Positions 1 through 49,157 of a stretch of DNA of 49,157 bases are shown piece by piece. Within the stretch, counting starts at the first letter, position 1. Each line of letters begins with the position of its first letter. The notes beneath the pieces were generated by a model, which saw nothing but the letters and a program-made list of their open reading frames with translations, ran no database searches and was not told the origin of the DNA. The stretch comes from Octopus bimaculoides (Eukaryota), in NCBI RefSeq assembly GCF_001194135.2, contig NC_068989.1, forward strand, positions 60,974,773-61,023,929, given 5' to 3'. A program made the position numbers and the translations under genes.

Positions 1-1984
1 ATATATATATATATATATATACTTACATACGTTCCTGCACCGACTTAGATACATACAGACATGCACTCTTACGCAAATATATATATATATTTATCAAAGA
101 GGGATGATAGAAAAAGGAGCGGAGGGAGACAGTAATTGAAGAAAAAACACTGTGAAAAAAGAGAGAAATGAGATATTATCGAAAGAGAAGATTGTCAGAA
201 TGTTTATTCATCAGTTTGTAAAGTGGAGTTCCCATGTTATATTGGAACAGACTTAATGAACACTATATAATTATATTTAAATGTAAGTAAACAAAATATA
301 CATTGGCTTGTAATTTTGTATAGCAACACTCTTCGTTTGAATTATTTAAATCTGAGGCTCCTAAAACTTTTGAAAATATGGTCGTTAAATAAATGATTCA
401 GCTGTGTATATCAGTTTTCTAGAGAAACGAGTACAAAATACGCTCCTCTATTGATACTGTTTTCAGCTCCTATCAACTTAAGCACTTCGCATGTTGACTA
501 AGAATTATCAACATCTATATAAATAATATGTTTTGTAATTATGAGAGACATATACATAAAAGAAACGTATCTTCGTTGTTTCTATGATATATAACATATA
601 TTGATCGACTCCTCTGCAATACATTTTTCAACAGTCTTCTAGTAAGAAAAATAAAAGAAAAAATTATGCATTGATTATCTGTCAAAATTAGAATATATAT
701 GCGGATATTTATTACAGTTAACTTACGTTTAAAGAAAACTATAGCTCTTCTCAACAGTCTCGTATTAATTTTATGTTAGGATTATACCAATCCATATTTC
801 ATATTGATTATGCGCAGAAGATAAAACACATATGTGTCTGTAGATTTCTCGTTGAACTCATTCCATTATTTTCCGGCCATAATATTCTATAAACATCGCT
901 GAAAAATCTCTTCAAACGAAACATCTACTATATAAAGATATTTATCTCAAGTTTCTCTTCAGTTGCAAAGTTCCTATTTAAAACAGTACGATCGTTGTTT
1001 TGAGCATGACGTTTCTTTTTTGCCAGTATGTTGATAGTCTGTGTTGTAATGAATGTTAAAATATATCGTATTTATCAAAACCGTAGCCATAAGCAGATTC
1101 AGTCTATCTAACACAATCCCATGATACCAGGCATATCCATTATTGATTTATTCCATGCCTTCTTTGTGTAGAAATTAATTTAGCCGTATTGCTGGCATTC
1201 TTATGGTAACATTTGAATATGGAAAAGTTAGATCATTTAACTATATATCGTAATGCTTCTAGGAGTAAAGAAGAGATAGATAAAATATCAGACAAATTTT
1301 TACATTAAGCTGGGAATTTGTTGCGTATTAAATGCCGTTATGCATAGCTAATCACTGGAAATATAGTCATAAACAAGTGTAAAGCAATGCATACTTTTCG
1401 TCAATTGAAGTTCGCCGTTTATAAGAAAGTCTAACGATCTTAGTCATCCAACCATCGTAGCAGAATTATATTCGCTGTCATTTTACCGTCTCATATACTC
1501 ACACCGAACTGATACTCTCAATAAAATATAATTTGTAGTTTTATAATTAACGGTAAATTTTAGAAATCGAGATAGTAAATATATTGCCAGACCAGTAAAT
1601 TGTAGACAGTGTTAGATTATAACAGTTTATAATAGTCGTACATAACATGAAAGGTATTTGATTTACGTTATCTATAATATATGTAATTTAAAGGTTTGTA
1701 TTTATTTATTATGGTCATTCAGCCTTGGAAACAGATGCTTAGTTCTGTTAAAATGTTTAATATTGGATCTTGTAAGCATTTTTGACGTAAATATTTCAAA
1801 ACATAAGATAAATAGCACGTACATTTGTAAGTGAATTGAATTGGTTTCGGATGGATTTAACTCTCTTTTTGAAAAGAATTTAATTTCGTTTATGTAACGA
1901 ATATGTTGGTGGAAACACTCTGTATTGTTTCATTAAACATTTATATTATTTAATAAACTAAAGCGATGTAAAAGGATATGTACA

Positions 1985-2074
1985 AGTGGTGGATCCCCAT
2001 CATTCGGTGATGATGATTCAACGCCTCATTCAAGTGAGTCAACTTCTCATGACTTAAAGGTGGCTGAGTATTCT
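1985..2074 (+). CDS. Possible internal coding exon of an unidentified host gene (Ser/Asp-rich); 5' boundary uncertain
   Basis: Open frame SGGSPSFGDDDSTPHSSESTSHDLKVAEYS ends at a consensus donor TCT|GTAAGT (2075). The stretch is GC-richer than its flanks. Only AAG-type acceptors lie upstream (1963, 1974, 1986). No homology recognised. Confidence 0.25.
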
Positions 2075-2657
2075 GTAAGTATGACCCCTCAAAAATTATT
2101 TCTAGAGAAAATAAGCATGATGCAATATGAGAGAAAGCTGTACATTTTTAAAGTACAGATACAATTCGCCTTATTTTCTGCAAAATGACGTTAGCCGTGG
2201 TGATATCAAACCTGGGAAGTCGTGGATACGAAGCAAACTTCTTAACAAATCTGACATACCGCACTTACAGCAGCTATGTATATTGCAGAATGATATACAA
2301 GGATTAACTGATATTTTCATATCATTTTAATTTCTCTCAATGTATTTTTATTTTTTATGCGTAGCATTTCTTTTGAGAGACAGCTTGGTTTGTCTAACTA
2401 TTCAGCAGTCGATACAGAAACGTTATTCTGGATTGCTTACTACCCAATAGAGTTTGTTTTCACATTCCATCAACGTTTTTATATATTTTATGCGACGTTA
2501 TTTGATATACATATAGCAATGAGACTATCGTATCAATCGTTTTTACCCTCGTCAAAAGTAGTCAATATTTTTCGGAATTTATTGATGATTTGCGCCATAT
2601 TCCAAACTAACAGAAATAAAAATCAACAAGATCCTCAGAAATGCTTTCAACGTATTT

Positions 2658-3640
2658 TAGACAATATTTTCCAGTGAATTCCTGCTTTTACAAAGGGTAG
2701 TGTTATAATCCATTGGCATTTAACTGCTTCATCTAGCACTTGAACAAGAAACTCTTTCTTTAACTGTGGTTGCTAATAGGACTAGTCTGCTGAAATATCA
2801 TTATTCTATAACTAATATCTTTCCTACTACCTCTAACACGTGAAGCAAGAAGCTATCTTTTCAGTTGTAGTTGATGAGTAACTCTACTCTATTTAAATAT
2901 CAATAAATATTTTATATCTTTCCTTGGAAACTTAATGACATATATTGAACAACAATAAAAGACTTCCCAGCAATACACGTTTAAAATATAGCACTGAATA
3001 ATACTCTGTAGTGATTGCATACAATATATAGCCACTACAACAAATCAAAATTACTAGAAATAATTTATTGTTTATAACATATATTAAAATGATTAGTGAT
3101 ACCACGCATTATTTATAATTGTTACAACATGGTTCAACACACGCACAACCTTCTGTTTTGGAAATTAAACTATTAGCAGCCGTGATTTTCAGATTTGGAC
3201 TCATTATTTAGTTTGACTAAAATTTTATATTGTGCAAAATATAACGACTCCATTGAATGTGGTTTTCCTTCTATGACAATATATATCTACTCATATCGTG
3301 TCGGTGGGATTTAATTCAGTACTCACCCGTGACAGAGTAACGGAACCGAGGCTCATGAAATATTAGCTAAAAATCAACAAATTTAATGGAAAGTAAAGAG
3401 ATATTATGTGGTGTAGGTAAATATTGACTGTATATTTTACCCTTCTCAAAACTTTTTGTGTAAGCTCTTACAAATGAATTACTTGAACAGTTATGTCAAG
3501 AAATTGTTTCAAAATATATTTAGACAATATTTTCCACAGAATTCCTGCTTTTTCAAAGGGTATTTTTATAATCCATAGGGATTTAGCTGCTACATCTAGC
3601 ACCTGAAGAAGAAACTCTTTCATTAACTGTGGTTGGTAAT
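2658..3640 (+). repeat. Local direct duplication of a 120-bp segment (2658-2777 and 3521-3640)
   Basis: Gapless manual alignment gives 13 mismatches in 120 nt, with weaker similarity for ~25 bp upstream. Confidence 0.85.
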
Positions 3641-5039
3641 ACAATAGAGGAAAGGAGACTTTTGTTGTATGTCGGAATTTATAAAATATATTCAGTCTTC
3701 AATATACATGATTGAATATTAGCATCCGAAGAAATGCAAAAATGTAAGATAATTAGTCTCGGAAAATAAACAGAAATGATAATTTCCATGCTGAATAACA
3801 ACCGTTTTGTAAAGAAACATCAATGTTCAGAAACATTTTGATTTTCAAAAGGAAAACATGATATGACGCTATATTATATATAGTAGCACTGTGACTAAAA
3901 TTTTATCTTGTTTTTGTTTTATTGTAAACATCAAAATGGGAAATACATATTGTGGACTAAAATAATTCCAAAAATACGCTATTTTGTTTAAATCCTAATT
4001 TTTCTATTTCAAGAACGTTTAATGTTCCTCCTTTGAACAAACATTAACAATTTTCTGCTTTGAACAAAAGCATTTATAGGTTTCTTCTATAAACACACAT
4101 TCGTTTAAAATAAATTTCCCATAAATATTTGTATATTTGTATATTTATCCTTAGTTCAAGTAAAGTGTTACCGTAAATGTTGACAATTTTCCTCATTAAA
4201 AACTTTTTTATTGCTGCCAAGCCTCTCCTTAATATCATAACAGTTCAAAGTTGCTTGTTCTGACATGGACGGGATTATTATATTTCTCATAATTTTACGC
4301 TATTGTTTTAACATTACCATGGAAGTTTATTGCTTCTCAGAATGCTATTTTCTCAGCTAAACTAAAATCGCTATGGTTAGTCAAACATATGAAATGTGAT
4401 GAGATGTAAATGCAAATTCCAGACTCAATATGTTACTGGGAAGTCATTGACAAACGCGTAAGAATTATTTTTTCTACAATTTGTTTAAACTATTTTTTTT
4501 GTAGGAGTAGTGTCATAAAATTTATGCGTTCGTTAGCACCCAATGATTATTATAAATGAACGTCAATATATAAAACGGGAATCGAATAAACATGCATTGT
4601 GTATATTATATTAATTACTGTGTATTACTAATCAATCACACCAAATCTTTCTGTGCTTCTGATGATTTGTGTCATTATCACAACTGATGCATTATTTGAG
4701 AGAATATATTCTCCCATTTATGCTTTCCTGCTCACGAACGATTTGCTTTCATATGGTTATGAAACAGTTTCAGACATAATATATTATATTTTCCGAAGGT
4801 TCTTTGATGATACGTAATGAAGCTGAAGAACCAAATTCATAGCATTGTTTCCAGTCACCTAACTAGCGTTAGAAACTTAAACTATTTCTTAAAATTTGAG
4901 AGATGATGACCTCAGAATCGGTTTACTGCGATCAGGTAGAGGCTCTTTTATTCGTTCGATTGCGTGGTGAGATTTTTTTTTACACATATATGTAATATGT
5001 ATGTATATCATCATCAGAAGTTAGAGAGTAAGTCAAAAA

Positions 5040-5200
5040 CTGAGTGTTTCGTGTATTGGCAATTATCAAACACAAATTTGTCCATTGTTACTCTTTAACT
5101 TCTGACGAAATAACTTCTCATATACAAAATTTTGTCAAAAACGTTAAGAGTAAACTCTGTTCTATGACACATTCTACCAGTATCGGAAGTTTGAAAGCCT
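5040..5200 (+). mobile_element. Diverged fragment of the outer arm of the foldback family found at 32.1-34.4 kb
   Basis: ATGACACATTCTACCAGTATCGGAAGTTTGAAAG (~5164-5197) matches 34301-34334 (ATGACACATTCTACCAGTATCCGAAGTTTGAAAG). The upstream GAAATAACTT...TTTTGT...TAAGAG is also similar. Confidence 0.7.
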
Positions 5201-5412
5201 TTAGTCAAAAAAAAAAAAAAAAAATGAAATAATCTGTACGTATATGCGTGAAAATGAAGTGGATTTACTTTTTCGGAAAAATATTTTGTCCTCAAATTAT
5301 GTGTAAAATATTCCATTTCATAGACTCAGTCATTTAGTAACTTCAATAGATTTATTGTAATGCTTTATGTATCTAACTCGTTAGTGTGCTTAATATCCGA
5401 ATATATATATAT

Positions 5413-5413
<1 letters not shown>

Positions 5414-5466
<53 letters not shown>
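5414..5466. repeat. (GT)n microsatellite
   Basis: Direct read of the sequence. Confidence 0.95.
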
Positions 5467-5467
<1 letters not shown>

Positions 5468-6797
5468 TGTGTATGTCTGTGTGTGTATTAATAAAAAAGA
5501 AGTCGTCAGGATCAGGATTTGGATAAAAATAATTCAGCGCTTTCGTCTCTTTTAGGGATATATTATGAATGATGTCATATAGAAAATTCATTTCATTTAT
5601 TTATATGAGAGTTAACTGAACAAAGATGTGCAGTTTAATTTTTTGGGGGTTTTGGAGAGAGGGTGCTTTGGCAGTAGATCTCTGAAATGCTCTTTATCTT
5701 TTTGAATGTATTTGAGCGTGTATGTGTGTGTGGTGTGTGTGCGCATATGTATGTGTGTATAAACATATGTGTGTTGTGAGTTTTTAAACAGAGAAAAAGA
5801 AAGAAAAGAAGAAAGAACGAAGTAGCGTTATGTGGGATGGTTGAAATTGATGACATATCAATGAAGTCATACTCTGTTTTTTCAATTGCTATAAATTCCT
5901 TTTATTTTGCGACTGAGAAACCTTGTTGTTTTTAGAAAGTAGAATCAAGAGTTATTTAAACGTATTGTATGTCTAAACATATGCGTGAGAGCGAGTGAAA
6001 GAGGGGATAGAGAGGGAGAGAGAAGAAGAAGGAAGAGAGATGCAGAAAAGATGGTGAGAGAGAAGAGGAGGAGAGAGAATGTATGTATGTGTCTTGTGTT
6101 GTTCTTCAAGTGAATTTTTGCAGTTAATTTAGTAATATTAATGAGAACATTATTAATAATAATAGCCAGTAGAGATCTGGTTTGATTTCCTCTGGGAAAG
6201 AAATTTTGTTTTTAATTTAGAGATATATTGCATTTTCTACATATTTAATTTTGATAGAGGGTTTTTCAGATAAATTAGAGGTCCATGTTCCCGCTTATTT
6301 TAGCAACAGTAATGAGAACATTACTAATAAGAACATTCAGTGGTAATCTAGTCTCCATCATCATCTGATCTAATTATTTTCATAATGATTTCTGATGCTT
6401 TTATAGATATATTTTACGCGTTTACTATAGGCCAATTTTTTTTTACAAGATATAGTTTCATTGCCTACAAGTATTTTAGATCATCAAGTTTGCATTTCTA
6501 GACAGGAAAGATCTTGAATCTTTCTGCATATTACCACATATGTCCCTAGAGGAAACTTGCATTATACTTTTTTGTTTGATGTGCTGCCTATTGATTCTTG
6601 CGCATTCGTAACAGTAATTATTGCTTTCGCCAATATAATAACCTTTGCAATTTGGGCAGCTTATGCAGTATATTAGATTCTATATCTTGTTCTTCATATT
6701 TACAATTATTTGGAAGAAGAATCCACTTTTAATATTGAAAATCGCTGTTGCTCTATATTCTATATTTATATGCATATGCATATAAATAAATAAATAA

Positions 6798-6834
<37 letters not shown>

Positions 6835-6862
6835 CACACACACACACATACANNNNNNNNNN

Positions 6863-6917
<55 letters not shown>

Positions 6918-6989
6918 ACATGTGTGTGTGTTTGTATTTCTGTCTATTGTTTGTGAAATATTTACCGCAAACATAAAGTCGATATTCAG

Positions 6990-7052
6990 GTGCAAGTGAA
7001 GACGACGGTTCATTACGCCCATGTATTTATTCTGAGATTCCGGATATAGAAG
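6990..7052 (+). CDS. Possible 63-nt symmetric (phase 1-1) coding exon
   Basis: ATATTCAG|GTGCAAG...ATAGAAG|GTAGAC; translates (G)ASEDDGSLRPCIYSEIPDIE(G) without stops. No homology recognised. Confidence 0.25.
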
Positions 7053-7202
7053 GTAGACGACTAGCTTTCTAAATAAGGAAATTGGTGTCAGACATTCGGC
7101 ATAACGGAACATAGGCCATAAAATAGAAAATGAAATTGTTTCTGGCAAACTATGCTTGTAGTCGATTTTGTGAATAAGTTGACGTATAGAAATTACTGAT
7201 AC

Positions 7203-7236
<34 letters not shown>

Positions 7237-7849
7237 TCATCTTCTTCCGATTGATTAACAAAAAAGTTCACATAAAAGCAAAGTGGAGTTCGATGCCACT
7301 ATGTAACAGAAGGCTTAAAATACAATCGAATATTACTCCAGATAATACAGAGAGCATGGTTCAATAAGAAAAAATATATTGATTTTCTCTATGTCGGTTA
7401 AGTAAGACACAAACTGTTGTTGCTCAATAGATATTCACAAAATATATATCGGTTCTTCGAAACTCTCTTATCTATATTTGGTATTCCTAGGATATGGTAA
7501 CTATTTCAGCAAAAGTTCAACAAACTATTGTCTGAAATTTTAAAGTAATAGAGTAGTAATAGAAACACACTTTCTAGATAACTATATGAAAAACACCGAC
7601 ACACACACACACGTGTGTGTTTTGTGTGTTTGTTGTGTGTGTGTGTGTGTGTGTATGTGAGTGTGTGTGCGTGTGTCTGTTTTAAAACAAGCCTGTTCGT
7701 GTTTTAAAACTAAAGTATCTGTCATTTGTCTTAAGTATGGCGTTTAGACAATCGATTCCATTTCTTACGTGCATTAATTTGTGGCATTCAGCATATCTTC
7801 TCGTACGATTTTAGTGTAGATACTTTATACCTACAGTTTTTATGCGAAA

Positions 7850-9740
7850 AGTGAAAGCGAAGGAAGAAGCGATATATTTCGGGCATTTGATACTTCTTGT
7901 CTTTCCAGAAAGAAGGAAACGTTCTACAAACAGCACAGAAGCTGTGCGAAGCAAAGAGCATCAGGTGGTCATCGACGAATGACGAGAATTCAAGAACCTC
8001 CACAGAGCGGCCGCCAGCATTTAAGGCCAGTGTTCTAGGCGTCAGGGTGCCCACATGGCGAAGAACTGCAGGAAGACGAAGCTGGAACCAATTTGCTATC
8101 GGTGGAAACAGGAATGGTATGTCTTCAGCGACGACTGTCTGGAGAACGATCAAACGGGAGCTACTGCTAGAGAGTAAAGGCTTTTCTACAGTCGTTGTCT
8201 ATAGTTTATATCCTAGTTGGAAGGTAACTGTTAAGAGCGCCGTTGCATACGGGCTTCCCAACAAACTTGGTGATTCTGAAAGAGGCTCAGAAGTAGAATG
8301 GGCTCAGTGGTGTAAAGGAAGTTTATTGATGGCAGAGGGATTAGTTGTAGAAGTAGTAGTCAAATGGATGTTGTGATGCGGAGAAAAGACTGAAGCTGCG
8401 AGCAACTGCGATTGACCATGTGATGGATAGAGTTGATGTAGTAATGGGCATGGACATTATCGGACATCTAGAACTTATCACAGTTAGTGAAGGCTGTTTT
8501 ACGACTGGCGGTGTTAGGGCACCATACGCCATAAATCTCCAACAGTAAAGTAATGAGCACGTTGAAATGAAATGTACTGCACATACCATCATAGACAAGA
8601 ATGTTCAAGATGTGTTCGACGGTCAGCAGTGTACATTTGAGTGGCACCGGGAAGGATAACTTAGAGTGTTGAGAAATAAGGTAAGATTTTATCAGTATAA
8701 TCTGAAACGAAATAGTAATTCTGAGAAAAGTGTACAAGATAAAAAAATGTCCAGCAATTAATATACTGATGACACTTTAGTTGTGTCGGCAACGGAGATC
8801 ATAGGTCATATAAAGAAGTTCGGACTAAGCACGTAACTGCCGGAAACGATAGAAGGAACTGTATTGGTACTCAATCTGCGAAAAGACTTCGTAGGCGTAT
8901 TGGTTTCCGGAGAGGAATTTAGATTCCGGAACTGGACACCATCGTGAACAGAAGAAAAATGTTCTCTATGAGTGGGAAAAGAGTATAGCTACGTCAGCAG
9001 ACGACTGGATGTAGCGAGCTGGAGGAAAACAAAGAAAGTCGGATAGAGTACGATGGCTATGATTCAGTAGATCTGAGAGAAGGTAAAACCGTTAGACCCA
9101 GGAAGCGGAAACTGTTATGTGCCAAACTGGAGAACGGGACTATATGGTGTAAAGTAAGCAGCATGGTGATAGGGATAATTCTGGATATAGGAGCTCGAAG
9201 GTGGAGGATATAGCCTGGCTGAGGAAAACGGGTGGTTGCGACCACATCAACGAGGGTGACTTGGATGCAGTGCTGGCCTTGAAAGAAGGACTGTGTACTG
9301 CCAAGATTCGAAAAGATTTGGCCATTGTACTTCGATGGATTTGATTAATGATCACAGATTCTCTCTGAAGTTGAGTATGGTCGTTGTGTTGTTGGAAATG
9401 AATAAGGCCGACGTCCTAACCAGGGTGAAGAAAGCCTGGCTGGAAGTGCTTGGAGATTCAGAGTGAGATAGAGCTGTAGTATGTCGGCTGAGCAACTCGG
9501 AGCTAAGGAGACTGCATATCATGCATCATATGGGAGCGTACAGGACCCTGTACCTAGCTAGGTGAGTCGACTACGACGTTGCCAGATAGAGCATTCAGAA
9601 AGTGGCCGGGAGTTGCGTCACCTGTCAATATTTCGACCGGTTTCTGGGTATGCACGAGGTTAGAAACATCTTATTAGAAAACAACTATAAACTATTGACA
9701 GTAGATGACACGGATATCTCCTGTTTGGAAAGAGTCGACG
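7850..9740 (+). mobile_element. Decayed LTR retrotransposon internal region (Ty3/Gypsy-like domain order gag-PR-RT-RH-IN); LTRs not found
   Basis: Manual translation with stops and frameshifts. Degenerate CCHC knuckles QCSRRQGAHMAKNC and ICYRWKQEWYVFSDDC (~8025-8140). Protease-like RAPLHTGFPTNLV (~8235) and VDVVMGMDII (~8430). RT catalytic-like YTDDTLV (8762). RNase H-like WCKVSSMVIG, VEDIAWLRK..HINEGDLDAVL and NKADVLTRVKKAWL (~9145-9445). Integrase HHCC LHIMHHMGAYRTLYLAR...CVTCQ and LLTVDDT (~9510-9715). Confidence 0.88.
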
Positions 9741-10336
9741 TTACGAGCGTACCCGTGCTGTAGGTGAGCTACATTTTCCCCCATATTACAGGAACTTAAA
9801 AACACTTCTTGACAATATTGATAGTAGTAGCCATGTCCTTAAAAACTGTGGAGTCTACTAGGGAAATAATTTGCTGGGAGATAATTGTTGATGCTCTCTC
9901 CACTATTGCGTGAGAATATGTCGCAGTGAGTAAATTGTATCTGCTTCATATATTTACCATCAATGATTATTTGGCGAATGTGTGAACCGAACAAATAGTA
10001 GCATTGTGTCTGTCCTTAATTACATAAGCTGCACACCTCATGTAACATATTAATATACTATTAATATAATGACAATACAATGTGGCTTGGGAGAAATTTT
10101 ACAATTATAAAATACAAAAATGTAATTATATTGCTTCTAAGCGACCTTTGTTCCTAAATATTCCAGGCTGTTTCAATTTAGACATTCTTTTACTCATTGC
10201 TAACAAATACGTACACTGGGAATTCTATACCAAGCAAAAACGCCTAGGTCAAAATGTTAAACATTTGATAAGCCGGCGCTTAATGTTTTTCAACACGTTT
10301 TGTATTCTATTAACATACATAAAAGCTCGAAATGAA

Positions 10337-10483
<147 letters not shown>

Positions 10484-11064
10484 TAATAAGTAATGTATTT
10501 TATTATGTTACTTTTCAACATTGATTTTGTTGCTGGCGTTGCTCTGCTATTTGTACATTTATGCCTTAAAGACAGATTTGCCAGCAAGTACTTCGCATAA
10601 ATGTAATAGAGAATTAAATTTTGGTAACTGGAGACTTGAGACTGAAGTACGGTTTATGCTCGCTTTGTGATATTTCCTCTTAATTTATTATGGTTGTGCT
10701 ATTTTGCACTTGTGTTATGTTGCTTGTCAAGAAAACACTACAAATAGAAACTATTAGTAAAAAAATGAAATTTCATATTTCGTTACGCATATTAATAGAT
10801 TCTAGATGCTACAAAACATATTTTAATAGTTTACAAAGACTATCACCCAAATATGTTACGCATTGTAATTCTATCACTTAATAAACACATATAGAGAGGT
10901 ACCAATATGCCTAAACATACATACATACATACATACATACACGCATACATACATACATACATACATACATACATACATTACATACATACGTACATACATC
11001 CCCCATTTGCCGGATAGAAAGTTTGGTGGTGATTACATCACTAGGATGTGGAAGCGACATCAGA

Positions 11065-11070
11065 TCATTG

Positions 11071-11101
<31 letters not shown>

Positions 11102-11560
11102 CGCGTGCATATACCTAATATGTGATGGCATCTGGTGTGTGCATGTATCTGTCGCGTATACACGCCCCTAGTCTCATGCGTACACACAAGACGCGCACAC
11201 ACCCTCCCCAACACCTGTGTTATACACACACGAACACAGGTACGACACACACACACATACACATACAAACCTCATATACATGCGTGATAATATACGTACT
11301 TCATACACGCATGCAGAGAGAATTCGCGCGCGAGCGCGCCGATCATGACAGGTATATCTATGCAGATACAATTACGTACACTCGTACACAGGGGTTACGC
11401 CACCATACGCACTAGATAAACACACGTACCCATCAGATACATACAAATATACACCAACGTTCTGATGTTAGCGCACAAACGGCTGCATGCACGAACACGG
11501 TCATACACAGCAGAAATATACGCGTACGAGATACAATCACACATTAGGTACACACTAGCA
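11065..11560. repeat. Degenerate CA/AC-rich low-complexity tract
   Basis: Interrupted ACAC/ACGC/ACAT runs; the ORFs here are His/Thr-rich artefacts. Confidence 0.8.
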
Positions 11561-11984
11561 GGCACACTCCAACGAACGATCTATCTGGTCTCGCTCCCAC
11601 TTCCTAGACAGCATCCTGCCCGGCCACATCGGTCGTAATAATTCCTTTGGATATTGTTGTTGCTTCTATGTCGACAATATTACGTTAGTAAAACACCATA
11701 ACCAGCAATGGGCAATTGTAGCCCAACGTGCAGAAGTCAATCTCGATATTCTCCATTCAGAGCTTCACGATTTAGGTTCGATGCATGAACTTACGAAGCT
11801 TTGATTTACATGGATAGGCTACATCTTCCTTTTATGGCAACATAATTCAATAAAATTATTTCTATTTGTAGTTTAGCTAGGTATAATTCGCCCCTGCTTT
11901 TCAATCTCAGTATCTAAGCTACGCATGGTACTGTTTTAGTACACGTGCTGCGTACACTCCTACAACACCGTTTTATTTACGTGC

Positions 11985-12020
11985 TATAAAGGGAGAAGTA
12001 AATCTGCCTTCAACTCAGTC
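11985..12020 (+). promoter_or_regulatory. Candidate Pol II core promoter: TATA box plus initiator
   Basis: TATAAAGG at 11985 and TCAGTC at 12015-12020 (fits invertebrate Inr TCAKTY). The +1 A is at 12017, 32 nt from the first T of the TATA. E-boxes CACGTG at 11942 and inside palindrome GGCACGTGCC (12097-12106). Confidence 0.5.
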
Positions 12021-13142
12021 GCGCGCCTGTTTCGCTTATTTTTGTGTGTTTTACTGCATAAATCTCACCAACTGCCTACCCTGAGTAATTACTGTCGGCA
12101 CGTGCCTGATGCATGTATGTATGTATATATAAGTAAATGTATATATGTGTATGTGTGTGTGAGTGTGTGTGTGTATGTGTACGTGCGTGTGTGTGAGTGT
12201 ATATATATATATATACACTTTATTAAAAAGCAGTAAAGATATCACAAAATCTGTTACACAGAGTTTCACGTTCCCGTTTATCGGACAGTTTTGTTTAGAA
12301 TGGAACAAAAATAAGGTTATTATCAAACATATACAATTAGTTTAATGGATACACATTTAAAAATGGTTTAGTTTCATTAGTCCTTTCAACTAACGGTCTT
12401 TACAATGACCGGTTGCATGCGATGAACACAATTCGGTTTAAAATCATCTTATAAAATCGAAGGAAACCTAAAATCAAAAATAGCTTATAAACAAGGACAC
12501 AATCTAAATACCAAGGGTAAATAATTATTTGTAAAATATTAATCAATTAAAACATTGAAGTTATATCTGTTTCAAAAAAATCTGAAGGAACCAGATTTTC
12601 GATGGTCGGATTTTCGAATGTCAACGCTTCTTTCTTTCATTCTTTCTCTCTCTCTCTCTCTCCATATATATATATANNNNNNNNNNNNNNNNNNNNNNNN
12701 NNNNNNNNNNNNNNNNNNNNNNNNNNNNNNNNNNNNNNNNNNNNNNNNNNNNNNNNNNNNNNNNNNNNNNNNNNNNNNNNNNNNNNNNNNNNNNNNNNNN
12801 NNNNNNNNNNNNNNNNNNNNNNNNNNNNNNNNNNNNNNNNNNNNNNNNNNNNNNNNNNNNNNNNNNNNNNNNNNNNNNNNNNNNNNNNNNNNNNNNNNNN
12901 NNNNNNNNNNNNNNNNNNNNNNNNNNNNNNNNNNNNNNNNNNNNNNNNNNNNNNNNNNNNNNNNNNNNNNNNNNNNNNNNNNNNNNNNNNNNNNNNNNNN
13001 NNNNNNNNNNNNNNNNNNNNNNNNNNNNNNNNNNNNNNNNNNNNNNNNNNNNNNNNNNNNNNNNNNNNNNNNNNNNNNNNNNNNNNNNNNNNNNNNNNNN
13101 NNNNNNNNNNNNNNNNNNNNNNNNNNNNNNNNNNNNNNNNNN

Positions 13143-13188
<46 letters not shown>

Positions 13189-13584
13189 GAGAAACTAAAA
13201 AAATGACACTCATGATACAATATAAAAAGACTTGAGAAAAATAGATGCTTTAACAAGTTCAAGAGGAGAAAACTCTAATTAGAATCTGAGTGTACTACTT
13301 CAAAGTTATCTAATTTTGCTGAATATTCGTAATCTGACTATGAGAAATTTAAGACGTTTCTGAGTGTCGTTTGTTGCCACATATTTTCGAATAAACTGCA
13401 GCATCACTTCATTATATTTTCACTTCTTTCTCCTTCCTGCAATCTGTTCCATAGGCACAGGCACGTAGAGGCACACAGGCAACAAACACACAATCACAAA
13501 TTCATTCGCACGTAGTGAAATACATATGTAGGAACACACATGCAAAATCCATGTGCCTTTAAATGGGACATTAAGAGATAACCG

Positions 13585-13646
<62 letters not shown>

Positions 13647-13799
13647 TACACACGAATACACACATACATTAATCGAAATGTAAAGTATTATATATCATTT
13701 ATGGCCGTTCTTATCAATCGGAGGTTTAGGATTATCTAATCCTGCGCTCATCAGAGGTAACCGTTATGGAATGAAATATGGCTACTATATATATATATA

Positions 13800-14130
13800 T
13801 GGGGGGAAAAGGTAAACAACGCATTAGTCATGAATGGCAATGGGACTGCCCCTTGAAAATTACCACCCGAGGCACAAGTCCGTCAAGTTTGTTTATGAAA
13901 GACCTGCAGTCGCACATGCATACCAGCCTCCCCTCTCGACGACACTGATATTATCCAAGGGAAAGGCAAAGTCTGACACAACTTGGCACCAATAACGTTG
14001 CAGCTCATTACTACAGCTGAGTGAACTGGAGCAATGTCAAATAAAGTGACTTGCGCAAGAACACACAGCCCGGTCCGGGAATCGAACTCACTATCTCATG
14101 ATTGTGAAACCGACGCGCTAACTACTACGG
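13800..14130 (-). mobile_element. tRNA-derived SINE (octopus-type)
   Basis: Minus-strand head GTAGTAGTTAGCGCGTCGGTTTCACAATCATGAGATAGTGAGTTCGATTCCCGGACCGGG with B-box GTTCGATTCC, followed by a typical SINE body. Confidence 0.75.
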
Positions 14131-15294
14131 TAGATGTGTGTACCTATATATACACACGCATGTTTATTTATACAGACACACACACACACGCACAGACAAA
14201 CCACACACGCACACACATATTAGATACCGATGAATATATGCAGGTGAAAACGATGCACTGAGGAAGTAAATTGCTGATGAATCACTTAGGGCAAACTGAT
14301 CCAAATGAAGAAGATAATTTTCATCTCTAACTGTCAAGAAAAATGATAATGTTATAAACAATTCATGATTAAGGTTTGGAAAGTCATAGACACATACTTA
14401 TAGCTATCATTACACAAACACACGCATGTATATATGTATATATANNNNNNNNNNNNNNNNNNNNNNNNNNNNNNNNNNNNNNNNNNNNNNNNNNNNNNNN
14501 NNNNNNNNNNNNNNNNNNNNNNNNNNNNNNNNNNNNNNNNNNNNNNNNNNNNNNNNNNNNNNNNNNNNNNNNNNNNNNNNNNNNNNNNNNNNNNNNNNNN
14601 NNNNNNNNNNNNNNNNNNNNNNNNNNNNNNNNNNNNNNNNNNNNNNNNNNNNNNNNNNNNNNNNNNNNNNNNNNNNNNNNNNNNNNNNNNNNNNNNNNNN
14701 NNNNNNNNNNNNNNNNNNNNNNNNNNNNNNNNNNNNNNNNNNNNNNNNNNNNNNNNNNNNNNNNNNNNNNNNNNNNNNNNNNNNNNNNNNNNNNNNNNNN
14801 NNNNNNNNNNNNNNNNNNNNNNNNNNNNNNNNNNNNNNNNNNNNNNNNNNNNNNNNNNNNNNNNNNNNNNNNNNNNNNNNNNNNNNNNNNNNNNNNNNNN
14901 NNNNNNNNNNNNNNAAAAATAAAGACAAATTTAATTTGCTGCACTTTTTGAAAAAAAAAATTATAGTTTTAATAGTAAACCCTTCTCTCCCCCCTCTTTG
15001 TTTTACTTTTTTCTCCTCCATTCAAATTTTTAATCCTTTCTCTTCATCTAGGCCATACTTCTTCTTCTCATACTTATCTCTCTTTCATGCTTCTCTCTCT
15101 CTCTCTCTCTCTCTTTCCTTTTCTTTCTTCTTCCTTCGTTTTTTCTTTTTCTCCTCTTCATTCCATCATTCACTTCCTTCCATCTTTCCCCTTCAAATAG
15201 ACCATTATCGCTCTTCCTGGACATAACTTTGTTTCATGTTTTTCCTCTCCTCCTCCCCTCCTCCTCCCCTCGTCTCTCTCACCTCATACTCCCA

Positions 15295-15480
15295 TACCGT
15301 TGTGTCCCTCATATTGGCGATGTGGAGTTGCAATGCCTAGAGGTAGTTCGGCAAGCTGTCTAACGACATTCTGTCGCACTTGTCCTTGGGGAAGCACACA
15401 ACTTCACTATATTTTGTGCGCTGTATGAGCTTGCACAGTTGTCACCAATGTTTGTGCTGGTTCGCATGTTTTCATAGTTG
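15295..15480 (+). pseudogene. Possible highly decayed Penelope-like GIY-YIG fragment between polypyrimidine tracts
   Basis: One frame reads FGKLSNDILSHLSLGKH...MSLH, loosely paralleling FGNDIPVSRHLCSNGH...LSLH of the 18.8-19.1 kb remnant; PHIGD lies upstream in another frame. Weak. Confidence 0.25.
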
Positions 15481-16081
15481 ATTTCGTTATTGTTGTTGTT
15501 GCTGTGGTCGTCCTTACCGTCCTCACTATTATCGTTATGCTTATAGCTATTTATTGTCTTCCGCGTCCTACTGTCCTCCCTTGGTCTTCATTTCCTTCAG
15601 AGCTTCTGCTGTTATTCTGGCCTCTTAAATATGATTTAAAAATTTCCCTCTATTAAGCACTCAATATTTTCCTTTTTCTCTTCCCTTCTCACTTTCACTA
15701 AACACATGTATCATAATATAATGTATCGGCTGGCTACCTGCTTTCCCACTCACTCTCATATTCCCTCTTCCTCTCCCTCACTCCAATCCCGCCTCCTCTC
15801 TAACAAGCTAAGGTGAAAAGTGTGAACGAACACATAGAATACTATAGATTTAGTTCAATACAAAAAATACCGTCCACGATTAACACACCACCACTACTAC
15901 TACTATCATTACTATAATATTCAGTAACAAAGTTCACTTTATTTCAGTTCAGCTGTTTGTTTATATCTATTTTTTCTTTCTGTCGAGGTTTCTCTACTCT
16001 GACAATACAAACGCAATGTGCCTCTCTCTCTCTATCTCTCTCTCTCTCTTTCTCTCTCTCCCTCTCTCTCTNNNNNNNNNN

Positions 16082-16118
<37 letters not shown>

Positions 16119-16738
16119 TCTCTCTTCCTCTTGCTATCTCTCTCATACACTTTCTCTCAATATTACTGCCTCCCCTGTCCATCTCTCTCTCTCTTCCTTT
16201 CTTTTGAGCTAAACGTTATAATCTTACGAATTACTTACGTTTGTATTTCTTTTCTCTTTTTTTTTTGCAGTTATTATTTAATATATACCTGAAACTCACC
16301 CCGATACACTTGTGGAATTATGTAAGTGCATATTTATTGAAAGTTTTTAACCAATTGTTTGGCATATTTTGATTTACATTGAATACTATTTATCTATTAT
16401 CATGAATAATGCCGCATAAAAGCATAATTATGTTTAATAATGTATTACATAAATCAATGTCATTTTTCTGTACGATTTACGTTTGCATGCTTCAAATGTT
16501 CTCCTTATAAATTGTAAATTTTCATTTCTTTCGACCAGATGTTTGAAATAGATATTGATACATTTACGCATCGTGGAGAATACTATATCAATTGAAAGAG
16601 AAATCGCAACCGTAAAAATGTACACGAACGCGCACACAAGCACACAAGCGCACAGCTATGAATATGTTAGAACATTTACATGCAAATGACTATTAAAAGA
16701 TGTCCGGGTGTCAGTTGGAAATATTCCTACATGCACAA

Positions 16739-16953
16739 GGCGGCAAACTAGTAGAAACATTAGCACGTCGGGCGAAATGCTTAGCAGTATTTCATCTGTC
16801 TTTACGTTCTGAGTTCAAACTCCGCCGAGATCGACTTTATCTTTCATCCTTTCGGGGTCGATAAATTAAATACCAGTTTCGTACTGGGGTCGATGTAATC
16901 GACTGGCCCGCTCCCCCAAAATTTCGGGCCTTGTACCTAGAGTAGAAAAGAAT
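16739..16953 (+). mobile_element. tRNA-derived SINE, near full length (family also at 28.75, 28.97, 35.46, 35.65 and 41.35 kb)
   Basis: GGCGGCAAACTAGTAGAAACATTAGCACG...GAGTTCAAACTCC (B-box-like)...TTTCATCCTTTCGGGGTCGATAAATTAA...GGGCCTTGTACCTAGAGTAGAAAAGAAT; multiple copies align within the window. Confidence 0.9.
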
Positions 16954-17116
16954 ATTCCTACAAGCATATCTATACACACATTCACATTCATATCGATATA
17001 CAAGTAAATGCGTGCATATATATGCATATAGGAATATGTATATATGTATATATATATACATATATACGCACACATATTGCTAAACACACACGCACACACA
17101 CAACGCGCGCGCACGC

Positions 17117-17165
<49 letters not shown>

Positions 17166-17216
17166 CACATATCATCGTATATATATATATATATATAATC
17201 ATTATCATCTATATAA

Positions 17217-17558
17217 AGTAAAATCTATTTGTGAACGTAAGGTGGCGGTCTTAACCTCAGGAAAACATATTTTCCAGCACGACCAGTGTCTGAAGTATAC
17301 TGTGAGCAAGGGAGCGTACTAATCCCTCCAAGCCACTAGTAGCATCAACAGATCAATGGTAATTCCTCGTCCACCGTTTTGGAAAACCGCCGGCTAGAGA
17401 TATCTTACTCGACCCTACTCACAGAATATAAATATAGAGGTAACAGACAGTCGTTGATGTCGTAACGTTTAAAATAGCTAGTTTTAAATCTTCGAATGAG
17501 ATGTAAGTAGTTAATAAGCTTCATAGTAAAATCTATTTGCCAACGTAAGATGGCAGTC
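17217..17558 (+). repeat. Pair of 34-bp imperfect direct repeats (17217-17250 and 17525-17558)
   Basis: AGTAAAATCTATTTGTGAACGTAAGGTGGCGGTC vs AGTAAAATCTATTTGCCAACGTAAGATGGCAGTC. Confidence 0.7.
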
Positions 17559-17650
17559 CTGCGTAGGACCATGCACCACATTAGCGACAGAACCAGTATT
17601 AGAGAACGACGAAAACAGTACGTGGTTTAAAAACAATCTTAAGCTATTGT

Positions 17651-17651
<1 letters not shown>

Positions 17652-17736
<85 letters not shown>
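17652..17736. repeat. (TATC)n microsatellite
   Basis: Direct read. Confidence 0.97.
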
Positions 17737-17737
<1 letters not shown>

Positions 17738-18071
17738 ACTGTCTGTCTGTTTCTTTTATGTCTTTGTAGCTTTATTAATAATGCATATTTCTCTGCCTCT
17801 AGTATTCGAGTACAAGTTTTCCACCTTGTTTCACATTTATCTGCTGGTATATANNNNNNNNNNNNNNNNNNNNNNNNNNNNNNNNNNNNNNNNNNNNNNN
17901 NNNNNNNNNNNNNNNNNNNNNNNNNNNNNNNNNNNNNNNNNNNNNNNNNNNNNNNNNNNNNNNNNNNNNNNNNNNNNNNNNNNNNNNNNNNNNNNNNNNN
18001 NNNNNNNNNNNNNNNNNNNNNNNNNNNNNNNNNNNNNNNNNNNNNNNNNNNNNNNNNNNNNNNNNNNNNNN

Positions 18072-19125
18072 CAGTCTTCCACACAAAGGAACATAGAACG
18101 AAACAGGGAGAGAAAATAAAGAATGTGTCGTGGCTAGTGATCCATCATGCCGAATACCGAACTGAGGGGTCACACAGAAGAGCTAGGAAGAAGGGGAGAT
18201 AATAAAGTGGTGGTGATCCCAAAACGAAGGTGAGCGTATAAGAGAGCCTGTATGTGCGTGTGGAAGAGGGCTGGTGCCCTTGTGTGCGTGTGTGCAAGTG
18301 CAGGTGTGTGGATGATGGTGGGTGCTGGGAAGTGGTCAGTGCTAATGTGTGCGAGGTGGTGTGATGTGATGTGGTGTTGTGAGGAATGGTGATGTGTGGT
18401 GTGTTGGTGTGTTGTGTGGTGTGGTGGTGTTGGGATATGGGTGAGGTGAGAGTGGGGAAAGCAAGAGTGTGGTGTGGTTTAGGCTGAGGGTGGGGGTAGA
18501 GGTGGGGATGTGGGAGTGGGTGTAAGGGATGGGGGTGGGGTGGCGTGAGATGGATATGGAAGGTGGGGATGGATTGTGTAGAGGTAGGATTACGAGGGAG
18601 GGGTGACGATGAAGAGAGGGGGAAGGGAGAAGGTGGGTAGGAATGAAGAGAAGAGAGAAGGAAGGTAGGAGTAAAGAGAAGTTGGAGTCGGATTAAGAGA
18701 GGAGAGGTGGGTGGGAGGAAGTAGGTGTTTGGGGAAGAAAGAAGAGGGGAGGAGGGTAAGATGAAGAGGGGATGGGAGTCAGCCAATATGGCAGAAAGGA
18801 GCCAAGAGAGAAGATTTACCTTTGTTCACGACGAAGGCCGGAGTCCGGATCGTCCCTGTGCAAGGACAATCCGCACACAGACAGGTGTTGCAAAGAGTGA
18901 CCGTTAGAGCAAAGATGGCGCGAGACAGGGATGTCATTGCCGAATCAGATGTCTCGGAGGCGTTCCGCGAACCGGTCAGCCAAGCGGCGTCCCGTTTGCC
19001 CGATGTATAGAGAAGGGCAGAGAGAACAGGAGAATTAGTAGATGACATTGCTAGAAGTGCAGATGAAGGAATCGGTGAGATGATAGGGTCGATGATGGGT
19101 GCCGGTGAAGAGGGTGGTTTCGGAG
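18072..19125 (-). mobile_element. Penelope-like element 3' remnant: GIY-YIG endonuclease pseudogene (18774-19076) plus pyrimidine-rich tail
   Basis: Minus frame TDSFICTSSNVIY*FSCSLCPSLYIGQTGRRLADRFAERLRDI*FGNDIPVSRHLCSNGHSLQHLSVCGLSLH...RREQR*IFSLG. It has the VIY/YIG motifs with an intervening CxxC, the conserved R, and three stops. The low-complexity tail 18180-18770 runs toward an N gap. Confidence 0.9.
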
Positions 19126-19954
19126 AGAGTTATAGGTATATATGTGTTTGGATGGGTTATGGGAGAGTGAATAGTGTCTGTATCTAAGTATGTAAGTACA
19201 TGTACATACATACATATTTACAAACACATATCAACAATAATTATATTTGTGAGGAGAACTGATTCCATCGCTTGTTTCTTATCTATAAAACTGTTAACCT
19301 TAGATGAATTGGAAATCCTAATAGTTACTATGTAAGATAACAAGGGAGAAAATGTGGGAAATTACGGAAAATGATTCAAAGATGTGATGTGGATGCTAAT
19401 TGGGAGACAGTGCATATTCTGGAGCTAATTCAGTTATGTAGGTAAATATATACGATTGATCTTATACATTATACTGTATTTTATTAGACGGAAACAAGTA
19501 ACAAACATACAGAAACATTTGAGTTCAGTGTTTCGATTAATCGCTAGACTAAAACAATATTCTGAAGAAATATATAAGGTGCGTCCCTGGAATAGAAGGG
19601 ATTCATATACATCTTCTTGGAGTTAAATAGATTCCAGATTCTAGCCGAAATAATTTTCATTATTGTGGAAGTGATTCAAAACTTTGGGAGATCTACAATA
19701 TAATACAGGCATGACAAATATGATTAAATTTGTTTTACTGGTTTTTGTCAAGGAAGTGTACCATTTTGATTACTCCTGTACAGAAGGTATGTATGGGTGC
19801 GATATCAGCAAGTATTGACTTCTTATAATGAATTGAGGAATGACTTCTCTAAATGTTGCATTGAGGTGAAGTCCTGATTTTGAAAAAAATTGCATTGTGG
19901 ATTGATACAGCTCATCTTCCTATGATATATATATATATATANNNNNNNNNNCTC

Positions 19955-19995
<41 letters not shown>

Positions 19996-22209
19996 GTGGG
20001 TTCATGAAGTTAACATTGGCATAATGCTGCGAGGGGTATATCTCTTAACAATTTTAAAGCCTATTGCATGGGACGTTTGCGTTCGTCGCCCTCTTAGATG
20101 AATCGTGTGAGCTTGCATGAATTATTGGAGTAGACAAACAAGTATTTATATGATGTGGAACAGCTTATTGATTATCATTTCCCTTGTATTCTGTTTGATT
20201 ACTTTTATATGTGTAATGGGCTTACAAGTTTGCGTACATCATATAAGGTCATGGAAATGTGTGATGCCTATATAAATGTGTGATGGAGAGCTCGTATATA
20301 AAAAGTATATGCATTTCTACGTATACCAATGTATTCGTACACACATATGCATACACACTTATACGTGTACGTATATATATATATATATATATATACATAT
20401 ATACATATATGCCCGTGTGTGCGTGTGTGTGTGTGCGCGCGAGTGTGTGAGAGCATGTGTGTACGAATGTATGTATGTAAATATTCATGCGCATATACCT
20501 CATTGTATCAGTTACTCAATTACATGAGTTAAGTAAATAGTTTCAGCGTCTGACTAAACCCAACGACCTTACATTTTATTAGGTGGGGGAGTTTGGGTGG
20601 ATGGCAGGTATCTATTTCTACAGATAGTTTGACTAGCTTCTAAGGCATTAATGGAAAATAACGTAAAATGCCATTAACTGAAAATAGAAACTGCGATGCG
20701 GTTTGCGCAGACGTATCGTTTGCTCGACGATACTCGCCAAAGATAAATGAATAGTAAATTGATTTCTCAATATAGCGTTGCTAAATTTGTTAATACTTAT
20801 CTAAAATGACAATATGGCGGCTGTATCTGTTGCAGTGATCAATCAACATTCAGCTACATGTCATAGTATGTCACCGAGATAAATATTTCCAGCTTCTTTA
20901 AAAAAAATTAACTCATTAATATGATACTCAAAAAGGAAATACAGGCAGATTCTTTCTAATCTCTATAGTTAAAGTGTAAGATTTATTAGCGCAAAGTGAA
21001 CAAATGACAAGAATATGACATGGAGTCAGAATAGAATTTGATATCACTAACATATATGTAGGAATTGGTTCAGTAGAAAATTTCTGAATCAGATCATCTC
21101 ATAATCCAGAAAATGCAAGAATGCAATATTTTAATTTTATTGTTTTTCTTTTTTATAAAGAATATTTTTCTTAGATATAAAGACACTAGCACGAATGGTT
21201 ACACCAGGCGCCTTGGTCATGTACTGAAAGCTATTGCAGCATCATGTGCCACTGATAACCAATGCTGTTTTCATAGATCTATGTATTATATAACTGATTG
21301 TTACACACACATACACACACACACACACACTCACGCACACACACTCACACACACACACGCACACACACCTTCCTACCAATAATAATGTTGTCCATTGTTC
21401 AGCATTTATTTAATTGTCATCCACCCTAGTAAATACCACGAATGATAGTCTCTCTAACAGGCGTTTAACATAAATTGTCTAAGGCTCATGAAGTATTTAT
21501 ACGACAGATATATCTTGAAAACTACTTTATCTCCAATAATCTATCCTTATCTCAATATTAAGAGATATCCCTTTGGTATGAAAATCAGCACTTACGTACT
21601 TTAATCGTATCTACATAGACAATCTAGTTAATGCACAATTTATTGCTGCTCAGTAAGATGTAAATCAACTTACACCTCCGTTATAAAAATGAGACACATA
21701 TCACCCAAAATGAAACGTTAATCATTTGTAAATAGATCTTATATATTCTACCTCACTACAGCGGCTGAATTTTAGAATTCTCATCTTCATAATTAAACTT
21801 TAATGAACCTGGTGGTTTAGTGCTGCTGCTTACCATATCAGCACACCCTTCACAATTCTCACGTCAATAGTTTACGTAATGACGCAGATTGAATAATAAT
21901 TATAAATGCATGTCATTGTATATTGCTCAGCATATATGTTTATCAAGTCATGAAACAATTTTCAGAGTGACAGGTCAATCTGCTATGTAGGTGGGCATGG
22001 AAATGAAAGACTTCTTTAATATTAATTCAGTAAACAGTAGGACCCGCAAGAACTACTGATGGTTTATATCGATAAATAATGAGAATAAACAGTTCAATGC
22101 ATCATAAATTGAGTTGCTGTGCATAAGAGAAAAAAAAAAGATGTATCGTTTCAAGTTATAACATTAGTCGAGAAGTGATATTCCAGAAAGTACTGAATAC
22201 ATGTATTGA

Positions 22210-22340
<131 letters not shown>

Positions 22341-22779
22341 AGAAATGGCGAGATGTACAGAGAACGAAGTTGAATTAGAAAAAAATAATGAAGAATAAAA
22401 TGGAGAATAATAAGAGTGAAGACCATTACGAGAACCGTTGAGCGGGCGAGATAAAGTAGAGAATATCCAGTAAATTTGAAAACTGAAGAAGGATCGTTTC
22501 AGGTCAGGGGAGAGGAGGACACAAACATCTGAAACAAATTGTCAAACTGCAATATATTAAATAGTGAGATTTTGATAAGGTGAAAACTATTTAAATTAAT
22601 GCCTAAAGTCGAAACGTTTCAGCACAAAGTAAGTTTTCTCAGAATTCTTTATTTAGCGCCTGCAGAAATAGAAATGTGGCCCATGGATTGACCTGATAAA
22701 CTGAATTATGACGCTAATCTTTGGAAAGGCTGATTAGAAGCAAATGTGTTGAAGATATACAGGTGCACTTATTAATAGA

Positions 22780-23700
22780 TATGACAGTCAACTTAAAACT
22801 TCAAAAGATGACCAAGATATTCTCATGGAATGTGATCCAATGAGATTTTTTCCCCATAGTTCTCCTTGCGGTCCACAAATACCTTCCTTCGGTGTTACAG
22901 TGCTTGGATCCCATTAAAAATGAGCTTTAATCCTATTGCTCGAAATGCCATCAACAGGAAATATGACATCACCCCTGCGATAGTGTTTCCCAGCCAAGTG
23001 CTCTTTCATGTTGGGGAAAAGATGATACGCAGTTGGGGCCATTTAAAAACTACAGTCAGGCATATCAGTTATTGAAACCAAGGATTTGTGTGCTGGAACA
23101 TCGTCCTGAAGAAACAAGACTCGTAAGTTTTCCTGCGCGTTTGGCCTTGAACTTTTGTAGCTGTCTCAGCAATTACGCATAGTACTTTCCATTGATAGTG
23201 TGACCCTGTTGAAGATAAGCACAATGCATTTTGCCTCCCAAAAAACTAAGGCCATCAACTTCTATGCAGATCAAACAACTTTGGCCTTCTTTAAGAGTAG
23301 GTGAGAAGAGGTGTTTCCACTGCATAAATTATTTCTTTCTCTCTGGCTCTATCCTCGTTTCCGAAAAGCTCACCCAAACCAGCTGGATCTGCCTCAAACA
23401 TTGTGATCAGCTTGGTGCAATCTTCATTAGGTGTCAGAAGACGTGACACCCACCTAAAAGAAACCTTTGTTTTGCCAAGTCCATTGTGAAGAATATTCTC
23501 AAGTAGTCCACAAGAAATTGCAATCGCCTTGGCTATTTGATTTATTGCCAATCGCGTGTCATCCATTGAACATGATAAATATTTTTCTATGTGGTGGCAG
23601 GTGTTGGACATCAGAATATTGGGTCACTTTCGAGACTCTCCCTTCCTATCCTAAATTCAGCTGTTCACTTTTGTACTATCGTTAAATAGCTCAATCCATG
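22780..23700 (-). mobile_element. Decayed mariner-type transposon (transposase pseudogene ~22850-23690)
   Basis: Minus-strand fragments VQK*TAEFRIGRESLESDP, DDTRLAINQIAKAIAIS...LHNGLGKTKVSFRWVSRLLTP, YLQQGHTINGKYYA*LLRQL, LQDDVPAHKSLVS, YHLFPNMKEHLAGKHY and GIQAL*HRRKVFVDRKENYGEK; many stops, frameshifts and deletions. Confidence 0.92.
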
Positions 23701-23874
23701 TTTATTTGACCTGGAATGGGAGGTGGCTTTCTCCGTCTTCAAGTTATTGCAAAATAGGCTGTGTGATTAAGGTGACAGACAATAATGAGAACATTGACAT
23801 TTAAGAAAATCGAACATTTTTAATTAACTATCATTGCAATAGATAAATATTCATGATGAACACACACACACACG

Positions 23875-23920
<46 letters not shown>

Positions 23921-24042
23921 CATAGACAAACATACACAGAAACAGACAGACACACACACATATATGCACATATATATAAACTTACTTGGAAATGGATGCA
24001 TGGAGTTCAGTCATATAATAATATAAATTATATATATATCTA

Positions 24043-24084
<42 letters not shown>

Positions 24085-24263
24085 TATATATTTCTGTGTG
24101 AGTTAGAGGTTGGGAAACCAACCAACTAAAGTTTAATACTTATCCAATATACTGCTGGTATTGTACACAATTATTCATACCCAAGTGCGAGTTATTCCGT
24201 GGCAATCTCGCAATTGAGTGTTATATATGGGTGGGGTAACAAATGGTTTACCCTTTATTTATA

Positions 24264-25282
24264 TGGCAAATAAGAAAATGGAGAGGATGCAAAAACGACA
24301 TACATCCGCCGGTAGACAATCTAGTATGTTTATTTATTCCAATGCATTAGAACGTATTAAAAGAATACATACACATGTAATGACCATGAATTACATAAAC
24401 ATGTACTAATATTACAGTAAATGACCAAAGATCAGAAAGTCACTAGGTATTAGTTCCTTACGGCCGTTTCTGCCAAGGGGCAACGAAATCCTTCATGCCA
24501 TTTCCATCTCTTCAGTGTTCTGTACCCATGGGCAGATAAAGTTTGGATGATGAATGTGCCTCTAGTCTTCTTCAGAGGGTCTAAGTGGTTGGGAGGGCTA
24601 ATACATACAAAAACCGCCTAAATTCACCTTTCCTGAAAAAACTCCTGAGAATGACTATATACACCTATTTTCAATTGGACGAAATAACATGGCTCTTGGA
24701 ATACATCACGGGAAGTCTGTAGCTTATTTCACCTTGCTATACCCAAACAATTTTACTAAGTTGTACTTCAGCCACACCCTCATGTTTGTTTTTATTCTTG
24801 CTCATATTCTTTTTCTGCCCCTTTTAAAGAAAAGACAAACACACTGTACCTATTGTTTCCTGTTTTTATATGTATTAGCCCTCGCAACCATTTAGACACT
24901 GTGAAGAAGCCTAGAGGCACATTCATCATCCAAACTTTATCTGCCCATCACTACAGAACACTATAGAGATGGAGATGGCATGGAGGATTTCGTTGCCTCT
25001 TGGCAGAAACAGTCGTAAGGAACTAGTAAGTAGTGACAATCTGATCTTTTGCTATTTTCTGTAATATTAGTACATGTATATGTAATACACGGTTATTACA
25101 TGGACATCAGAACATTGGGTCACTTTCGAGACTCTCCCTTCCTATCCTAAATTCAGCTGTTCACTTTTGTACTATCGTTAAATAGCTCAATCCATGTTTA
25201 TACATTTGAATAAATAGACATACTAGAATGTCTACCGGCTGATGTAAGTCGTTTTTGTATCCTCTCCATTTTCTTATTTGCC

Positions 25283-25283
<1 letters not shown>
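24264..25283. mobile_element. ~1-kb foldback/MITE with ~350-bp inverted arms, flanked by TA
   Basis: Arm 24264-24616 is the diverged reverse complement of 24862-25283. Termini TA|(C/T)GGCAAATAAG...CTTATTTGCCG|TA; 245-bp spacer. Confidence 0.85.

Positions 25284-25359
<76 letters not shown>
25284..25359. repeat. (TA)n microsatellite
   Basis: Direct read. Confidence 0.97.
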
Positions 25360-25361
<2 letters not shown>

Positions 25362-25396
25362 GCATAAATGGGTACAGGATGGCACGAAACGTAAGC

Positions 25397-25612
25397 AACA
25401 TAAAATACGAAATAGGAAAACAACGAGAACTACGATGACAAACTTGGGTATCCAAACGACAAGAGGTGAGGAGTAGATGGAAAGCCGACGACTGATGAAG
25501 GGCCGTTCTTTATGTTACTGGTCTTCTTTTCCATTTGTTTCTCTTGTTTAGATTTGGATACCCAAGTTTGTCTTCGTATTTAACTTGTTTTCGTATTTCG
25601 TATTTCATGTTT
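25397..25612. repeat. Imperfect inverted repeat, ~70-bp arms
   Basis: AACATAAAATACGAAATAGGAAAACAA...GACAAACTTGGGTATCCAAA...CAAGAG pairs with CTCTTG...TTTGGATACCCAAGTTTGTC...TTGTTTTCGTATTTCGTATTTCATGTT. Confidence 0.8.
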
Positions 25613-25631
25613 ACATTTTGTATATACATAT

Positions 25632-25673
<42 letters not shown>

Positions 25674-25713
25674 GCTTGTATGTACATATATATATGCATA
25701 TATGCACACACAC

Positions 25714-25764
<51 letters not shown>

Positions 25765-26667
25765 TATGTGTAAACGTACCTTTGCGCACGTGTTTCTTTG
25801 AAAGCATAGTTGAATAGTTGCATGAATTAGCATGCATTTGAGCTAATTTGATGCAAAATGGGAGAAGATATATTTAGAGCTAAAATCTCATGAATTTGCA
25901 GTTTCCGTTCATCGTGTGTTCGAAAGACACCTAACAAACGGAAACTGCAATCTGTGAATCGTTACTCGCGATATATATATATATATATATATCGTGTTAA
26001 AACACATCCGTTAGATTCTTAAGTTATAGTTTCACTGTATATATACACTTGCATACACATTGATATATTTTTATTTTTATTTTTCTTACCATTATTAATG
26101 CTGATATTTTTTTTCCCGTTCACAACTTGGTTTGTAAATTACTCGATTTCCCTTATTGCCCCATCTGTGTTCTCTTATTGTATCTTATTTTGTTATTATT
26201 TTATTTTATTTTTATCTCATTTTACTTCATTTTAATAAACTTTTTTGATGTTCTTCAAAAGATTCCTCACTGGTGAGAATAACAATGCATAAATTAAATT
26301 TTAAATTTCATATTTGTTTTATCTTATCTTAATTCATTTTTTTTTCACTTATAATTATAATCACTATGATTAAAATTTTTTCTTACATATTTGCAATGTT
26401 TTTCGAAACGTATGTATGCATTGAATCCAGTTTTATAATAAATCTATTGCTGTCCCAACTTCTTTTCTCCATTTTTTATACTTGTTTTTGCTATGTTCTT
26501 ATACCTATAACTTATGCCTATAATCTCCTCAAATATTATTTTCGTATTCTTATTATCTGTTTTGGCTGATTTTCGTGAATATGATGAATCCTTATTAGAA
26601 ATCACCTTTCCTTTCTTTTGGGATCCCCCAAAATGTTTGAATTGTTCTTTTTGAACTTACCTTTTCT

Positions 26668-26708
<41 letters not shown>

Positions 26709-26729
26709 NNNNNNNNNNATACATATATA

Positions 26730-27491
26730 GAGTTTCCACAAAACTGTTCACCGGGAACTGCACAAAGTCGGATTTCACAGGAGGGTTGCAATCAGAAAAC
26801 TTATAGTGGAGTAAAAACCTACGGAATTGGCCCTAGAGCAGTGGAGGAATGTTATTTTCTCGGACGAGTCACCCTTTAGCTTATTTCCGACCATTGGTGA
26901 GTATACGTGTGGAGAGAGCCAAAAGAAGCATTTGACCCAGACTGCATTCTTCCAACTGTTAAACATGGAGGAGGATCTGTGATGATCTGGAGAGCTATAA
27001 TATGAAAATCCACTGGTCCACTGGTTTGTCTTCATGGCAGAATTAATAGTCAAGACTATTTGTGCATCTTATCTGATCAAATTGATTGTATGCTTGCGGA
27101 ACTGTTTCCGTAGGGCAACGCAATCTTTCAGGATGATAAATCACCAATTCATACAGCTAAAGTTGTTACTGAATGGCACGAAGAACATTCTAATGAAATT
27201 GAACATGTGATCAGGCGACAACAGTCCACAGATCTCAATATTATTGAAAATTTATGGTGCATTTTAGAAAGACAAATAAATAGTCGATATCTTCCACCAT
27301 CATCAATACTAGAACTGGAGACTGTTTTAGCCGAAGAATGGACAAAATTTCCTTTGGAAACAATTCAAACTTTGTGCGAGTTCATACCTCGTAGAATTCA
27401 AGCTGTAATTACTGCCAAAGGCGGTCCTAACCCATATTAAAATAAATTTGTTTGAATTTTAAGGTGCTTCCATTATTTTGTCCAACCCCTG
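26730..27491 (+). mobile_element. Tc1-like DNA transposon, 5'-truncated, DD36E catalytic spacing
   Basis: WRNVIFSDESPF, YVWREPKEAFDPDCILPTVKHGGGSVMIW, FQDDKSPIHTAKVVTEWHEEHSNEIEHVIRRQQSTDLNIIENLW and IPRRIQAVITAKGGPNPY*. One frameshift and two stops. 3' TIR-like end TTTTGTCCAACCCCTG next to (TA)n. Confidence 0.95.
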
Positions 27492-28282
27492 AATATATAT
27501 ACATATATATATATATATATANNNNNNNNNNNNNNNNNNNNNNNNNNNNNNNNNNNNNNNNNNNNNNNNNNNNNNNNNNNNNNNNNNNNNNNNNNNNNNN
27601 NNNNNNNNNNNNNNNNNNNNNNNNNNNNNNNNNNNNNNNNNNNNNNNNNNNNNNNNNNNNNNNNNNNNNNNNNNNNNNNNNNNNNNNNNNNNNNNNNNNN
27701 NNNNNNNNNNNNNNNNNNNNNNNNNNNNNNNNNNNNNNNNNNNNNNNNNNNNNNNNNNNNNNNNNNNNNNNNNNNNNNNNNNNNNNNNNNNNNNNNNNNN
27801 NNNNNNNNNNNNNNNNNNNNNNNNNNNNNNNNNNNNNNNNNNNNNNNNNNNNNNNNNNNNNNNNNNNNNNNNNNNNNNNNNNNNNNNNNNNNNNNNNNNN
27901 NNNNNNNNNNNNNNNNNNNNNNNNNNNNNNNNNNNNNNNNNNNNNNNNNNNNNNNNNNNNNNNNNNNNNNNNNNNNNNNNNNNNNNNNNNNNNNNNNNNN
28001 NNNNNNNNNNNNNNNNNNNNNNNNNNNNNNNNNNNNNNNNNNNNNNNNNNNNNNNNNNNNNNNNNNNNNNNNNNNNNNNNNNNNNNNNNNNNNNNNNNNN
28101 NNNNNNNNNNNNNNNNNNNNNNNNNNNNNNNNNNNNNNNNNNNNNNNNNNNNNNNNNNNNNNNNNNNNNNNNNNNNNNNNNNNNNNNNNNTATATACACA
28201 TATATATTTACACGCCTGTATTTTAAGTGAATATATGTAAAAGCAATCACATATACATATATGTGTGTGCGCATTCTTTTAT

Positions 28283-28600
28283 TTCTTTAATACTGCTAGT
28301 TCTCGGGCAGCGATTATTTGGACCTTGCTAAAATGCATCACTCTCCTGTGTTTTGTTGGACAATCTGGAACCTTCGCAATTGTGTATATTTTTCTCATAT
28401 ATCCATCAACTCCCCCTACTGAAAACATATAAAATACATACGAATAATCAAACTATCGACATAGTCGTCCTTACCTACCCAAATCTCACAGTTTATAATG
28501 CTTGAACAGAAATAATATAACACCTACAACAATCCAACCCTAGTTGGGCATAACTTGAATACAACTAATTGTTTTGTGGAACCTGAAACACAACCAAAAT
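28283..28600 (+). pseudogene. Possible decayed Penelope-like GIY-YIG remnant
   Basis: FFNTASSRAAIIWTLLKCITLLCFVGQSG loosely resembles FxCxSxNxIYxxxCxxCxxxYVGQTG; a hammerhead-like relic lies ~0.9 kb downstream. Confidence 0.25.
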
Positions 28601-28751
28601 CAACGTTTTGTACAAACAATTTCATAGCCTAATATTAGACGCACTTGTGTACAAACCTAATTCCATGTTTCACTGAAATCTATGACTGACGTCTATGTAC
28701 TGACACTACTCCTTATTGAAACTAATAAATCTTTAAACAATAAATTACTCA

Positions 28752-28964
28752 CGGCAAGATGGCGTAAATGTTAGCACGCCTGGCGGAACGCTTAGCGGTA
28801 TTTCGTCTATCTTTACGTTCTGAGTTCAAATTCCGCCGAGGTCAACATTTCTTTTCATCTTTTCGGGGTCGATAAATTAAGTACCAGGTGCGTACTGGGG
28901 TTGATATAATCGACTGGCCCTCTCCCCCCAAATTTAGGGCCTTGTGCCTAGGGTAGAAAAGAAT
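28752..28964 (+). mobile_element. tRNA-derived SINE
   Basis: Aligns end to end with 16739-16953. Confidence 0.9.
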
Positions 28965-28969
28965 AATTT

Positions 28970-29080
28970 ATTTTCCGTTTGGCTTTACGTTCTGAGTTCA
29001 AATTCCGCCATGGTCGACTTTGGCTTTCAACCTTTCGGTATCGATAAATTAAGTAGCTTTTGCATAGAACAGAAAAGAAT
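28970..29080 (+). mobile_element. Partial SINE copy in tandem with the previous one
   Basis: CTTTACGTTCTGAGTTCAAATTCCGCC...GTCGACTTT...TCGATAAATTAAGTA...AGAAAAGAAT. Confidence 0.85.
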
Positions 29081-29231
29081 AACTTACTCACAACCCGCAC
29101 TCTACAAACATACTTTCCTCCTCTCCTCTTCTCCCGAATTACCATTCATATTTTGCCCAGGTAACCTCCGCCTACATTAGTGAAACAACTTCCCATGAAC
29201 TATGTACACCCAAAATTAACCCGCGTGTATT

Positions 29232-29274
29232 ACAGTCTGACGAAAGCTTCGGGCTAAAATTTTGAAGTCACTAT
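29232..29274 (+). ncRNA. Degenerate hammerhead-like motif (probably inactive)
   Basis: ACAGT CTGACGA A AGC-TTCGG-GCT AAAA TTTTGAAG TC ACTAT. The CUGANGA box, a stem II and a GTC triplet are present, but GAAA reads AAAA and stems I and III are mismatched. Confidence 0.35.
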
Positions 29275-31171
29275 CACATATCTTGTAAAATTTTAATGCG
29301 TTCTCTGAGATAAAGCATTATTTCATCAGTTTATTTCTATATTGATTGTACATATAACTTGAGATGAAGACAAACATTAATATATGTGTGTAGGTGTGTG
29401 CCTGGATAGATAAGATATGAAGTTATATAACGACCTATATATTGTCCACCGGCCAAGCAATTGTCAGAAAATTTATGCCAAAGCACTTACCAAATAAACA
29501 TTGACAACTAATCTCGTATACAATTCTAGTTTCTTGCATATATATATCTATATATATTCGCATTTGTATGTATGTATGCATGTATGTATGTGTGCTTGCA
29601 TATATGTATGTAAGTATGTATCTACGTGCATGTATATATATATATATATGTGCATACATGGTACATATGTATATATATATATATATACACTCACACACAC
29701 ATATATATACATATATAGGTATGTATGAACGTATACAGACATACACACACGCACACATTTTATACATACGAATACATATATAAAGCGTAATGTGTGTATA
29801 TATATATATATAATTATGTATGTGTGATACATACATTCGTAATCTTGGCTACACTCCATTCGTTGTAAAAGTCTGGTTGGCATACCATCACTCAATGACA
29901 CTTGTCAGACAATAATATATCTATGAGCTCTCTTTCGATTCCTGTTCTTCCTAACTATTAAGTTGTTTCCACTAACGTTGCTATTATTTTTCATGATTCT
30001 TCTCACAGCTGGGCGTAACTTAGAAAGGTCATTCATATATTTATATATTCCATTTGTTTCCGCCTCCCCATTCTCAATATTTTACATCTATTTCATATTG
30101 TGACATCAGTATATCAGATGTGGACGTCATGTATGTGTTTCTGAGAATATCTCATACATTTGATTTCTTTCAGTACTTGATAAAATGATTTAAAACTATC
30201 GCTAATTATAGTAGTGTTGGCTTTTCGTAATTGAGTGATTCTAATTATCTCTTAGATGATCCCACATTTACATATGTTAACGTTAACTAAATTTATAAGT
30301 CATTATTATATCTGTGTACATTAAAAAAAACCCGCCTAGGAACGAACAAAATCGAGATCATCGTGTCAAAAGGGTATAAGTGATTTTGTTTCAACCCACA
30401 TTAACAAGCTTAGGGTTGCAAGGCAAAGGAGAAAAGAGGTTGCAAATAGACCTCATGTACTGATCTGTCATCCTCATATATGCAACATCTACCGACTTAA
30501 CTCAAATGCCACTTTCGACATAAGCATCATAATTGGCAAAGACAATGTAGGTAGCCTGATCCATATACATCAACACCGACTGTTGCCTTATGTTTGGATA
30601 TTAATTTTTTTTTTTTTTTGCCATATCATCTAATTTCTTCAGAGAAAGAGAATATATTTTATTAACCTAATAACCAAATTCATTGTAAATATAACAAAGA
30701 CGGTTTCATTGCAGGTCTTAATGCCACTTGGGCATGTAGGCAGCAGCAGTAACAGCTAATCGGTATTATTTAGATCGTGAAATCTAAACACCACTGATTA
30801 AATATATTCTATGCATTAAAGCTTCCGTTGAATAGCAAAAGAAAAGTCGGTACGAAAATGATGTATACTTTTCTTTCTTAATATATAAATAAGGAATGGG
30901 AAACAACATGACTGACTGCACAGGGTATCTGACATTTATTTTCTGGATATAGTGAATCGAGTCAGTTTGAAATTTCATATATCTTAAAACAAAAAATGGA
31001 ATACATCCACTTATAATTATAAATCACGATCTCTGTTTATCTCTCTGTCTATCTGTTTGTTAATCTAACTCACTATCTCTCTGTCTCTGTGTCTGTCTAC
31101 GCATCTACGCTTTTAAAGCTCTCTCCCCGCCCGTCTCGCCTTATATGTATGTATGCTTGTAAATATATATA

Positions 31172-31245
<74 letters not shown>

Positions 31246-31326
31246 NNNNNNNNNNNNNNNNNNNNNNNNNNNNNNNNNNNNNNNNNNNNNNNNNNNNNNN
31301 NNNNNNNNNNNNNNNNNNNNNNNNNN

Positions 31327-31367
<41 letters not shown>

Positions 31368-32128
31368 CTCTCTCTCTCTATATATATATATACATACACA
31401 CACAAAAACACACATATATATATATATATATGTATACATACACATATGTAAAGAAAGTTAATTGGATAAGATTATTCGGATTACGACGCTAATACTTTCC
31501 CATAGTCTTGTACAATATGCATGTAATCTACTGCATCCAATAGGAAGAATAAGTGTACAAAAGCATGGACTTTCCATTCCAGATATTTGTATAACATCTA
31601 TAGAAACTATTTATGTTTGAGTGGCGATTTCCAGTTGTGTACAGGTAATCTCTGCTGGGAAATGACTACATTTATTTCGGTTAATACCAATCTATGCAAC
31701 AAAGTATGTTCAGAGAAGTAGCCGCAGGATTATATAACTAAGGTATTTCTAATAAAATGGTATTTTCTGATTTAATATTAATGAGTAATATATAATGCAA
31801 TCGATGACTTTATGCTCTTATTCATACATACCTACACACAATCACACAGTCACATACATCCGTTTGTATCAAAGTATACATATATATAATTTATTTGTGG
31901 GTTAACATGTCTACCAATGGTTTCATATTAAGAGATCTTTCGAATTTTTCGAATGCGCCTCACGAAGAATTTTTCGAATGCGCCTACTTGATTGGAATAC
32001 ACAAGGCAACTACGTATGTCTGAACAATATTTCGAATACATATAGAGCGCACGTGAGGTAACTTATATGAATATGTCGAGTGTTATCTCCAGTGTATTAG
32101 CTCCTGGCTTTTGCAGGGAATTGCACTC

Positions 32129-32871
32129 GGATCTTTTTGGTTTGACGGGCAACACTTGTTTTCTTAACGAAACACTTTCAAACTTGGGATACTGGTAGAA
32201 TGTGTCATATAAAACATCTTTTTCTCTTAGCCTTCTTAACAAAGTTGTCGTATTTGTGTAATTTCAACCAGTCACTGACGTCTATTCAGGTGAAAACAAT
32301 TACTGCCGTAGAATGTAAACAACAGGGTCAACAACAACTATCGGCGGTGTTGTTATTTATAACATCATTCGTGCGTTTGGGTTAGGGTTAGGGTTTTAGA
32401 GTTAGGGTTAGGGCATTAGGGTTAGAGTTGGGGTTAGGGTTAGGGTTATGGTTATGAGTTATAGGGTTTTAGGGTTAGGGTTAGGGTTATGAGTGAAGTT
32501 ATGGCAACAATAATCATAACCCTAACCGTAACCCTAAAACTAACTTTAAGTCTAAAACCGGAACCCTAACCCTAAATCCCAAAAGCTAAAACCAGTACAA
32601 ACGCACGAACGATGTTATAAATAACAGTACCGCCGATAGTTGTTGTTGACAAACAAAGGCACTAATTTTGTTCAAGGGAAATAGACGTCAGTGATTGGTT
32701 GAAATTACCGAAATACGACAACTTTTTACATGAAATAACTTCGAATACAAAATTTTTTATCTGTTCTATAACACAAAATATACAAGTATACGAAGTTTGA
32801 AAGTGTTTCGGTACCAAAAACACTACATAAGACATAAATGAAAAATGTTGCCCGTCAAACCAAAAGGATCC
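32129..32871. mobile_element. Non-autonomous foldback DNA transposon, copy A (743 bp), telomere-like core, 8-bp TSD; Merlin-like termini (tentative)
   Basis: 26-bp TIRs GGATCTTTTTGGTTTGACGGGCAACA / TGTTGCCCGTCAAACCAAAAGGATCC; flanks TTGCACTC (32121-32128) and TTGCTCTC (32872-32879); long internal inverted arms; GGGTTA-rich 32379-32490 facing TAACCC-rich 32517-32593. Confidence 0.9.
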
Positions 32872-33289
32872 TTGCTCTCACCTTAGAATCATTAATTTCT
32901 TGAATTAACTAATTGCGAAATCCCTGCAAATCTCATGTAACCTCGGGGAAATCTTATATGTAGTACTCTTTACATGAAACAAATCGTAGTCTTTTTAACC
33001 ATCAAACAAAGAATATCAGCCAATACGGTGTTGAGCACTCATTCTCACTGTCCGAGTCTCTCTCTCATTCTCTNNNNNNNNNNNNNNNNNNNNNNNNNNN
33101 NNNNNNNNNNNNNNNNNNNNNNNNNNNNNNNNNNNNNNNNNNNNNNNNNNNNNNNNNNNNNNNNNNNNNNNNNNNNNNNNNNNNNNNNNNNNNNNNNNNN
33201 NATATATATGTATACGTGTATGTATGTGTGTATGTATGTACGTGTGTGAGTGTGTGTGTGTATCTGTCTCTCTGTCTCTTTCTCTCTCT

Positions 33290-33326
<37 letters not shown>

Positions 33327-33397
33327 TTAATAATTAATTTCATATACTTCATTATAATAGATTTATAAGTCCTAAAATTCATTTCACAATTGCTCAC

Positions 33398-33490
33398 GGG
33401 CATATGGCGGAGTGGTTATGAGCGCTGGCTACTAAGATTCCGAGTTCGATTCCGAACAGTCACCTGGATAATACTGATAACAACAACATC
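33398..33490 (+). mobile_element. Short tRNA-derived SINE head
   Basis: GGGCATATGGCGGAGTGG (A-box-like)...GAGTTCGATTCC (B-box), then an AAT/AAC-rich tail; no complete cloverleaf. Confidence 0.7.
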
Positions 33491-33499
33491 AACGTTTGC

Positions 33500-34380
33500 A
33501 GATCCTTTTGGTTTGACTGGCAACATTTTTCATTTATGTTTTTGGCACCGAAACACTTTCAAACTTCATATACTTGTATATTTTGTGTTATAGAACAAAT
33601 ACAAATGTTTGTATTCGAAGTTATTTCATGTAAAAAGTTGTCGTATTTCAATAATTTCAACCAATCACTAACGTCTATTCAGCTGAATACAGTTTGTGCC
33701 GTAGAATGTAAACAACATATTCTAACGGTGTTATCGGATCTTTTGCCTTTAATAAAATTAGTACCGTTGTTTGTCAACAACAACTATCGGCGGTGTTGTT
33801 ATTTATAACATCATTAGTGCGTTTGGGTTAGGGTTCGGGTTTTAGAGTTATGGTTAGGGTTTTAGGGTTAGAGTTGGGGTTAGGGTTAGGGTTATGGTTA
33901 TGAGTTATAGGGTTTTAGGGTTAGGGTTAGGGTTATGAGTGAGGTTATGGCAAAAATAATCACAAACCTAACCGTAACCCTAAAACTAACTTTAACTCTA
34001 AAACAGGAACCCTAACCCTAAAGCCCTAAAGCTAAAACCAGTACAAACGCACGAACGATGTTATAAATAACAGAACCGCCGATAGTTGTTGTTGACAAAC
34101 AACGGCACTAATTTTATTCAAGGGAAAAGATCCGATAACACCGTTAGAATATGTTGTTTACGTTCTACGGCACTAACTGTATTCAGCTGAATAGACGTCA
34201 TTGATTGGTTGAAATTACCGAAATACGACAACTTTAACATGAAATAACTTATTAAGAACTAATTTTTTGTTAAGAAGGCTAAGAGAAAAAGATGTTTTAT
34301 ATGACACATTCTACCAGTATCCGAAGTTTGAAAGTGTTTTGTTAAGAAAACAAATGTTGCCCGTCAGACCAAAAAGATCC
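33500..34380. mobile_element. Foldback DNA transposon, copy B (881 bp), telomere-like core, 8-bp TSD
   Basis: TIRs AGATCCTTTTGGTTTGACTGGCAACA / TGTTGCCCGTCAGACCAAAAAGATCC; flanks ACGTTTGC (33492-33499) and AAGTTTGC (34381-34388); GGGTTA-rich 33825-33940, TAACCC-rich ~33965-34040. Confidence 0.9.
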
Positions 34381-34540
34381 AAGTTTGCTTCTTGGTATGC
34401 ATTTTGGTGTTAATTACTGATGCTATTTCTTCAGCGTACTATTAACTGCATTTTAAATTCCATCTGAACTAAACACAAGTCCAACCAAAATATTTCGTAC
34501 ACCTGGTGTTAGTATTCTAAAAATAGCCTAAATTCTGACC

Positions 34541-35113
34541 TTTTCAACTCTGCTGGTTAGAAATAACGAAGGAGTTACTGGCCGAAAATGGGTCAAAAGT
34601 CAGCTAATGTATTTCACTACTACTCCACGGGTGAGTGTTTGTATTCGTATTGTGTATCAGGTTACTTAAGGTATGTTGATGATATTATTGTTAAGTGATA
34701 TTATTATCATACCCATAAATACTACTACTACTACTACTACTAATGAGCAATTGGTCTATTCTTTAATATGCTAATTTTATAATTAAATTAATTTTAGGGA
34801 TATCATTAATTTTATTCTCTTATTGTCCTTTTCACTCTTTATAATTAAGTTTCGTTTAGGTAGGAGTTCATATTTAATTAATTAATTTACTTCCTATTGT
34901 TTACTCGATTTCTATTCTAATTTTGGTATTACAGATCATACAGTTATTTAAATCGATTAAACGTGTATTTAGAGTGATGAACACATTACAGCGCACTCAC
35001 GTCCATGGTTTATTAATTCGTATTTTGGTAATTTTTTTCAACACTCTACTATATGTTTTGATCAATTTTCGGCCAGCAACTCCATTATTTTTTCTAACCA
35101 GCAGAGTAGAAAA
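34541..35113. mobile_element. Possible old MITE bounded by ~55-bp imperfect inverted repeats
   Basis: CTCTGCTGGTTAGAAATAACGAAGGAGTTACTGGCCGAAAATG (34548-) vs the reverse complement of CAATTTTCGGCCAGCAACTCCATTATTTTTTCTAACCAGCAGAG (35063-35106). No TSD identified. Confidence 0.45.
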
Positions 35114-35456
35114 AAGAGGACTGAAAAAAAACTTTGTACTGAAATTAAGAGTTTCAATTAAAAGATCCATAGAGTGTGGTGTGTTTTTTTAAAAATATAA
35201 ATGATATATAAGGAATATAATACATTTTGAGGAGATTCACATTCCACGGCCATTTCTAGAGTTCGTGTCCTGGTAGGATAATTAATAAATCTTAGAAACT
35301 ATGTGGACAGTGTTCCCTTCATCAGGAAAGGCATCCACATAAAATCATATTCTTAATACTGTTGATTCTTACAGAATGATGAATATATATGAAACAAAAG
35401 ATTTATCTCCTTACGTATGCAAATGAGTGGAGAGCATGTAATGGTGGGACAAGTAC

Positions 35457-35653
35457 ATTCTTTTCTACTCTAGGCACAAGCCCCAAAATTTTAGGGGAGG
35501 GGGCTAGTCGATTAGATCGACACGAGTACGTAACTGGTACTTAATTTATCGACCGCGAAATGATGAAAGGCAAAGTCGACCTGGGCGGAATTTGAACTCA
35601 GAACATAAGAACAGACGAAACACCGCTAAGCATTTCGCTCGGTGTGCTAACAT
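35457..35653 (-). mobile_element. tRNA-derived SINE lacking its first ~15 nt
   Basis: Reverse complement aligns with 16739-16953. Confidence 0.9.
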
Positions 35654-35872
35654 TTCTTATTTCTTTATTGCCCACAAGGTGCTAAACAAGGACAGACAAA
35701 AGGATAGAGTCGATTGAAGGACCCCATGGCGTAACTGGTACTTAATTTATCGACCCCGAAAGGATGAAAGGCAAAGTCGACCTCGGCGGAATTTGAACTC
35801 AGAACGTAAAGACAGACGAAATACCGCTAGGCATTTCGCCCGGTGTGCTAACGTTTCTTCCAGCTCACCGCC
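35654..35872 (-). mobile_element. SINE of the same head family with a different 3' tail, fused to the previous copy
   Basis: Head GGCGGTGAGCTGGAAGAAACGTTAGCAC... on the minus strand; tail ...TTTGTCTGTCCTTGTTTAGCACCTTGTGGGCAATAAAGAAATAAGAA. Confidence 0.85.
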
Positions 35873-36380
35873 TTTGTGGGTTAAGTATATTAACCTATTG
35901 AAACTTAATTCTGCCTAAACACAGCACAATAAAACTTTCACTCTACTAAGAGCTGAAAGGTTTCAAGTTACAGGCACTCTTCCAAATCATCCCATATGTT
36001 CGGTTCTATAATTTTTCAGAAAAGTGGAATGGAATTTATGATTATATGAGGGAATTACATCAGAGAATATATTCAATGTATTTAAACTATATGATCTAAG
36101 GATAATTTACGATTCCCTTACACATAACCTGCATCTATTCGATGTAGGACTATAAGTGTTGGTGGTGGTGATGAGGCTCCGCAATCATGCACCAGGATAA
36201 AGAATAGTCAGTGCTGCAATCACTTAGGTGGGGGTATATATATACGAGGCGAGAGTTATTGAGCTTTTATACTTAAGGTTAATAAACGAATTTAAATGGG
36301 CTCTATATCTCCTCTTAAAATCAGCAGTGTTGCCCTTATAAACCTTACTTTATCTCCTCTCTCAACTTACAAGTAGTTTC

Positions 36381-36429
<49 letters not shown>

Positions 36430-36593
36430 AGTAAAAATAAATACAAAAAAGGTGGGTTTTTTTGTATGATTGTGTATAGAGGAATATATTATTGTGTATA
36501 GNNNNNNNNNNNNNNNNNNNNNNNNNNNNNNNNNNNNNNNNNNNNNNNNNNNNNNNNNNNNNNNNNNNNNNNNNNNNNNNNNNNNNNNNNNNN

Positions 36594-36629
<36 letters not shown>

Positions 36630-36642
36630 TTGCGTATTCAAC

Positions 36643-36775
36643 ATTGACCAGTGACCGGTCTGTCAATATGCTAGAAGAAGCTCACTTTAAAAATTCTCAA
36701 ATACGCTGAATCCGTATTTGAGAATTTTTTAGGTGAGCTTCTTCTAGCATATTGACAGACCGGTCACTGGTCAAT
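36643..36775. repeat. Near-perfect palindrome: 63-bp arms, 7-nt loop
   Basis: 36643-36705 vs 36713-36775 pair at 61 of 63 positions; loop CTGAATC. Confidence 0.97.
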
Positions 36776-36923
36776 CTTATATACACAAGTACTATAATCG
36801 TTTTAGGATCTCCCAACAAATTTTTTCATGAACCTTCTGATTCTTTTAATGTGCTAGTTACCTGATATTAAATTGATATTAATTAATATCGAATTTTTAC
36901 CATATTATGTTAATTAACCATAA

Positions 36924-37005
<82 letters not shown>

Positions 37006-37074
37006 GTATACACATGTATAAACATATATATACATATGCATACCTCTTCACATATATTTTCTTTTACTACTAGA

Positions 37075-37843
37075 ACTGACTTGTCCTGCCACCTAAATTC
37101 CTAAATTCTTCATTCCATACTACTACCCCTCCTTCTGCTCCATCACTTAGACTCTATCACTATTGACAATCCTTTATATTTTACACCTTTCACTCCATCA
37201 CCCCCCATTCCTTCTATCTTTCTACATTCTAATACCTTTCTCTCTCTATCACCCTTATCTCCTCATTCCTACTTACACATTATATCAACTGACCACTCTC
37301 TGGTACACTTTCCCTTATCTCTATCTTTGTATTCCATATTCTTTCTTTTCTTTATTCTTCTTATTATTTTTCTTTCTTTTTTCTTCTCTTTTTCTTCCCC
37401 CTTTGTTACTCTCTTTCTTTATTCCTCTCTTCTTGTTTTCGATCTGACCTTACTAATACATTCCCTACTTTTAGGTCAATTTAAATAAAACCCTTGAATC
37501 AATCACACTGTGTACAAATTCTATACTTGGAATGACCAATTCTAAAGACTATTGGATTTTATTCATAAGGTAGTGGAATATTATATTATATACCATTCTG
37601 CCTAAATAATGGATTTACAAATACAACATCCCTGCATATCTCACATCTATTTTCATTCCTCCAATTCACTCTCTATTAAGTATCTTATCTAAATTAACTA
37701 TTGTTTAACTATCCTCGCACACCGTCTCCGATGAAGGGATATAGTAAATATCCCGGAAACAGCTGTAAGACCTTCTATTTATAAATGTTGTAAAATTTAC
37801 ACAGCCTTGGGTTTTTTTTTTTAATCTCATGACGAAAAGTAAA

Positions 37844-37848
<5 letters not shown>
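37075..37848 (+). mobile_element. Non-autonomous Penelope-like unit (pyrimidine-rich body plus hammerhead-bearing terminal repeat) lying between (TA)n tracts
   Basis: 37490-37848 is homologous to 48645-48973 (minus) and its 3' part to 48974-49147 (plus); contains the hammerhead motif; no ORF. Confidence 0.7.
37724..37771 (+). ncRNA. Minimal type-I hammerhead ribozyme motif (variant core)
   Basis: GTCT CCGATGA A GGGATAT-AGTAA-ATATCCC G GAAA C-AGCT-G TA|AGAC. Stem I GTCT/AGAC, 7-bp stem II, 2-bp stem III with palindromic AGCT loop, GUA cleavage triplet (37765-37767). U4 is replaced by C. Confidence 0.8.
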
Positions 37849-37890
<42 letters not shown>

Positions 37891-38378
37891 TTTTAAACGA
37901 TTTCATTATACAGACTCGCCCACTGAATTAGTCTCTGACATAAGCCGATCTATGATTTTATATCTCTTTAGTTGTTGTAAATATGTATAACGTATTTCAG
38001 ATATCTAATGCTCGTTATCATGAAATAATAATGTCGTTTACTGATTGCAAACGTTGCAAAGGAGTTTTAATCTAAAGTATTTGTTTGGTAAATAGAAAAT
38101 AATGATATCGCAAATGAGGAGTGACGTTAGAACCTGATTAGAATTCTTTGTAAAATATAACATTTTTACAATTTATATGAAGCAGGTTGTGATGTAACAT
38201 CCTCATTTAGAATATCATTCATTATTAAATTCTTTTATCTTTATTGAATGAATGAAGATGAGTTTTTTAATGATACAATTTCTTTACGAAATTTGCGAGA
38301 ATGAATTTGAAAAATAACAAATAATGACATATATTTTCTAATATTCTAATCTAATATTCAATAATTTTTCAATTGCAG

Positions 38379-38619
38379 AGCAGAATATTGAATTGTAAGT
38401 TTGGCAAAGAATAATCTCTGCTTGGTTTTGGAATTTAAATGAGTTGATAATAACATCAGTAGCTCCTGCAAAACAATATGTATGTAATTTGAGAAGCGTA
38501 TAAACTTATGCAAGTATTTTTATGGTTCTTTTTTTATTTATTTACAGAAGCGCCATAGAAATTCAAAGGCAGGGCTGTATATTAGAACAGAATAATTTGT
38601 TGCCTTTACGTTTGTAGCC
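38379..38619 (+). CDS. Possible 16-nt microexon (38379-38394) plus downstream exon starting 38548
   Basis: TTTTTCAATTGCAG|AGCAGAATATTGAATT|GTAAGT and TTTTTTTATTTATTTACAG|AAGCGCC; one joined frame reads (E)QNIELSAIEIQRQGCILEQNNLLPLRL*. No homology recognised. Confidence 0.2.
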
Positions 38620-41081
38620 CTTTGCAGAAGAGTAACTCCATTGGTTTTAATCATTTTCTGGTTTTCTAAGATGGTTTTAAGCGACTTCGCTGTAAATATC
38701 AGTATCCGTTATTCTCTTCATCGGTCATTATATATGGAATGAAGGGATTTTTTTTAAATGTATACATTATGACGAAATTTGAGAAAATAGGGTTTATAAA
38801 GGAAACAGCCACAGAATTCTTAATCTATTCTGCATTTTAAAAATCATATTCTAAATGCAAATGTGTGCCTCAAAGGTGTGGGTCTCTTGAGAAATATTTA
38901 CCATTTATTAAAAATTTTGTGATGGATATTTTTGTGACATTGCCAATATTGTTGAAAATGGTAAAAAAACAAATGATTTTAGAATCGATTATCGTTGTAA
39001 AGTAGATATTTATTTTAATGGTTGTCATTTGTGCCTCTGACGCACGGTGGGCTCTCGGCAGGCTGGACTATAACACTTGTATCTTAGAAGTAATCGTCTA
39101 GTCTGTAGAAAAATTGAACTTGCGTTCAAATCTGATTCCAGCTTCTCACTATAATTTTTCCTTCTGTCTTCTAAGCAGAACACAAAAGATCTGCACGTAG
39201 CAGATTCATATCGAGGCTTCGATCCGTAGTTTCACCTTCATTCTGTATTATTATTATCATAGAAATAATGAAGTATTTTAACCATATTCTTTCATCAAGA
39301 TCTGTGAAGAAACATTATGAATCGTTATGATTCATTTGGAGTCAGCTTACAACAAAAACAGATAGACGATAAACTAGATGGGGTAACATTACTGTTCTCA
39401 ATGAAGTCTAATATGCTGGAATAACATTTAGAAATCAATGAAAATGCACGTCATTGCTATTATTCCTCCAGGAAGGTGCCAAATATGAGAACTTCAGTAT
39501 AGGAAATTATTTCTGATTAGAAGTATTCGCGAATCATAGCAACCTTGGATACTGTAATTGAAAAACAAATTCTTTTTTGTAGGTCAATAACAAAATCTTC
39601 ATCAACTGTGCGAGACCTCAGAACTACAATATAGATTGAATTCATGTGACTGAATCGTTCACTATACGCATGCGTACCCCATCTAGAGCTCTCATTTTCC
39701 TATCGCGGTGGAAACTCTCATTTATCTACAAAAACATTTGGGTTGCTGCATTTGGTATCACTCCAAGCCACTGTACATCTGTATTAAGGATACAAATGAT
39801 GTGGTCTTTGAACTCGATCCTACAAAAATTTAAGTTATATTCCCATATTGTTTATATAGAGAACATTTGATTTTCAAAACGTAATTAGAGCTGAAGTAAT
39901 GTTTTATAGTGGTGTAGCTATCGTTGGCATATTTATTATTAGTAGTAGTTACCGCACAGTTATAAGTCAAGGTTAGATCCAACCAAGTTATTTCTTCAGG
40001 TTGCCTCTAAGGCAGATTTTTCCCACGATCATGACTCTAGTGGTATCATGAATAATAAAGTTTTATACGTCATTGAGGAGTATCTTTTCTATTTTATTCA
40101 GCAGGAGTGAATTCTGAACATATGTCGATTTATATTCATGGCGTACGAATTCTTCAAGATATACGAAGTTGAAAAATAGCCTGTCATTCTTACTAAGAGA
40201 TTAAAATTATTATTCTCAATCCAGTAATACCTATATTCATAAAAGTAGATATGATCAATTGATTTACTATAACAACTAAAGCATAATGTAAATTTAAGTT
40301 CAATTTTAATTGCCTTAAAACAATACCTAGAAAAAATAAGCTCACTGGAATTGTCGCCTTTAAAATATATAAATTATTTCAGTACATAGGCGTGAGTTAT
40401 TGTATCAAAGTTTTTCTCAATTTTCATGTGAAGGATAAATGATTTCAAGAAAAGTAGCAGAAAATATGTGTAAGTGACAAGTACGTCATTAGAGTTTACT
40501 ACAAGATTAATGTATTTTCCATGGTCTTGTTACGTGTAAAATTGATATAAAAGTAATTTCAGAGTTTTTGTATTTAATGCAATATAAGTTACAGGATACT
40601 GCACGGTTTATCTTTCCAACACTTAGACATAAAAATAAATCAAGTTTCGAATTTTACGCGCTTCATGACGTCCCCTAGATACACGTTTATATAACCATCG
40701 TCTCTAACAGCGTACTCTAACATTATTGTTCTAGGATATATATATATATATNNNNNNNNNNNNNNNNNNNNNNNNNNNNNNNNNNNNNNNNNNNNNNNNN
40801 NNNNNNNNNNNNNNNNNNNNNNNNNNNNNNNNNNNNNNNNNNNNNNNNNNNNNNNNNNNNNNNNNNNNNNNNNNNNNNNNNNNNNNNNNNNNNNNNNNNN
40901 NNNNNNNNNNNNNNNNNNNNNNNNNNNNNNNNNNNNNNNNNNNNNNNNNNNNNNNNNNNNNNNNNNNNNNNNNNNNNNNNNNNNNNNNNNNNNNNNNNNN
41001 NNNNNNNNNNNNNNNNNNNNNNNNNNNNNNNNNNNNNNNNNNNNNNNTATATATATAAATATATATATGTGTGTGTGTATG

Positions 41082-41112
<31 letters not shown>

Positions 41113-41348
41113 GTGTGTGTGTGTGTGTGTGTGTGTATGCTATTTATATAAAACGATCATCATGGCATATACTTCCATGTGTAGTTTTGCAATTTATATG
41201 ACTATATTAATATTTTATCAGAGATAAAACATGAAACGCGATATATTATTCTGAAGCATTAGAACACGACATTCCTTTTAAAAGACAGAGACACAGAAGT
41301 TTGCTGAAATTCTGCTCGTTGTATGTATGTATGAGCATGTTGAATACC

Positions 41349-41740
41349 TGGCAGAATCGCTTAAACGAAGGACAAAATGCTCTATGGCATTTGTTCTGGT
41401 CTTTTACTTTTTCGGTTCGAATTCTACACAGATTAGATAATATAATGTACTAGTCACGTACTGAGTTCGATAGCATCGACTACTCCTCTACCAAAAAGCT
41501 ACTGGTCTTGTGCTTTAAATAGGAACTATCATTATACAGGCGATGAACAAGCTTAATCGATAGATTATCGAAAAAATCATTACCGCATTTCTTCCGACTC
41601 CTTAGCTTCTAAATTCAAATCATGCTGACATAATTTTGTTTTTCGTCCGTCCTCCAGATGTCGATAAAATGACGCACTATTACTGAGTTGGAAGGTGTCG
41701 ATTAACACGCTCTCCTCAAAAACGCTGTCTTTATACTTAT
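41349..41740 (+). mobile_element. Old, degenerate SINE pieces
   Basis: GGCAGAATCGCTTAAACG...GGACAAAATGCT...GGTTCGAATTC and CAGATGTCGATAAAATGACG...GTGTCGATTAA resemble the head and core of the 16.7-kb SINE. Confidence 0.5.
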
Positions 41741-42057
41741 ATCGGGGGCCATTTTGATTGTTATTACACTCTCCTGAGTAAATCGGACGTGTTTATAGGA
41801 CGTTCCAAATAATGTAACTGTGTAGGGAATATTTATTGAAAAGTTTCCCTTACATAACATTCTTGAGAACAGGGATTCATACAAGAAGGAGATGAAAAAT
41901 AAGATGCACATTTTCTTTATTTCTTAAAATCCTGAACGAAATTTTCTGAAAAACATGAAAAAGATGCACGTGAAAAACAACTACAATGTCCAGCGAATGA
42001 CAATTTGTGAAAGTATAAAGGGCCACGGACATCAACTAACATAAACAAAAGATATGG

Positions 42058-42058
<1 letters not shown>

Positions 42059-42125
<67 letters not shown>

Positions 42126-42138
42126 TTATCTATCTATC
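42059..42138. repeat. (TATC)n microsatellite
   Basis: Direct read. Confidence 0.95.
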
Positions 42139-43187
42139 TGTCTGTATGTCTATGTATACATATATACATATATATATGTATATGTGTGTCATTTTAACGT
42201 AATTTTTTAGAGTTCACAATGATTGAGGCTTCTTTTGACTTCGCACTTTCCTAAATGGTAGTCAATGAAGATACTAACAGTGGGATGGAAATATCCACTG
42301 GATTGGAGGTACTGGACTAAAATCTAGAAGGCTATTATCTTGTTTGTTCCCATCAGTAATAATTTAACCAAGTGAAGGAGGAAATTATGCTCATATAAAT
42401 CAATGGGTCATTCTCTACATTATAGGTGGTAAAACATATTAAACAATTTCAACCTTATTTCAAACAAATAATTTTCTACTCAAAAGCAGATACTGCTTTC
42501 AACAAAGTTCTTTTGTGGCCAGGAAGGGTTAATTATGTTCTTATCCATTGGCGCTTGTGAACCTAAATGACGAATTCTACTTTTGCTCACAGTAGTTCCA
42601 AGAGACTACTATTTCCTTTATTTACCCTGCAGACGTGTGTATGCATGGCTTACATTTCCAGTATGGCATTCAAGTAAGTCTTTACATACATGCATATATA
42701 CATACACACATGCATGCATGCATACATATATACATGGATGCATACATACAAACATGCATACGACGAATATATATTTGGCCTGGGAATAGCATGAAAAAGT
42801 TTCGATAGGAAATATTGAAAATCAGTTTGCTGCAGAATAAAAACAACAGCTTGAGCCCAAACATTACTTGATACAGGGAGATGTAGAAAGGGCTTTCTAG
42901 AAAAGTAAAAATTTGAGGCAATGTATAACCACAAGTAATGTTACTGGATATCAAAGTATAAGAAAAGTGCTCAAACCGTATCATTGTAGTATTACACAGA
43001 ATCCGACAAATTATATACTCTCCCTTTGTAGTTTGTTGTGTATGTAGATCGCTATTCATTATAAATCGGTAAGCTTGTGAAAAAAAGAAAGATTACAAGA
43101 AAACGTTGTTGGATGTTTTTCTTCTCATCCTGTGCAGGTTCTCGTGACAACAGGAACGCCTTGGTAAACGTTTGGAAAAAGTGTTCA

Positions 43188-43352
43188 TAGGCGCCTGCGT
43201 GGCAGTGTGGGATGTGTCGCCAGCATGGCTGTGTAGTAAGAAGTGTGCACCCCAAAACACATAGTTCCCGGTTCATTCGACTAAAAAATTTTTTAAGGCG
43301 ACGCCCTAACATGGTCGCCATCTAATGCCTGAAACATGTAAACGATAAAAAA
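43188..43352 (+). mobile_element. Truncated tRNA-derived SINE (two partial heads plus tail)
   Basis: GGCGCCTGCGTGGCAGTGTGG and GCATGGCTGTGTAGTAAGAAG...CCCGGTTCATTC, then TTCGACTAAAAA...TTAAGGCG...CATGGTCGCC...GAAACATGTAAA. Confidence 0.6.
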
Positions 43353-44689
43353 TGAAAGTTAGGCTCTACGTAGGAAATCCCGCTCTATTGATAAAATATA
43401 AAATTCAGCATGCGTTAAATCTCATTTATAAAAGATTTGGTAAATGTAGTGTTGGACAAAATGACATATATATTAAGAACAACCTGCCGTCGAAAGCATC
43501 CGTCGGCTTTAAATTTAAAGGGGAAATGTAAACCAAATATTCACGTACTATACAAAACAGAATAGTTAATTTGCGTAATATTTCTATATTGTTTGTGTAA
43601 CCCTCTTGATTAGAATTTGCGTATGGTCCTTGACAATACTATAACGGCAATACGATTCCGTCTGTATATTAGTCTCATTATGTATCACGAAAATGACGTT
43701 AATAACACTTCCTGGCATATCTACACTAAACGCTAATATGGATTTCTAAACATCCTTTGTATAGTACACTCAACATAAACCTCTCACAATTGCAAATATA
43801 CTCATTATTCGTTAGAAATATCAGCTGGTATTACTATGGACGTTGCAAAATTTCGTTGCTCATCTTTTATTTTATTTGAGTGCTGATTTTTTCTTGGTTC
43901 TACATTGATCTTCCGACAGAAACCTCAAATAGTTTGTATTCGTGTTCACGCATTACTGATGTATAACGAATACAGACACAATTTTCTTGAAACCTACTCC
44001 CAGTTATCTTTTGATTTTATGTAATAATTCTGTTTGTGCAGATACCTTTGGAGCACTTACCATTTTAGTTGTGTTAAATTACGTTGTAATATGTAGAGAA
44101 CATTATTTCTCCCTCGTTACGTTTTCCTCTTGCACCTGTCATTCGAAGAAATTTTTCTACATTCATTCTAATGTCTTGGCTACCATGTACTGATAGTATA
44201 TATTACTAATTTCAGGCTTGCTTCTCCTTGTAAGATTGGTAGTTGTACAGTGAGCAATTTTCAAATTTATGGGTGATTAATTCTCTTTTCAATTCTTTTT
44301 CTTGAAGTCGCAATTCATTATCGTGCCACTGTATTCTTCGACCGGAATCTAGAATAACATTTGTGTGCAATATATATCTATGATATTTCCTTCTATATTA
44401 ATATTAATCTTGATTTTCTGCATATTTAATTTGTAATGGTTTCCTTGGTATCTGAACATTATAACTCATTGGTTTATGTACTCCAAGCTACTCATTTGCA
44501 TGATTTTAAACTGAATCTGAACGTTTGATATTTTTCCTCTAAATTAATATTTTGAACATTAATCAACATTCAACTTATTCTAAGAGTTTTGTTTACTCAT
44601 CAAATCTCACACTGATTTTTTTAAAAATTGATTAATCTACCATGCACAGTTTTATCAGATATTTCAGTTACATATTTAATTAGAATCTA

Positions 44690-46611
44690 TAGATTAAAAC
44701 AAAAAATTATTGTCTACTACCCAGACAAACTAAATCGAATACGCTGATTCCAAATCCGAACTCAGAATTGCTGTAGCACGTCTGGATTTTGAGTTATGTG
44801 CATAATTGTATATTAATACTGTATTAGTATCAGGAATAGTTAAGTTCAAGGTAAAGAATTATTATAATAGTATATTAGTACTGTATATAGAAAATTTATG
44901 TTCAAGCCCAGTAGTATTATAATAGAATGGTACATAGTATATTTATGTTAAGGAAATACTTTATTTTTTATATGCTCAGTTCAGAAATGTTTGAGACACT
45001 TGTTCTTGCGCTTATGGATCGTGCTGGTCTCCCGTCGAAGAAACCAGAAGTAGTCATCCACCCTGTATGGATTGAACCGACCTTGATATCTCGCTTCCAT
45101 CTCAGATATGTCCTGGTGGATCCTCTCAACATGCTCATCACTAGTGGTACAAAAATTCGTTGGAAAAACATCGAGATGAGAGGGTAAGAATTGCATTTTA
45201 AGGGACATTCGGTATCCCATTATTTCATACACTGGAAACATGTTGTTTATTAAACCAACATAGTTTTATGATTTCCAAGAAATTTCTGTACAACGAACAC
45301 GAATGAATCCCATACCGTCAGCTCAACTGGATTCGGTTTATCTCTGAATTTGCTATCAGACATCAATTATCTGATCTCAGGTCCAATGAAAATGTTTGCT
45401 TTCATTTTTACGTCACTTTTCTCTGCCCCAAATATTACTTTTGGGTATTGGAATCCACAGACATCGTGTGTCATTGCTTTTACGAAGTTTCTCATGAGGC
45501 CGAGTTTGATGTGAAGGCGTGGAAGGAAGAACTTTTGCGGATACATCCTGCACATTGTACCGACCAACTATGCGCTCATCTCTTTTAGGCCAGTCTTTTA
45601 CAGTATTATGATTGCTGTCGTCACGGTTCTTTCAAACACACAAGAAACACATATTTTTGGTATATCTCAGCTGCAGTCCTAGGAGCGGGGAGGGACATCA
45701 CATTTAAATCACCACAAATATTCCACTTATGAACTGAGTAATTAACTCCTTTCAGAATGAGTTCCATCGATTCATAAGTTTCTTCCATATCACAAACAAG
45801 AGCCACAGGAATGTAACAACACAACTTTGGCGCTAACCTTACTCTAGTCTATAAACAAGCTCTATTCATTAGCCACATGCACGTGTCCTAGTTTTTGCAC
45901 GAGTGCATTATCGTCAAAACAGAAACAAGCATTATTTTTCTTCCTCAAAAAAGACAGATAATCCATCATGGCGAGAACGGAAAATGGAAATTTTCGTACC
46001 TTGCTGTAGGAGGTTCCGCTGTTGTAGACTAGATCCCAAAACTTCTGCCTTCACCTTTGACAATGCTAGGTATCTTACCAAATCGTTTAAATCTTCTTGA
46101 TTAAAGAAGCGAAGCTTATTTTTCTTAGAATCAACTACGTACTCTTCGTCGATAGGAGAATCAGCGAGGTTCATCGTGCGACGTGTATGCTGTTCACGCG
46201 GAGCAAATTTTCCTCAGACATAAAATAACTGCTCCTATTCATGATCTAACTGTTAGATTCTAACACAATGAACAGAATTAAAGCAGTAATTACGCAGAGT
46301 GAGAGATGCACATACCACACTTGACGGCAGCGCAAACGATACTGAGAGTTATCTAGAATAAACTGACGTATTTGGCGCTTGCATACGATACGGCAGCGCC
46401 ATCTATTGCTAAACTAAATAATGAACTTTCTCACCGCTTCTTTAATTAAGACTGCTTTAGTTGCAGCAAATTTTATAATACAGTCTATATTCGCATAACT
46501 CAATGTTCTGTCGTGCTAGAACAATTCTGGAAACGGATTCGGAATCAGCCTCCTCGAGTTAGTCTAAAATACATGCTTTTACCCAAGTAGCAAAATCTTC
46601 GTTGTCCAATG
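44690..46611 (-). mobile_element. Decayed DNA transposon, Chapaev3-like (CMC group, tentative); left boundary approximate
   Basis: Minus ORFs FNQEDLNDLVRYLALSKVKAEVLGS (45932-46174), IPVALVCDMEETYESMELIL..HKWNICGDL (45621-45824), FLPRLHIKLGLMRNFVKAM..IFIGPEIR (45367-45567) and MSLKMQFLPSHLDVFP..SDEHVERIHQDISEMEARYQG (44981-45241). Subterminal inverted similarity GCTGATTCC(A/G)AATCCG..CAGAATTG..TAGCACG..TTGAGTTATG at ~44743-44798 and ~46495-46550. Terminus CATTGGAC (CAC-like) next to TTA. Confidence 0.8.
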
Positions 46612-46744
46612 TTATCTGTGTTACAGATTTATTTCAAAGTATCTCATTAGCATTTAATAACGTAAATTATTTGATTTAATGTATTGTGAATTTTTTATCG
46701 TTGTGGAGCAACCCAAAATCTATTTTGATTTTTATTTCTTTTTA

Positions 46745-46883
46745 CATCCAAACATCCCAGTTCCCTTCTCACATGATTCATTTGAAGACCTTGACACGTC
46801 GTACGATGAACCCCCGAGTCTCCTATCGACAAAGAGTACGTAGTTGATTCAAAGAAAAATGAGTTACGCTTGTTTAATCAAGA
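46745..46883 (+). mobile_element. Second, inverted fragment of a related Chapaev-like transposase
   Basis: 46794-46883 is a diverged reverse complement of ~46096-46187; upstream reads LHPNIPVPFSHDSFEDLD, a region missing from the larger copy. Confidence 0.75.
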
Positions 46884-47716
46884 GTTTGTGTCTTAACACA
46901 CAGCAAGTGATTCTTCAGAATCTCTTGGTAATTTAATAGATAGATTTTTTTAGTGTAGATAAAAATGTTGTTGTACCAATACGTATTTGTATCTATATGG
47001 AGACATTAAAGCAGTAAACCATGTTTCAAATTCAAGAAAGAGATTCTGTTCAAGTTATTCTAGATATTCGAAGTACAGGGTGCAGTTATAAAAAAGTCGT
47101 GAATTTTATATAGATGATACTCGAGAATCACAAAAATATAGAAACCACTATGTTTGAAATGTTCCTACATTGGATAATTTGAAAGATAAATAAAATGATA
47201 GTATTTTTAATTTTCATATTATTTATTTCACTTGTACCCAGACAAAATAGGGTTGAATATAATGAATTTCCTGAAAAAACGCTCTATTGGTGGAACCATC
47301 TTTCTATTGTGCAATCTTTATCTTTTAGTGATGTTTGATGTTATCTATCGTTATGCAATCTAACTGATGTGCTGTCTGTAATATTCAGGAGTGGGTGTTA
47401 GCGATGAAAGATGTTTCAGGCACAGCTCAAACCTATAATCAGATGTTTGTGTGCTTTTTGTTGTCTTTAATAAATGTTTGCTTTATCACTAGCTATTACT
47501 TGCAATCAGATATTAGCTTCCGATTCTTATGGTCCACATTCGTTTGTAAGACAATACCTCTTCCATATAAATAGCTAATATAACGAAATTTAGAATTGCT
47601 TCGCTTATAATCGTGAATTCCTTCGTATGTATGTATGTATGCAAGCATGCATGTATGTATATAAACATGTAAGTATGTATATACATGTTTGCAAGTTTTT
47701 GTGTAGATACACACTT

Positions 47717-47760
<44 letters not shown>

Positions 47761-48451
47761 NNNNNNNNNNNNNNNNNNNNNNNNNNNNNNNNNNNNNNNN
47801 NNNNNNNNNNNNNNNNNNNNNNNNNNNNNNNNNNNNNNNNNNNNNNNNNNNNNNNNNNNNNNNNNNNNNNNNNNNNNNNNNNNNNNNNNNNNNNNNNNNN
47901 NNNNNNNNNNNNNNNNNNNNNNNNNNNNNNNNNNNNNNNNNNNNNNNNNNNNNNNNNNNNNNNNNNNNNNNNNNNNNNNNNNNNNNNNNNNNNNNNNNNN
48001 NNNNNNNNNNNNNNNNNNNNNNNNNNNNNNNNNNNNNNNNNNNNNNNNNNNNNNNNNNNNNNNNNNNNNNNNNNNNNNNNNNNNNNNNNNNNNNNNNNNN
48101 NNNNNNNNNNNNNNNNNNNNNNNNNNNNNNNNNNNNNNNNNNNNNNNNNNNNNNNNNNNNNNNNNNNNNNNNNNNNNNNNNNNNNNNNNNNNNNNNNNNN
48201 NNNNNNNNNNNNNNNNNNNNNNNNNNNNNNNNNNNNNNNNNNNNNNNNNNNNNNNNNNNNNNNNNNNNNNNNNNNNNNNNNNNNNNNNNNNNNNNNNNNN
48301 NNNNNNNNNNNNNNNNNNNNNNNNNNNNNNNNNNNNNNNNNNNNNNNNNNNNNNNNNNNNNNNNNNNNNNNNNNNNNNNNNNNNNNNNNNNNNNNNNNNN
48401 NNNNNNNNNNNNNNNNNNNNNNNNNNNNNNNNNNNNNNNNNNNNNNNNNNN

Positions 48452-48497
<46 letters not shown>

Positions 48498-48714
48498 GTT
48501 ATGAGAGATAGTGGTGTCACTTAGACCCAGAGGTTTCCGGTAATGCTGAATAAGTGCTATGGATGGACCATAGTTAAGCTCCAGGTTCGGAGATTTATGC
48601 GAATAAGGGGTCTAACGTAGGTCATATATCAGCGTGTGAATATAAGGATTTACTTTTTGTAATGAGTTAAAAAAACTAAGGCTGTGTATAATATAGAACA
48701 TTTATAAATAGACG

Positions 48715-48762
48715 GTCTTACAGCTGTTTCCAGGATATTTATTGTATCCCTTTATCGGAGAC
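48715..48762 (-). ncRNA. Hammerhead motif, core mutated (G8->A)
   Basis: Minus strand GTCT CCGATAA A GGGATAC-AATAA-ATATCCT G GAAA C-AGCT-G TA AGAC. Confidence 0.7.
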
Positions 48763-49027
48763 GGTCTAAGAGTATGGTTAAGCAATAGTTAGTTTAGATA
48801 AGATAGGAAATAGAGAGTGAATGTAGGGAATATTGTATTTGTAAATCTATTGTTTTGGCAGATTGGTACACATATAAGATTCCAGTACTTTGTGAGTAAA
48901 ATCCAACAGTCTTTGAAATTGGTCATTCCAGATACAAAGTATATACACAGTGTTATAGAATCAAGGGTTCTGTTTCACTCTCTATTTCCTATCTTATCTA
49001 AACTAACTATTGCCATCCTCTCACACC

Positions 49028-49075
49028 GTCTCCGATGAAGGGATATAATATATATCCCGAAAACAGCTGTAAGAC
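49028..49075 (+). ncRNA. Hammerhead motif, core mutated (G12->A relative to the other two copies)
   Basis: GTCT CCGATGA A GGGATAT-AATAT-ATATCCC G AAAA C-AGCT-G TA AGAC. Confidence 0.7.
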
Positions 49076-49157
49076 CTTCTATTTATAAATGTTCTATATT
49101 ACACACAACCTTGGGTTTTTTTTTATCTCATTACGAAAAGTAAATCTTTATATATAT

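Follow-up and report, generated by a model that had tools for sequence, protein, structure and literature searches.

Two neighbouring foldback transposon copies in Octopus bimaculoides are inversion isomers

Within a 49,157-nucleotide stretch of the Octopus bimaculoides genome (the window), two neighbouring copies of a foldback DNA transposon, A and B, are inversion isomers of each other: each has an X end and a Y end, which are unlike, and these ends have traded places around a centre that is itself asymmetric. Provided that the assembly is correct, the pair is a clearly phased case of a foldback centre turned over between its own arms, with termini and target-site duplications intact. Deletions, arm expansions and chimeras of subfamilies are already known from foldback elements, and such an inversion would be a further type of structural change. 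Exchange between inverted repeats is a textbook mechanism; the setting is new.

Two separate insertions of a foldback element

The 26-bp terminal repeat has exactly four matches in the window, at 32129, 32871 (minus strand), 33500 and 34380 (minus strand), where none is expected by chance. They mark the outer limits of copies A and B (Table 1), and the terminus sequence is GGATC(T/C)TTTTGG. Each copy has its own 8-bp target-site duplication, and in each pair 7 of the 8 positions match; a match at least this good at a fixed place has a chance probability of 7e-4 per copy. Thus, A and B are separate insertions, as had been claimed in an initial annotation of this DNA.

Both copies have the structure of a hairpin. 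For copy A as single-stranded DNA, the predicted fold is a hairpin that spans almost the whole element (-208.8 kcal/mol, z -24), and copy B is likewise predicted to form a hairpin (-303.8 kcal/mol, z -56). The arms contain subrepeats of ~65 nt, u1 and u2, which are 75% alike; copy B has two per arm and copy A one per arm. A GGGTTA array occupies the inner end of the arm, and in the left inner arm of A this array is long and degenerate (32375-32489, as delimited by TRF). The longest ORF with a start codon is 90 aa, runs along an arm and has no homologue in the protein collection. With these arms, the hairpin, the terminus and its duplication, the subrepeats and the non-coding content, A and B are foldback (hairpin) non-autonomous DNA transposons of MITE-like type.

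The window is a gapped draft made of short contigs, with 13 N gaps. Copy A lies wholly in the contig at 31327-33073 (1,747 bp) and copy B wholly in the contig at 33202-36501. The relation between ends and core is unaffected by the gap between them, because that relation is internal to each contig; the gap bears only on the distance between A and B and on their mutual orientation. The spacing of 628 bp includes an estimated gap length.

Table 1. Features of the two foldback copies and their surroundings (positions in the window; strand is given as a dot where it does not apply)
Feature	Position	Strand	Description	Basis or comparison
Copy A	32129..32871	+	743-bp foldback element, X end - centre - Y end	terminal repeat matches, hairpin fold
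Copy B	33500..34380	+	881-bp foldback element, Y end - centre - X end	terminal repeat matches, hairpin fold
Target-site duplication, copy A left	32121..32128	.	TTGCACTC	7/8 match to 32872-32879
Target-site duplication, copy A right	32872..32879	.	TTGCTCTC	read from sequence
Target-site duplication, copy B left	33492..33499	.	ACGTTTGC	7/8 match to 34381-34388
Target-site duplication, copy B right	34381..34388	.	AAGTTTGC	read from sequence
A-left outer arm, type X	32129..32240	+		93.9-96% to reverse complement of B-right, its cognate; 69% to B-left
A-left mid-arm, switch zone	32241..32326	+	ends at deletion junction	no ends or side sites in four-arm columns
A-left inner arm, L type	32327..32488	+		96.4% to B-left inner, 77% to B-right inner
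Loop/spacer of A	32489..32507	+	ATGAGTGAAGTTATGGCAA	pattern search
A-right inner arm, R type	32508..32681	+	short TAACCC array included	94.2% to B-right inner
A-right mid-arm and outer arm, type Y	32682..32871	+		94% to reverse complement of B-left, its cognate
Assembly gap	33074..33201	.	between copies A and B, inside neither; flanked by CT-rich and AT/GT microsatellites	
B-left outer arm, type Y	33500..33633	+		arm alignment
B-left switch interval	33634..33745	+	subrepeat u1 and terminus-like motif GGATCTTTT at 33736-33744	
B-left inner arm	33746..33934	+	rest of subrepeat u2, L-type segment, long GGGTTA array	
Loop/spacer of B	33935..33953	+	ATGAGTGAGGTTATGGCAA	pattern search
B-right inner arm, R type	33954..34123	+	short TAACCC array included	arm alignment
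B-right switch interval	34124..34236	+	internal motif AAAAGATCC at 34125-34133	
B-right outer arm, type X	34237..34380	+		arm alignment
Relic of a third, older outer arm, same or sister family	5085..5245	+	no partner arm or centre	~77% identical; blastn and alignment

Crossed ends and a parallel centre

The outer arms of the two copies correspond crosswise. The left outer arm of A is 96% identical to the reverse complement of the right arm of B (32125-32243 versus 34266-34384), and the right outer arm of A is 94% identical to the reverse complement of the left arm of B (32680-32822 versus 33537-33679), whereas the two outer arms of one copy are only ~72-79% alike. The core, however, runs the same way in both: 32327-32626 and 33773-34072 are 96% identical over 300 nt in direct orientation and only 77-79% identical when one of them is inverted. 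The initial annotation had described antiparallel ends around a core of constant direction, and both comparisons, together with the site counts given below, agree with it. Its diagnostic inner-arm motifs, GGTGTTGTT and CATCATT on the left and GGT(A/T)CTGTT and CATCGTT on the right, are all present as quoted, and its spacer, ATGAGTGA(A/G)GTTATGGCAA, is found at 32489 and 33935.

We resolved this relation site by site in an alignment of all four arms. Substitution sites were scored as "ends" sites when A-left paired with B-right and A-right with B-left, and as "side" sites when A-left paired with B-left and A-right with B-right. The outer columns (1-170) contain 23 ends sites and no side sites; the inner columns (331-475) contain 19 side sites and no ends sites; and columns 171-330 contain neither. 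This split of site types has no exceptions (Fisher p = 2.2e-12). Each arm shows one switch, within a mid-arm tract of ~110-160 columns, and there is no mosaic. In the left arm of B, the last ends-type site lies before 33634, and the first sites at which both right arms agree against it are 33745, 33750 and 33763 (columns 280, 285 and 298). The phased split with its single switch per arm implies at least one arm-to-arm exchange between the A and B lineages.

The mid-arm tract has no ancestral arm-to-arm difference over the 65 columns present in all four arms, whereas in the arm parts on either side of it 17-20% of columns differ; a tract so free of differences would arise by chance with a probability of ~2.5e-6. 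The switch maps to a tract shared by the arms, which is what exchange between inverted arms, as proposed in the annotation, predicts. Elsewhere the arms have remained distinct, and all 42 ancestral arm differences are kept in both copies. No substitution site in the four-arm alignment indicates homogenisation of the arms within a copy, and the longest exact inverted match at present measures 22 nt for copy A and 37 nt for copy B. Mismatches between A and B number 15 of 250 in the outer arms and 12 of 259 in the inner arms (p = 0.56), an even divergence of 4-6%. This evenness indicates that the centres are neither a collapsed consensus nor the product of recent conversion between neighbours.

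Copy A also carries deletions. Its left arm has a 33-nt deletion relative to the right arm of B at 32240|32241 and, further in, is missing alignment columns 255-307, with a GG filler at 32325-32326 at the deletion junction. Its right arm is missing columns 213-276; the junction, 32681|32682, forms the outer end of the inner arm and has 2-3 nt of microhomology (GAA).

Origin of the isomers

We put at about even the chance that the A/B relation is explained by a single homology-dependent exchange between the arms in the lineage of one copy. A and B would be old copies of one non-coding foldback (hairpin) DNA transposon that inserted independently, and in its master copy the ends X and Y would already have been unlike and the centre asymmetric. 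In one lineage, an exchange between left and right arms would have reversed, against the ends, all that lies inward of the exchange point: the loop, the GGGTTA/TAACCC arrays and both inner arms. It would have taken place in the mid-arm tract of ~110-160 nt, presumably the sole stretch of arm identity at that time. One possible route is an intramolecular crossover between the inverted arms; an equally possible one is a break at the hairpin centre, repaired from a family member that was aligned via the "wrong" arm. We infer the mechanism, the rarity of the event, and whether it came before insertion or happened in place.

One rare event is enough for the data. The position of the switch in a difference-free tract favours a homology-dependent exchange, because such an exchange needs an identical tract, although placing the switch in a tract that has no diagnostic sites is partly circular. 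In both copies the termini are intact and the target duplications are each copy's own, and only the inside is rearranged. Hairpin structures in foldback elements have been reported to be break-prone and recombinogenic (PMC2775673; PMC3573991), and A and B are near-perfect hairpins. Inversion by crossover between palindrome arms has been detected through phased arm variants in the human Y palindrome P6 (PMC3723533). The arms of A and B as they stand today have diverged too far to recombine efficiently by homology, so the event would be old or would have needed little homology. The two full copies would fit either direction of the flip, different timings and more than one event.

The deletion in each arm of A inside the switch interval counts against homologous exchange, and a non-homologous inversion in one step would explain both deletions with no extra events. 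The inner 355 bp (32327-32681) would have been inverted in the A lineage, either by the rejoining of two breaks or by a replication template switched twice, leaving A's deletions as scars and B as the ancestral form. Both inner deletions do lie within the switch interval and overlap in alignment columns, their junctions have the filler and the microhomology described above, and flip and deletions together would count as one event versus three under homologous exchange. However, the additional 33-nt deletion at 32240 lies outside the interval, and A thus loses sequence independently of any flip. Each of the two inner deletions also removes about one ~65-nt subrepeat, the loss of which is common in repeat-bearing arms, and the interval takes up about a third of the arm, such that overlap of the deletions is not statistically striking. 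We regard this non-homologous origin as unlikely.

An assembly chimera of one copy is quite unlikely. An assembler would have gone from an anchored outer arm into a mid-arm common to the whole family, and from there into reads of an oppositely oriented copy. The gapped state of the draft and the small size of A's contig are consistent with such an error, and, should the family be abundant, an assembler could easily go astray in the tract common to all four arms. Yet the exact inverted matches within a copy, at most 22 nt long in A and 37 nt long in B, are too short to make that copy on its own ambiguous for 100-nt reads, and the switch zone contains copy-specific single differences, at most 50 nt apart in the left arm of B. 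Moreover, the two centres differ by 4% and have their own mutations, as dense as those in the anchored outer arms, unlike a consensus fill.

Could the centre be flipping repeatedly? In one form of this idea, which we find distinctly improbable, breaks at the hairpin tip or excision gaps would be repaired from other members via a mid-arm that fits either arm. Orientation would be random at each repair, and both isomers would stay mobile by virtue of interchangeable 26-bp termini. If true, foldback transposons would naturally report which template is chosen when breaks are repaired, and the retention of a short, highly conserved tract in the arms would be explained. The strong version of the annotation's idea is a recurrent and ongoing flip-flop between the arms, by which both isoforms would be common (near 50:50) and single loci might be mixed; this we consider very unlikely. 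The configuration does differ in two of two copies, the geometry permits flipping, and repair of a hairpin-centre break from a family member could, we infer, pick either alignment equally. However, "two isoforms" and "flip-flop" are claims about frequency, which two copies cannot reach. Where arm-to-arm recombination is active, as in palindrome P6, there are more than ten conversions for every inversion, and arm identity is >99.9% (PMC3723533). Here, the absence of homogenised sites, the survival of 42 of 42 ancestral differences in both copies, the 72-78% identity of the arms outside the mid tract and the exactly one switch per arm without mosaic lean against frequent or ongoing flipping by homologous recombination, as far as the arm sequences can tell.

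Two further readings take the inner part or the pair of copies as the unit of change. It is highly improbable that the inner part forms a smaller mobile unit, bounded in B by GGATCTTTT (33736-33744 and 34125-34133), which a transposase excised and reinserted in reverse. Over its first 9 nt the motif is the same as the terminus of the element, and it occupies columns 271-279, inside the switch interval and just before the first side-consistent site (280). However, both arms of A are without it, it may be the start of another diverged arm subrepeat, and the flanks of the inner unit are inverted, not direct, which leaves no inner target duplication; we rejected nested insertion of an inner element for the same reason. 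Scarcely credible is ectopic recombination between A and B, as described for Galileo at Drosophila inversion breakpoints, in which the intervening segment is inverted and both copies become chimeric. The copies are close and their ends antiparallel, and chimeric foldback copies of such origin are documented (PMC2775673; PMC3573991), but the event would exchange target duplications (PMC2775673), and each copy has its own matching pair. We rejected it on these unexchanged duplications and because homologous exchange between elements of the same structure cannot change internal structure. Unequal exchange between u1 and u2 of the two arms was rejected since it predicts 1 + 3 units where A has 1 + 1, and a larger inverted duplication spanning both copies was rejected since the flanks past the target duplications are unrelated.

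Comparable systems and relatives in the window

A and B resemble the Drosophila elements FB, Galileo/Newton/Kepler and Tetris, which likewise are little more than a pair of inverted arms with a short middle between them, have arm subrepeats whose number varies between copies, are non-coding in their short copies, and have target duplications of 7-10 bp. In contrast to these elements, A and B have a terminus that starts with GGATC and a centre made of a degenerate telomere-like GGGTTA/TAACCC palindrome, and they share no sequence similarity with them. Foldback copies vary strongly in structure, and chimeric ones have been ascribed to recombination (PMC3573991; PMC4079207; PMC2775673). The reported Galileo chimeras, unlike A and B, bring together arms from different subfamilies or show target duplications that have been exchanged. 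Our literature search, which covered papers other than the older subscription ones on FB and sea-urchin foldback elements, yielded neither a description of the A/B family nor a foldback example in which unlike ends enclose an inverted centre and the target duplications are intact. Foldback elements do exist in sea urchins.

The geometry and the logic of detection are those of the human Y palindrome P6 and the IR3 repeats, where arm-distinguishing variants that change phase at one point mark an intrachromatid crossover (PMC3723533). The Y palindrome, however, is >100 kb long, versus hundreds of bases in A and B, and its near-identical arms are maintained by frequent conversion, whereas we saw no conversion in A and B. 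Herpesvirus segments, the yeast 2-micron plasmid, the plastid inverted repeat and small inversions at hairpins of non-coding plastid DNA also have a flanked segment in both orientations. Such systems switch back and forth continually within a single population of molecules, in some cases by dedicated recombinases. A and B differ in being two fixed genomic copies, with no evidence of interconversion at a locus; both orientations of the segment between inverted repeats are present, but only on two different copies. The analogy to herpesvirus segments and invertible cassettes drawn in the initial annotation holds for the geometry only.

For annotators, the orientation assigned to a foldback copy will depend on which of its parts serves as the reference, and a consensus built from both isomers can become a false palindrome. 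Only recurrent flipping, if seen in a census of the whole genome, would raise the isomers above a curiosity.

As to superfamily, the 8-bp target duplication is that of hAT elements, but the terminus GGATC(T/C)TTTTGG is not of the hAT type, and the window has no autonomous partner; the usual hAT terminal repeat starts with CAG or TAG. The only transposase remnant in the window is Tc1-like, which does not fit an 8-bp duplication. For a P/Galileo-like element the duplication length fits (7-8 bp), and no P-like coding sequence was recognised in the window; the termini of P and Galileo are not known to start with GGATC.

Searches for further copies found none. An exact 19-mer invariant in all four arms hit 12 loci in metagenome contigs, all of them chance matches limited to the 19-mer, and a degenerate 20-mer of the terminus gave five chance matches in bacterial MAGs and none in viral contigs. 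Relatives of the Tc1-like ORF at 27114-27437 are at most 75% identical to it. Two long ENA contigs reached through them (L018 and L019; 32.8 kb) have in common with the window only the Tc1-like element and low-complexity DNA. Neither the foldback element nor the SINE-like repeat of the window occurs in them, which indicates that they come from another organism. The ORF at 44984-45265, first taken for a transposon protein, has no homologue and no Pfam match, and Rfam and ARAGORN gave no matches in the window. In total, the window holds two full copies of the foldback element and one relic arm, in which X-diagnostic and Y-diagnostic states are mixed.

Architecture of two separate insertions

The 26-bp terminus GGATCTTTTTGGTTTGACGGGCAACA matched the 49-kb window four times at up to three mismatches (0 expected by chance), and the matches form two inward-facing pairs bounding two neighbouring elements, copy A and copy B. 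An 8-bp target duplication, matching at all but one position, flanks each copy (A, TTGCACTC/TTGCTCTC; B, ACGTTTGC/AAGTTTGC); the chance of a match of at least 7/8 at a fixed place is 7e-4. Because the sequence beyond the duplications is unrelated between the copies, these are two separate insertions, as the initial annotation had proposed.

The inverted repeat occupies nearly the whole length of both copies, and as single-stranded DNA each folds into a single long hairpin (A, -208.8 kcal/mol, z -24 versus shuffles; B, -303.8 kcal/mol, z -56). Read inwards, an arm passes from the terminus through a diverged outer and a conserved mid segment to one or two subrepeats (u1 and u2, ~65 nt each and 75% alike), followed by a short inner segment and a degenerate GGGTTA array, with TAACCC on the opposite side; the loop reads ATGAGTGA(A/G)GTTATGGCAA. 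The longest start-codon ORF, of 90 aa, runs along an arm and found no homologue in a search of a protein collection. A and B belong to a MITE-like DNA transposon of the foldback type that has no coding capacity. In both arms of B the start of u2 repeats the first 9 nt of the terminus, GGATCTTTT (33736-33744, 34125-34133), a motif that both arms of A have lost; it may act as an internal site for the transposase or mark an earlier terminus.

Features located in the window
Feature	Position	Strand	Size	Remarks
Copy A	32129-32871		743 bp	bounded by one pair of 26-bp termini
Copy B	33500-34380		881 bp	bounded by the other pair of 26-bp termini
Relic outer arm	~5085-5245	+		~77% identical to the foldback family
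SINE-like repeat	35457-35658, 35708-35875, 16737-16953 (-), 28766-29055 (-)		~200 bp	interspersed; four copies, 85-88% identical
Decayed Tc1-like transposase remnant	26815-27437	+		DDE_3 match, E 5.9e-6, below the Pfam cut-off
tRNA-like stretch GGCGGAGTGGTTATGAGCGCTGGCTACTAAGATTCCGAGTTCGATTCCGAACAG	33400-33470	+		just upstream of copy B
GC-richer block	8300-9500			GC 0.44

The spacer between the copies contains an N run (33074-33201) adjoining CT, AT and GT microsatellites. Copy A lies entirely within contig 31327-33073 and copy B within contig 33202-36501. How the ends relate to the centre can be read inside either contig, independently of the scaffold join; this gap affects only the stated A-B distance and mutual orientation. 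There are 13 N gaps in the window (for example 12677-13142, 14445-14914, 27522-28190 and 47761-48451), in most cases inspected next to a microsatellite, and long arrays with units of two to four nucleotides number in the dozens, among them (ATT)49 at 10337-10483. Given the short contigs, any structural claim here rests on a fragmented draft assembly.

Orientation of ends and centre

In pairwise comparison the centre of A aligned with B directly, whereas the outer arms of A aligned with the reverse complement of B. We aligned the four arms from terminus to loop and classified each substitution column present in all four as ends-type (A-left with B-right, A-right with B-left) or side-type (left with left, right with right). 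Columns 1-170 held 23 ends-type sites and 0 side-type, columns 331-475 held 19 side-type and 0 ends-type, and columns 171-330 held neither; the split between outer and inner columns gave a Fisher p of 2.2e-12. Indels agreed with the substitutions, since the 6-nt and 25-nt GGGTTA-versus-TAACCC side differences are common to the same sides. Identity between cognate arms is 94% (outer) and 94-96% (inner), against 69-76% and 76-78% between non-cognate arms. The master element therefore already had unlike ends, X and Y, and an asymmetric centre. At the level of sequence, these comparisons confirmed that A is arranged X-centre-Y and B Y-centre-X, with the centre in the same direction in both. The claim that the copies are inversion isomers thus held in every quoted detail, the 23 and 19 sites being without exception.

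Switch interval and proposed origin of the inversion

If only columns shared by the four arms are counted, ends-type sites stop short of column 170 and side-type sites begin at 331. Where a deletion removes one A arm, comparing the other three narrows the switch: at column 230 A-left equals B-right and differs from B-left (ends-consistent), and at columns 280, 285 and 298 A-right equals B-right and differs from B-left (side-consistent). The switch thus likely lies within columns 230-280; because each of these four sites could alternatively be one arm's private mutation, the firm interval is columns 168-280 (B 33634-33745 and 34124-34236). Each arm switches once, with no mosaicism in the four-arm alignment. 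In the mid zone, the 65 columns that no arm lacks contain 0 ancestral arm-to-arm differences (chance ~2.5e-6), versus 17-20% differing in the flanking parts. It follows that the two arms of the ancestor did not differ over ~110-160 nt exactly at the exchange site, within the shared inverted arms as first supposed; this tract was either functionally conserved or homogenised when the exchange occurred.

Single or double exchanges between A and B themselves do no more than swap material and target duplications, as reported for Galileo copies at Drosophila inversion breakpoints (PMC2775673); the duplications here are not exchanged. The centre can be reversed only by exchange of a left with a right arm. 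Homologous exchange between arms is the best explanation, and we give it an even chance. The simplest routes would be an intramolecular crossover between both arms of one element, or repair of a hairpin-centre break from a family member aligned via the opposite arm. Foldback elements that form hairpins reportedly break easily and promote recombination (PMC2775673; PMC3573991), and the inner part of human Y palindrome P6 was inverted by arm-to-arm crossover, recognised by a phase change of arm-specific variants (PMC3723533).

Both arms of A carry deletions that overlap each other inside the switch interval: A-left lacks columns 255-307 (junction 32326/32327, GG filler) and A-right lacks columns 213-276 (junction 32681/32682, 2-3 nt microhomology). 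A one-step non-homologous inversion in the lineage of A, by two breaks rejoined after a flip or by two template switches, would yield the inversion and both scars in one go. However, A has a third deletion (33 nt) outside the interval, the loss at each scar amounts to roughly one subrepeat, and the interval is a wide one; we consider this origin unlikely. Slightly less credible still is an assembly chimera, which a gapped draft of short contigs might produce, but within-copy ambiguity never extends beyond 22 nt (A) or 37 nt (B), private variants occur within the switch zone, and the two centres differ by 4%, each with its own mutations. It is very unlikely that an inner unit with the terminus-like GGATCTTTT at its borders was cut out and put back: the motif does lie at the inner edge of the switch interval, but no direct duplication flanks the unit.

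In P6, where arm-to-arm recombination is active, conversions outnumber crossovers 56 to 3 and the arms are held >99.9% identical (PMC3723533); unlike these, the foldback arms are only 72-78% identical outside the mid tract. Both copies keep every one of the 42 ancestral arm differences, no substitution column in the four arms unites the left and right arm of a copy to the exclusion of the other copy, and the longest exact inverted match between arms today measures 22 nt (A) or 37 nt (B). Divergence between A and B is equal in outer (15/250) and inner arms (12/259; p = 0.56), so the centre was not recently copied between the neighbouring copies. A single old event is enough, and the ongoing flip-flop that the initial annotation had envisaged is not indicated by these two copies. 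Recurrent flipping of the centre tied to break repair seems improbable. The mechanism is an ordinary consequence of inverted repeats.

Relatives and surrounding sequence

A 19-mer invariant in the four arms gave only chance matches in metagenomes, and a degenerate terminus 20-mer only chance matches in prokaryotic genomes and 0 in viral contigs, collections that do not include the source genome. Searches with the arm ORF and a neighbouring ORF returned no match, and contigs reached via the Tc1-like ORF come from a different organism and contain no foldback copy. The relic outer arm, which has neither partner arm nor centre, carries X-diagnostic bases and part of an X-only insertion together with a Y-only segment near the terminus. 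This mixture points to a longer ancestral arm from which X and Y arose by different deletions, and to a family that predates A and B.

The 8-bp duplication is compatible with the hAT or P superfamily; the GGATC terminus does not resemble the termini known from either. No autonomous partner lies within the window. Like FB, Galileo and Tetris, whose duplications are 7-10 bp, the element has long arms with subrepeats and a short middle (PMC3573991, PMC4079207, PMC2775673), but it has no sequence in common with any of them. For foldback elements the searchable papers report deletion derivatives, extended arms and chimeras between subfamilies, but no case in which the target duplications are intact and the centre lies inverted between unlike ends, older literature lying outside that search.

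The tRNA-like stretch was not called by ARAGORN or Rfam and has no second copy within the window; it could be a decayed tRNA gene or the head of a SINE, with B inserted into it. ORFs in the GC-richer block recall, by eye, retroelement protease and integrase motifs and had no Pfam match at E <= 0.01; the block is possibly a decayed LTR retroelement. The best protein relatives of the Tc1-like remnant are 75% identical, and it runs on into the gap at 27522. Two of the four SINE-like copies stand in tandem. Their core (…AACTGGTACTTAATTTATCGACCCCGAAAGGATGAAAGGCAAAGTCGACC…) resembles the abundant SINE of octopus genomes, and an octopus-type SINE would be in keeping with a sequence rich in AT and microsatellites and with the TTAGGG-type arrays.
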